Shown: one piece after another, positions 1 through 64,000 of the stretch
Layout: each line of letters starts with the position of its first letter
How positions within the stretch are numbered: the first letter of the stretch is position 1
NCBI GenBank assembly: GCA_963514005.1
Contig: OY740809.1
Span: 14,942,001-15,006,000, forward strand
From: Raja brachyura
Taxonomy: Eukaryota
Direction of reading: 5' to 3'
Length of the DNA: 64,000 nucleotides
Notes under the pieces: generated by a model
Databases searched by the model: none
Told to the model about the DNA's origin: nothing
Seen by the model: the letters and a program-made list of their open reading frames with translations, nothing else
Made by a program: the position numbers and the translations under genes

Positions 1-474
1 TTCTGTTGACTTGACTTTAATTGACCAAACCCTTGGCCAAACTCCCAGAAAATAATTTCCTGTTGCAAGTTTAATTATGTAGACAATACTCCAAGGCACA
101 TTTTCTATTTCTGAATCATTTATTGTGGAGGATTTCCTTTCAGTTTTACTTCCATTATTGGAATCTAAAGCAACTGTTTGTTTAGATCGAACGTCAAGAA
201 TTGATGGTCTTGGAGGTTCATTTGAAGACTCGATGGGCATTTTGAAATAATGGATGGCAAATAGAGCTTAGAAAAAACCCCACAAACATTTGTTTGACCT
301 TGTCAAAATATCTGAGCTACATCAATTCTTTTCAATATATTATTCACGTGCGAAACTTCAAAGTAAACATTAGTACTAAATTTTAAGCTAAAGATTGCTC
401 TTCCAAGCAGTGTGTTCAAATTGGTAATCTCTCCAATGCTTCAACAGTTTCAAAGGTATGAATGAGTTTGGATA

Positions 475-772
475 TTAGTTTAGTTTGGAGATACAGTGTG
501 GAAATTGGCCCTTTGGCCCACCAAGTCCGCATTGACCAACGATCCCTGCACATCAATACTTCCCTACACACACTAGGGACAATTTACACTGATACCAAGC
601 GAATTAACCTACAGACCTGTAGGTCCTTGAAGCGTAGGAAAAAACTGAAGATCTCGGAGAAAACCCACGCGGTCGTGGATAGACTGTACAAACTCCGTAC
701 AGACAGCACCCGTTGCCAGGAACTCATGTCTTTGGTGCTGCAAGCGCTGTAAGGCAGCAACTCTACCATTGG
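475..772 (-). mobile_element. tRNA-derived V-SINE (HE1/HER1-like)
   Basis: Minus strand reads a tRNA-like head (ggtagagttgctgccttacagcgc), the central ggtgctgtctgtacggagtttgtac block and a (CTAAA)n tail. The same unit recurs about 10 times in the window. Confidence 0.8.
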
Positions 773-1248
773 GCCTAATCTTTCTGAAACATATGCATAT
801 ACATTGGTGTCCATTCTTTGCATCCATAAACGTTATCTTTTCATTTGTGGAGGCTTAAGAACTCCTGATTTAATATTTTAGGGCTGTGATTGTTTTTTGT
901 TGGCACAAAATAATCAATAATAACTCATAGGCCAGTTTTACTCTCTGCTCAAATTTCTATCAATGTATAAATATGTTAATCTTTTGGTGACTTCTTGCAG
1001 CTACAAGCATATTCACATTGGTAGGTCTCTGCAGACTAAGGGAAGTTTTATCAGTAACATGAAGTCATGCAGTAGTTAGGCATTGATGAGCAGTCTGTTG
1101 ACAGTGATAGCAACATGTCAGACTCATGTCAACCCTCTTATAGGAGCATAGGAAAACAGATTAACCAGTTCAATCAGTAAATTATGATCAGAGACCTGCA
1201 GATATACCAAATAGATAAGACAATATTTAATTACTTTTTCACCAATGG

Positions 1249-2326
1249 TAGGTATGTTACAAAACTTACCTTTAGAGGCGCTGCAGTTCTGTCACTGGCC
1301 GTGTGTGCGACTTTGGCGCCTTTAAGGGGGGGAGGGGTTAAAATGCGGGTTTTCCCCTTGCAATCCGGAGCTTTCTGTTGTCGGAGTGCGATCTATTTCT
1401 GGAGATGCGTTCCGACTGCCGGTAAGTCAGTTTTTTTTATAAATAGCCCGACTACTTAATCACTGCAGTAAAATAAAAATTAGCTCCTAATGCCGTGAAC
1501 GCCGTTAACGGGGACCGATTTTACGTAGAGGACAGGTAAGTGAAAGCTGTTTATTTTTACATATAAACTTGCTTTTTTAGGGGACTTTAATCAGATGCTT
1601 ACTAAAATCCATGTGGATTTTAAAAACAATATTTCATGTTGTGAAACGATGATTTAGCCCCCATACGAACCGGCAGAAAATTTCCTGCCGATATTGGGTT
1701 TAAATTCACCGCAACTGCAACGTTCCAATACAGCACGTTCCAGAAAATCCCACTTGCAAGCTGTTTAAAATGCCCATTAATTTACAGGCATTAAACACTG
1801 AATTCCTTAAATTTGGCCTATAAATTAATGACAATTAGATTTAAAAATCATGTTATATTGTGAATTATTGCGTGACTGTTAATTGGACACTTCGGCTTTA
1901 AATTAAAAAAAAAAAAATTCTTAAGAAATGGATAGATATTTAGATCAGTAATTGATTTTTGTAATTGGTTACAATTGGGTAACTAACTAATTATATGCTT
2001 TAATTTCAGGTCATCCAAGTAAGATTGTTTCATATTTGTTTCAGAATACTTCAATCTATAAAAATTGAAATTTCCTTTAAGTTCTCTTAATTTTTTTTAA
2101 AGTTATGGGCTTTTGACTGTCCTCGATCACAACGTTTGTGTTAAGTCAATAGAAAAGCAATAGGAAGCAAGTTGCTAATTTCCGAGTATGAAAATGACCC
2201 TAACTTGTTTAATACTGAAGATATGAAAGTGAATTAGGTGTCAAATTAAACTTCTTTTTATGCTTTATCTGATGGGATAAATTGCAGACTTGATTTTTTA
2301 AATCTCAAAATTTTGTAACATTGCTA
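1249..2326. mobile_element. Non-autonomous TIR DNA transposon (~1.08 kb, superfamily unassigned)
   Basis: Imperfect TIRs taggtatgttacaaaa (1249) and ttttgtaacattgcta (ends 2326), flanked by direct repeat ccaatgg (1242-1248 and 2327-2333). No transposase ORF. Confidence 0.75.
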
Positions 2327-2394
2327 CCAATGGGTTTTATGTTGACTCAGCTTCAGAGTTTAAGAGAGATTACTGATTAAATAAAATTCACATG

Positions 2395-2552
2395 AGTTTA
2401 ACTAATTGCAGAGTTTTTTCGAGAGGTAATGAAATGATCGATGCGGGTCGGGTGGTGGATGTTTGCCACATGGATTTTAGTAAGCATCTGATAAAACCCC
2501 CCATGGTAGGCTGATATAGAAGATTAAACTGCACAGGATTAATAGTGACTTG
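2395..2552 (+). mobile_element. CR1 LINE RT fragment
   Basis: Translates to VVDVCHMDFSK-like, degenerate CR1 RT motif (VDVxYxDFSKAFDKVPH). Confidence 0.65.
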
Positions 2553-2674
2553 GAGTCGTTGAGTCATACAGCATCGAAATGAGCCCTTTGGCCTAACTTG
2601 TCCTTGCCAACCAAGCTCAGGATATCAACGTTTTCTTGCATGTCCTTCTGACAGATCACACATTTATACATGCT

Positions 2675-2987
2675 TTTAGTTTTAGTTTAGTTTTAGAGAT
2701 ACAGCATGGAAACAGGCCCTTCGGCCCACCGAGTACGCAGTGATCCCTGCACATTAACACACTATCCTACTCTAGGGTCGATTTTTACATTTATACCAAG
2801 CCAATTAAACAAAACTACAAACCTGTGTTTTTGGAGTGTGGCAGGAAATCAAAGTTCTCAGATAAAACTCATACGGTCACGGGGAGAAAGTACAAACATC
2901 ATATCGACAAGCATTCATAACCAGAATTGAACAAGGTTCTCTGGCGCTGTAAGGCAGCAACTCTGCTGCTGTGCCACCGTGCCGCCC
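2675..2987 (-). mobile_element. V-SINE (HE1/HER1-like)
   Basis: Near full-length match to the 475-772 unit, with ggcggcacggtggcacagcagcagagttgctgcc head on the minus strand. Confidence 0.8.
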
Positions 2988-3119
2988 ATCTTTCCTCTTT
3001 TCTTGCACAAAGCTGGAGAATGGCCCTCCCAGCCAGTGGTGGCATTGTGTGGATTTATTGATGATCGGTTGACATCAGCTGATCAAATCTGTTGTGTTTT
3101 CAGTCTTCCTATACGCCCT

Positions 3120-3210
3120 AGATGGACAAAAAGTGCTGGAGTAACTCAGTGGGAGCATCTCTGGCGAAAAAGGATGGGTGATGTTTTGAGTCGAGACCCT
3201 TCTTCAGACC
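3120..3210 (-). mobile_element. Penelope terminal-repeat fragment with degenerate hammerhead core
   Basis: Minus strand reads gtctgaagaagggtctcgactcaaaacatcacccatcc, related to the terminal repeat at 44690-44820. Confidence 0.65.
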
Positions 3211-3265
3211 CTAGACGCCCTTCTGATTATAGATTAGACCCAACTTCCAGTACCTGCTTATTTAA

Positions 3266-3841
3266 GGGCCTGTCCTACCAGCATCCGACTCCATGCGATG
3301 AGTGCGACCAAACCGGCAGCGGGGGCCGCGCGGAGGTCGGGTGATCCCCTGTACAGGGCCGTTCCCACCAGCATGCGCCTGCACGTGGCGAGCGCGACCA
3401 AACCGGCAGTGAGGGCCGCGCGGAGGTCGGGTGAGTGGCGCAACACGGCGCAAAGTGAGGTGAACTTGGAGCGAAGTCTGAAGGTAAGTTCGCCAGGACA
3501 GAGAGGAACACACAGAGAGGGGCATAGAGGCACACACAGAGCGGGCCATGGAGCCACACACACAGAGGGTCACGGAGGCACCTACAGAGAGGGTCACGGA
3601 GGCACGACGTCGAGGCAGTGTGTAATGCGTCGAGGCAACTGTGAGCCGACAAGCCGTTGCCGCGTGGAATGTTTGAACATAGTCAGTTTTTCGGAGCCCC
3701 GCGCGATGTCGGGACGAACTCCGCACAATTCCGCACGGCTCCGGCGATCGAAGTGGGACCGGCCCCGCGACGCCGGACAGCTCAAGCGACCACGTTAGGT
3801 TGCGCTCATTGCATAGATTTGCATGCTTGTGGGACAGGCCC
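3266..3841. mobile_element. GC/CpG-rich MITE, TTAA-flanked (copy 1)
   Basis: TIR gggcctgtcc(y)ac.agcat ... atgcttgtgggacaggccc, TTAA at 3262-3265 and 3842-3845, internal ~90-bp direct repeat. An inverted second copy lies at 53132-53719. Confidence 0.85.
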
Positions 3842-4469
3842 TTAAGGTTTGGTTTAAAAGGAAACAATGTAATAAAAAGCTGTGACATTTCCCTGGGGTA
3901 TTTCCCCTGCTGTATGTTCCTGCTGCAATACATGTGGTGGACATATTGGATCAGCAGCAGAGGACAGGGGGAGCTGATTATTCTGACTCCTGTAGAAGAA
4001 CGCTAAACACCAGAGTTCTGCACATGAAGCAGGATGTACTTAGTCAAACATGCTTTCTGAAACCTTTCTTATATGTAATTGGTAGTTCTGTTTCAGTATT
4101 GAAGCAACAAACACATTTTATTTGTTTAAACAATGACAGTACTTCCAGAAAACGATTGAATAATACAACACAGCCATTTTCTCCAGAGATAGATTCAATT
4201 GTTTGGAACGGTGACATATTGAGCTATGGATATTAACCTTGCAGCTTAAGTTCCCTAAATGTGCAGTTAATTTGTGATGGCAGCCATGGTTTCCTACCTG
4301 TAAAATCACATTATGCTTGGAATCTTTAATTTACCAGTTCAGTGTCCACTGTTCAGTAGGAGGGATAAGTGACAAGAATATTTTTAGAGGATGAAGACCC
4401 CCTGAGCATCTCTGCATCTTCAGTACAATAGAGGAACAATGCAGGAAAGGAATCCGTTGATCTTGTTTA

Positions 4470-4615
4470 ATCTGGGCAATGTGAGGTCATGCACTTTGTT
4501 AAGAGGAACCGAATGGTGGATTATTATATGAATGGAGAGAGACTGCAAATGGGTGGTTCAGACGACTCTAGGTGTTCAAATATATGAATCACAAAGCTTC
4601 AGTGGGTAGGTGCAG
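4470..4615 (+). mobile_element. CR1 RT fragment (5' half, interrupted)
   Basis: QCEVMHF..RN..VDYYMNGERLQ CR1 motif. It continues at 5936-6075 (QQVVAKANGTLTFLAKVLEF). Confidence 0.65.
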
Positions 4616-4660
4616 GTGTGTGCGGATGTGGCGTTGAAGGACGAGAAGCCGAAGCAAAGA

Positions 4661-5909
4661 AGTGGAAGCCAAATAACCGATCGGAAACAAAGCCAAAACG
4701 CCAAATAACCAAAAGCGTACGAAACCGAAACGCCAACTATCGGAAAGGGTGGGACGCTTAAAAGCAAACTCACCAAAAGGACAGGACGCCAAAAAGCAAA
4801 CTCACCGAATGGCCGCTCTGCCGAAAAGTCAAATAACGGACATGATGTCGCCGGGGAGGGGGGGGGGAGGTGCAGGACTTGTCAACGATTGGTCCAGACC
4901 CCCACGTCCATCACACCGAGCACCAAGTTGTGAGCGGCCGAAGGAACGAATCCCTCGGGACAGCCCCCACTCTCCCACAGCCACGGCCACCCTTCGCCTC
5001 ATCTCCCCCGTGTGGCCGCACTGTGACGGGCTGTGTGTCGGCGGCGCCAGGTGGAGCAGAGGTGTGGGACAGGCTGGCCCCTCCGCCCACCCAGAGTCAC
5101 TGACCGCGATGCACCGCCATTGGACCCAACCCCGGCCGCAGGGAAAGACAGCTCGGGGCATTGGCAGCCATAGTAAATAACATGTGGGGGACACACACGC
5201 AATTCCTTGGCAGGCCGATGACAAGTGTGCATGACAACGAACAATTTTATCTCCTCCCACTCTCCCCCCTGCCCCTTGACAACAAGAGGCACGTTTTATT
5301 TATTGTTTAAACACAGTAATTCCGTCTGGTTGCCTGCGAAACGCACACAAGCTCCCACGCTCAAAACACCAGATAATCTATAATCTGTTTTAACTGAAGA
5401 TGGACACAAAAAGCAGGAGTAATTCAGCGGAACAGGCAGCATCTCTGGAGCGAAGGAATGGGTGGCGTTTCGGGTCGCGACCATTCTTCAGACCTGAAGA
5501 TTGAGTCTGAAGAGTCTCAACCCAAAACACCTCCCATTCCTTCTCTCCAGAGATGCTGCCTGTCCCACTAAGTCACTCCAGCATTTTGTGTCCATCTTTG
5601 GTGTGATAGTTGTCTCATTTCATCGGCTGAGACCATTCAGGTCTGAAGAATGGTCTGGACCAATCGCTGACAGGTCCCGGCCCCCAGCGACGTCATGTCC
5701 GTTATTTGACTTTTCTGCAGAGCGGCCTTTCGGTGAGTTGGCTTGTAGGCGACGCAGCCTTTTGGTGAGTTGCCATTTCGGGAGAGTGGCCTTTTGATGA
5801 GTTTGTCTTTAGGCGTCCCGACCATTCGGTTAGTTGGCGTTTCGGCTTCGTACGCTTTTGGTTATTTGGCGTTTCGGCTATGTTTCCATTCGGTTATTTG
5901 GCTTCCACT
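4661..5909. mobile_element. Foldback/long-TIR non-autonomous element
   Basis: ~240-260-bp imperfect inverted repeats (4661-4900 vs 5650-5909) built of gccaaataaccga and gccaactcaccga subrepeats. It interrupts a CR1 and hosts a Penelope palindrome at 5395-5600. Confidence 0.75.
5395..5600. mobile_element. Palindromic Penelope terminal-repeat insertion
   Basis: gaagatggacacaaaaagcaggagtaattcagcgg...ttcttcagac followed by its inverted copy ...ctccagcattttgtgtccatctt. Confidence 0.75.
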
Positions 5910-6449
5910 ACTTGCTGCACTCGGTACCCGGACGTAGCAAGTAGTAGCAAAGGCAAATGGCACATTGACCTTTCTTGCAAAAGTGTTGGAGTTCAGAAAT
6001 AGTGAATTTTTGTTATAACTGTTTAGTGTGTTGGTGAGGCCTAACCCAGAACTGCACACAGTCTTAGTCCCTTCCTTTTAAAAGAAAATTGTAGTGGAGA
6101 TGTGGCCAATGTGCATCACCCATGATCACGTTGAATGTAGGGTGGACTTTTCGGGCCCAGTGGTCTACTCCTGATCCTGTTTTCATGGTTGTTGTGTTCA
6201 ATTGGATTCACTATAACATGCCTGAGTTCAAAGTTGAGGCTAAGCAAAGGGATGATTAGATTGTTCAGAGGAAGAAGGGTGTATGATTTTCTTCTAATTA
6301 ACACCATATTTGCTGCTCTGAAGAATGAAGAGTGCTCAATTCATACTGTGCAACTAACATATTCCATGCAGCAGTTATCTCAAGGAGAACTTAAAAAATC
6401 GGTGAAAAGATTGAAGGATCTTACCCTAAAAGTTTTACTTTGTTCACAA

Positions 6450-6782
6450 GAGATGCGGAGCATCTTGGACATTACAGCTCACCCCCTCCATGACACGGTC
6501 AACCTGAGGGGTACCTTCAGCAACAGACTGGTTCCACCAAGATGCAGTGCAGAACGCCACAGGAGATCCCTTTTCCCCTGTGGCTATCAAACTGTACAAC
6601 ATCCCCCTGCTGTCATGGGATAGACTTACTCCACTCCCCCCCCCCCCCCCCCCAATCTTTGTACATCCTCAATCCTTTCCACTCGTCACTTTAATGTTTC
6701 ATGTATTTTGTGTTTTATGACTGTTGACAGATCAATTTATCTCCTGGGATGAATACAATTCTATTGTATCGTATTATATCAT
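6450..6782 (+). mobile_element. Rex1/Babar (or L2-like) LINE 3' fragment
   Basis: SILDITAHPLHD...RLVPPRCSAERHRRS resembles the Rex1 ORF C-terminus, followed by a 3' UTR with a (tatcg)-like tail. Confidence 0.6.
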
Positions 6783-7138
6783 AACACTGTAGATACATTG
6801 CCTTCTTCATTCCTCTTTAAATCTCCATTATTTTGCTTACCATTCTTACTTTGTGATGGAACAAATGATCAATTGCACTTTTCCCAAGGTTCTGTCTTCT
6901 TATTGTTACATTAATAATCCCTTGAGGCCAAAAGAAAATAAATTTGTTCACAGCAGCATCGGAATCCTGCGGACCCTTCTCCATGGGTCAGTTGGAAGGG
7001 TGTGGACTTGTCAATGTCCCACATCTGTTAGAGTCAAGAGTGTGTTTTATTGTCATATGTCTAAAACAGAACAATTAAATTCTAACTTGCAGCAGCACAA
7101 CAGAATATGTAAACATAGTACTCCGTAAACAATATAAT

Positions 7139-7273
7139 NNNNNNNNNNNNNNNNNNNNNNNNNNNNNNNNNNNNNNNNNNNNNNNNNNNNNNNNNNNNNN
7201 NNNNNNNNNNNNNNNNNNNNNNNNNNNNNNNNNNNNNNNNNNNNNNNNNNNNNNNNNNNNNNNNNNNNNNNNN
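7139..7273. other. Assembly gap (Ns)
   Basis: Run of n characters. Confidence 1.
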
Positions 7274-8408
7274 NTACATATATACACATATGCTAACATA
7301 ATTAACAGGTTACAATTATTCTGAAGAAAAGAATTGGAGGTGCTATATTTTATCAAGGAGCACATTTACAAATTCCCTTCAGGATATACATTCTCTTTTC
7401 TGCTTAAATATTGTTTTAGTGTTGATGTAATATTCTATAAGTCATAATATCATTAGCCTGTGGTTTGAGAATTTGGACATTAAGTATAATATATGTCTCT
7501 GAATGGTTTGTGCAGCCGTTAAATGTGCTTTTGGATTTTGCTATAATAAAATTGATTTGCTAAGTTATTAAATATATTTTGTGCATCATATACAAGCTAT
7601 TTATAATAGCCAGGGAGACTACTGTATATTATCCTGTATCTATAAAGTAAATTTATCTACTTACAACTGCTAACTTGTTATTGCAATTCACTAAAGTAAT
7701 TGCGTTTTCTTGATGGCTGAAATACAATAATGCATGTCGATATTCCCATTTCCTTGAAGAAAGCCATACAAAAGAAAATGTGATTAGAAACAAGGTCTCT
7801 GAGAACTTGCACATAAATTTTACATAGTAAATTTACTTCATATTTCAAACTCTTCTTCACAAGATTGTATCTTTAAGAGGGTAAGAATGAAGTGCAACAT
7901 CTTGGAAACATCAGCATAGTATGCATGCCTTTTATCAGTAGTTGTGCTGGAAGGTCAAGTAAGTTAAAATGAGAAAGTGTTGTTAAACGTATCTGTCCAA
8001 AAGATTGTTCAATTAATATTGCAATGCCTCATTATGCAGCAGGAATCAACCTCGATTTAAATAGCCCTCTGCATTCTCAGAACATCCCAAAGGATGATAT
8101 GGCCAATTCAGAACTTTGAAAGCACAGTTTTGTATTCTTGTTCTATGCCTGTATAAAACTCGAGAGTCTTCAAGGTACAACAGAAGTCTTTATTACATTA
8201 ACTCAATGCTGGCAGCAAGCCAACTAAAAATGTCTGCAACCAGACAATCTGACTGCACACTTGCACTGTGTACAGACAGAGATAACTATATACAAAACAT
8301 CTCCCTTTGTCCTGTGCAGCACCACCTGCTGCATGGGAGGAGCAATGGGTCCTCCCACCCCACATGGTCCACCAAACATCACACTACCTCTTTCCAGTTT
8401 GAACATCT

Positions 8409-8801
8409 CTAGTCCTGAATGAGACGCCTTAGGGCAATACCACAATTGCAACGTGTCGATCGACGAGGGACCACAGGCAGATCGGCGGGGAGTTCATCTG
8501 GCGGAACTTCATCAGACCTGGCGAGGGGCAACTCAGGCACACCAGTATACACACGAATCGGCACCAGGGTGCCCGACTGCTTGGTTATGGTCAGGTTCTG
8601 TGCAGTCTTCACTGGAGGAACGTGGCTTCTTAATTTGTCATCATGCCGTCGGCATTGTCCTTGCCCTTGGATGGTGTACATTTTTATTCCAATGCGAGCC
8701 ATGATCCTGCCAGAGCACCATTTGCTTTGCTTGGTCGTATAATTATGGTAATATACATAGTTGCCAATTTGGATTTGTTCGACTTTGTTGGCTGAGTGCA
8801 T
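8409..8801 (-). pseudogene. Gypsy (Mag-like) integrase C-terminal remnant
   Basis: GNYVYYHNY..KWCSGRIMARIG..YTI..RRHDDKLR..PRRSTR. An upstream frame gives TVPNCTTCRIPADMMLGR, typical of the end of the integrase core. Confidence 0.7.
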
Positions 8802-9092
8802 GCCGTATAAGACTTATGGGTTGGGTTAAAAACTGATAGGGGAGAGTGCACTTGACGTCCAAGCATCATATCCGCTGGAATTCGACAGGTAGTGCAGTTT
8901 GGAACGGTTGCTTGAAAACGCCTATGAGCCGCTCTGCCTCAGGTCAGTTGTAATTGCCATACTTTCAAAATAAAACTCAGCGCGCATTAAATATGGCGAC
9001 CACCTTTCTCTTTTTTTTTCTTTCTTTTTTTTTTCTCGCTCGGGATTGAAACGATCGAATTACCGAGACATGTTAGTTTGAATACATTACAG

Positions 9093-9110
9093 ATCCCACT
9101 TCTGACACCA
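9093..9110 (-). promoter_or_regulatory. Primer-binding site complementary to tRNA-Leu 3' end
   Basis: Plus strand atcccacttctgacacca matches the recalled vertebrate tRNA-Leu(CAA) 3' end including CCA, 1 nt from the LTR. Confidence 0.8.
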
Positions 9111-10579
9111 CTTTCGTATTCTTGTTCTATGTCTGTATAAAACTTGAGAGTCTTCAAGGTACAGCAGAAATCTTTATTACATTAACTCAATGCTGGCAGC
9201 AAGACAACTAAAAATGGCTGCAACCACACAATCTGACAGCACATTCACACTGTGTACAGACAGAGATAACTATATACAAAACATCTCCGTTTGTCCTGTG
9301 CAGTGCCACCTACTGCACAGGAGGAGCAATGGGTCCTCCCACCTCACACGGTCCACTAAACATCACACACAGTCACTCAGTGGTTACAAATATAACAGTT
9401 AATTTACATCTGGCATAATCCCATAAACAACAATGTAAAACATAATTGTTCTGCTGGGTTTTATTGAATGGGCGTTTAGCTAGCAATATTGGTCAGAAAA
9501 ACTCCTTTGCTCATCTTCTAATGGTGCCATGGATTTCCTTAAATCAGCTTGAGGTTGATAAATGGTAACACATAATTCAGTATGGAACAAGCAAAGTTAA
9601 CATAGATTGTCGAGAGGCCAGTTCCAGGAAAGACATTTTCAGACTTTTGTCTCCGCTTTGAAATGAATGACTTTGAACTGAAGAACACCCGGTGTGATTC
9701 AAGCAATGGTATTACGAGTAAAAATGGAGAACCAGTTTGTATTGTGCCTATTTGTGGACGGTTGAGTGCGTAAAAATAAATGTTTCATTTGCTATCATAA
9801 TCTTTATTTATGAGTTAAACCATAAAAAGTTACCTGAATCTTTTGATAAAGTTAGACCAATATGTCTAGTTATTCGTACTCCTTGAATGTCAAACCTTTC
9901 TTTGCTATACCACTTTGTGGTTTAACAGGCTGTATTGCATTATTGAAAAAGTCAATCCACATGACCTATAATTCTATGACTGTGTCACACAATGAGGCCA
10001 TTGCAGCACCAATGTAATAATAAGGGAGTCTAACCTGAAGAAAAAAAAATTCAGAACTTGGATTTGATTTTATAATTCCACTTTCTTCGTATAATAAATA
10101 TTTTTCATAGGGAAAAATAATGATATAACTTATTTATCTTTTCATTATTCTTTGTCAGAAGGGTTGAGTGAATAGTTTTTGACTCATCACAGATAAATCT
10201 GGTTTGAGAATGTATTAACATACACAGACCTTCTTCCATCCTGTCAGTGCTTTCATCCACTTCTTTATAGAATAGTGCATGTTAAAATATGTTTTAAATT
10301 GCAATTTTATATCCACATTTAGTTGTGATATTTGTATTGAAATAATCATGATTTAAAACATTTCTTGTAATGGAAGAGTTTCAAAAATGTACAAAAGAAC
10401 AAGGTGACGGGGCAAGTTTCTGTAAATGATCTTGTGAAAGATTTCATTACAGGAGAATTAAAAAAAAACTTTAAATGCCTTGCTTCTGAATATAACTTTG
10501 AAACTTAGTTCATTTGTGCTTTAATATTTTGGGCAAAATAAACAAGTTTGGTAAATTTTGTAATATGTTTTTTAAATTA

Positions 10580-13500
10580 TAGAACATAGAACATATAGCA
10601 TTAAGCACAGAAACTGGTCCTGTTGTGCCGAACATGATGCCTAGATAAACTGATCTCGTGTACATAATCCATATCCTCTACTCCCTTGCACTTCCATGTG
10701 CCTATCTAAAAGCCTTTGTCATATCTGCCTCCACCACCATCATCGGCTCAATGTATTTTAAAAGAAAAACAATTAAAAGACAAAAAAATCTAGACCTGCT
10801 CATCATTAAACTTTCCCCTCTCACCTTAGCTATGCCCTCTAGTGTTGGAAATTTCAACACTGGCTGAAGGATCTTGTTGTCCACTGGCTCTCATAATTTT
10901 ATATACCTCAGTCAAATCTCTCCTCAATCTCTGACATTCCAGAGATGACAATCTAAGTCTATCCAACCTGGATAGGTGAAACCCTCTAATCCAGGCAGCA
11001 TTCCAGTAAACCACCTCTGCATCCTCTCCAAAGCCCCCATATCTTTCCTGTAATGGGCTGACTAGAACTACATGCAGTACTCCAGATGCGGCCTAACCAA
11101 AGTACTATGGATCTGTATTAGAACTTCCTGACTCTTATATTGAATGTGCCTAGAAATGAAGACAAGCATACCATATACCACCCTGTCTACTTGTGCTGTC
11201 ATCTTCAATGAGTAAAGAAAGCTCTCCAAGATCCCACTGCACTCCACTGCCATTGTCTCACCAATAACTGTATACTCTCTCCTTACATTCAACATCCCAA
11301 ACTGCAACAACTCACGCTTGCTTGGCTTAAACTCCATCTGCCATTTCACCACTCATTTCTTCTACTTAGTTTAGTCTACAGATATAGCGTGGAAACCATG
11401 GCACCAACTCTTCTTCTTATCGAGTCCACACACAAGATTAGAAGTCGTCCAGCCAGAGCTGAACTCACTTCCCGGTATATGCATACAATGGTGTCTTGTC
11501 TTGTTGCTTCTAGTGCTTCGTAGTGTAAACAGGGCCGCAACGTGAAAGCTCTTTCCTTGACCCCATACCACCAACTAATAATCACCCATAAACTAATTCT
11601 ATCCTGCAGTGCAGAGATAATTTGCAGAAGCCTATGAACCTACGAACCTGCACATCTTTGATATGTGGGGGGAAACTGGAGCAGCCAGAGAAGACCCAAA
11701 CGGTCACAGGGAGAACATACAAACTGCATACAGACAGCACCCATAATTAGGATCAAAACCGGTGTTTTGGCGCTGTAAGGCACTGCTGTGCCATGGTGCC
11801 GCCTGTGGACTATATCACGCTGTATCTTATAATAACATTCCTCACTGTCTGCAACTTTTCCAATTTTGGTGTCATCAGCAAACATACTCACCAACCCATC
11901 AGCAGAGGTCCCAACACAGATTCCTGCAGATCTCCACTGGTCACCGACCTCCAGCCAGAATATCTACCTTCCACCACAACTTTCTGACTTCTATGAATAA
12001 GCCAGTATTGAATCGATTGCGACAAAGTAATTGTGAATCCTGTACGCCTTAGACTTTTGGATCAGCCTACCACGAGGGATCTTATCAGAAAACCTTAAAC
12101 ACATGCACATATACAAGATCCACCACTATCTTCATCAGTCCCATTTGAACATCGTCAAAAGTCTCAAGTTCGTGTCGCATACAAAGCCATGCTGGCTATC
12201 ACTAATTAGCCCATTCTTCATAAATTCTTGAAGCAGCATTATGGCATTCGGTCCATCATGCCTACATCACCATTCAATCATGGCTATCTTTTCCTCTCAA
12301 CCCCATTCTCCTGCCTTTGCCCCATAACTGCTGACACCCTTACTAATCAAACATCTGTCAATCTCTGCCTTAAAAATATCGATGTCCCTAATAGCCGGCT
12401 TTGGACAAGAATTCCACAGATTCACCACACTCTGACTAAAGAAATTCCTCCTCATCTCCATTCTAAAGGTATGTTCTTTTATTCCAAGGATGTGGCATTT
12501 GGTCCTAGACTCATCCACAAGTGGAAACATCCTCTCCACTTTCACCCGAGCTAGGCTTTCACTATTTGGTAAGTTTCAATGAGGATCCCCCTCATCCTTC
12601 TGAACTTCAGTAACTACACAGGCCCAGTGCCTTCAAATACTCATCATATTTTAACGCAACCATTCCTGGGATAATTCTTGTAAATGTTCTCTGGACCCTC
12701 TCCAATGCCAGCACATCCTTCCTCGGATATGGGGCCCAAAACTGCTCACAATTCTCAAAATGCAGTCTGACCAGTGCCTTATAAAGCCTCAGCATTATAT
12801 CCCTGGTTTTGTATTCCAGTCCTCTCAAAATAAATGCAAGCATTGCATTTACCTTCCTTACTACCGATTTGACTTAAAAATAAACTTTTTGGGATTCCTG
12901 CACCAGCACTCCCAAATCCCTTTGCCCCCCTGATTTCTGAATTTTCTCCCCATTTCATAAATAGTCTACACCTTTATTCCAACCAACAAAATGCATGACT
13001 CTACACTGGGAGTAAATCTTATCTCAAAGCATTCTCTCCAATAGTTTGCCCATCACTAACATGTAGCTCAGTGGCCTATAGTTGCTTGGATACTCTCCAC
13101 TTCCTTTCTTAATCAAAGGAACAACGTTGGTCATTCTCCAATCCTCCGGGACCATGTCTGTTGTTAGAGAAGAAATAAAGATCCTTGTGGAGCCACCCAC
13201 AATCTCCTCCGATGTCTCCATCAATAGGATAGATCCCATCATGCTTGTGGACATTACCCTTAATGTTCTTGAAGTGTCTCAGCACTACCTCCTTCCTATC
13301 TCAAACTGCCTGATCATATTTCTATTCTCCACACTGATCTCTCTGTCCTCCACAACCTTGTCTCACCAGCATCCTCTGACTTCAAGCAGAGATTCCCTCT
13401 TTTATCTTTGAGCGGCCCTACCTTCTCCTTGCTGACCCGCTTATTTTTACTATATGTGTAAAAAGCCTTGGGATTTTCCTTAATCCATCTTGCCAATGGC

Positions 13501-13720
13501 ATTTCATGGCCCCTTTTGCCCCTTCTAATTGCTCACAAGTTCTTTCCTAATCATTTTATATTCCTCATAAGCCCCCTCAGATTCCACCTTCTTAAACCTG
13601 ACACACTCTTCCTTATTCTTTGTGACCAAGTTTACAACCTCAATGGTCGTCCACGCCTTGCCATCCTTATCCCTCCTCCTGACTGGAACATGCTGATCCT
13701 GCACTTTGATCAGTTTATTT
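10580..13720 (-). mobile_element. Nested CR1 LINE fragments
   Basis: RT motifs in several ORFs: PEDWRMTNVVPLIKKG..NYRPLS, SMFADDTKIG, WQMEFKPSK..LVRPHLEYC, LYKALVR..WAPY, SRTKCHILGIK..RRNFFSQ. A second CR1 3' piece lies at ~12230-13005. Confidence 0.85.
11366..11802 (-). mobile_element. V-SINE inserted in CR1, itself interrupted at 11410-11568
   Basis: V-SINE head and tail present. The 159-bp insert has 8-bp TSD caccaact (11402-11409, 11569-11576) and a (GAA)n end on the minus strand. Confidence 0.7.
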
Positions 13721-15984
13721 TATAATATGTAGGTTTTTTTTAACCTTTCCCCGGCATTTTCCTTGGCATTATGACCAAATATAATTTTAGAGTATGGTAT
13801 CGTGTAAAAATAAAGTCCATAGACTTCACAATGATGTTATCATTTATTTAATTACAGAAAATGAAGAATTTCTGATGGTCTTTTAAGTAGGAAATGTCCT
13901 GCTCCATGTATTTTATTAAGAAGTTGCTGCTTAGCAGCTCCACTCAATGGACTTCCAGCACTCGTTTTTTATTTTACTTGTACTTTCTGCGCTTTTGAAG
14001 GTAATAACATTCATGTGTGTTAGCGTGTCCCTGAAGACCCATTTCCTTGCTTCAACCACTAACTTTATTTCTGGTCACTGAGAGATAACAAAACTACTTA
14101 TTTAATACATTGATAAAAACTGTTGGCAATGCTTAGCATATTCATGAGCCTCTGTAAGGGGGGGGGGGGGGGGGCACTGTTCACTGCTGCAGTTGTTGCT
14201 CAACAAAATATTCTTGTTCATTAATAATTTCTGAATAATGTAATGTTTTTAGTTTAAGAACTGAAATTGTCTGCATTATTTAGTAAGTGTCTCTGAGTGA
14301 GTCATCTTGTTTTGGTGGTCAGCATGGACGGTAGACTGAAGGGCCTGTTTCCTTGCTGCCTTTCTAAACTAAAGTGCAGAAATCTTTACAAGGATCTCAA
14401 TCACTGGAAATATTCTGCCCTTTTCTGTATGGATTTAAATGACGTGATTTGGCCCATTGGCAGTACTACTAATTGCTATGCTGTTTACTTTCTATTTTGC
14501 GATAGTGCAAAGAAATTCTGCAGAGAAAATACATACTATCACTTTGACATCTCCAAAATATATTTACCTGCTTTCCGTATAACCATTTCCCTCAGCCATG
14601 TTGACTTTGCTTCCTCATCTGGTATCAAGTAGAATGTGGATGTCCTTGTAATGAAGCAGAGAAAATTAACAGGAAGGTATTGCAAGCAATTAGGAGCAAC
14701 ATGGTATATTAGTCTTTATTGCAAGGACATTTGGCTATAAAAATAAGAAGTCCAGAAATTCTATTATACATTGATGTTTTATGCACCACTACTCCAACAA
14801 CCAAGAAATTAAACATCATGCAGGATAAGGTAAATGCAAATACACTGGGAATTGGCATGTTTATTCAGGAGTACACTTTGGTTGAGAAAGCTGAATTCAA
14901 TACAGTTCAATTTGGAACCTTATTATTTCTAAATTAATTTGCATTTCTACTACATAGCCAGGATCTCTTCCTAATTTTACCTCCCACTATGAATCTAGAT
15001 GGAATATAATTTAATGCACCACTGCCCATTTAATATCGTATTTAAGTACCTGAAACCACCATTATGCTGACAGTCACTTAAAGAAGATTTGAGTGAAATG
15101 TTGAAATTATTCATTAGTTGATCCCATTATATATCTGTTCAACCTGTTTGGGTACAGTTCTATAGAATATAAGATATGGAACAAAGCCTTTCCTATACTG
15201 TATGCAGAAACAAGGAACTGCAGATGCTGGTTGGTGTCCTCTTCCATATATACATATGCCTTGCTCCAACGCAATTCTACCTGATCTCTGAGCTCAGCAT
15301 TGCTTCCCTGCACTAAATCCATATTCTTTGATTATTTTAATACCAAAAGAGCATATTCATTGTTCAGTGGTGCTTTTTGTTGTCACAAGTGCTAACACAG
15401 TGAAATTATTGTTGAGTAGAGTATTGCCATGCCCACAATCCTCAATTAGCAAGTGTACAGAAATAGTCTACTAAAAGAAAGCTTATAGAAAAATGTTACA
15501 TTATGGCAGAGGACCTTGTTGAATTGCAATGTATTTGATCCAATTTCACTTAACATCAACATTTGAGAAGTAATTTATGTGGGCATTTCAAATGGAAAGT
15601 TTCATGGACACTGAAACCTGTCCAACTTTATCCACTCTTATTTATTAATTTGAATTTAAATCATGTAGTAGCCATTGGAAATATGGAGATTAATAATGAA
15701 ATCATCATAAGTATGACTAGATTGGAATTAAAAATTGCGATTCAAATTGCCCAGCATTCCCTGGAAAAATTAACCCATTCCTCCAAAACTGGAAAGTAAT
15801 TAGTCTGGGTCATTATCTCCTGCTGGCTATTGGATGGTCCATAAAATAATCCCATTGGGGTAAGTGCTCCTTTCTTATTTGAGCTCAACCCAATGTGTCC
15901 TCTCTACATGAGGCTGTGACATTCTCCCTGATTTGCAAAGCAACTCATTTATCTCTCTCACACTCTCTCTCTAACTCATCTGAA

Positions 15985-16860
15985 ACATCGAAACCCAGGC
16001 ACGTTGAGCTGCCAGTTGATTCCCTCCAGCAGCCATGTTTCTGTCATGTCTATAACATCATAATTCCAAGCACTGATCCAGGCTCTGCTTTCATCAGCTT
16101 TACCTGCAATGCTCCTTTCATTGAAGTAAACGCACTTCATTATCCCCACGTTTGTTAACCTTTCCCAACCTGTTCTTCATTTGAGATTTATTTATCACAA
16201 GCTCCAATTTCTCATCAGCCCTTCCCTTTGCTGATTTGCTGTTCTGGTTCCCACCCCCATGTCATTCCAGTGAACCTCCCTGCAAGGATGTTGCTGCCTC
16301 TCTGGATTTGAGCGCAACCTGCCCCTCGTACAGGTCACACCTTCCCCAAAAGAGATCCTAATGGTCCAAGAATCTGAATTCCTGTTCTCTACACCAACTC
16401 CTCCAACACACATTCATCTGTCCTATCGTCTTATTACTATCCTCACCAGCAAGTGACACCAGAATAGAATAGAATATAGAATAGAATAGTTTCTTTATTG
16501 TCATTGTAACATGAACCATGTACAACTAATTTAAAAATGTCAGCCAGTCAGTGCACCATTCAAACCATAAAAGCTAACGATACATACAAGGTAAAATATT
16601 AAAAAGATAAACAACTAAAATAAATATGAAATATGAAAATAGCACGCATAAACACCCAACCCTACATCCCTCTGTCGATTTCACAGTGTACCAACCACAG
16701 TTCCTTAGTCCCCGCATTAACACCAGCATTAATCCCGTGATTACCACCCCTGATACCCTACATTTTAACCTTTTTCCTAACTCCCTACATTCACTCCGCA
16801 GGACCTCATCCTTTTCCTACCTATGTCAAGTACCGATGTGCACAAAGACACCTGTGCTCA
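15985..16860 (-). mobile_element. CR1 ORF1 (esterase-like) and ORF2-start fragments, interrupted by a LINE tail (~16460-16690)
   Basis: Minus-strand EFRFLDH*DLFWGRCDLYE and LVHIGT*HR match CR1 ORF1 SGNH-esterase motifs. An (agaat)n tail marks the interrupting element. Confidence 0.55.
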
Positions 16861-17227
16861 CCCTCTCCCTTATCGGACCTTATCTGACTTCAAGGTTGTA
16901 TCTTGCACTAAATGTTGTACCCATTATCCTTTGTCTGTGCACTGTGGAGGCTTGATTGTATTCATGTATAGTCTTTGACTGGATAGCACGCAAAGAAAAG
17001 CTTTTCAATGTACCTCGGTACACATGACAATAATATATCTGTCTCGATTCAGTGAATTGTTGGATACCATCAGCTAAATGCAGTAAGTCATCGAATGCTG
17101 TTAGATGTAGTAGTATATGTTTTGGCAAGTTTGCTTGCAGAGAACCTGGAAATATTGAGTACATTTGTATTTTCGTTGGGAATTGGTTCGGAGGGATTTT
17201 TAACATTTAAATATGATCATGTTGGAG

Positions 17228-17500
17228 TAGTTTAGTTTAGATATACAGCATGGAAATGAGTCCTTCAGCCCACCAAACCCACAGTGACCATCAATGTAAT
17301 CTAGTTCTATATTATCCCACTTTTGCATCCTATGCTCTAGGAGCAATTTACAGAAGCCAATTAATCTACAAACCTGCACCTCTGAGATGTGGGAGGAAAC
17401 CGGAGCACCCAATTACAGGGAGAATGTACAAACTCCACACAGATAGCACTCGAGGTCAGGATCAAACCAATGTCTCTAGAGCTATGAGGTAGCAGCTCTA
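17228..17500 (-). mobile_element. V-SINE
   Basis: Same V-SINE unit as above. Confidence 0.75.
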
Positions 17501-18829
17501 CAATTATCAGGAGTTACAACTTGAGTTGCCAACGTTTGATGTTTGGGATTGACCTGCCTTGTCATTGGGCAAATTGATCTTGCTTTGATAACTTGTATAT
17601 TGAATAATTTATCAGCTGACTCGTTTTTATACGGTCTGTAAGGATTGATGCCACCTTGCAAGACTATTTTTGCATTATCACTATTCATGAAAATGATTAA
17701 AGAAATGCTTGAGATTCTCTTTCGTTGCTCCAAGGCCAACCATCCCAGCTGATTTGCACATTTTCTTTACCAAACTGTAAGTTGTCAACCTTTGAATCAT
17801 TCTAGAAAGGTATCCTGTCCATCTCTTATTTCCTTATGACATAAACATGGGTCATTTGGTCCTCCATATCTGTGCCAGCACTGAAGTCATTCTCGCTATT
17901 CTCCCGCAAATGCCCATCATTTCTCTGCCATAAGTTACCTAGGCTACATTACATTTCCATCAGCATTATATTTAGGCTGTGAGAGGAAATGAAAGCACTC
18001 AGGGGAAACCCACGTGGTGTCAGAAATGTGCAAATTCCACAGAGACTGCACCTGTAAGAGCTGTGACATTGCACCTCTACATGCTGTGGCTAATGAGTGG
18101 CGCCCAGCATTGGACTCAATACTGCAGCTGGAGTCATGCTGAGCTAAAGTTCCTGTCTTCTATTCCTGTTATCTCCCATTTGTGATATATAGTTTGCAGC
18201 ATCTTTACACATCAATTCAAGTACTCTCCTAATGCTGCTGAAAGATTTAAAGGCCCAGATTTGCAGTCAGCTGAGAGCCACTTCAGCTCGTTGCTGCACT
18301 TGGAATTATTTTTTATCTCAATTTATTTCCTATCGCTGTGCAGAAACTGACTGGACAAAGGCAATCCACAAGAGTAGTCATGCTGTCAGAAAGGACCTTC
18401 CTCCTCCAAGTCTATAGTGTGGAGGGGCCAGAAAAAATATTAAACATACTTTACCAAAAAAACCTGATTCATGACTGAGCCACATAGCATGACTTGACTG
18501 CACGTCAAAGCTGCCAAAATCTCTGTGTTCCTTAAGATTTTGAATTTTTCATAACATTTAAAAATATAACTATAATAATCTGTATTAAAAATCCAAAACT
18601 TAAATTTAAGCAATGAAAGCACAAATATTTAAGTAATGAAAACATTTGGAGGAGCAGAATATAGTGGAGAGCTAATAGAAGAAGGAGATTCCAGGAATAT
18701 CTGTATCCTCTAACAGCAGATGCAGAGATGAGAATAGAAGACAAGGCTGAAGCATCCACTGTTATAAATGTCAAATATATGATCCACCTGGTCAGCCTCC
18801 TGAGCTCCCCACCAAGGCAGAAATCAGCC

Positions 18830-20200
18830 TTCCGCCAGTTTAATGCAATTCTCGTGGTATTAAGTACAAAAGCTCTGGAACTTAGGAACTATCTTCCAGC
18901 ACCAGCCGTGGTTCCAGTAAATTGATAATATTAGCATTGAGTGACACTGTGGAAAATGTCTCGGGCATATCCTATTCACAAATAGCAGGCAAAATCCAAG
19001 AGAGCTAATAATTGACCAATCAATCTACTCTCGTTTATCAGCAAAATGATGGAGGCTGCTGCCCATAATGCAGTCAACTGGTTCTTGTTCAGCAATAACT
19101 TGTTAACTTGTGCCCTATTTGGGTTCAAGAATTCAATTTATTGCCTGACCTTTGCCAAAGAGCTGAATTTAGAGATGAGGTGAGAGTGCCTGTCTTTGGC
19201 ATCAAGGCAGCAAGCAACCCTTGTAAAACTCAAGATAGGCACAAAATGCTGGAGTAACCCAGTGGGACAGGATGCATCTTTGGAGAAAACATGGAAACAT
19301 AGAAACAAAGAAACATAGAAATTAGGTGCAGGAGTAGGCCATTCGGCCCTTCGAGCCTGCACTGCCATTCAATATGATCATGGCTGATCATCCAACTCAG
19401 TATCCCGTACCTGCCTTCTCTCCATACCCTCTGATCCCCATAGCCACAAGGGCCACATCTAACTCCCTCTTAAATATAGCCAATGAACTGGCCTCAACTA
19501 CCCTCTGTGGCAGAGAGTTCCAGAGACCCACCACTCTCTGTGTGAAAAAAGTCCTTCTCATCTCGGTCCTAAAGGATTTCCCCCTTATCCTTAAGCTGTG
19601 ACCCCTTGTCCTGGACCTCCCCAACATCGGGAACAATCTTCCTGCATCTAGCCTGTCCAACCCCTTAAGAATTTTGTAAGTTTTTATAAGATCCAAAAGG
19701 AATGGGTGATGTTTCAGATCAAGACCCTTCTTCAGAAAACTGGTAAAACTGGTGTCCGTCAAAGGGAAATACTCCAGTGGTCAGTCGTACCTCAAACAAA
19801 AATATAAATGGTTGTAGGTTGATCACCCCAGCTATTGGACTTCTTAGCAAGAGTTCCTCAGGCCAGGACCTCGGCTCAACCATCTTCAGCTGCTTTATCA
19901 ATGGCCCGACTTTCAGCATAAGGTTGGGAGGAGGAATGTTTGCTGATGGATGAGCAATGTTCATTTCCATTCGCAACTTCTCAGCAAATGAAGCTGTTTG
20001 TCTCTGCGGGCAGCAAGGCCAAGATAATTTTCAAGGCAAGGATTCATAAGTTGTAGCTGATAATTTTCCCCATCAAAATGTCAATGAGTATCTCCAACAA
20101 GAGAGAACCTCCTATCCTTAGGATTTATGGAAACTGCCATTGCAGAGTTCCCTATTGCAGGTATTTATTCAACACCACTTTGGGGGTTACCCTGGACACA
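18830..20200 (+). mobile_element. Old CR1/L2-group RT fragment, interrupted
   Basis: Degenerate WK....PIHK...N*PINLLSFISKMME, QFGF and LGPTIFSCFIN..RMFAD motifs. Confidence 0.5.
19231..19742 (-). mobile_element. Penelope terminal repeat split by a young CR1 3' end (19290-19695)
   Basis: Repeat halves at 19232-19289 and 19696-19736, flanked by gtaaaact. The CR1 ORF reads LIKTYKILKGLDRLDAGRLFP..TRGHSLRI..RRTFFTQRVV with an (agaaacat)n tail. Confidence 0.8.
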
Positions 20201-20209
20201 ACTGATGTT

Positions 20210-20508
20210 TAATTTAGAGATACAGTATGAACACAGGCCCTTTGGCCCAACGAGTCCACGCTGACTGTCAATCACCCCCCCAGTTCTATGTTATCCCACA
20301 TTTGCATCCTACACACTAGGAGAGATTTACAGAAGTCAATTAACCTATAAATCTGCACGTCTTTGGAGGATACCAGAGCATCTGGAGATAACTCACGTGG
20401 TCACAGGGAGAATGTACAAACTCTGCACAGACACCTATAGTTGTGATCAAACTCGGGATTCTGGCACTGTGAGGCAACAGCTCTACCCACTGCACCATTG
20501 TGCCTCCC
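20210..20508 (-). mobile_element. V-SINE
   Basis: Same V-SINE unit. Confidence 0.75.
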
Positions 20509-21655
20509 TAGAACTGGATCAGCTGCATAAAAAAACCTGCTAAAGAATTCTGCAGTGAGTGGATCACCGTCTGAGATCTCTCAATTTCCTTTTTATAGCT
20601 AATTTGACATTAAGTTTAACGGCTGTCAATTCCTGGTTAAATACTGTGCTGATTATTGATAATTCTTCAGTCTAATTTGTTAAGGAGATGCACAGTTGCT
20701 GGCCCTGTGCCCAAAAGCTTCAGAAGGAACATTGGCTGATGGGGGACATCGGTTTCAAAATCTCACAGGAGACCTATGAACAAGTCATTTGTTCACTACT
20801 GACTGCTAAGTGCAGGCTGGTAATCTTATTCCAGTGAATCATAAACAGATCATAAATTTTAACATCATTAAATTTCACGATGTTCTCCAATTGCTTGCCA
20901 ACATTTTGGCAGAACATCAGCAGTAACCCCAGAATAATGGAGTCCAGTCGCATCATTTTTTTCAGGGAGTAGAAGATAGAAGTAAGAGTAACCATGTGGT
21001 TCCTGGGAATTATTCCACCAGATGCTGCTTGTCCCACTGAGTTACTCGAGTATTTTGTGTCTATCTTTGATTTAAACCAGTATCTGCTGTTCCTTTCTAC
21101 ACATACTGTATACTCAAGACCTCAATGCCTCTCACCCTCTGAGGTAGGATAATAAAAAAAATTGCAACTCCCTGAAGAAATGTCTCCTCATTTTGGTTTT
21201 TAATGTCTGACACTTCACCACAAGACCTGTGTCCCATTGGCTCCAACTGTCCCTGTTAATCTCTCTCTGAATCTCGAACAGCACCACAAGATCACCTTTG
21301 GAGTTTCTACTTATCATTACTAAGCTTTTATTCTAGAAAATACAAATCATATCTTAGACTTAGCAGTTAAACAGGTATCGGAAGTGAAAGAGAAACCCAG
21401 GACATTTGAGATATAACGGCTTGGGTAAATTTAGAACAGGGCAATTTAACAAGATAATTAATTAATTATTACTATTTTGTCCAACCATTAACAACTTCTG
21501 TTGGCGATCTAAGATTGGCCCTCATCTCGGGAAAAAAAATAATTAGTTGGTTCTTTTAAGGCTATTTTTAGGAATAATTAGGAAAAATCTTGGAAATGTT
21601 ATCTCCATTTCTTTGTAAAAATTATAGCGCATCATTCATACTCTTTCATATCTTT

Positions 21656-21871
21656 GTAGGAAGGAACTGCAGATGCTGGTTTAAACTGAAGATAGATACA
21701 AAATGCTGGAGTAACTCAGCGGGACAAGTAGCATCTCTGGAGAGAAGGAATGGGTGACTTTTTAGGTCGAGACTAAAAAGAAGGGTCTCGACCTGAAAGG
21801 CCAATCATTCCTTGTCTCCAGAGATGTTGCCTGACCCGCTGAGTTACTCCATCATTTTGTGTCTATCTTCA
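21656..21871. mobile_element. Palindromic Penelope terminal-repeat insertion
   Basis: Inverted arms of about 85 bp; 11-bp TSD ttcatatcttt (21645-21655, 21872-21882). Confidence 0.85.
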
Positions 21872-22188
21872 TTCATATCTTTATTTTGTTTGATAATGCT
21901 TCCATCAAGAAATTTGAAATTATTTACTACATTTAAATTTCTACTTAAATGCAGGTCATGGTTTTAAACCAAAAAATTGATTGATAAGTTCCTATTTATT
22001 TCATTTTCAAGAGTTAATTAGTTACTCTCAAGATAGTTTAAAATGCAGCACATTTCAGAAACTTGGTCAAGATTTAAATTCTGAAGCTCTCCAGTTGACT
22101 CTTTTTGGGGATTAAGAAAAACATGTAATGATCATATTGGACTGTTATCTAACTGAGTTGATCCTGTAAATATTTGGAATTTATTAAG

Positions 22189-22283
22189 GGTTACACAAAA
22201 AGCTGGAGAAACTCAGCGGGTGCAGCAGCATCTAAGGAGCGAAGGAGATAGGCGACGTTTCGGGTCGAGACCCTTCTTCAGAC
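22189..22283 (-). mobile_element. 95-bp Penelope-derived mini-element with hammerhead core
   Basis: 14-bp TSD tggaatttattaag (22175-22188, 22284-22297); nearly identical to 44727-44820. Confidence 0.85.
22254..22281 (-). ncRNA. Minimal type I hammerhead ribozyme core
   Basis: CTGAAGA-A-GGGT(CTCG)ACCC-GAAAC-GTC gives CUGANGA, stem II, GAAA, palindromic ACGT stem III and a GUC triplet. Stem I pairing is short. Confidence 0.65.
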
Positions 22284-22348
22284 TGGAATTTATTAAGACA
22301 GATTTGAGAATGCATTTGAAATGTTGAAGAGTTTCCCTTAGCCCTAAC

Positions 22349-22440
22349 CAGTCTGAAGAAGGGTCTTGACCTGAAACATCACCCATTCCTTCTCGCCACA
22401 GATGCTGCTTGTCCCGCTGAGTTACTCAAGCCATTTGTCT
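22349..22440 (+). mobile_element. Penelope terminal-repeat fragment
   Basis: gtctgaagaagggtcttgacctgaaacatcacccattcc...gagttactc. Confidence 0.7.
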
Positions 22441-23034
22441 CTAAATAAAATGACCGTACGAAGACGAAGAAATTGGCCAAGGCTTCATGTCCCAGAGTTC
22501 CTGGCGGATGTCAGTTCCATTGCACAGATCCGTTGTGGTTGCTACACAAACATAGACTTGTGACAGCTTTTCACTGACAGTGGACTGACACTTGACTTTT
22601 CCAGAGGCTTGCTGTAAGGCCTGAACACGCTGTAATTTCCCAGAAGTTACAGTGAGATATCTGCCTGCTGAGCCTCTGTCCGGTCTGCTAACCCCATTTA
22701 TTTCAGTGGAGAGGAAGAAAAGGACAAGAAGTGTTTGTGAGTTTGATTTTATGATTTTTTTAATTAAAAAAAAGGATTTAAAGTTCAAATTTTTAAAACC
22801 TTTTAAAGTTTAATGTAAGTTCTTTCATTAATCTTAATAGTCTTTGAATGTTTATTCATGTCGGGAACATTAGAAAGTATTAATATCCTTGTTAGGTTTG
22901 ACTTTCACTTTAACCAACTTTCATTGTCTTGATGGAAGATCATTGACCTGCAACTTTAATACTATTATGTCTCCACAGATGCAGCATGACTTGCCGAATA
23001 TCAACAATATTTCATGTTCTGATTTCAGATTTCT

Positions 23035-23318
23035 AGTTTGGTTTAGAGACACAGTGTGGAATCTTCGGCCCTGTGAGTCGCATTCACCCACACATTAACA
23101 CTGTCCTACAGCCTAGAGATCACTTTACTGAAGCCAATTAAACTACAAACCTGTACATCTTTGGAATGTGAGAGGAAATCAGAGCACTCAGAGAAAACCT
23201 ATGTGGTCGTAGGGAGAATGTACAAACTCTATACAGACAGCACCTGTAGTCAGCATTGAATCTGGGTCTCTGGCGCTGTAAGGCAGAAACTCTACAGTGT
23301 AATACACTGTGACGCCCC
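23035..23318 (-). mobile_element. V-SINE
   Basis: Same V-SINE unit. Confidence 0.75.
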
Positions 23319-24324
23319 GAGTATTAGTTTTATGATTTTTATAGAACAGAGAACAGTACTGCAAGGAAACATGTCTGCACCAACCATGATGCTAATCTAA
23401 CTAATCATATCTGCCTGCACATATCTGTATCTCCCTATTCCCTACTTTAATCCAAATTCTTTGCCTTTGTTTACCTTTAGATGACATTCATCGTGTTGGG
23501 TGAACCAACTTTCTGGGAGTTCCTATTTCTTCCCTGGTGGTGGGAACCTCTTGGTTTTGTTTGAATATGATGTAATATTTTCAGATCAGGCATTCCATTA
23601 CTGATTCTTTTTATATTTTCACAATATGGCTGTCAGTGATAACAGAAAATGGTGCTAATGGAAGAATAGTACTCATTAATAAAAGGAAATATCTCAATAT
23701 GCAGAGAATTTAAGAACAGATGCTCAAAGGTGTCAGTGTAAATAGAAAGCTCAGTTTATAGCTTTATGTTGCTAATTATTTAAAACATTATATTAGCATA
23801 AAGGTTATCGATTAATCTTTCCTTTGTTGGCTGAAGCCTGTAGAATAGAGCGTTTTTTGGAACACATGCTTTCTTCTGGAATATTTTGCTTTAAATCACT
23901 TAATGTCCTGTTTAAAATTTGGACATGTTTGTGGGGGTACTTTGGCAGGTAGTTTTGAGGAATTAAAATAAAAAAAGTGATTAACCTTATCCGTTATACA
24001 TGGGTAATATAAAAGCTCAGAGCATTCATATTTATTTGAGCTTTGCCTATCCACCATAATTAGAATTTGCAGAATTTCCATTGTATTAACCATACTTTAT
24101 GAAAGGAATATGCATTTCCTTTCAGCTCCATATACAGCTCCTTTCAGAACCTCATGAAATCCTTCACACTTGCACAGGCTGTGGTGAAATTGTCAATAGG
24201 CAGGAAACCAGTCTGTGCATCACAAGCGATAGTGTGAGAATGACCAGATTTTTTTAATTAATTTTAATTTGAGCATGAATATTTGCATAACACTGTAGAA
24301 TACTTCACAGAACAAATCATGCCA

Positions 24325-25711
24325 TAAAATCTCCAGGATCGGACAAAGTTTCCCCCTCTACCCTCAAGCTCTGTGCCGAACTGGCATCAGTCTACACAGA
24401 CATTTTCAATTGGTCCCTGCAAACCTGCACTGTCCCAGCCTGCTTCAAAGTCTCCACTATTGTTCCTGTACCCTCAAGCCAAGGATTACTGTTCTTAATG
24501 ACTAACAGGCCTGTTGTGCTGACCTCTGTAATCATGAAGACCCTTGAAAGACTTGAAAAATATCACAAACCCCTTGCTGGACCCCCTGCAGTTTGCATAC
24601 TGGGCCAATAGATCAGTGGATGATGCAGTCAACATAGGCCTGCATCTTCCATCTTCCATCACCTAGACAGCTAGGGGACCTATGCAACTATTTTGTTTGT
24701 GGATTTTAGCTTTGCATTCAACACCATTGTGCTACTGCACTCCGAAGTCTCCCAGTTGACTGTGCCTGAACCCCTCTGTCAGTGGATCACCAACTTCCTG
24801 ACAGACAGGAAGCAGCATGTGAGGCTGGGAAAACACATCTCGTACCCGCTGACCCTGCATAGGAGCACCGCTAGGCTGCGTACTCTCCCCTCTCATTTAC
24901 TCTCTCTACACCAACGACTGCACCTCCACAGACTCCTCTGTCAAGCTTCTCAAGTTCATCGCAACAACCTGGAGCTCAATGCTCTTAAGAAAGTGAAATT
25001 GATTGTAGATTTTGGAGAGCTCCCTCTCCCCTCCCCTCACTCACCATCAACAACACCACAGTCACATCTGTGGAGTCATTTAGGTTCCTTGGAACCATCA
25101 TCTCCAGGGACCTTAAATGGGAGGTCACCATCAACTTCACAGCCAAAATAGCCCAACAGAGGATGTACTTCCTGCGGCAGCTGAGAAAACACAATCTGCC
25201 GCAGGCAATGATGGTCCAGTTTTATACTGCCATCAAAGAGTGTCCTCACCTTCTCCATCATGGTCTGGTTTGGCTTAGCCACCAAGCATTTCATCCGGAG
25301 ACTGCAGCGCATTGTTTGATCAGCTGAGAAGGTTGTTGGCTGCAACCTTCCCCCCATCGACGAACTGTACACTGCAAGGGCCAGGAAGCAAGTGGGTAAG
25401 ATCATCTCTGACCCCTCTCACCCTGGCCACAAAATCTTTGAAGCACTTCCCTCTGGAAGGCGAGTCTGGACTACCAAAGTCACCACAGCCAGATATAAAA
25501 ACAGCTTTTCTCCACGATCAGTACCTCTACTCAACAGCCAAAAGTCTGTAGCCTCCTTTTGCTCTGGTATTTTATTTCATTCTTCACGTTTCAATTATAA
25601 TGTATAATTTTTAATTATCTACTGTATATCATGTTGTTACTTGCGAGCAAAGCACCAAGGAAAATTCTTTGTTTGTGTACATACTTGACTAATAAAATGT
25701 ATTCAATTCAA
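24325..25711 (+). mobile_element. Rex1/Babar LINE, 5'-truncated and degenerate
   Basis: VPACFKVSTIVPVP, LDPLQFAY..RSVDDAV, FVDFSFAFNTI, FRFLGTIISRDLKW..QQRMYFLRQLRK, SDPSHPGH.IFE.LPSGRR; aataaa followed by an (attca)n tail. Confidence 0.85.
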
Positions 25712-25900
25712 TGAACTTTGCCTCAATGTTGAGAGCAGATGGGTCTTGGTTTCACACTTCATCTGAAAGATGACACCTCTGACAGTACAGCACTCTCTCA
25801 CGACTGCACTGAGATGTCAGCCTAGATTTATTTTTGTGTTCACTGTCTGGAGTGTGACTGAAACTCGCAGCTTTTGAAATGTTGCTCTGAATTCAAAGTG
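25712..25900 (-). mobile_element. Deu-domain SINE (SacSINE1/AmnSINE-like) 5' half; other half probably ~24130-24324
   Basis: tcatctgaaagatgacacctctgacagtacagcactctctcacgactgcactgagatgtcagcctagatt is the reverse complement of the recalled Deu core. Confidence 0.65.
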
Positions 25901-26289
25901 ACTCCCATGGTTGATATTATTTTTAAGTCATTATAGATTTCAAAATAACTAATTTGTCCGGTTCAGTGGTTGCGTCTTCAATTCATTCAGTTTTTAAGAT
26001 TTCTAGCTGACTTTATAAATTGAATACCCTGCGGTTACAAAAGGCATATTTTTATTCATATCATGACTTCTTTATTTGCTGGAGCATGACATTGTTTCTT
26101 TGCCCTGTGAGGTGGCTGATTCATAGCATTCATTTAAAATTGGTGCATACCATGCCACTGTGACTACAGTGATGCCTCCCACTGCTTTTTGCCACATCTC
26201 ATAAAAAACATGTTTAGTTACCCAGGACTGAGTTATTTTTGAATGAGCCATTACTGTATTTCCATGTTACCATGCAGGCAAGGAGCATC

Positions 26290-26530
26290 GATACTATTTA
26301 GTTTTGGCGGATGCAAAGACGACAACCAAGTTTTCCGAACTGATTTATTAACGCAATAGCTCCTTGGCATACAGGTCTCTGCAAACTGCAACTGTGGCGC
26401 GAAAACAGCAGCTCCTCCCGAGTCACGTGACCGCGGCTTCCGAATGCCGGGTTCGATACCTGCGTGTGCCAGCAGGCGCCGCTACATAGTTCCTTTTCAA
26501 ATGGAGCGTGATGGGTTGACGAGTGAGCTG
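26290..26530. promoter_or_regulatory. CpG-rich non-repeat island, candidate regulatory element
   Basis: Many CpGs on a CpG-poor background; TGATTTAT (26341), palindromic GTCACGTGAC (26422-26431), B-box-like GGTTCGATACC (26450-26460). Confidence 0.35.
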
Positions 26531-27013
26531 CAATTTTGTGTCCAATTAAAAAATACACAACCCTTGTGGATCAATGATGTTTCTGTATGTTACAATTACA
26601 TGGATCATACTCAAACTCAATTTGCTACATGTTCCAAACATATTTCATATATTTTGTAATATGTTGACAAAATTATCCTCTTTTGGGATTACATCTGTGT
26701 GTTCCATGTCTTGGATGCATTTGGAAATGCATTAAATTAATAACAATGCCTAGACTAAGGACACAACATTGTTTAATATTTGAGTAGTTCACCCAGACCC
26801 AGGATAGCCAGTGCACTGTCATCTTCTTCTTAGCCGTTCCCTTCACACATTGGCACTGAAACCATTGGATCATATACAGCTCTGGGCCATACTTTTATGT
26901 TTTACGTTCACAAGGAACAAACAGTGGAGTTTGCTTCTGTGAATGTGAAACAGTTCTGAACTTTCTTACTTTATGATAGGGAGGCAGGCCAATTACCCTT
27001 CAGGTTTATACTC

Positions 27014-27292
27014 AGGGCGACACAGTAGCCTAGCGGTAGAGTTGCTGTCTTGCAGTGCCAGGGACCCGCATTTTTCCTGACGGTCTGTACAGTGTTTGTG
27101 CGTTCTCCCTGTGTCTGACTGGGTTTTCTCTGGATGCTTCGTTATCCTCACACATTTCAAAGATGTGCTGGTTTCCAGGTTAATTGGCTTCTGTAAATTG
27201 TCCCGAGTGTGTAGAATAGAACGAGTGTATAGGTGATCGTTCATCGACGTGGGCTGAGGGGCCTGTTTCCCTCTGTATCTTTAAACTAAAGT
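27014..27292 (+). mobile_element. V-SINE
   Basis: gggcgacacagtagcctagcggtagagttgctg head through ctaaa tail. Confidence 0.75.
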
Positions 27293-27675
27293 AAACATAG
27301 AATATAAAACAGTACAGCACAAGAACAGGCCTTTCTGCCCACAATGTAGGTGCCAAACATGATGCCAAGACCATTACTTATCTACCTGCTCTTTACCCAT
27401 ATCCCTTCATTCCCTGCATATCCACATATTCATCCCTATGTCTTTCCATAAGTATTTTAAATGCCACAAACCTACCTGCTTCAACCACCATTCCCAGCAG
27501 CATGGTCCAGGCATTCACCACCCTCTGTGTAAAACCACTTGCCTCGCACATCTCCTCTAAACTTTCCTCCTTTCACATTAAAGCTATGCTTTCTAGTATT
27601 TCACTTTTTCCATCCTGGGAATAAGATCCTGACTATGCTTCTCATAATGTTATGTACTTCTATCAGGTCTCCAAG
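27293..27675 (-). mobile_element. CR1 3' end
   Basis: CR1 3' UTR and ORF2 C-terminal remnants, as in the other copies. Confidence 0.65.
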
Positions 27676-27923
27676 CATATTCTGGCAAATCTACTGCTGC
27701 TCTACAATATATTGTATATTCTTGAATGCCTATATACAATATGTATATGGATTTTATAATGTTAACATTTAAAGCTTTAGATATTTTAGTTTAACTTTAT
27801 ATTTTGGCAGATGTTCCATCAATGCTTGATTATTTTATATCTTTGAGATTAAAGATTTAATCTATTTACAAACATATGATTCAATGATTTAAGAGCAAGA
27901 GTGGGACACTTGGAAATATTATC

Positions 27924-28119
27924 TGTTAAAGAAGGAACTGCAGATGCTGGAAAATCGAGGGTACACAAAATGCTGGAGAAACTCAGCGGGCGCAGCAGCA
28001 TCTATGGAGCGAAGGAGATAGGAAACCCTTCTGAAGAACCCTTCCGAAATCAGTCTGAGGAAGGGTTTCGGCCTGAAACGTTGCCTATCTCCTTCACTCC
28101 ATAGATGCTGCTGCACCCG
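27924..28119. mobile_element. Palindromic Penelope terminal-repeat insertion
   Basis: Inverted arms cgggcgcagcagcatctatggagcgaaggagatagg / cctatctccttcactccatagatgctgctgcacccg; plus-strand core ctgaggaagggtttcggcctgaaacgtt. Confidence 0.8.
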
Positions 28120-28731
28120 TCATAGAGTCATAGAGTCATACCGCATGGAAATGGGCCCTTTGGCCCAGCTTGCCCACACCGACCAAAGTGTCCTACCTAC
28201 ACTCGTCCCACCTGCCCACATTTGGCCCATATCCCTCTAAACCGTTCCTATCTATGCACCTGTTCAAATGTCTTTTAAATGGTGTTATAGCTTCTGCCTC
28301 AACCACTACCTTACAACCTTAATGCACCGGTTGTAGTATATGTTATTCCTGTTGCCTTTCTCTTCTTTCTCAATGCTTGTTTTTAGTAGTTTTTTTTATT
28401 TTTTAGTACTGTCATTCTTTCCTCTCCACCTTTGTATATTCCCTTTTATTGATATTGTTTCCCTCGTCGCTCTCTCATTTCTTAGTAGAATTTCCTTTTG
28501 TTTCTTTTTTCACTTTCTATAAACCAAAAAGTCATCTATTGTTTTTCTCTTCAAAGGCAAATTTAACATTTCACAATTTTTCCACGTCAATTTAAGGCAT
28601 TTCATTTTACTTATTTCTGCCTTTCACTTTTGTGTTCTGCTGATCTTTTTTTTAATCCCTTCTTTACTTTACACCAGTATTGCTTTGTACCTTTATTCAT
28701 TTTAAGCCTCTGCCTATTTTTAATGCATGTT

Positions 28732-28736
<5 letters not shown>

Positions 28737-28782
<46 letters not shown>
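28737..28782. repeat. (TA)n microsatellite
   Basis: About 23 TA units. Confidence 0.95.
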
Positions 28783-28785
<3 letters not shown>

Positions 28786-29573
28786 GAGGGCTTTCTGGAG
28801 CGCTAGTATGTGTGTTGTGGGTGAAAGGGACTGGTTTCCAGAGGGCTAGTATCGACATTGTGGGCCGAATGGATTATTGGGCTGGCAGCTTAGTCACTCT
28901 GGCCAGGCAGCTCAGTCACTCTGGCCAGGCAGCTCAGTCATTCTGGCCAGGCAGCATTTTGAACCAATAGACACATTTTTTGCAAGCATTTTAGAACCAA
29001 TAGAGACACTTTCTACAAGCATTTTAGAACCAATAGATACCTTCTGCATTTAAGAACCAATAGACACTTTTTGCAAGCATTTTAGAACCAATAAAGACAC
29101 TTTTTGCAAGCATTTTAGAACCAATAGACACTTTCTGCAAGCATTTTAGAAACAAATAGACACTTTGTGCAAGCATTTTAGAACCAATAGATATACTTTT
29201 TGCAAGCATTTATAGAACCACATTAAGGGCACTCACAGTTGAGTAGACATGTGTTCAGTGCTATTCCGAACTCAGAGAGACGTGACCCTCTGGCTTCCTC
29301 CATCTTGCAGAGACTGAGTGAAGCAAACCACTTCCTGGTTTTATAGTCCCTCCCCGTCCCTCCAGCAGGGGCAGCAGAGAGAATGGCAATTAAAAAAAAT
29401 ATATTAATATCTCTCTGATTTTTCATCAATGGGAAAAATCCTCTGGTCCAAGAAGGTGGAGGAGGGCTCTGAGCGAGCTGGCCAAACATAACGGCCGTAA
29501 GTGGTGGCGTTCTCTCGGAAATCACACCACAGTGAGCCAAAAACGGTCAAGATCAAACTTTTAATAATATAGA
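28783..29573 (-). mobile_element. Non-autonomous Helitron, 3' end missing
   Basis: Minus-strand 5' end A|TCTATATTATTAAAAGTTTGATCTTGAC resembles the 49462 end. Internal 22-bp (x~3) and ~30-bp (x~8) tandem arrays. Confidence 0.7.
28955..29221. repeat. ~30-bp minisatellite (gcaagcattttagaaccaatagacactttt)
   Basis: About 8-9 tandem units read directly from the sequence. Confidence 0.9.
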
Positions 29574-30983
29574 TTAGCAGTTTTAAAAGCGATAGTTTAG
29601 ATGGAAGACTAACTTTGGCTGTAACTATTAAAATTGACTGAACAACAGATAATTTTAATCTCCAAAAGTTTTGTCATTACATTTAAAAGATACTGAATGC
29701 TTAGATTTTAAGCAGAAACCAAAATCACTCAACTGAGTGAAAAATATCTAATATCAATGTCATCCAGGAAAGAAGGTAATTTTTTGTATCTATCCATATT
29801 TCTCTGCAATGGAAGGAACAATGTTCACTATTTAATAATTCTCATTTATGATGGGTATGGATTGAAAAATCATAGCCTATCTTCATGTAACTAGTCCACT
29901 GTGCACCACGTGTTGAGATGTGCCATTTTTGGATGCTGGTTACAGGCAAGTGAGATTTTGTATGGAATATTTTTTTATGTTGAAATTTGTTTCTGATCAT
30001 TGCAGCAATGGTTTAGTTTTAATAATGGGCTGCTGCTTAGTGGTGAGTATGGGCCTTATTGGGGATGGAGATCTTCCGCTTCTTGTGCAAAAAGTGCATT
30101 GTACTCTTCTTCCAAAATTTGTCCCATACTTACTGGAACTCACAAAGTTTGCACAAAGAGTACAATCTGACATTAAAACCATATATGCATATTTAGTACA
30201 TGTGAGTAAGGGTAAATTTCTACCACTTAACTACGTAGGGCTGTTTTTCTCACATCAGGATGAAATTTGTTCATTGGACTTACGCTTGCTAGGATTCCCA
30301 GAAAAGAAGTATAAATTGGCAGGTATCTACACCACTAGAGATTTACGTGAAACTTCAGATTAGAAATTGATTGCTAACACTAAGGATACAACATAATGCC
30401 AGCTGCACATTGCCATCCACTTTTTAAATATGTTTTCAATGACTGAACCACATTTTGTAAGCAGATACAATGTACAGGTTCTAATGTGTTATATGTTTAG
30501 AACTAGTGAGGGGTGTAAGATTGCAACCTGTTTCGATGAATGCAATCAACCCGTGCACAATCAAATAAAATCAAATAGAACAATTTGTCCCACAACTTTA
30601 GGCTGTGCACGCCATACGCAAGAAGAAGAAGAACTAGTGAAATATGATGAATCACAATTTGCTCTCCTTTCGTGGGAATGGGCAATGGAATTTGCGGAAA
30701 TAACTCAAACACATTTGCAACTACCCATAGTTTAATTTGCATTCTGACTTACAAGGGCGGAATGCTGCACCCAGATTATGATGTCAGATTGATGTTGGGC
30801 TGCAAGATTCAAAGGTTCTGGGGTATACCCTTCCAATGTGTTGTGCAGAACTGAGCCAGTAGTTCTGGTTTTGAAATACCAGAAAGCTTTCTTCTGCGGT
30901 CTGCATCCACTGTGGAGGCGCGAGTGAAACTGAGATGGGCGGTGATTTACATGTGGAAAATATCAGTGGAGGGCATATTGAAG

Positions 30984-31196
30984 ATTGACACACAGTGCTG
31001 CAGTAACTCAGCGGGACAGACAGCTCTCTGGAGAGGAGGAATGGCTGATGTTTCGGATCGAGTCAGAGACTGAAGAAGGGTCTTGACCCAAAACGTCACC
31101 CATTCTTCTCTCCAGAGACGTTGCCTGTCCTGCTGAGTTACTCCAGCACTTTGTGTCTATCTTTAGTTTAAACCAGTATCTGCAGTTCCTTCCTAT
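30984..31196. mobile_element. Palindromic Penelope terminal-repeat insertion
   Basis: Inverted arms; TSD gcatattgaag / gcatactgaag (30973-30983, 31197-31207). Confidence 0.8.
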
Positions 31197-31649
31197 GCAT
31201 ACTGAAGTTTGATAGGCTAGGAAGTATCTTAAAATATTTGCTCATTGTTCCTTCTCTGTTATTCATTTAGTTTGTAGCTAAACCATTTTGCTGCTTTAAT
31301 GCTGTAATTACTGAACTCCCTAAAGAATGAAAAATCTATTTCCCTTCATTCATTATGACAGAAAAATAAATAATAGGGAGCACATGGAAGATCGGGCAAG
31401 TAGGTGGAGGTTTGAGTTAAGATGCATTTTGTGTCATTTTCTTTGCTAAAACAGCCTCTGCAATTTCTTGTTATTAAAACTTGAGTATGGATCACTCAGA
31501 AACATTTTTGAAGATAATTACAATTGAATCATAGATTATCAAGTCAGAACCAGATCATGAAGGGAAATGTTTCCGCATTAATCCAAAATTATTGATTGTT
31601 CATTTTGCCTAGCAACAGCTGAAACACCAGCACGTTAGTTATGGAGAGT

Positions 31650-32318
31650 TAGTTAGGGTGGTCAAGAAGACTTTCAGCGCATTGTCCTTCATCAGTCAGA
31701 GTATTGAGTATAGAAGTTAGAAGGTCATGTTCCTGTTGTACAAGACATTGGTAAGACCACTTTTAGAGTATTGTGTTCAGTTTTGCTCACCTTATTATTG
31801 GAATGATGCCGTCAAGCTGGAAAGGGTGCGGAGAAACTATATGAGGATGTTGCCAGGACTCGAGTGCCTGAGCTATAGGTAGAGTTTGAGCAGGCAACGA
31901 CTTTGTTCCTCAGAGCGCAGGAGAAAGAGGGATGATCTTATAGAGGAGTACAAAATCATAAGAGGAATAGATCAGATATATGCCCAGTCTTTTGCCCAGA
32001 GATCACAAACCAGTGGACATAGGTTTAAGGTGAGGGGAGGGGGGGGGGGGGGGGGGTAGGAAAGAGTTAATAGGAACCTGAGGAGTAATTTGTTTTATAG
32101 AAAGGGCAGTGGGTATATGGAATGAGCTCCTGGAGGAGGTAGTTGAGCAAGGTACTATCATAACATTTAAGAGACATGTGGACAGGAACATGGATAGGAT
32201 AGGTTTAGAGGGATATGGGACAAGCGTAAGCAGGTGGGACTGGTATAGATGGGGCATGTTGATCGGTGTGGGCAAGTTGGGCCACAGGATCTGCTTCTGC
32301 GCTATATGAGTCTATGAG
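31650..32318 (+). mobile_element. CR1 3' fragment
   Basis: LYKTLVRPLLEYCVQF, WNELLEEVVE and a CR1 3' UTR. Confidence 0.75.
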
Positions 32319-32556
32319 CTGTTATTTTTTCCATTGAGAGGAGAGAATCAGATATGTTTTGTCAACACAGATCACATGTTGTGTTAAATTATAAAGTGAA
32401 ATTATGCCGAGTGTGTATGTGGTTTAAATAATTTATTGAAGTAAGCAATGCTCTCCTTATTTAGATAGTTAAAACAAAGCAATTAAGTCAAGCAGTTGAC
32501 CTTTCTAACTGGTTGTTTCTCTACCTGTGTGTGAGATTCAACAAGAACAAAATACT

Positions 32557-32721
32557 TTGTTTAAGAAGGAACTGCAGATGCTGGAAAATCGAAGGTCGAC
32601 AAAAGTGTTGGAGAAACTCAACATCTATGGAGCGAAGGAAATAGGCAACGTTTTGGGACGAAACGCTTCTTCACTCCACAGATGCTACCGCACCCGCTGA
32701 GTTTCTCCAGCACTTTTGTCT
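32557..32721. mobile_element. Palindromic Penelope terminal-repeat insertion
   Basis: 14-bp TSD aagaacaaaatact (32543-32556, 32722-32735); inverted arms. Confidence 0.8.
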
Positions 32722-35242
32722 AAGAACAAAATACTGTTGTATAGAAGAATTATGCCAGAACTCCTCCAATGGAAATCTGTTGGCGTAAAACATCTATCCC
32801 ATAGGCCAATGATTGGAAATCTTATTATTTTTCTTCTTATATTGCTGTTATAGTGCAATTTACCATATGAAAGCTTCTAATTTTGAAAATAATAAAGACA
32901 AATAATTTTGGTGGGTTATATCGAGGCAAGACACAATGTTGAAAGGCCAGTTCTTGAAAAATAATTGAACTGCGTCCAGTTCTTGGAATTTTGATACTAT
33001 TAACAAACTAAATATATTATTCAAGATGTGCAATGGGATGTTTTATGATCTAGGCATCCAGCTGATGGAAAAAGGAATGTGTGAATATAAAATTAAATGT
33101 CAAAGCCGAGATTTAAAAATTCAAGATCAACGAGGGAAAAGCTAGCCTTTGGACTTTCACACATGAAATGTCAAAGTGATAGAGAGGCATGCTGGTGATG
33201 TGAAATGCTTGGAATAGTCAATAGGAAAGAAAAGTATATGAATAAAACAATCATACTTCATCCAAAAAAATCATAATTGATAACATGCTTTCTTTTGTGA
33301 GCTGAACTATATAAAGAACATTAGTGGAATAAATAAGATCAAAGACCCTAGCCAGTTGATTAGTGGTGTGGCTGAAGCAATGGAGATGATATATACGTGA
33401 GAATTGGTTGCCACACTAAATCGACAAATAAGTTTATGAATGGGCATTTTCCATTTCAAACTTGGATTGCGATTTGCAGAGAAATCCTGTCAGTTCCAAA
33501 TGCCATTGCTGACCCCCCCCCAACACTCTGGCTCCCCACTGCATCATGTACATCTCCCCATTGAAGGGCAGGGAGGAGGTTTACATGGGGGTTGCACCAA
33601 AAGCAAGTGAGGATTTGGCATACAATTTAATAATAATCCTGGGGTTCATTTATTCACCTTTCCCTCACATTAACTTTCTCTATACTTTTGGGTAAGTATT
33701 TCCCTGATTGTCCACTACAGAACCCATTGAATTAAGAAGCCAAATTATACACCAGATGTCAGTGTGGAATTTGTGTAACACATTAGGACTTTTGTCTTCA
33801 AAATTACATCTAGGACTATTGCAATGTTTCAGAAACAATTAGACAGGTACATGGATAGGATAGGATTTGAGGGATATGGGTCAATCGCAGGTAGGTGGAA
33901 CTAGTGTAGATGGGGCATGTTGATCGGTGTGGGTAAGATGGGCTGAAGGGCCTGTTCCCACATTGTATGAGTCTGTGAACTTTCAGGAGAAGCTAGTAAT
34001 GCAGGCACAGCATTGTATTTGATTAAAGAGAATGAGAATGAGAAGGGGAAAGGGTGTGTTCCGATTTCTTCAGAAATATTGTGTGAGCATTGGTCAATGG
34101 CCTGTCACTGGAAATCTGCCTTTAATCTCACATAGTTTCATAGGAAATTGATGACCTTCCTTGGTGGCTTCTTGGTTGTTGCTCTTGACAATAATCAATG
34201 ACCTCACAAGACAACAATGGCCATTTCAACCCCTTCCCTTTGTGGACCAATATACACTTTATTTCCCACGAGGAATACGTCCATGATAGATATACACACA
34301 CAAGGCAAATGGTGAGGGAAAGCAATGTGGCAGTAACAGCTTGCTATTAATAACAGGAGAGGCATGAATTATGGAGTTTAACCATGATAGTGGCTTCTTG
34401 GGGATTGTTATGTAAAATAGCAAGTTAGAATGTATTGCAAAATACCTAGTGAGAATGTGAGATGCGCAGGTTTGTAGGTTAATTGACTTCTGCAAATTAT
34501 CCCCAGTGTCTAGCATGCAACTAATGTATGGGGATTGTTTGTAACTAAGAACTCAATCGGCTGAAGGGTCTGTTTCCACACTGCATCTCTAAACTTGCAT
34601 CATTGGGTTTGCACTGCAGCAGTGCTGTCTATTTCTGGCAGACAGTAGGAGCTGATGTGTCTTTAATTTTGGAAATGTGAACTTCAAGGTAGGAGTTAGA
34701 AAAAAGGGGCGTTACTTCACATTGACATCTGCTGCATTATTTGGCTTCTTAATTCAATGAGTTCTGTTGTGGACAATCAGGGAAATAATAATAAGATTAA
34801 ACGACAACTTACCTGTTCGAAGTTTGATCTTTATTTTATGAGGAGTTACGATGAGGGATTACGTGAAGAAGTCCCGCCTGGCACATGATCGGCATACTTC
34901 AAAGCAGCGGCATGAAAAACACAGAACCAATAGCCGGAGTAAGATAGTAAGGCTCACATAGTCTAGAACTACCAGATGATCATTTATATTATGAGGGTTG
35001 GGAGCGGAAGGCACATAATCCCTCATCGTAACTCCTCATAAAATAAAAGATCAAACTTCAAACAGGTAAGTTCTCATTTAATCTTACTATTTTACTTGGG
35101 AGTCACGTGAGTGACTACGTGAAGATTTTAAAGCTCTGTGTTTTTTATGTCGTAGATTCATTCCATACGACACTCTTAGTCAATACAGTAGTGAGTAAAT
35201 AATATATTTTTTAAAACATTGTTTCAATTTATGTAATGTCTT

Positions 35243-35950
35243 TTAATCTTGCGCTATTTTCCTGACACAATGCCCAATCAGACAGAATGGGGGAAAAGCA
35301 TAAAAGAACATATTCCCCCAATGTAGTGAGAAAGCATCCACCGCTACTGCTCCTGGATTGTGTTCCCATGACACGTATTTGGGCAATTGGTGATTTAATC
35401 TAGATGCAAACAGATCAATGTCCGGTAATCCATACCGACTGACAATATTTTTGAAAACTTGTGGATTTAACATCCATTCTGTACTGTCTTTAAATTTTCG
35501 TGATCTTTTGTCTGCCAAAATATTGTCTCTCCCTGGGAGATAAATAGCTGAAAGCCAAATATTCTTACCAATACACCAATGCCACATCTGGTTTGCCAGA
35601 TGATCACATGATAATGATCTTACTCCACCCATGTGATTGATATATGCCACAGCTGTGGTATTGTCTACTTGTACTTGGACATGCAAATCCTTCATAGTAG
35701 AACAATAAGCTTTTAATCCATAAAATGCCCCCAGTAACTCCAAATAATTTATACCATATGTTTGGAGAAACAAATCCTCTTGGACAGTCCATCTGCCCCC
35801 ACAGCTGGTATTATTATCCGTAGCACCCCATCCGAGAGCACTGGCATCAGTTTGCAAAATCACTGCTGGCTGCTGAACTAACATGTTTTTAACAGCTTGT
35901 GGAACATTCTCAATCCACCAATGTAATTCTGATAAAACTTCCTTTGGCAA
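35243..35950 (-). pseudogene. DIRS RNase H plus N6-adenine methyltransferase-like domain (truncated)
   Basis: RNase H motifs TDAS..GWGA, INYLEL, VDNTTAVAYIN, NILAD; MT motifs DIDLFAS, DAFSLHW, YAFPPF. Confidence 0.85.
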
Positions 35951-36061
35951 TTACATGGGCCTATCAAAATGACCTACTCGCTCTATAAGCGCTTGTGTTT
36001 TTGCCCTTTGGAGATTTTGGTAATGCAGTGGACCAAATTCTACTGCAGGAAATGCTGCTAC

Positions 36062-36960
36062 TCACTTACCAATAACCTTAGCAACTTCTCGGATGGAGGG
36101 ATAAGGTTTGTGAATAAGGCACCGACATACATTTGTAATATCAACAACCTTGTTTATTGGTAAAGTTACTAACATGGTAACTGAATTAATCACAAACCCC
36201 AAATATTCAATACTTTGGGATGGCTGTAGCTTAGATTTTGTTGGCTGGATCAGGAAACCTAGCCTTTCAAACAGACTTGTAGTTGCTGAAACTGATTTTT
36301 CAGCTGACTCCTGATTAGCATTGACAATTAAAATGATATCTAGATAAGCCATAACGATGTGTTTTTGTGCCCTTAGCAGTGCAAGTGCTGGTTTCAACAA
36401 TTTTGTGAACAGCCTAGGAGCTGAGCTTAATCCATCAGGTAATGCTTTGTATTGCCACAGCTGTCCCATCCAATTAAATTTCAAATATCTGCAAAAGTGA
36501 CGATGAATTGGTACTGAATAATATGCATCCTTCAAATCTATTGTAGCCATGTAACAATCTGTCGATACCAGCTGTATTGCAGTGTTGAAGGTATCCATTT
36601 TGAAATGTTTATATTGGACAAAAGTATTAAAATGTGTGAGGTCCAAAATTATTCTACAACCCCCATCTTTCTTGGGTCTGGGGAAAATATTTGATACAAA
36701 TTGTTGTGGATCCACAACTGATTTCTCAATAACTCCTTTTTTAAACAAATTCTTAACCTCTTTATTATTTGAGATTTTTCAAATGCAGAAAACACCAAAT
36801 TACGATTAGGTTTATTCTGTCCCTGTGGATCAATACCTTCTACAAATTCAATGGTAGATCCTAAAACAGTATTTAATATAACCCGGTCAGATGTTATACA
36901 GTCCCATTCATCATAAAACATTTGTAATCTACCACCAATCTGAGGTTCATCCAAAGATTT
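36062..36960 (-). pseudogene. DIRS reverse transcriptase (frameshifted; YLDD mutated to YLDI)
   Basis: GGRLQMF..W..ITSD (pol start), PKKDGGCRIILDL, IDLKDAYYSVPI, LPDGLSSAPRLFTK, AYLDI, YLGFVIN. Confidence 0.88.
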
Positions 36961-38192
36961 TTCTGTGATAGGATAAAGTTTTTGTACTTCTCCGACCGCA
37001 CGTGGTGGTCTCCTTCTCCCAACATATGGGTGAACATTCGGCTGTGCTGGTTGGTAATACTTCTTTACCATATTCCTGCCTCGGCTTGTTCCAGCTCCAA
37101 AATCAAATCCCCTTCTCATTTGACCGGCCCTTCTTTGGCCAAAAATGAAGGGTTTCAAGAGGCTAATAGTCTTTGCCTCATCATCAATATCTTTAATTTG
37201 TTTAGACAGATTTTCTCCGAACAGATAACCAGGAGTTTGAATATTGCTTTTGATCTGCACAGACCTACAAATCTTGGATGTAAAATGGGCCGAATGGCAA
37301 TCTTCCTCATACAATTAATCTAAAAAAAATGAGTTGCAGAACAATGCCAACATATCCTGTTGAACTTTTGTCATTCCACAACCTTCCACTTGCTTCCCAA
37401 AAGCAGAGATGCCAGCCAAAATCAGTTTGAGGACTCTTTGAAATCGTATTTCCTGCGTCCGCATAATTGAAGACATGGGCGACCAAATAGTCGGATTCAC
37501 CGTAGGTACCTTCAGTGAGGCACAATTAACAGGTGGTTTATATAATTCTGCTGTTTCAACCATAACAGCTTCCTGAAGCTGGTGAGAGACCAAATAAATT
37601 AATGTTGGCCGCCAGGTTTTCTTCCATGGCCTCACCGCCTCCTTCAGGTATAGCAAAACATTGTGCCACATCAGGCACACCTGGAATAATATTTTTGTAT
37701 TGTGGTGGGTACTCATGACCAAAATCACCACCTTCAGGATCAGTCTCATGCTGCCCTGGTACTCCTGAGACTTGCTCAAAGGAGACTTCCTCCAGCCCAA
37801 TCCCAGGCTCTGGAGTTTCAAATTCCCAATTCGGTATGGCACCATATTCATGGGGCTGCCTGGGAATATTCTGGATTTTTAGACCCTTGGTTGAATAATG
37901 TCTGGAGCATTTTCTCCATTTGTTCCATTCTAAGCCATAAGGCTTTTCTATCTGGAGGACTTTCAGAATCACAGTCATCAGAAACCACGGGCCTCTCAGA
38001 TTTTCTTTTACATTTTTTAGTCACTGGAATTTCCTCCGTGGCTTCTGCTTGTGGAGCAACCAAAGGCTCACTAACGGGTATTTCAATGGCCACTGGTATC
38101 GGAACCGGCTCCGCACTAATCTGCTGTCCCAACTGTTTTTCTTCTCCCCGGGACGCACGTTTTACCCACGATTTTTTCGGACCTTTCTCCAT
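36960..38192 (-). pseudogene. DIRS gag-like ORF1 (frameshifted)
   Basis: Overlapping ORF pieces 38192-37848, 37978-37556, 37851-37315 and 37314 onward, upstream of pol; P.NC..L.VP.VNP.IW motif typical of DIRS ORF1. Confidence 0.65.
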
Positions 38193-38412
38193 TTAAATTT
38201 TTTAAACTCTTCCTGGCTTTACCCACCAGCCTCACGGAGTTTGAAATGCCCTGGAAGTAACATAATTTACTTAACTGCGCTGGTGGAGCTGCGCTCTGCA
38301 GCTCTTTCCCTACCGACAGCGTCGACGTAATGGCGATCAAGCGCCAGGTGGGGCTTCTTCACGTAGTCACTCACATGATTCTGAAGTAAAATTAAAACAG
38401 TGATTTGCAGTA

Positions 38413-38967
38413 CATTTGTCAGGAAATCCAGAAGTTGACCTTCCTAATTGGTTCTTTCTGTGTCTATTGATGTGTGTGCAATCCAACAAGACCCAGATAT
38501 GTTGGACTCAGGATTTATGCCAGAACTGCTCAAAGCTAAATCTGTAGACCCTCAAAATCCTTCCCAAAATTAAATTACTATAAATCTTATTATCATGCTG
38601 TTGTAATGCAATTTACCATATGGAGATTCTCTTCCTGTGATTCAGTGCAGAATTTCTTCCATGGCCTTGCTCATAATCTCCTGTACCATTATTTCATTGA
38701 CTCTAGAGTTCCATGCATCCTCTCTCCTTTGCTCCCACCATTGGTAACCTTGCCGTCACTACTTGGACCAAACAGTCCATTCATCTCACAACCTTTGCTG
38801 CTTCTTAAAATGCATCACTTGACCGTCTGAGAGCCTGAGCTGCAGGGAGAGGTTGGGCAGGCAGGCATTTTATTCCTTAGAGCGCAGGAAGATGAGGGGT
38901 AATCTTGTAGTGTATAATATCATGAGGGTAATAGATAGCGTAGGTGCACAGACTCTGTTGCCCAGAG
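38413..38967 (+). repeat. Locally duplicated segment (paralogues at 42933-43462 and, more diverged, 32490-32875)
   Basis: Shared gaagttgaccttcctaattggttctttct, gatttatgccagaact and ttcagtgcagaatttcttccatggccttgc; the 38.4 and 42.9 kb copies also share a downstream CR1 piece. Confidence 0.85.
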
Positions 38968-41900
38968 TACGGGAGTTAAGAACCAGGGAAAAGATTTAAG
39001 AACCGGAGGGGCACATTGTTCAAACTAAGGTTAGTGAGTATATAGAATGAGCTACAAGCTACCAGGTACCAGAGTAGGTAGTTGAGGCAGGTACTATACC
39101 AACATTTCAAATTCAATTCACAGCCCCTCAACCGACAATTAAGATCCATTTCTTTTATTTAGAAATTCTCATAACACTGACACTAGAACTTGGGTAAATT
39201 GTCAGTTTTTTTCTATGTTAAATCTTTTTCCTGAATGCCAAAGGTGACAGAAAGCAAAGAAAGTTGACAAATATTGTCATAGAGCCATACACTATGGAAA
39301 TAGGCCCTATGGCCCAACATGCCCATGCCAACCAAGATACCCATGTACACTGGTCCCACTAGACAGAGTTTGGTCCATATCCGTCTCAACCTTTCCAATT
39401 CATGTACCTGTCCTAAGTAGAAGCAAAAATGTTGAATCATTAATGCACCAATCTCGTTAAACTCAGATTAATTGTTTAATTAAGTAGCCAAAGGCAAGAC
39501 ACAAGTAATGTGCCAAATTTTAATTCCTGTTCTAAGCAAAATTTGCAAAGCAGTCAATACTTCTCTCATATAAATGGTAGGCAAAAAAACACAAATCATT
39601 TTCTAACTGAGCTTATTAACTTGCTAATTTTTGGTGCCACAGAGGTAGCTATTGAGAGCTGTAATTTTCTCTGCATTAAATTTGGTTTGCTGGTTAATGC
39701 CTTCACGATAGATTCCTATCTGTACTGACAAATGCTTCAACTAATGTGTTAAAAACAACATAACGAGGAAATTAGCCCCTTAAATGATTGCTTACTTCCT
39801 TGCCAATATTGTAGACATAGCTAACTTGCATCTAACACCTACAACACATAATTTTCTCTGGGATAACGACATCTATTTATAAATCATTTTGTACAGCAAA
39901 CAAAAATATATTGAAAAATATATCTTGGTTTGTCTGTGCTATCAGAGCTTTATACAGGTCCACTACCAATTCTTCCGGCACCCTTGCTTCCAGAACTTTT
40001 CTAGATTATTCATTTTGCCAGACCAATGGGGGAGTCAAATGGACCACCTCAGCCGCTGAGGGGCCAGGTACTGGGCCGCAAATTTGGCCTCAGAAGTTGG
40101 CTATGGAAATGCATCTGCCAGCTCTAACTAAGCTGGAGTTCCAGAGCCCTTGTCTATAGGGGGCAAATTGGACCTGCCGATCGGTGCGGAAGTCCCGATG
40201 AGGTCAAGATCAATTGCCTCACCCAACCTAGGCGTCACATTTTCGGGGGGACCTCCGGAGGGGAGATTTCAAATTCTCCCTCATAATTTTGTCCGAATTA
40301 AAGAAGGTACAGGCCTACCAGTTGCAGGAAAGTCGATGGTTAGTAAGCAGATTTATTTTGTCCACGGTGAGGAAGAATAGCACGTCTGTCACCACCAGTT
40401 ACTGCTCTCATTCTGTGGACAATGAAGTAACATTTCTCTCTTGAGCATGGAATATGACAAAAATAGTGATGTTCACATCTACATGACATGAATGTAGATG
40501 TGAACAAGCAGCAGCAAGCAGCAGGGTTGAGCATACCAGAAGTGTGCAAAGTACAGTCATTATACCGGGCAGTCCAAAAGACTGCCATTCTCCAGTCTAT
40601 CTCTTGAATTTAATTATATCATTTTATGGCCCAATGTTCCAGATTATGATTGTCAAACTCATTCTATATGGTAAGTCTGATGCTTGACATAATCTTGATT
40701 GAGAAAAAGTTATGAACATAGAAGTAAATGTAATTAAATAAGATATTGGATAATATTTATTAATTTTTCAAATATTGTTCTGTTATCTCAGTCTTTTTTA
40801 CAAATTAAACTATTTGAGTAATTTGATACCCGCCCCCTCTATCGATGCCCCATCTGCCCTATCTCCATTTTGGTTTATTTGGTTTGGATACTTTCTTTTA
40901 CATCTGCATTTTAATTATGAAATTGCTTAATTTTAGCAACTATCTCTTACATTTATTTTTCCCTTGTATTAAATCAACTGTATCATTCTACAAAAGAATT
41001 GTTGTAGAATTGACTGTATCTACCCTTCTTATGTGTTCTTCACTTTGCAGAAGAAACATATTTTGAAGTGTTTACAATTCTTATTGAGACTCAGAAATAT
41101 GGGTTCTTTTTTTGTCAGTTCTTTTCCATGTTTTACATTTTATTCAATATATTCTTCTTTTATTGTTTCTTGTGCACTGATCACTCTATTTTTTGCTAAT
41201 TACAATTTTATTTTGCAAGCTGATTTTAATGTTTAAAAACACTTCTTCTGTATCGGTACCGTGGTGTCAAAAGTTTGAGATTTCGAATGAAAATTCAGTC
41301 TCATGTATTTTACAATCTGTGAAACAAAAGGACTAATTGGGCACAATTTATTTTCTTCCAACTCTCATTTATTGATGTGTGCAGTTGAAGTGGCTTACAA
41401 AAAAATCATGATGGGTATCATTTTCTATCCCCCTGTAATGGACACTTAAGATGCACTGAAATGTATTTATGGGTCTGGTTTGTAGCATTCATTTGTGAAC
41501 AATAGCTTATATTGTTCAGTGAAGTCAACAAATGCAATTTTGAAAGTGCATCACACGTCCACGAGTTATTGTGGTAATCTGGTTCATGTCAATTAGTCTT
41601 AATCAAAACTATAACTTTTGCAAACAAATTGTTGCTGGAACTTTTGCATACTATCGCCATTACATTCAGAATAAATATGTGTGTTGAATGAAATGATAAG
41701 TATACTTCTGAGATGCTTTAATTCTAAAATACTTTGGAACATTCCAGGATGGTAAACATATGGGTCATAAGTACGTCTTTTATATATTTTTCTTCTTGAT
41801 TCCCTTACTTCATATGCTGTGTTCTTCCATTCCTGGAATGTGAACCAAATGTATTCTGCCTCTTGGAATCAACCAAGTAAATCAATTCTCAGAGGTTAGG

Positions 41901-42019
41901 GGGAGAAGGCAGGAGAATGGGGTTAGGAGGGAGAGATAAATCAGCCATGATTGAATGGCGGAGTAGACTTGATGGACCGAATGGCCTATTTCTTCTCCTA
42001 TTCCTCATGACTTTATGAC

Positions 42020-42600
42020 CTTATGATTCTGGACTGCCACCACTGCCAATATATCAGTTCTTAAATAAAGAGGCACAAATTGTAAATGCTGCCTCAGCAT
42101 CTCACCTGCAAACTTGATATAGTATGTCTTTTTTTTGTTTAACTCCAATTCTCTCACAGTAAAGATCAATATGCCATTTGCTTTCCTAATCATTTGGTCC
42201 ACTGACTTGCCATCTATGTGTGCTTTAAGCACAAAAGCGCCTCTGTTCATTCATTTAAAATCTTCCTCTATTTGTGCTAAGGCCTGATTTTTCATTCTTC
42301 CTTCTGAAGTGCATGATCTTACGCTCTTCTGCATTAAGCTCCATTTGGCAAGTTTTAACTTATGCACTCAAGCTATTATTGCGCAGTTCAAATAACCTCA
42401 TTATAGCAGACCCGCTTGCCTATTTTTGTCCCATCAGCAAATTAGATACCAACTCTGCACCCCCTGCTTAAGTCATTAATGAAAATAGTAAATAATTGAA
42501 GACTGGGATCTGATCTTTGGAGTATTGACTTGACTGTTAGTTACATCCTTCTTGCCTGGAAAAAGACCTATTTAATCTGATTTTCTGCCTTCAATGTAAT
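42020..42600 (-). mobile_element. Degraded CR1 RT fragment (adjacent CR1 tail + at 41890-42015)
   Basis: IRKANGILIF..RELE..LRQHLQFVPLYLRTDIL. Confidence 0.6.
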
Positions 42601-42808
42601 AACAATTATGTATGCATGATATGTTATAGGTCATGATATAAGCAATTGCAGAATTAGCATTTTGGGACATTTATAACTTCGAGAATGCTTTGTTGTCAAA
42701 ATTTACTTGATAATTAGATTGTTCCTCAGCTGTTGCCCCCAGCTCTTTTTTATTGAAAGAAAACTATAGTTTTGCTACAAAGCAAACCCATTAATATTTT
42801 GATGAAAG

Positions 42809-43501
42809 TAAAAATAAAACTGTGGATGTTGGAAATATAAAATGAAACAAGAATACTAGAAATACTTGATAGATCGGGCTGCATCTGTGGCAAGAGTAAC
42901 AGCGTTAACATTTTACATTGAAGACGCATCAAATTTGTCAGGGAGTCCAGAAGTTGACCTTCCTAATTGGTTCTTTCTCTGTCTATTGCTGATGTGGGTG
43001 CAATCCAATAAGACTCAGATACTGCTGGACACAAGATTTATGCCAGAACTACTCAAAACTAAACTTCTAGGCCCTGGAAATCTTTCGCAAAATTACATGA
43101 CCAGAAATCTTATTATTGCATGAAGTGCAATTTGCCATATGGAAATTATTTTCCTGTAATTCAGTGCAGAATTTCTTCCATGGCCTTGCCTTCCCCTATT
43201 CTTTCAGCCTCAAAACCTCCTGCTTCATTGTTTCATTTCAGTTCCATGCATCTTCTCTCCTTTGCTCCCACCATTGGTAACCATGCCTTCACTACATGGA
43301 ACCAATAGTCCATTCACCTCATACCTCTGCTGCTTCTTAAAATGCATTACTCGACTGCTTGAGAAGACTTCATTCCTTGGAGCGCAGGAGGATGAGGGGT
43401 GATCTTGTCCCTGTATAAGATCATGAGGCGAATAGATAGGGTAGATGCAGTTTTGCCCAGAGCCTGATCTGCTGAGTATTACCAGCATTTTCAATTCTTA
43501 T
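42809..43501. mobile_element. Old Penelope-type palindromic insertion enclosing a copy of 38413-38967
   Basis: Terminal-repeat arm 42815-42930, inverted arm 43463-43492, degenerate TSD ttaatattttgatgaaag / ttaacattttgataaag. Confidence 0.55.
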
Positions 43502-43829
43502 TTAACATTTTGATAAAGATTTGTAATTATTTTTTATCCTGCAAATATAGAAATATTTCCTCACCAAGATGTTAGATTAGATTTTGGAATACATTTCAGC
43601 CCTTTCTCTGTTTTAGCAGCTTGACCATTATGGATTGCTGGTCTACGCGTCAATCTACCTTTGGATTGCTTGTGTATTGCTGAACATCACATCTGTTTTT
43701 ACATTGATAGCATGCTTACCACTACAATACCTCATTACGCCACTGACATTTGTTAAGCATTGACATGTGTAGTTAGAGATTGCTTATGATCAGCCGTAAT
43801 TGTGGCAAACCATAAGAGTGATAAAGACA

Positions 43830-44118
43830 TGCTGGCGAGGTGGTAGAGTGTTGCCAACTTATAAAGACCCGGGGTCGATCCTAATTAGCGGTGCTGTTAG
43901 TATGGATTTTTTATGCTCTGGCTGTAACCTGCATAGGTTTTCTCCTGGAGCTCCAGTTTACTCCCACACTCCAAAAACATACTGGTTGTAGGTGAATTGG
44001 CTTGGTAAAATGGTAAATTGTTCCTAGTGAGTGTAGGATAATGTTAGTGTGTGGGGATTGCTGGTCTGCGTGTACTCAGTGGGCTGAAGGGCCTGTTTCC
44101 ATGTTTTACCTCTAAACA
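43830..44118 (+). mobile_element. V-SINE
   Basis: ggtagagtgttgcc...ggggtcgatcct B-box through ctaaa tail. Confidence 0.7.
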
Positions 44119-44689
44119 AAATTAAACACAGTGTTGGAGTAACTCAGTGGGTCAAGCATGGAGAAAATAGATAGGTGACATTTCAGGTCAGTGCCCTTCT
44201 TCAGACTGACTGTAGTAGGGGGGGAAGAAAGCTGAGAGAACGTCTGGAGTGTGATAGGTGGATACAGGTGAGATGGGGTTGACAAAGGGCAGAGATGAAA
44301 AGACAAAAAGAAAAGGGGCAAGAAATGCAAAGCTAAAGGAAGGATTATGGATGGAAGTGGAAAGGGGGAGGGGGGGGGGAGGTTGGAGGGAGAAATGGTG
44401 CCTATCCAAATGGGACACATGGAAGAAAGGGGTGTTAAGGGGGGAGGGAGGAGTTTGTGGGTAGTTCCACTAAAATTGGAGAATTAAATGTTCATCCAAT
44501 TGTAAGGCACATAAGTGGAAGATAAAGTGCTGTTCCTCCAGCTTGCTCATTCTGGCTATGGAAGAGGCCCAGGTCTGAAATTGATTTTAAATGATTAGCA
44601 CAAAGGATATGCAGCAACCTTGGCTACCTGCGCACGTGTTCGGTGAAATGGACGTCTTATTTATGATCGGGCATGCCGATGTAAAGAAG

Positions 44690-45800
44690 TGTTAAAGAAG
44701 GAACTGCAGAGGCTGGCGAATCGAGGGTTACACAAAAAGCTGGAGAAACTCAGCGGGTGCAGCAGCATCTAAGGAGCGAAGGAGATAGGCGATGTTTCGG
44801 GTCGAGACCCTTCTTCAGACTGGTCAGGGAGCACGGAAACGAGAGATATAGACAGTGATGTGGAGAGATAAAGAACAATGAATGAAAGATATGCAAAAAA
44901 GTATTGAAGATAAAGGAAACAGGCCATTGTAAGCTGTTTGTAGTGTGAAAATGAGAAGCTAGTGCGACTTGGGTGGGGGGGGGGGGGAAGATGGAGAAGG
45001 AATGTCAGGGCCCGAGGGCTGAGGGAGAGGTGGGGAGGGGGAGGAGGTAGTCTGGGTTAACAGAATTGAGAAAATTCAATGTTTAAGCCCAGAGGATGCA
45101 GACTCCCCAAGCGGAATATGAGGTGCTGTTCCTCCAACTTGCGGTGTTGCTCACTCTGGCCGTGGAGGAGGCCCAGGACCAAGAGGTCGGATACGGAATG
45201 GGAGGGGAAGTTGAAGTGCTGAGCCACCGGGAGGTCGGGTTGGTTATTGCGGACCGAGCGGAGGTGTTCGGCGAAATGATCGCCCAGCCTCCGCTTGGTC
45301 TCACCGATGTAGATCAGCTGGCATCTGGAGCAACGGATGCAGTAGATGAGGTTGGAGGAGGTGCAGGTGAACCTCTGTCGGACTTGGAATGACTGCTTGG
45401 GTCCCTGAAAGGAGTGGATGGGGGAGGTGAAGGGACAAGTGTAGCATCTCTTGCGGTTGCAAGGGAAAGTGCCCGGGGGAGGGGTGGAGCGGGAGGGAAG
45501 GGAAGAATTGACAAGGGATTTGCGGAGGGAGCGGTCTTTGCAGAAGGCAGACAGGGGGGGAGATGGGAAGATGTGGCGAGTGGAGGGGTCATGCTGGAGG
45601 TGGCGAAACTTGCGGAGGACTATCTGTTGTATGCGCTGGCTGGTGGGGTGAAAGGTGAGGACCAGGGGGACTCGGCCCTTGTTGTGAGTGGGGGAATGGG
45701 AAGAGAGGGCAGTGTTGTGGGGTATGGAGGAGACCCTGGTGCGAGCCTCATCTATAGTGGGGGAGGGGAAACCCCGTTCTCTGAAGAACGAGGACATTTG
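44690..45800 (-). mobile_element. Young 5'-truncated Penelope-like element with hammerhead-bearing terminal repeat
   Basis: Open ORF remnant 45057-45797, then 3' UTR and terminal repeat with ctgaagaagggtctcgacccgaaacatc (44791-44818). Confidence 0.9.
45057..45797 (-). CDS. Penelope ORF C-terminus: RT thumb/linker, Cys motif and GIY-YIG endonuclease (partial)
   Basis: FRERGFP, VPLVLTFHP, CNRKRCYTC, FTCTSSNLIYCIRCSRCQLIYIGETKRRL...H, VAQHFN, EQHLIFRLGSLHPLGLN. Confidence 0.85.
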   Translation of the reverse strand: MSSFFRERGFPSPTIDEARTRVSSIPHNTALSSHSPTHNKGRVPLVLTFHPTSQRIQQIVLRKFRHLQHDPSTRHIFPSPPLSAFCKDRSLRKSLVNSSLPSRSTPPPGTFPCNRKRCYTCPFTSPIHSFQGPKQSFQVRQRFTCTSSNLIYCIRCSRCQLIYIGETKRRLGDHFAEHLRSVRNNQPDLPVAQHFNFPSHSVSDLLVLGLLHGQSEQHRKLEEQHLIFRLGSLHPLGLNIEFSQFC

Positions 45801-46379
45801 TGATGACTGCCTCAGGCCATGTTGGGAGTGCTAAATGGCATAGATGAGGTTTGGAGAAGATGCACGTGAACTCCTGTCTCACTTGGAAGGACTGTTGGAG
45901 TCCCTGAATGCATGTGAAGGCAAAGGTATAGGGACAAGTGTTTCATCTTCTATGGTTGTAGAATAAAGTACTTGGGGAGGGGTTGGTTTTGGTGTGATGA
46001 GTGAACCAATAAATTGTGGAGGGAGTGGCCTCTGTGGAAAGGAGCGGAGATGGGAAGATTTGAATTGTGATGAGATCACATTAAAGGTGGCAGAAATGTT
46101 GGTGAATGATGTGTTGGATGCTGGATGGAGGGGTGAAAGGTAAGGACCAGGCAAAAACTCTTGTTCCATCTAGAATGAGGGCGAGCGGGAAAGGAACTAC
46201 AATACACAGAAGCACCATGGGTGAGGGATCCATTTATGACAGAAGGAGAGAAACCACATTTACTAAAGGAAGAGGACACCTTGGATGGCCTAGAATGTAA
46301 AGCCTCATCTTGCGACAAATTGTGAGCCAGGAATGGTACCTTTGCAAGATGCAGAGTGGGACGAGGTGTTATCCTTCCG

Positions 46380-46997
46380 TGACCATTTTTACATTGACAA
46401 TACCAAGAATAGACTATGCAACCATATCACCAAACACATGTTCAGTCTGCCAAGGCGTCCTGGTTGATAACCATTTTCCGACTGACCTTTCTCATCCATT
46501 GCCAGACTGAGGACTGGTCAAACTGGAGGAACAGCACCTCATATTCCATTTGGGTAACTTACAACCTGAACGTTGAATTCTCCAATTGTGTGTAAATAGC
46601 ATACAATCAAACTCCCCCCACCCTCCCTTATCCCCCCCCCTTTCCTGCGCCCACCTGGATATGCACCCATTTCTCACTTTCCCCTGTCCCCTTTCATCTA
46701 CATTCCCTTCTGTGGCTTCGCATTTTACAACTCTTCTATCCTTATCTTTTTTTCTCTCACTTTTTGTTTTTTCATCTCTGGCCTTTCTCCAACCATGTGC
46801 CAATCAATTCTCCCCTCACCTATTACTGGCCAGCGTTAGTTCCCACCTCTCTTCAAGCTTTCTTCCCCTCCTACAACAATCAGTCTGAAGGATCCCAATC
46901 TGAAATGTTGCCTATCCATGTTGCCAAGAGATGCTGCCCGACTCGCTCCAGGACTTTATGTCTTTTATGGTAAACCAGCATCTGCAGTTCCTTGTGC
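46380..46997 (+). mobile_element. Penelope 3' fragment in opposite orientation
   Basis: KLEEQHLIFHLGNLQPER-like remnant plus terminal repeat ending accagcatctgcagttcctt. Confidence 0.7.
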
Positions 46998-48422
46998 TTG
47001 CATAAGAGTATTGAAACTACTCACAATTTTCTATTTTATTCATAATGAGCAGATTTTGTACACAAGGTCCTAGAACAAAATTGTAGAGAATTACAGAAAT
47101 GTAACTTATATTTTTGCATGTTTGCCATTTACATTCACTTCTCAAATGGGGGATCTGGTTTAATCAAACAACCCATCCTTTCCCTTAGAACCCAATTAGT
47201 CGACTTCAGATGTTTTGTTGTAAGGCCTCCATCGAGATCTGCTTCCGCAACCCTCTCAGGTAGTTGGTGCCATTTCTCATCAAACATTTGTGAGCAGGAC
47301 AAATCTGTTTATGTTATCTCCACTTGTCAGTGGAAACAGCTTCTCTGCATTTGTTTTCTCCGTAGAGCCTCAAGAATTTTGTAAGCTTTTGCTGTTGAGT
47401 CCAAGAGGACATTTTGAGCTTCGTGAGCAATCTCAGCTATTGGAAATCAGAATGAGTAGTCAGTGGTTCTTGCAACTTAAATTATTTCAGCTGGTGATGA
47501 TTTTTGTTTCCTATTAAGTAAAAATAATAACAAAATCTGTTCCACCCACAAGGTTCACAAATTTCCAAGAAGATCGTTTTTTAAATTAAGTGGATGGATG
47601 TGCTTTTCTAAACAAAAGGAACAAGAAGTCACCAACATGCAATAAAAGTAATAATGCAAAATAGATTTTATAATTCTACTATCCCACAAATTAGTGAGGA
47701 AATGGAAGAAGAGAGTCACTGAACATTTTACACATTCTTCTAAGAGCAGGTCATAAACAAATCAAGGCAATATTCATTTTGTTTCTGAATTATACATTAT
47801 CCTTGAATGTATGGATATAAACTGAGGTCAAACACATTGGAGATGCTCAGATTACTGGTTTGGAATTGAAAGAAAAATATTTAGCAATTGCCTAGTGTTC
47901 TTCAGATCATCTGAAACAAATGCAAATACCTAAGAACCTAAAATGAATATCTGTCTTTTTCTCCATATTTATTGTTTCTGCATGCATATATTAGAAATGC
48001 TGATGACAAATGACAGATGGTTCAAGAAAAAATAGATTTAAGGGAAAGACTTTAATCTGTGAAATACAAATCAGGTTATTTGTTGTGCTAATCACTTTAT
48101 TCAAATAAGCCTACACTTTTGTTACTGACACATTTCATATAATAAGAATAATAATACGACTAATAATATTCATTAGCATTAAGGAGCAGATTGAACGGCA
48201 ATTAAAACAAAAATAGAAATTTATTAGCTTCTATCCAGCTTGTTTTAGATGTTCTGAAAGTTTCAATACAGTATGCTTTGAATTCAAATAAATGGTCTGC
48301 GGTGCAAATAATTTTTATATGACACATGATTTCATAAGGCAAATTGGAGAGAATGTAATTGATGCATTAGGGAACATAATGGATATTCCTGCTTGCAGCT
48401 AAGACGGAAACTTTAAAGGAGA

Positions 48423-49462
48423 CTAGACGAAGTGGGACCCATTGGGTCCCAGGTTCACACGGGAGGGTGCCCCCCAATATTCCACTTCTCCACCAATTCC
48501 AATATTGGTGGCCAGTGTGGGGTGGGGGGGGGGGGGGGGGTGCTGGAGTGCTAGCATGGGTGTTGTGGGTCAAGTCAAGTCAAGCACCGTGAGTGCAGGG
48601 CCAACAATCCGTTTCATGTCAAGTCAATCCATTTCAAGTCAAGCACAGGGCAGGCGAGCCAGCCAACAATACAATCCATTTGCTTTCATTTCAGGTGAGG
48701 GCAAGCAAAGCAAAAGCATAGGGCAGGCGGGGCCAGCCAACAATACAATCCATTTGCTTTCATTTCAGGTGAGCTCAAGCAAAGCAAAGGCAAAATAAAA
48801 GCACAGGGCAGGCGTGGCCAGCCAACAATACAATCCATTTACTTTCATTTCAGGTGAGCTCAAGCAAAGCAAAGCAAAAGCACAGGGCAGGCCAAACTCA
48901 TTTCATTTCATTAAGGACTAACAAATCATTTATTGCAAGCAAAAATCATCATTCATTGCAAGCACATTGCTGGCTAACAAATCATTTATTGCAAGCACAC
49001 TATGGTTAACAAATCATCATTCATTGCAAGCACATTGCTGGGTAACAAATAATTTATTGCAAGCACATAAAGCACATAACCACATAAAGCACATAAAGGG
49101 TAGACTCACAGTTCAGTAGACTCACAGCAGAATCAGAATAGTGGCTTCTCCCTCGCGATCAGAATGACTGACTCGCGTCTAGGCATCCGGGGTTTTATAG
49201 TCCTGCCCTCCATCTGGAAGGTGCGTTACCTTCATCATGGTGATCGACAGGCGAGAGGACCAATCAGCTGATCTCAAGATTTTTTAAATACTCATAACGT
49301 TTTTATTTTTCATTGAGCGGAAAAATCCTCGAGGCGGTCTCAGCGGAGGCAGACTGCGAGTAAGTTAGCCAAAAATCATAGCGATATGCAGTAACATTTT
49401 TTCTAAAAACAATATACAATGCAGTCAGGAAGTTGTCAAGATAAGACTTTTAGTATTATGGA
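48423..49462 (-). mobile_element. Non-autonomous Helitron with both canonical ends
   Basis: Minus strand starts A|TCCATAATACTAAAAG and ends with hairpin GGGACCCA-A-TGGGTCCC (48434-48450), 7 nt, then CTAG|T. No TSD. Internal ~80-bp and ~30-bp tandem arrays. Confidence 0.85.
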
Positions 49463-50309
49463 TATGCGGGGAGAGTTTAATGTTACAGAGAGTGGCAGGT
49501 GTTTGGAATGTACTGACAGGAGCGGTGGTTGAATTGGGTATGAGGATGCTCTTTAGGAGGCTTTCAGATAGGCACATGAATATGCAGGGAATGGTGGGAT
49601 ATGGATCATGTGCTGGCAGAGGAGATTAGTTTAATTTAGCATCAAGTTTGGCATGGACATGGTAGGCCAAAAGGATAGTCCCTGTGCTGTATTCTGCATT
49701 TTGTGTCGAGATAGTTAATATAAGTAACATTTCAGGTGGAGGATAAACCTCAGTCCACAATTTTATGGGCATGTTTGCCCTGCTCATTTTACATGCTGGT
49801 ATGTGTAATTAGAATTAAGTGTTGCAGCCCCACTGGCCATAAATAATCCATCCAGTTCTATTTATTCTCTCTATTGAGACATATGCATATAAAGCGTAAT
49901 CAACATTGCTGTGCCATATCAGGCTTGCACCAAGTCGTATGTAATTGGAAGTATTCTGCAGGACAAACTTTGATCTCACATAAGTCATCAGTGGCCTAAG
50001 ATGTGCCTAGTTGGCGCTGAACTGAAAAATATGCTTAGCTGGGCAACATAATGCACAGTAATTGGGGGAGGGGGTGGAAGAATAAATGGCTATGACATTT
50101 TCAGCAACTCATCAATGTTGAAGAATGTTTTTTATTCACTAATTAAATGTGACTTTTTCTTCCAAAGCTGAACTGCAGTTTCAGCTATTTGAACATGATC
50201 TGTATAAAGTACAACTGCTCCAAAAAAAAGGTATTTACATTGTCTGTGCACATTGCCTGGCTATTATAGTATAAGCAAATGGATATGTCCTTCCAGTCTG
50301 CCCTAAAAT

Positions 50310-50660
50310 CACTGGGACCTCTCTCTGACACCTCTATCCCTTTTCATGAACTCCCTGTCTCCATCACAGGGGACAGACCATAAGCGGGCATCTACTATAA
50401 ACCCACCAGCATCTACTCCCAAGATGAGGTTTCTATTTTACGACATCGTCATCTTTCTTTAGTAAACATATTTTCGCCCCTGCTGTTATAGATGGATCCC
50501 TCACCTTTGTCATCTCTAAGTGCAATAGTTCTGTTCTCACTCCCTCTCCCTTCAAGATGGACCGAGAATAGAGTTCCCCTTGTACTTGTCTTTCACCTCC
50601 ACAGCCTCGACATCCAACTCACCATTTTCCGACAGGAGAAGGAGATATAACACCTTCCCC
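50310..50660 (+). mobile_element. Degraded Penelope RT-region fragment (resumes ~51550-51595)
   Basis: LPF..L.VSITGD...IYYKPT and RVPLVLVFH-like motifs. Confidence 0.55.
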
Positions 50661-50689
50661 TATCCTTCCTCCTTCACATCCATCCATGG

Positions 50690-51548
50690 ACATGTATATT
50701 CATGATTTGGACGAGAAGGATTGAAGTCTTTGGGGCCAGGTTTGCGGATGATACAAAAATAGATGGAAGGGCGGGTAGTGTAGAGAAAGCATGGACTCTC
50801 CGGAATGACTTGGACAGGTGGGGGAGTGGGCAGAGAAGTGAAGTCATGCATTTTGGTAGTAGAAATAAAGGCATAGACTATTTTCTAAATCGGGAGCGAA
50901 TCCAGAAATCGGATGTGGAAAGGGATTTGGGAGTGCTGGTGCAGGATTCCCAAAAGCGTAATCTGCAAATCGAATCAGTAGTAAAGAAAACAAACTCAAT
51001 GCTGGCATTAATTATAAGAGGGCTTGTATACAAAAACAGGGATGTAATGCTGCGGCTCTATAAGGCATTGGTAAGGCCGCATTTCGAATATAGTGAGGAA
51101 TTTTTGGGCGGTATATCTGGAGTTTAGAAGAATGAGGGGGAACCTCATTGAAACATTCAGAATAGTGAAAGGTTTGGATAGAGTGGATGTGGAGAGGATG
51201 TTTCCACTAGTGGAAGAGTCTAGGACTAGAGGTCATAACCTCAGAATTAAAGGACATTTCTCATTATCTCCTTGCTAAAAGAAGGAGATAATGAGAAATC
51301 TACTTAGTCAGAGGGTGGTGAATCGTGGAATTCTGCCACAGAAGGCTGTGGAAGCCATCAGTACATATGTTTAAGGCAGAGATAGATAGATACTTGAATA
51401 GTACAGGTGTCAGAGTTTATGGGGAGAAGGCAGTAGAACGGGGTTAGGAGGGAGAGATAGGTCGGCCATGATTGAATAGCGGAGTAGACAGGATGGGCCG
51501 GATGGCCTATTTCTACTCCTATCATTTATGACCTTATGCCTTTATGAC
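50690..51548 (+). mobile_element. CR1 3' fragment
   Basis: RFADDTKIDG, ERDLGVLV, LYKALVRPHFEY, SRTRGHNLRIKG and an (ttatgacc)n tail. Confidence 0.85.
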
Positions 51549-51817
51549 TCCAGCACTCCTTTCAGGTAAGACAGAGGTTAATATGCACCTCTTGTGACCG
51601 TACCTCATTCCCATCCAGCTGTGAGCCACTTTCAAGCATCCATGTACCTGCACTCCTGGATCCCGCTGCTCTAAAACAGTCCCCAGTGCTCTACCATTAT
51701 CTGTGAAGGTCCTGCCCTGATCCGTTCCTCAGCCCACCCAATCAACTGATCAAGATCTTGCTGCAAATGTTGATAATCTCAATAAATGTGGGCCTGGAAA
51801 GTACTGTACACTTCAGG

Positions 51818-52336
51818 GAGGGTTGCCAACTGTATCGTATTAGCCGGGACATCTCATATATTGGGCTAAATTGGTTTGTCCCATATGGGACCGCCCATGT
51901 CCCTTATTTGATTGCTACTACTCGGGTCGGGGGGACTGTCGGGTCGGAGCACCCGGACTTGCCTCACCCCTCCCGACGTAGTGCAGCCCATGGGGTGCAG
52001 CAGCAGCATATTGCCCATGGCTCCATCAGTCAGCAGCCCGGCCAGCTGTCCGAACTTTGGACCTTCGCTTACCGCGGACACCACCACCCCTCCTTCTCTT
52101 AGCCGATCATCGGTTCATCAGTTGGATGGGGTGCCAGACTTCGCGCACGACATCGCGGGACCCTAGTCAAAACTCCTAGACTGGCCCGCTGGCTGGGTTT
52201 TGTGTGCAGTCCAGCACACAGGCCAATTCTTCGTTCACCAGCCACGGCTGAGTCCGACTACGAATTGCCATCGCGAATTTGTCCCTTAGTTTGACCTTTT
52301 GTCCCTTACTTGGGAGTGAGAAAGTTGGCAATCCCA
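51818..52336. mobile_element. hAT-type MITE
   Basis: TIRs gagggttgccaact / agttggcaatccca; perfect 8-bp TSD acttcagg (51810-51817, 52337-52344); subterminal gtccc/gggac repeats. Confidence 0.85.
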
Positions 52337-52419
52337 ACTTCAGGTGTTGTACACTTAATGTACACAGGATAAATAGAAAATTCTTCTTCTCGTAGCTTAA
52401 TCAAGTAAAGTTGGATGAT

Positions 52420-52835
52420 GAGACTGCAGATAATGGAATCTGAAGCAACAAACAATCTGTTGATACACAAGGTGCTGATGTGACTCAGCGGGCCAGACAG
52501 CATCTCTGGAGAACATGGGTAGGTGATGTTTTGGGTCGGGACTTTTCTTCAGATTCTGAGTCACCCAAGTCATCAATTCTCCATCAGATGCAGTCTGACC
52601 CACTGAGACTCCAGCACATTATGTCCTGTTTTGTAAACCAGCATCTGCAGTTCTTTGTGTTAAAAACAATCTGTTGGAGGAACTCGATGGGTGAGGAAGC
52701 ATCCGTAGATGGAATGTACAGTCAATATTTCTGATTCAGACCCTTCATTTGAACTGATGAGTCACATCCCAAAACATGATCTCATTCCATGAATGTTGCC
52801 TAAACTGCTGAGCCCCTGCGGTCAATTGTTTTTTG
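52420..52835. mobile_element. Nested degraded Penelope terminal-repeat palindromes
   Basis: Inner palindrome ~52463-52660 lies inside an older arm pair; aacaatctgttg is duplicated at its borders. Confidence 0.6.
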
Positions 52836-53131
52836 CATCAATTGAAGCTGGTTGTGGTCCTACAAGGAACAATAACAAGTATTTAAGCACACTGGACACT
52901 TACACATAATGATTTGATATGTAGGCTATTTATGGGATTTTTCATTAGTAATATAGATTAAAAATGAAGCTTTTGAAGGGATTGATATTGGATTTATACT
53001 GCAACACACTCTTGGTGATACATTATTAACCTACTCTTTTAGACAGTCAAAGGTACGCATGAAATTTGTGTTTCTATCTTATTATTGTGTTTGCAGAAAA
53101 GATGCGACATTGTATAAGTGAGAAGCTTTAA

Positions 53132-53719
53132 GGGCCTGTCCTACAAGCATGCAACTCTATGCGATTAGCGCGACCAAACGTGGTTGCTTGAGCCGTCCGG
53201 CGTTGCAGGGCCGGTCCCACTTCGATCGCCGGAGCCGTGCGGAATTGTGCGGAGTTCGTCCCGAGTTCGTCCCGACACCGCGCAGGGCTCCAAAAAACTG
53301 ACTATGTCCAAAAATTCCGCGCGGCAACGGCTTGTCGGCTCGCAGTCGCCTCGACGCATTACAGACCGCCCCGACATCGTGCCTCCGTGAACCTATCTGT
53401 AGGTGCCTCCGTGACCCTCTATGTGTGTGGCTCCGTGGCCCTCTGTGTGTGTGTGCCTCTGTGCCCTTCTCTGTGTGCCCCTCTCTGTCCTGGCGAACTT
53501 ATCTTAGACTTCGCTCCAAGTTCGCCTCACTTTGCGCCGCGTTGCGCCACTCACCTGACCTCCGTGCAGCCCCTACTGCCGGTTTGGTTGCGCTTGCCGC
53601 ATGCAGGCGCATGCTGGTGGGAACGGCCCTGTACAGGGGATCACTCGACCTCCGCGCGGCCCCCGCTTCTAGTTTGATCGCGTTCATCGCATAGAGTTGC
53701 ATGCTTGTAGGACAGGCCC
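53132..53719. mobile_element. GC/CpG-rich MITE, TTAA-flanked (copy 2, inverted relative to copy 1)
   Basis: TIR gggcctgtcctacaagcatgcaactctatgcgat / atcgcatagagttgcatgcttgtaggacaggccc; TTAA at 53128-53131 and 53720-53723. Confidence 0.88.
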
Positions 53720-55759
53720 TTAACTTTAATTTGAACCCATTTATTACAATCTGGCTAAAAATGCATCTAAGGAGCTTTGGGCAGCTGTTAATTCCACAAC
53801 ATTTTTTAAGCATCAGATACATCATTAGAGAGCCAGGTGGCTGAAGAAATTTGCCCAGAGAAGCAAAGCAATTGAGAAATCCCTAGAACTCCATTTATGC
53901 TTGCTGATTTTGAAGTGTACACGTGTGGCCTTGGGGTTTGCACCATATTCCGTCCAGCGTGCCTGTGGAAATTGGCACAAGGCAAGGCAGAGGGAAGTCA
54001 ATTTGAAACTGAAACTAAGCAGGCACTTTAATCCTTCAGTGCAGTCCAGATTCAGTTTGCCAGCCACCAGTGCTTGCACTTGGCACTAACCTTAAGCCAA
54101 AGAGTCATGGCCACATTCACAGATGGAGCTGTTTGCTGCAAACTCAAATTCAAACCCAGTTTCACCTATTTTAACTTAAAAGTGGTAGGAATGGAGAGGC
54201 AGAAAATAACCAAATGCACATTTTGGCTGTAAACAGAAAATAATTTTAATTGTGGGTTACTGCACTGCTAGCGGTAGCCCTGAAGTTCCTCCTGAGAGGG
54301 ATTTGAAGGCTCGATGACTCTGTGGTGGGCAGGACATCCGCACTGCTTCCTCATGTTTTTTTTGTTTGTTCTTCCCATAATTGCCAAAAATTAGAACCTT
54401 AAATGTGTGAGCTTCAAACGAGGAAAATTCCGACTGAATTCCTGTACAAATCCCGAGCAAGATCACCGTAACTAAAACACTCATATTTGCCAGAGAAAGT
54501 AATTCATTTCAAATTAATTGATTTCAAATTGGCAGAACACATTAGTATTTTCCAAACTGATCTCACTGGCCTCCGTGTCCTTCTTCTTGGAGAATACTGA
54601 TGCGCAAAGTTCTTATTTAGTACCTTGCCTTCATCCTCTGACTCCAAGTACAAATTCCCTCCTTCATCCTGAGATTCAAGTGAAAAGTAACTGTTGAACC
54701 TCATCAGATGTGATTTGGGCCTTTTGGCTGGAATCCCATGTTCCTGCTTGTGTTTCAAGTTGTATGGTATGAGCAGCAAAATAATTGCCTCTTTATTTTC
54801 CTACAGTCTCTACTGCTATTAACTGGCTACGACTATACTTGCAGCTAGTAAACAATCAGAGATGCCAAATGCTTACATTTTTTTTACAGAGATACTGATT
54901 ATGGTGCATGAATGACATTAATGTTTTCGCATAACTTGGTAATATTATTTGCCACCACCCTCTTTAATCTTTCCTTCATCAGATCTCCAGTCTTTCTCAT
55001 CTATGCATGCGTTGTTTGGACAAGTAGAAGCGAATATTGCAATTTAAGTATATAGATTTCAAAACCAAATTTGCATTTTTGCAAATAAATTTGTGAATTT
55101 TCCTTCAAGAAATGAAGTGGGCCAGGGGGCTAAGAATATTACATTTTTAAGACCATTTGACCCAATAAATCAGTTCTGCTGATAACAATCCTCAGATCAG
55201 TTGATAAGTTGCCTCTCGCAAGGACAGAGATTTTGTGGCATGAAGGCGAATGATTGTCAATGAACAGTGAATAATCAATATGTACTTTGGAAAGAAAGAG
55301 TAAGTTGTGGCCGCCTTATCTATTAAACCAAGGTGACATTGTTTTTGTAGTATCTTAACATAATCTTGTATAAGATATCAATCTACAACTCCTTGTGTTG
55401 CTGGGTTAGTTTAATAAAATAAACTAAACGATCTGTAGATAGTTTTAATTGCTTTAATCTTCGACTGTTTAGAAATTAAGCATAAAATTGAGCTCTAAAT
55501 AAATAATACATTAGGAAGGCAGTTTATTTGGATGTTACTTTAACCATGATAAATACACCATATGATTCAACATTTTACATGTTCGTACAATTGAAAGGCG
55601 TTGTTTGTCTCCCCTCATTATCACCTCCTCCGCAGCCAACAATGGACCATTGTGGGTTTTTGGTCATCAGTACTGGCTCTGATCCTTTTCATACCTCTAG
55701 TTTCCCTCTTCCCTGATGCACAGTCTGAAGAAGGGTCTTGTCCCAAAACATCATCTATT

Positions 55760-57135
55760 CAGTTTAGTTTAGTTTATTGTCACATGTACCAAGGTACAAC
55801 AAAAAGCTTTTTGTTGCGTGCTAACCAGTCAGCAGAAAGACTATACATGATTACAATCAAGCCCTCCATACCGTACATGATAAAGCAAATAATGTTTATC
55901 GCAAGATAAAGTCCAGTAATGTCCAATTTAAAGATAGTCCAAGGGTCTTGAATGAGGTAGATAGTAGCTCAGGACTGCTCCGTTGCCTGATAACTCTTGG
56001 GAAGAAACTGTCTCTGAATCTGGAGGTATGTGTTTTCACACCTGTACCTCTTGCCTGATGGGAGAGGGGAGAAGAGGGAGTAATTCGGGTGAGACTAGCC
56101 CTTGATTATGGTGGTCTTGCTGAGGCAGCATGAAGTGTAGATGGAATCAATCGAAGAGATGTTGATGCATATGATGGTCTGGGCTGCATCCACAATTCTC
56201 TGCAATTTCCTGAGGTCGTGGATGGAGCTGTTCCCAAACCATATTGTGATGCATTCCAATAAAATGCTGTCTACAATGCTTCTGTAGACGCTTGTAACAC
56301 AATGTATTAGGTCCTTTAGTATCAGCTGGCTTGCGGCTCACTGTGTTTCAATGAGGCTGGCAGGATGTTGGGAGCTCTGTGGTTGCAGGAGGCAAGTGTG
56401 ACTACTTGTATTGTGTGAGAGCTGAATGTGAGCCATGGGCCCCAAGAATAGTCTGTTCCAATGCACTCCAATTATTTCAAAAGTTTCAAAGCTTTCAAAA
56501 GTTTCTAAGGTGTTTTATTGTCATGTGTACCAATTAAGGTACAGTGATAGGTGAACTGCCATAAAGCCATACCAAAAAAAGCAACAAGGCACACAACAAC
56601 ATAAAAGTTAACTCCTGTGGTTTGGAGCTCTCAAAGTCGGTCTCTAACCAGAGACCGTGGGCTTCACGATGAATACATTTCTGCTTGTCAAACCTGCATT
56701 AGAACTCAGTTGTTGGTCAGCTGACAATTGTCCAAAGACCGGGGGACTTTCCACTTGTAACTGGTGATTTCTTGCAAGCCCTTCCAAACTGAAGAAGAGT
56801 CACTAGCTGAGAACTTGCTCCTGAACTTCTCAGAGTACCTTTCCTTGGCAGCTCTGATTCCTCTTCTCAGCTTGTACTTTGTCCGCCTGTAGAGGTCTGC
56901 ATCCCTGCTCCTGTCAGGTTCCTCTTTAGACTGTCCGAGCTGTCTGAGTTTTGCAGTTAACCAGGGCTTGTTATTATTGAACCAGGTCCGGGTTCTGGTT
57001 GGAATGCAACTGTCGTCACAAAAGCTGACATATTATGATACAGTGTGTATACTCATCGAGGCTTGTGGTTGCTTCCCTGAACACATTCCAATCTGTGCAG
57101 TCAAAGCATGATTGTCTGGTTCTCAATGCCCTTGC
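55760..57135 (-). mobile_element. Rex1/Babar and L2-like LINE fragments
   Basis: QSCFDCTDWNVFREATTSLDEYT and NNKPWLTAKLRQL (Rex1 linker); 3' fragments with (tttag)n and (tttcaaa)n tails. Confidence 0.65.
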
Positions 57136-59144
57136 CTGCATACACCACCTGCATACCCCACACAGACAGCACCAGAGAACAGGGTCTCTGGTGGTGTGAG
57201 GAAGTTGCTCTACCAGCGGTGCAACATTGCCCTCAAATTGCATGGAGGGCAGGTGTAGACCTCATTGGGTAAATGTTGTGGAGGCAGGAGGATAGTGGAA
57301 GAGTAGCAACCTACAGGATTATACTGGGGTACTGACTTTAGATGATCAGCCATGATCATAATGAATGGCGGTGCTGGCTCGAAGGGCTGAATGACCTACT
57401 CCTGCACCTATTTTTCTATGTTTCTATGAAGTCCACGGTAGAGCTCAGAGATCGATCCCTGGCAAAGGGATTACATAGGCTCCGCGATGTTAAGTTCGCA
57501 GGCACCCGCGGTGGAGCTCTCGAAGTCGATCTCCAGCAAACGCCGCCAACTCCTTGATGTTAGCCTGCAGTGCGGACGGAAATATGATACGGATGAGGTA
57601 AGAGATTAGAAAAATGATACCCGTTGAGGTAAGAGATTAGAAAAAGTTTCCCCCAACTGTTTCCCCCCACCCCCCACATAAAACAAGGTAAAGAACATTA
57701 GAAACATACATTTAACACATACTAAAAAAACAACAAAGAAGAAAGGACAGGCAGACTGTTGGCGAGGCTGCTATTGCTATCTAGAGTTTTCCAACTGCAA
57801 CTCGCAAACCCACAGCCTCTACTTCCAAAAAAGGCAAGAGTAACAGGTACATGGGAACACCAACTCCAAGCTCCACTCTAAGTTCTACATCATCTCGACT
57901 TGGAAATGTATCGCATTCCCTTTATTATCACTGGGTCTAAATCTTGTAACTCTGGCCCAACTAAACACTGTGGGAATTCACCAAAACATAGAACATAGAA
58001 CAGCCCGGCTCAGGAACAGGCTCTTCAGCCCTCAATGTCCACTCGTTATGTTTTGAAGTGTTGCGTGAAGTGAAATATAGTATTGATTTAATAACTGTTG
58101 TACATAACCATATTTTCTTCATGATTGTGTAATGGTTTTAATAATCTGAAATAGGCTTTTATCCTTCATTCTTGGAGGGAGATGAAATATTGTTGGTGAT
58201 TCCATAAACCGTATCAACTATTCACTTCTCGTGCCAGTTTGTTGATTAAAATTAGCGGTGCCAGAATTTATAAATTGATGAATTAATTTGAAGGATTCAG
58301 GAGGATGAACTGCAAACAAAAACGACGTTAAAATTCTTAGCCTCCCAGTAATCGACAATTTACTTTTTATTCTGTCTCCAGGGTTTTCTTGCTCTCCTAT
58401 CTTTGAGGCTTTCCAACCCAGGTCGTGGTTTAGCTTTGACTGTATTTATTTTACCTGGCCTTACTTTGAACTTACTGTGCATGCGGCTTCAGCATTTCTG
58501 AATGTGAGTGTATGTGAATGTGAGTGTACCGTTAAGGGCAGTCTTTACCAGATGAAGTGACTTTTGGTTGAATTAGCCGCAATTTTTGTTGTATTAGCCA
58601 CAACGATTAGTTGAGCTTTAACTACCTTTAATAATGGACATTTTGTTGGCAGCTCTAACCTTGCTTTGAACAGCAGCACAAATGAGTTTGAGGACTCTGC
58701 ACTGCTTCCTATCATTTGCCCTTGAAAACATTCTTGATCAATATGTCATTTCAGTTAAAAGCTGTTTCTGTTTATCTATTCTCTACACATTTTGCTTTGG
58801 CTTATATCTTCTTTGTGATATGTTTGTTCCTTCATTACAGATCCAGATGATTATTTTACTGATGAAACTAGATCTGCGGGTTGTTGGCAAGGTGGGCATT
58901 TATTGCCCATTCCAGATTAGCTTCAGGGGAGCAGTGGTGATTGTCCTCCTTGTACAGTTGCAGGTGATGAAGCTGCTTCCACGGTGCTGTTGAATTGGCA
59001 GTTCCTAAGATAATTCTCATTGCAGTGATAAGGAAATAATATTCTGCTTCCAAATCACAAAATTGTGTGAATTGATCAGGTATGTGAAGTTGGAAGTGCA
59101 CCCATGTACCCATATCATTTGGCATTTTAGGTGGTGAGACTAAT

Positions 59145-59672
59145 GGGAGAGTCTAGGACTAGAGGTCATAGCCCAGAATAAAAGGACGTTCCTTTAGGTA
59201 TGAGATGAGGAGTAATTGTAGTCAGTTAGAGGGTGGTGAATCTGTGGAGTTCCGTGCCACAAAAGGCTGAGGAGGCCAAGTCAATAGATATTTTTTAAGG
59301 CAGAGATAGATATATTCTTAGACATAAAATGCTGGAGTAACTCCGCGGGACAGGCAGCATCTCTGGAGAGAAGGAATGAGTGACGTTTCGGGTTGAGACC
59401 CTTCTTCAGAGTAGCCAGAGGAAAGGGAAACGAGAGATATAGTATCTCTTGTTTCCCTTTCCCCTGACTCCTATATCTCTCTCCTCCCTTTCCCCTGAAA
59501 CCAGCATCTGCACTACCTTCCTATACAGAGAAAGATTCTTGATTAGTACGGGCATCAGAGGTAATGGGGAGAAGGCAGGAGAATGAGGTTAAGAGGGAAA
59601 GATAGATCAGCCATGATTGAATGGTGGAGTAGATTTGATGGACCGCAAGTCCTAATTCTGCTCCTATCACTT
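59145..59672 (+). mobile_element. CR1 3' end interrupted by a Penelope terminal-repeat insertion (~59320-59526)
   Basis: CR1 SRTRGHS and 3' UTR; the insert carries an intact minus-strand core ctgaagaagggtctcaacccgaaacgtc (59382-59409). Confidence 0.75.
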
Positions 59673-61757
59673 AAGAGCATGGTGATGTTTTGATTTTGTG
59701 AGGTGCTATTAACAATGCCCTGGTGGATTGCTGCAGTTCATTTTGTAGGTGGTTCACATTGTAGCCACAATGCCCCAGTGGTAGACGGTTTTGATCACGG
59801 AAAAGAATCAAATGAAAATTTAGTTTATTCTTCAATGCTGCATTTGGCTCTTGATAATTTGGGTTATTTTAATGCTTATTGAATGAGATGGAATAATTCA
59901 CTCATCATACTTGGCATGCTGATTGTAAAATCAGTTTATTAATCTAAGTTTCACCCAATAAATATATCCCCTTTCAAATGAACAGTGAAGCCAGTGAGAA
60001 AGAAGGTAACTTTGAGTAGGTCATATGTGTTGGTACCTAAGTGTTTTAAGGCTACCTTTAAGGTAAATGAGATAGGACTTTATTTTTCACTGCAGTGGCT
60101 GTAAAAGGAGTAACATATAAAAAACTAGCTACTGAGCCAAGACAAGGGTGTGTGCCCATTTCATTTTTAGCTTTTATTTCTGCATATAATGTGCATACAT
60201 GATAATTATAAATGACTTTGTTGTGCCATGGCAACTAAAAATTGCAATGTGAAGATCATAATGTTTTTTTAGTGTCTTCAAATATTATGATCTCGTCCAT
60301 GGCAATTACTTTTCATTTATTTTTAGATTCATGGGTAATGTAGAATGACATTTGATGGATGAAGGATTTGAATCCAAATTTAAGGATCAGCAAGTAGGAT
60401 TGCATGCTCAGTCGCTGAATTGTTCTGGGGATTTGAGCAATAGAGTGGGTTGGCTGTGACCTTTCATTACTAGAACTTAGATTTGGACCCAGATCAAAAT
60501 GTTGAGAAGAAATAGCTTAACTTTTTATTTATGAGAGCTTAAGTTAGATGCCCACTTATGCTGTGGCTACAGTTGTTACATAACATGAGCAGTGCAAAAC
60601 TGCTGCAAACTCTCATTCAAATTGCCATGAAATATAACAATATTAAAGATAATTAGGGAGTTAGGGAGTTTTCAGTCAAGATCAAAAATCAAAGTGAGAA
60701 GAGAATCTGGATCTTAATGACGTAATTAAACACAAGCTGTCTCAGCAAGGCCAAGTACTCATTAGAAAAGATTGGAGTAATATAGATGCTGTTATATTTT
60801 TATGGAAGATGATAACCTAAGTAAAATGTAGGGCACACCATCACCTCATGGAAAGGAGGGGACTAATGGTTTGATATGGAGGGCTGGAAAGTTCATCCAC
60901 TAATGAATTCTGCAGAGATTCACTTATCCACATAACATCAATTATTATTCTGTCAGAGCAGTGGGAGTGCTCAGTTGTGCCAGTTTTTACATGCAACCAG
61001 CTTCCACCAATCCCATCGCCTGAAGCAAATTGCTTCTCAGTGATAAATGAAGCTTATCTCTTGCAGGTAAACATTAATTAATTGGAATCAACCTGTGGTT
61101 CATTTGGTCGTCCGTTTCAAATGACTAATCCAGAGTGGCTGCCTTTAGACTATCAGCAAGATATATCCAAGGGGCATAGTATAATGAGACTAAATTATGT
61201 TTCCTATGGTGCCCAGTGAGCACTGATATAACACAAAGCAATCTTGTGTTTTTCTCGTATTCAGTGCACAATTCGAATGTTACTTGGATCTTAAGATCAC
61301 CTGTTGCCCTGCATTGTCATTGCTTGAAGGGAACTTGGTTATGTAGGCCCCTGGTCTTACAGTCCTATGTCTGGAGGAGCATCTGAACCTGCACTCTACC
61401 TGCCCTAATCATACTTACTGAGCTCTGGCAACCAATTCATGGTCTGACCACTACTCACCATCCCCATTATCAATCCCTAGTAGCCAACATGTCACACTTC
61501 AAACTTCTTCCGATTAGTAAATGTAATAGCATCTTACACATTTTCAAGACTAATCAAAGGCTTTTCCAATTGCTTATTTTAAAGTGATAGCTACCTTCTA
61601 AGTAAATTACTGTGTTACATGTCTTTTAAATGAATAAGAATACTTCTGAACTTGCAACAGGAGAAATATCCCTGCAGAGCATAATGCCAATGTAAACTAA
61701 CCACCTCCTCATTCAATGGTTTTTTATTGTCACATGTACAGTGAATTTTTGTTTTGC

Positions 61758-62397
61758 ATAGACAATAGGTGCAGGAGTAGGCCATTTGGCCCTTCGAGTC
61801 AGCATTGCCATTCAATATGATCATAGCTGATCATCCACAATCAGTACCCCGTTCCTGCCTTCTCACCATATCCCCTGACTCCGCTATCTTCAAGAGCTCT
61901 ATCTAACTCTCTCTTGAAAGCATTCAGATAATTGGTCTCCACTGCCTTCTGAAGCAGAGAATTCCAAAGATTCGCAACCCTCTGTTTGAAAAAGTTTTTC
62001 CTCATCTCTGTTCTAATTGGCTTACCCCTTATTCTTAAACTGTGGCCCCTGGTTCTGGACTCCCCCAACATCGGGAACATGTTTCCTGCCTCTAGCATGT
62101 CAAATCCTTAATAATCTTATATGTTTCAATAAGATCCCCCTCATCCTTCTAAATTCCAGCATACAAGCCCAGCCGCTCAATTCTATCAACATATGACAGT
62201 CCTGTCATCCCAGGAATTAACCTTGTGAACCTACGCTGCACTCCCTCAATAGCAAGAATGTCCTTCCTCAAATTTGTAGACCGAAACTGCACAATACTCC
62301 AGATGTGCTCACTAGGGCCCTGTACAACTGCAGGAGAACCTCTTTGCTCCTGTTATGAAGGCCAACATGCCATTCGCTTTTTTCACTGCCTGCTGTT
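61758..62397 (-). mobile_element. CR1 3' fragment
   Basis: SRTRGHSLRIRGKPIRTEMRKNFFKQRVANLWNSL plus 3' UTR. Confidence 0.85.
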
Positions 62398-62749
62398 CAT
62401 GCATGCAGTGGAGTAAAGTATTGCTATGCAAATGCACGATGCCATCTAGTCCAAAGAGCATTGAAATAGTCTACTGAGACAGCATGCAAGAGTTGCCAGC
62501 TTCGGCGCCATTTTTAAAGTCCAATACAGTTTGTGCACTTGGTCACCTGGAGTCCTATGCTGTTGCAGGGCCTCCAGCCATTACCTCTCCATCCAGCCAT
62601 TACCTCTCTATCCAATCTCCCTATCCAATCATTTTTTGTTCCAATTTAATCATAACTGCAAAATGTCTCAGTGATTGATTGTATTAAAAGGACAATGAAC
62701 TGCAGTGCAGTGATCAGAACGTCAACTGGTGCAGGCAGGGCAGCTGACA

Positions 62750-63122
62750 ACATAATCCATCCAGCACATGATCCATATCCCTCCATTCCCTGCCTATCCA
62801 TTCCCTGCCTAACCAAAAGCCTCTTAAATGCCATTATCATATCCTAGTCCACCTCCACCCTGGCTGCTTGTTCCTGGCACCCACCACTCTGTATAAAACT
62901 ACTTGCCTCGCACATCTCCTTTAAAATATGCACACTCACCTTAAAGCTATGCCATCTAGTCTTTGACATTTCCACAGTGGGAGAAATATTCTGACTATCT
63001 ACCCTGTCTATGCTTCTCAATGGTTTTATATGCAGTACATCTATCAGGTCTCCCCCCAGATTTCGACATTCCAGAGAAAACAATCCAAGTTTGTCGAACC
63101 TCTCATAGCTAACACCCTTTAA
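62750..63122 (-). mobile_element. CR1 3' fragment
   Basis: FSLECRNLGGDLIDV..IDRVDSQ..SKTRWHSFKV. Confidence 0.7.
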
Positions 63123-63634
63123 TTGATACCTAGCTTATGAATGACCATTTAGTATTTGATAGAAGGGTAGAAGCTGTTCCGGAGTCTGGTAGTACGGACC
63201 TTCAAGCTGCTGCCTGACATGAGCGGGGAGAAGACGAAATGACCGGGGGTGGGAAAGGTTCTATAATTTTTAAATAGCATGATGTTTGTGAATATTCTTC
63301 CTTCGTCACCAATAATTACATTGCAAATAGATGAAATACACAATTCAATTTCATAGACCAGTAGTTTGTTTATAAAGGACTTTATGTTGATGAATTATTT
63401 GATTTTGGGGGATTGTGGCCTACTGTTAATTAACAAATGCTATATGATGCTATTGCCATCAATAGAACAATATTTTGCCAAATAATCCTTATTATGATGA
63501 TGCTTGTGCAGGCATATCATATCTGCTTATTGCATCAAAGAAAGCTATTAGAAAATGCTGGCATACAGAGCAATATAATTAGCCTAATCATTTTTTTGTA
63601 ACCTCTTCTCATCATATTCCCGTCAACTCCATCA

Positions 63635-63855
63635 AATTCTACCATTCACCCAGAAACTAGGTATGATAAGGAGTAGCTGATTAATCCACCAACCCACACA
63701 TCTTTGGGATGTGGGTGGCAACCAAAGCATCCAGAGGAAACCAACATGATTAGGGGAAACTATGCAAACTATATACAGACAGCATCTCAGTTCAACATTG
63801 AATCTGGTCCTTGCTGTGAAGGAGTATCTTTACAAGCTGTGCCACTGAGCTGCTC
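63635..63855 (-). mobile_element. Degraded V-SINE
   Basis: atctttgggatgtggg...gaggaaacc...caaactatatacagacagca block. Confidence 0.6.
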
Positions 63856-64000
63856 AAGTTGAACTGCGGTCTGTTAGTCAATCAGTTGCAATCTGAATGT
63901 GAGCAGTTTGGGCATTTCTGGAGATCTTCATTGAAGAAGATGACAAACCATTTCTAACCCACAACATATACAATTGTATTTTGGTCTCTTTCTTTACTTT

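Follow-up and report, generated by a model that had tools for sequence, protein, structure and literature searches.

A short hammerhead-bearing insertion in Raja brachyura is probably a 5' run-off product of a Penelope-like element

Results

The 95-bp insertion at positions 22189-22283 (minus strand) of the window, a 64,000-nt stretch of the Raja brachyura genome (contig OY740809.1), consists of the tip, hammerhead included, of a Neptune-type Penelope element of 3.98 kb, an element of a known kind. Rather than representing a ribozyme family of its own, the insertion is probably a by-product of this element, and we think it likely, though well short of certain, that it arose as a 5' run-off product, with reverse transcription primed ~94 nt into the uncut Penelope RNA and running off at the RNA 5' end. 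Positions are numbered below on the element strand, 0 being the C of CTGAAGA (C3 of the hammerhead), which corresponds to window position 22281 on the minus strand.

The insertion and its parent element

The preliminary description had placed the insert between perfect 14-bp target-site duplications (TSDs), and identical 14-mers do flank the 95 bp at 22175-22188 (plus strand, on the 3' side of the element) and 22284-22297 (plus strand, on its 5' side), the chance of such a 14-mer at one given offset being 1.2e-8. In contigs of run X19 (organism H) and of the single sample behind runs X21/X24 (organism J), 22174 is followed directly by 22284 at the full depth of the flank, so that 109 bases are skipped, with 14 letters that fit both sides. 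The duplicated sequence is present as a single copy at this empty site, and the filled left junction is found with 0 differences in run X20 (organism I). These empty-site joints and the filled junction show the insertion at 22189-22283 to be young and its TSD to be genuine. Its ends are blurred by microhomology of 2 nt and 3 nt (22187-22189 and 22283-22286), which accounts for the 2-nt overlap of the element with the TSD copy on its 3' side. An older-family tip, ~81% alike, lies 33 bp from the insert in the opposite orientation (22331-22442), and the repeat is also present in assembled contigs of run X1, which we guess to be RNA.

The insert is identical at 99/100 positions to the tip of a young Penelope copy in the same window (44724-44823), a near-identity that had been proposed earlier. 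Both its Penelope origin and the suggestion that a Penelope protein moved it are supported. The young copy (44690-45803, minus strand) is 5'-truncated and consists of the endonuclease end of the ORF, the 3' UTR, the hammerhead tip and a 35-nt tail (44690-44724); it has a 257-aa open frame with a sub-threshold GIY-YIG match and is ~97% identical to a full unit of 3,980 nt (locus L331), which we reconstructed by a stepwise walk up the element. The full unit opens with the hammerhead tip. Next comes an upstream frame of 41 codons, which in L331 spans +50 to +175 and overlaps the main ATG (+163) of the long ORF that follows. Since the complete unit opens with this tip, the insert, which covers positions -2 to +92, is both the 3' tip of the pseudo-LTR (pLTR) and the 5' UTR of the unit. 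In another copy (L276) a frame of at least 1,161 codons matches RVT_1 (E 5.8e-4) and then GIY-YIG (E 1.7e-3), both below the Pfam cut-off, and this order within one ORF is that of EN+ Penelope-like elements. The ORF also has the linker CNRKRCYTC (CX4CXXC), which agrees with the CX2-5CxxC of Neptune, a motif that the part of PMC8557442 cited here describes as common to Nematis as well, and the clade is accordingly read as Neptune type by the linker motif alone. The features of a pLTR are likewise present, namely partial tandems (12 of 17 ORF-joined copies), an inverted neighbour (21 of 90 boundary copies, see below) and a 35-nt tail (52 of 127 copies).

The 2.7-Gb genome has 19,816 exact copies of a 53-mer beginning at the core and 36,428 exact copies of the element's 3' 40-mer, and a profile search found 486 matches in 980 kb of one dense region. 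There are 19 further matches in the window to the region around the 44.7-kb Penelope copy. Decayed older Penelope pieces (44122-44566 and 45841-46922) surround the young copy, suggesting a nested insertion, and older inverted pairs of the tip are located at 5395-5602, 21657-21871, 27924-28119, 30979-31195 and 32558-32723, where weak microRNA-like Rfam matches are due to a hairpin artefact. Apart from these, the minus strand at 35243-38020 has broken frames that match RVT_1 (E 8e-19) and then, weakly, DNA adenine methyltransferase, an order known from DIRS-type retrotransposons, and a 600-bp repeat occurs twice in inverted orientation, at 3262-3845 and 53128-53723, the copies being 88% alike.

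The hammerhead core

The core CTGAAGA-A-GGGT(CTCG)ACCC-GAAAC-GTC, which the preliminary description had read on the minus strand, is found at 22281-22254, where it forms a predicted minimal type I hammerhead. It consists of CUGAAGA, an extra A, a 4-bp stem II with a CUCG loop, GAAAC-GUC and a loopless palindromic stem III, and its sequence thus shows the features of the minimal hammerheads of Penelope-like elements (PMC4209133), viz., CUGANGA, GAAA, NUH, an extra nucleotide before 10.1, G10.1-C11.1 and a palindromic stem III. Cleavage is predicted between 22254 and 22253 and would give a product starting at +28. The caution raised earlier over a stem I of 2-3 bp was justified, as we find 2 bp; among 250 copies, the two pairs (U-G/U-A and G-C) are present in 194 and 204, respectively, and a third pair in 22. 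An RNA start at -3 would leave stem I with at most three 5' nucleotides. An Rfam scan of the window, which is uninformative for minimal forms, returned no hammerhead among 26 matches at E<=5.

Excess conservation of the core over its flanks, which had been put forward as a check on ribozyme function, is not seen in young copies, the mismatches in the young family being 16/940 in the core and 185/8381 elsewhere. A larger raw gap between the core and the rest (33/1134 and 716/13011) vanished after removal of subfamily-polymorphic sites. Between the two families the core is invariant at 11/11 positions, as against 79/95 overall, and no two-sided change of stem II was found among the commonest pairs. 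The tip folds no better than its shuffles (z 0.38, 0.42 and -0.23). In the tailed 132-nt form (44690-44821) the purine run of the core can pair with a pyrimidine run of the tail; such pairing would sequester the hammerhead core, and the folding z-score is not significant. Related motifs are described as cleaving weakly as dimers or with the help of protein (PMC11167929, PMC4209133, PMC6765202). We infer that the hammerhead is a passenger in the inserted copies.

Ends of the copies

As loci selected on the core cannot show ends inside it, copies were anchored on the 3' part only, using 98 contiguous 10-kb stretches and the 30 first pattern loci; this gave 155 copies, one of them censored, from the start of one chromosome, with both arms of inverted pairs counted (21/90) and at least one duplicated locus. 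The 5' ends of 90 of the 154 copies lie at -8 to +6 (81/127 in an earlier subset), 27 further inside and 37 upstream; ends do cluster just upstream of CTGAAGA, as the preliminary description had proposed to test. The rate of 5' ends is 0.066 per nt at this boundary and 0.0042 on either side, such that 5.7 ends are expected and the boundary stands at 16 times background; because of this, the insert is not a random truncation, and the proposal of an extreme random 5' truncation fails. In the window insertion the shared boundary falls at 22282-22286 (minus strand; 22284-22286 overlap the TSD by microhomology) and would mark the RNA 5' end. Of the 19,816 exact core copies in the genome, 5,842 (~30%) match exactly as far as -12.

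The 3' ends of 127 copies form two clusters 35 nt apart, 75 at +89 to +101 and 52 at +121 to +129, against a reference that ended at +129 and beyond which one copy (L141) visibly runs on. The first cluster, at 22187-22192 (minus strand) in the window, may be the first of two start sites of reverse transcription, such as the cited part of PMC11167929 describes. TSDs of 8-17 nt, some of the shortest possibly due to chance, are present in 37/81 boundary copies, and the flanks of the 90 boundary copies are host DNA in 64, an inverted copy in 21 and a sense match in 5, two of the last being short stutters.

None of the 140 copies at risk ends at the cut site (+27 to +30). Counted genome-wide, two untemplated letters precede +28 in 232 copies, and precede the two control sites, +35 and +41, in 165 and 187; on inspection, 6 of the +28 matches proved to be 4 point mutants and 2 fold-backs. 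There may be a small cleavage signal at +28, yet it is not needed.

Ends also gather elsewhere along the unit. Several truncated copies, including the young Penelope of the window, which begins at 45803, and L064, L144, L138, L032 and L014, begin within ~10 nt of one another at unit positions ~2986-2995, ~990 nt before the rear hammerhead, and the front piece of the composite L322 ends at 2991; a second RNA end, an internal start or a sub-master copy are possible readings of this cluster. The 5' ends of 6/154 copies (among them L061, L063, L105, L113 and L118) fall at -261 to -271, in an AT-rich stretch just before the ORF stop codon.

An extra G, such as a capped RNA would leave, precedes 16 of the 25 host-flanked ends at -2/-3, where 8.2 are expected (p=0.0014, the classes having been chosen after looking), and 8 of the 32 other host-flanked ends (10.5 expected); at -3 alone it is seen in 6/12, which is not significant, and G-GT junctions can also arise by slippage to the internal GGGTCT. 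No extra G is seen at the 5' end of the window insertion, where 3 nt of microhomology are present. The letter before the boundary is, genome-wide, G in 2039, A in 1075 and T in 627 copies, but on inspection 14/30 G loci were fold-back or self-derived, 5 shared one flank and 2/30 had a clean single extra G; this count is not used as support because it is confounded by fold-backs and re-amplified loci. The inverted-pair tips L184, L191, L197, L203 and L204 have one downstream flank in common and therefore represent one insertion re-amplified inside another repeat.

Composite insertions

A front hammerhead is attached at 17 of 38 distinct loci with the ORF start; 5 of these 17 begin at 0 to -4, and the remaining 12 are partial tandems that continue in register upstream. 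The 5 loci, 4 of them picked for their boundary start, were followed along with 7 other loci. Seven composites were obtained (the 5 boundary-starting loci, L329 and L332), each with a 3'-shortened front piece that ends at unit position 524 to 2991, a linker of 1-12 nt that is mostly A- or T-rich, and a short tip that resumes at -7 to +3. Six of the seven lie under one TSD of 11-15 nt, and three composites are found among the 8 loci not picked for their start. Five composites thus reach the boundary twice within one insertion.

Discussion

The run-off account would explain these ends as follows. The reverse transcriptase would prime on nicked DNA at +94 or +129 of the element's own uncut RNA, and the cDNA would run off the RNA 5' end and then integrate or jump. 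The boundary, at about -4 to 0, would be the capped transcript start, and its CCAGTCT fits the initiator consensus YYANWYY; no downstream promoter element is claimed, the ACGT being 3 nt off the Drosophila spacing. If the hammerhead tip is present at each end of the RNA, the short run-off products would come from priming at the front copy and the ordinary truncated copies from priming at the rear one. A jump of the run-off cDNA to the 3' end of another RNA would produce the composites: in the order of synthesis, the enzyme would make the short tip, reach the boundary and then jump onto a shortened RNA at its 3' end. A jump in register to the rear tip copy would produce partial tandems. An RNA 5' end would also account for the double arrival at the boundary in five composites, and the absence of ends at +27 to +30 among 140 copies suggests that the inserted copies derive from uncut RNA. 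Counting against this account are the 12/17 ORF-joined copies that run upstream in register, which need an added assumption, and the fetching of 4/7 composites because of their boundary start. The Penelope transcript of D. virilis, in the portions cited of PMC2377424 and PMC4209133, starts not at the hammerhead but ~120 nt before it (46 nt and a 75-nt intron), which likewise counts against the run-off account.

The short units could in addition be a self-propagating non-autonomous family, with an internal promoter, both priming sites, transcription from their own loci and the Penelope protein acting in trans. This is compatible with run-off as an added route and would suit the excess of short over long copies (90 and 37 of 154), their fixed ends and their TSDs (37/81, 8-17 nt), as well as the internal promoter of D. 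virilis Penelope that is mentioned in the cited part of PMC2377424; moreover, because internal priming leaves no flank behind, self-propagated copies would look the same. We nevertheless consider it unlikely, as 73 short and 32 long copies can be told apart at no position and a variant at +80 is common to both (14/73 and 6/32), a comparison of limited power. Diagnostic changes of an independent SINE-like family are, in this small sample, absent. Alternatively, the RNA may be longer, and the boundary may be the point at which a structure or a bound protein stalls the reverse transcriptase. This would account for the ~30% of exact copies that pass the boundary in register, and the clusters near -265 and -990 indicate that ends also concentrate where no RNA end is known; this reading appears improbable to us given that the tip folds no better than shuffles, that five composites stop at the boundary twice, with untemplated linkers, and that extra G is in excess at the -2/-3 ends.

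The sequence upstream of the boundary is pyrimidine-rich and ends in CAG, and in D. virilis an intron ends at helix I (PMC4209133), such that the boundary might be a 3' splice site (a pyrimidine tract and CAG|T at -1) and the short copies might come from processed RNA. However, 48 ends keep -2 to -4 as against 11 at -1, and no upstream exon is shared by 66 host-like flanks, in which the commonest 8-mer occurs in 4, and we regard splicing as very improbable. Our lowest estimate goes to the retrozyme-like route, in which hammerhead cleavage and ligation would yield a small circular RNA that is then reverse-transcribed, and which we hold to be barely credible despite the minimal hammerhead outline, the +28 count at 1.2-1.4 times the controls and the derivation of retrozymes from pLTRs stated in the cited part of bioRxiv 10.64898/2026.07.22.740005. 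The start of the units precedes the cut site by 28-32 nt, 0/140 begin at it, and none of the 90 boundary copies has a unit-length head-to-tail neighbour, the two short stutters being all that was seen. Thus, the preliminary suggestion of an independent retrozyme-like family does not hold, because the unit spans the cut site, unit-length tandems are lacking among the 90 copies, variants are common to short and long copies, and long copies begin at the same point.

With the run-off account as the preferred reading, the element can be compared with known systems. In the excerpted text of Craig et al. 2021 (PMC8557442), EN+ Penelope-like elements of the Neptune type share with it a single long ORF with RT and then GIY-YIG, the CX4CXXC linker, heavy 5' truncation, partial tandems, inverted copies and an optional tail of 30-40 bp, whereas that text describes no dominant fixed-length product of ~95/130 bp and no composites formed by run-off and a jump. 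Poseidon of Anolis carolinensis, as presented in the portion cited of Frangieh et al. 2024 (PMC11167929), likewise has a hammerhead near the ORF start and two internal priming sites that bound a tail, and in vitro uses uncleaved RNA as a template, the length of the product being set by the template 5' end. However, it belongs to a different clade in which the ORF starts in stem II, whereas here the ORF starts at +163 behind a 41-codon frame, and that portion reports no genomic 5' boundary, whereas a fixed one is seen here. The minimal hammerheads of Penelope-like elements (PMC4209133) share the core boxes, the extra nucleotide between 9 and 10.1, G10.1-C11.1, the palindromic 15.2-16.2 and thousands of solo motifs; helices II and I, 4 bp and 2 bp here, are longer in the schistosome families (7-8 and 4-5 bp). 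The cleave-and-circularise model of the same paper predicts ends at GUC, but none is seen here among 140. Non-LTR retrozymes, in the cited parts of PMC7229834 and bioRxiv 10.64898/2026.07.22.740005, are also short and non-coding, with a type I hammerhead, a relationship to pLTRs and long TSDs; each unit of their tandem repeats has a hammerhead, whereas the copies here are solo or head-to-head and span the cut site. The unit here is not set by the cut site, and the window insert is solo.

A search of the literature, with most subscription papers and Repbase/Dfam outside its scope, found no strong-stop or template-jump account of the pLTRs of Penelope-like elements, although short pLTR products may be described in supplements to these papers. 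Minus-strand strong-stop DNA with strand transfer in LTR elements and end-to-end template jumping in R2 both involve priming near the RNA 5' end, run-off and transfer to a 3' end; here, by contrast, a nick in the genomic DNA would supply the primer, and it is the run-off product that would be integrated. As a tentative joint reading, which we put forward as rather less probable than not, replication of Penelope elements of this type may pass through a strong-stop step like that of retroviruses, in which chromosomal DNA serves as the primer ~100 nt from the capped start, followed by run-off and an obligatory transfer to an RNA 3' end, with failed transfers accounting for most insertions, mis-transfers for the composites and in-register transfers for the building of the pseudo-LTR. 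In that event, the ~100-nt products, which have neither a tRNA head nor a poly(A) tail, may also be the smallest retroposons that propagate themselves.

Between close relatives, the single insertion can serve as a presence/absence marker. For annotation, the record of ends is a warning that such abundant units of ~100 bp need not be a separate SINE or retrozyme; exact coordinates are now available for RNA-end and in vitro tests. How Penelope-like elements build their pseudo-LTRs and what the hammerhead does are questions raised in PMC11167929 and PMC4209133. Tens of thousands of near-identical copies record the steps, viz., two priming sites, one stop point and jumps, and almost no products start at the ribozyme cut. 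This record of ends therefore favours run-off and transfer over cleavage and circularisation.

Follow-up and report, generated by a model that had tools for sequence, protein, structure and literature searches.

EN+ Penelope-like insertions have been described as carrying an inverted, 5'-truncated pLTR, with a tail of 30-40 bp on one side (PMC8557442, PMC3846280). In vitro, the Penelope enzyme was reported to extend both target strands from two start sites, and the integration steps following first-strand synthesis are called unvalidated in that report (PMC11167929). In rotifers, host DNA was found between pLTRs inside target-site duplications (TSDs) (PMC3846280). Templated insertions of L1 have been reported from tumours and cell models (10.1101/2024.08.27.596794; PMC11702581). 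For Penelope elements of cartilaginous fish, our literature search, covering few subscription papers, turned up no description of local seam patches. Templated insertions are also made by host repair (MMBIR, polymerase theta).

We analyzed a window of 64,000 nucleotides (genome G000, contig C31:14942001-15006000), in which 31.5-44.5 kb was inspected, and added about 1.8 Mb of contiguous flank. Coordinates beyond 1-64000 are counted relative to the window or carry locus identifiers (L...). An earlier note on this DNA had proposed that a Penelope-type palindrome captured a stretch of nearby host DNA, here called the filler, during integration. The features concerned are these:

42791-42808, + strand: left copy of the TSD, 18 bp (score 12.0 against the right copy)
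42809-42932, + strand: the long, tailed arm; it belongs to an old Penelope-type family and is the pLTR end in reverse complement (profile match to model 3-115 of 122)
42933-43170, + strand: unique part of the filler, copy of 38414-38651 (31/234 sites different)
43171-43365, + strand: old scrap in the filler, presumably L2-like (not a library call), copy of 38652-38832 (21/174 different)
43366-43462, + strand: shortened CR1-like scrap in the filler, copied from 38833-38967 and lacking 30 bp at its left edge (14/97 different); the CR1 label is partly the earlier note's and not a library call
43463-43501, - strand: short (tail-less) inverted arm (model 30-71)
43502-43518, + strand: right copy of the TSD, 17 bp (score 12.0 against the left copy)
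38414-38967, + strand: source of the filler, without a Penelope arm at either end; its CR1-like piece runs to about 39110
32485-32878, + strand: older copy of the filler's first ~230 bp, with ends that lack arms, later interrupted at 32557-32721 by a Penelope palindrome that has a 14-bp TSD of its own
34788-38389, - strand: DIRS-type retrotransposon directly left of the source (RVT_1 E 8e-19; inverted terminal matches; empty site in two relatives)
44690-46995, - strand: younger Penelope-type copy whose ends are homologous and which contains a piece of a GIY-YIG-like ORF (E 0.004, short of the Pfam cut-off), used as family reference and outside the event

The arms and the TSD are one Penelope-type (EN+ Penelope-like) insertion. 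In a profile search, seeded partly on young ends and on the left arm itself, the left arm matched at 42813-42924 (+; model 3-115, 70.9 bits) and the right arm at 43502-43461 (-; model 30-71, 16.4 bits, E 0.0065). The filler does therefore sit between a terminal-repeat arm and an inverted arm, as the earlier note had it. The left arm matched an independent copy at 72% over 106 bp, and extends to a decayed hammerhead-like core, the usual stopping point of arms. The minimal hammerhead core pattern is present in a young arm and decayed in the left arm; an Rfam search of 42500-47200 gave no match at E<=1. Young ends of the same type flank ORF pieces that resemble RVT_1 (E 0.058) and GIY-YIG (E 2e-4 to 4e-3), none of them reaching the Pfam cut-off. 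Beside one old-type arm lies an ORF piece that matches (E 7e-7) and is oriented as expected.

The degenerate duplication of about 17 bp that was said to bound the whole was also recovered. Its copies show 2 differences in 18, and a score of 12.0 was reached by 0 among up to 5,000 random left/right flank pairs and, with wider windows, by 2 of 4,000. The pairing of a tailed with a tail-less arm recurs in 26 of 27 TSD-positive pairs and in 70 of 109 tight palindromes. A TSD search with a strict 12-bp seed, which yielded 64 elements among 599 arms (~3% false), misses the element at 42791-43518.

Could two unrelated solo arms simply lie around a duplication, with the TSD arising by chance? Solo arms with their own TSDs are common and can imitate fillers (22176-22297), and the left arm contains a 10-bp exact match to the right flank (42905-42914). 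Against this stand the flank-pair null of 2/4,000, the tailed/tail-less geometry and the fact that both TSD copies adjoin the expected arm starts, and we saw no separate TSD for either arm. We consider such a coincidence extremely unlikely. An alternative TSD using 42905-42914 was rejected, since 18 arm bases lie between that match and the filler.

In the window self-comparison, 42933-43462 is a direct copy, about 530 bp long, of 38414-38967. The local alignment (38407-38967 with 42926-43462) has 443 of 512 aligned bases identical, confirming the diverged direct copy, CR1-like scrap included, that had been noticed earlier. In the global alignment 66 of 505 sites differ (13.1%; 95% interval 10-16%). 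These differences are evenly distributed over the unique, L2-like and CR1-like parts, with 4-12 per bin of ~70 bp, and the two copies lie 4,519 bp apart from start to start. An own-genome search with 42933-43362 returned two matches, the query itself and the 38.4-kb copy, and the filler is thus not a dispersed high-copy repeat. Within 1.46 Mb, the source is the only match of the L2-like part, and the sole further match of the unique part is the older 32.5-kb copy. The joints between the three parts are common to the source only. Because the CR1-like piece of the source extends to about 39110, the 43-kb copy is the derived one.

The ends of the filler are sharp. It overlaps the left arm by 1 bp of microhomology and the right arm by 2 bp, the latter if the right arm belonged to the left arm's subfamily. 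The best direct repeat at its ends is 4 bp, i.e. the filler has no TSD of its own, and neither a poly-A nor a splice mark was found in it; no RNA carrying it was listed either. The flanks outside the TSD have no further match in 1.46 Mb, and the source lacks an arm in two relatives; homology beyond the arms was not found. The third copy (32485-32878), which the earlier note does not mention, is older, at 69-76% identity. The filler's unique DNA is duplicated locally twice, once earlier and without arms. Elsewhere in the window we observed a 260-bp direct pair (8125-8384 and 9109-9368, 91.5%) surrounding a short ORF of retrotransposon-like character. The copies of a second pair, inverted and 590 bp long (3262-3845 and 53128-53723, 88%), are 50 kb apart.

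We compared contigs of five related organisms with the window. Four relatives (D-G, ~2.5-7% diverged) cross the left TSD, the arm and the start of the filler, and two cross the right junction. Among the joints listed for these four, all carrying arm and filler, there was no empty or arm-only site. The event predates the splits of these relatives, and therefore they cannot order arms against filler. In two relatives the source continues leftwards, without an arm, into DNA corresponding to window positions 34758-34787; in the window, this left neighbour of the source is hidden behind the later DIRS-type insertion. That element has inverted terminal repeats, an internal complementary region and pieces of an RT ORF, and we noticed no recombinase ORF. 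A 70-bp inverted copy (33697-33766; 91%) of the DNA abutting its end (34718-34787) lies 950 bp away and lacks repeat ends.

According to the earlier note, filler and arms had arrived together. Joint arrival would leave each part about 7% decayed and the arms about 13% apart. Instead, the left and right arms differ at 12 of 40 or 15 of 47 sites (30-32%), far above the filler-source figure (12/40 against 66/505, Fisher P 0.008). In 21 other old-family palindromes the pooled arm-arm difference is 351/1125 (31%), and the sole one below 20% had been classed as young-type by an earlier classification. As no consensus enters this comparison, the family is genuinely old, and the two arms are ordinary members of it. 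At 26 of 108 non-CpG sites (P 5e-9 at the filler's age), the left arm departs from a consensus built from its 24 best genome matches and hence biased towards it. Overall its distance from consensus is 19-25%, compared with a change of about 7% per lineage in the filler, and no copy among 77 comes closer to it than 30%. By the nearest-neighbour method the left arm shows 20/104 and the right arm 5/43, pooled 17%, among 77 old-family arms that lie 16-46% from consensus (5th percentile 12% by nearest neighbours). The arms are thus about 2.5-3 times more diverged than the filler/source pair. The CR1-like piece, which must predate the copying, being in the source beforehand, is itself less diverged from its consensus (36/243) than the left arm. 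The claim of joint arrival was not supported here.

The right arm looks younger. It differs from the consensus at 3 of 38 non-CpG sites, and its core at 2 of 30, which is matched by 3 of 73 old arms. Its 30-mer has 128 genome matches, and the 17 near-perfect loci examined are 20% diverged (104/515) beside the match. We found no young branch of the old family among 26 genome matches and 128 pattern matches. Within tailed/tail-less pairs, the pair at 42791-43518 included, arm ages were discordant in 3 of 70 at P<0.05 and 0 of 70 at P<0.01. A model with one age for all parts had a log-likelihood of -21.8, old arms and TSD with a young filler -13.0, and an old left arm alone -8.1. The one-age model is therefore 8.8 log units below the two-age model, and the model with only the left arm old is 4.9 log units better still. 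The last requires a decayed template for one arm, which is rare, judging by the 70 pairs.

Since the filler is far less decayed than the arms, it was likely patched in later, not captured at integration, and we think that host repair probably put a templated copy into an already old Penelope palindrome. From this age gap we infer the order of events. An old two-armed Penelope-type insertion with its TSD would have broken near the seam long after landing. The left end would then have used DNA about 4.5 kb upstream as the template for 530 bp before it was joined to the right arm again, leaving the 1-bp and 2-bp overlaps. The copier may have been a host polymerase, in an SDSA/MMBIR-type template switch using 1-2 bp of microhomology. 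A 4.5-kb tandem duplication followed by a deletion could give the same product. This reading is favored because the divergence between the arms matches the old family. It is also supported because later patches into old repeats do happen: at L022:4076-4165, a 90-bp inverted local copy (of L022:5440-5529) splits the middle of an older LINE copy. The equally old L213 palindrome (L213:1479-1877; arms 33% apart) supports it as well, because its 13-bp TSD is still perfect and a SINE-like insert entered it later, close to the centre. Finally, the same DNA had been duplicated once before without arms (32485-32878).

Several observations stand against a later patch. The TSD (2/18) and the right arm core (2/30) look young, though both were needed for the element to be noticed at all. 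Of 70 long arms, 42 reach model 112 or beyond, and the filler begins at exactly this usual end point, which is what a jump at run-off would produce. Old palindromes are rarely hit by chance: they offer 1,813 bp that could be split in 1.86 Mb. None of the relatives' listed joints shows arms that lack a filler, the intermediate that a later patch predicts.

Some of these observations favor capture at integration, in which both nicked strands would be primed on pLTR RNA. At the end of the RNA, the long cDNA would run off; the RT or a host polymerase would lengthen it on DNA or RNA close by, and it would then be joined to the short cDNA. The filler lies exactly at the seam, and the TSD and right arm agree with its age. 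A tailed and a tail-less arm, as in the 26 of 27 pairs above, match the two RT start sites and both-strand extension reported in vitro (PMC11167929). However, the one-age model fits far worse, the arm-arm difference is that of an old family, and neither a parent copy nor a young subfamily turned up among the genome and pattern matches. Capture would need a decayed or unsampled template for the left arm. In addition, L1 templated insertions are given as typically <250 bp and within 15 bp of the site (10.1101/2024.08.27.596794). We regard capture at integration as rather unlikely here. Thus the earlier reading stood as far as one insertion and a low-copy local copy are concerned, and was not supported on their joint arrival.

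Old arms and a seam position would both be explained by an ancient capture at integration if gene conversion then kept filler and source alike up to a point about 7% per lineage ago; the copies are only 4.5 kb apart in direct orientation. Conversion fits poorly with the even divergence along the filler. Over 95 sites of the CR1-like piece, filler and source share only 3 derived sites, with 8+4 private, and that piece appears younger than the left arm. We judge this reading very improbable, and return to a later patch by host repair as the preferred one.

We scanned a region of 1.864 Mb, with 731 Penelope arms and 45 low-copy duplications within 20 kb. Curation by eye reduced 29 insertion-like pairs to 16 patch-like copies: six transposon terminal repeats, one repeat interior and three pieces of one segmental duplication were dropped, and three were merged. 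Among the 16, the copy at 42933-43462 is the largest, which also counts against a later patch. Thirteen lie off Penelope seams; these are about 56-220 bp long, and many are about 0.4-1.4 kb from their source. An enrichment of local duplications at arm inner ends (8/45 against 3.0 expected, P 0.0085) was rejected on inspection, only 3 of the 8 being seam fillers. With 42933-43462 excluded, 2 of 15 patches lie at the seams of Penelope arms against 0.18 expected (P 0.014; hand-curated and post hoc), a further point against a later patch.

Three seam fillers were found elsewhere. At L133:5139-5386 (G000:C31:15711139-15711386), a perfect 11-bp TSD surrounds one arm together with 133 bp copied in inverted orientation (92.5%) from about 0.3 kb downstream. 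The arm is 4/78 from consensus, both joints have 2-bp overlaps, the ages agree, and the filler has two genome copies. The arm landed in the centre of another Penelope palindrome. L097:7266-7539 (G000:C31:15553266-15553539) is a very young two-armed insertion with a perfect 15-bp TSD and arms 1/78 and 0/48 from consensus. Its 109-bp filler, preceded by 16 untraced A-rich bases, is identical to C18:1901491-1901608 (L184) except for one 9-bp deletion, and no arm adjoins that source. The filler comprises a SINE-like 3' end and its unique flank, in the sense in which right-hand cDNA would copy from RNA. It is a candidate jump onto read-through RNA, an RNA template being suggested by this sense. At L071:5682-5970, 187 bp copied in inverted orientation (84.5%) come after an arm (10/86); the source, L071:6959-7130, lies 1 kb away, and no TSD was found at this insertion. 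For two other fillers, the own-genome search gave no source.

These three fillers and the seam enrichment suggest that a few percent of Penelope insertions capture DNA as they integrate, from near and far sources. The age-concordant captures at L133 and L097 lend some weight to the same route at 42933-43462. Other candidates were rejected: 22164-22444 is a solo arm with its own TSD, 762610 a later LTR-like insert, 819133 and -168255 belong to an element ORF, and -357173 and 1104636 are dispersed repeats. The twin-like pair 161223/166119 is an LTR pair. The screen for palindromic inserts with fillers suggested by the earlier note thus yielded, over 1.86 Mb, two younger, TSD-bounded and age-matched cases, one from 0.3 kb away and one from another contig. 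Because 13 of the 16 patch-like copies are not at Penelope seams, Penelope-type elements are a minor source of local duplication. The general idea that these small elements drive it is backed by two or three further insertions whose ages agree.

Tentatively, one broader picture may be drawn. Penelope integration might prime both target strands and bridge the cDNA ends on any template, be it DNA beside the site or kilobases from it, or RNA made on another chromosome. Host sequence would then be duplicated in a few percent of insertions. The 530-bp/4.5-kb case would be the long-range end of this series, and at L097:7266-7539 the jump would have been onto read-through RNA of a SINE on another contig.

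On the likeliest reading, 42933-43462 is one old non-coding repair scar. It cautions that DNA within a TSD, between two arms, may not have come with the element, and the divergence of arms against filler is a cheap test of joint arrival. The other seam captures matter more than this one, as Penelope integration after the first strand is presented as not worked out (PMC11167929). Extrapolating from 731 in 1.86 Mb, the genome holds hundreds of thousands of Penelope ends, and age-matched seam fillers would make template source, distance and microhomology measurable genome-wide.

Compared with EN+ Penelope-like insertions as described (PMC8557442, PMC3846280, PMC11167929), the locus shares tail-out inverted ends, a tail at one end, an AT-rich target and a TSD; here, only ends of ~120 bp and ~40 bp are left, with host DNA between them. 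The rotifer captures likewise have non-element DNA between pLTRs within a TSD. There, the pLTRs are direct and the cases are read as in trans mobilisation (PMC3846280). Here, inverted arms enclose a filler that is younger than they are and whose source lies 4.5 kb off. In L1 templated insertions, genomic DNA near the site is copied into the retrotransposon junction, which has been explained by SDSA-like switching or end processing (10.1101/2024.08.27.596794; PMC11702581). Our locus, too, holds nearby DNA that was copied within the TSD, at the 5' junction. The L1 cases, however, are typically <250 bp, lie within 15 bp and form at integration, as against 530 bp, 4.5 kb and a probably later origin here (10.1101/2024.08.27.596794).

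Host-repair templated insertions resemble the locus in the local copy, the 1-2 bp of microhomology and the loss of some bases at the site. A length of 530 bp is long for polymerase theta alone, and the copy is longer and farther from its source than the other patches in 1.86 Mb. The low-copy local source, sharp ends, short microhomology and lack of an own TSD are as host repair would leave them. Taken together, 42933-43462 works like a templated insertion, but element and filler are not of equal age, the TSD and right arm alone being compatible with it, and this sets the locus apart from a templated insertion formed during retrotransposition.
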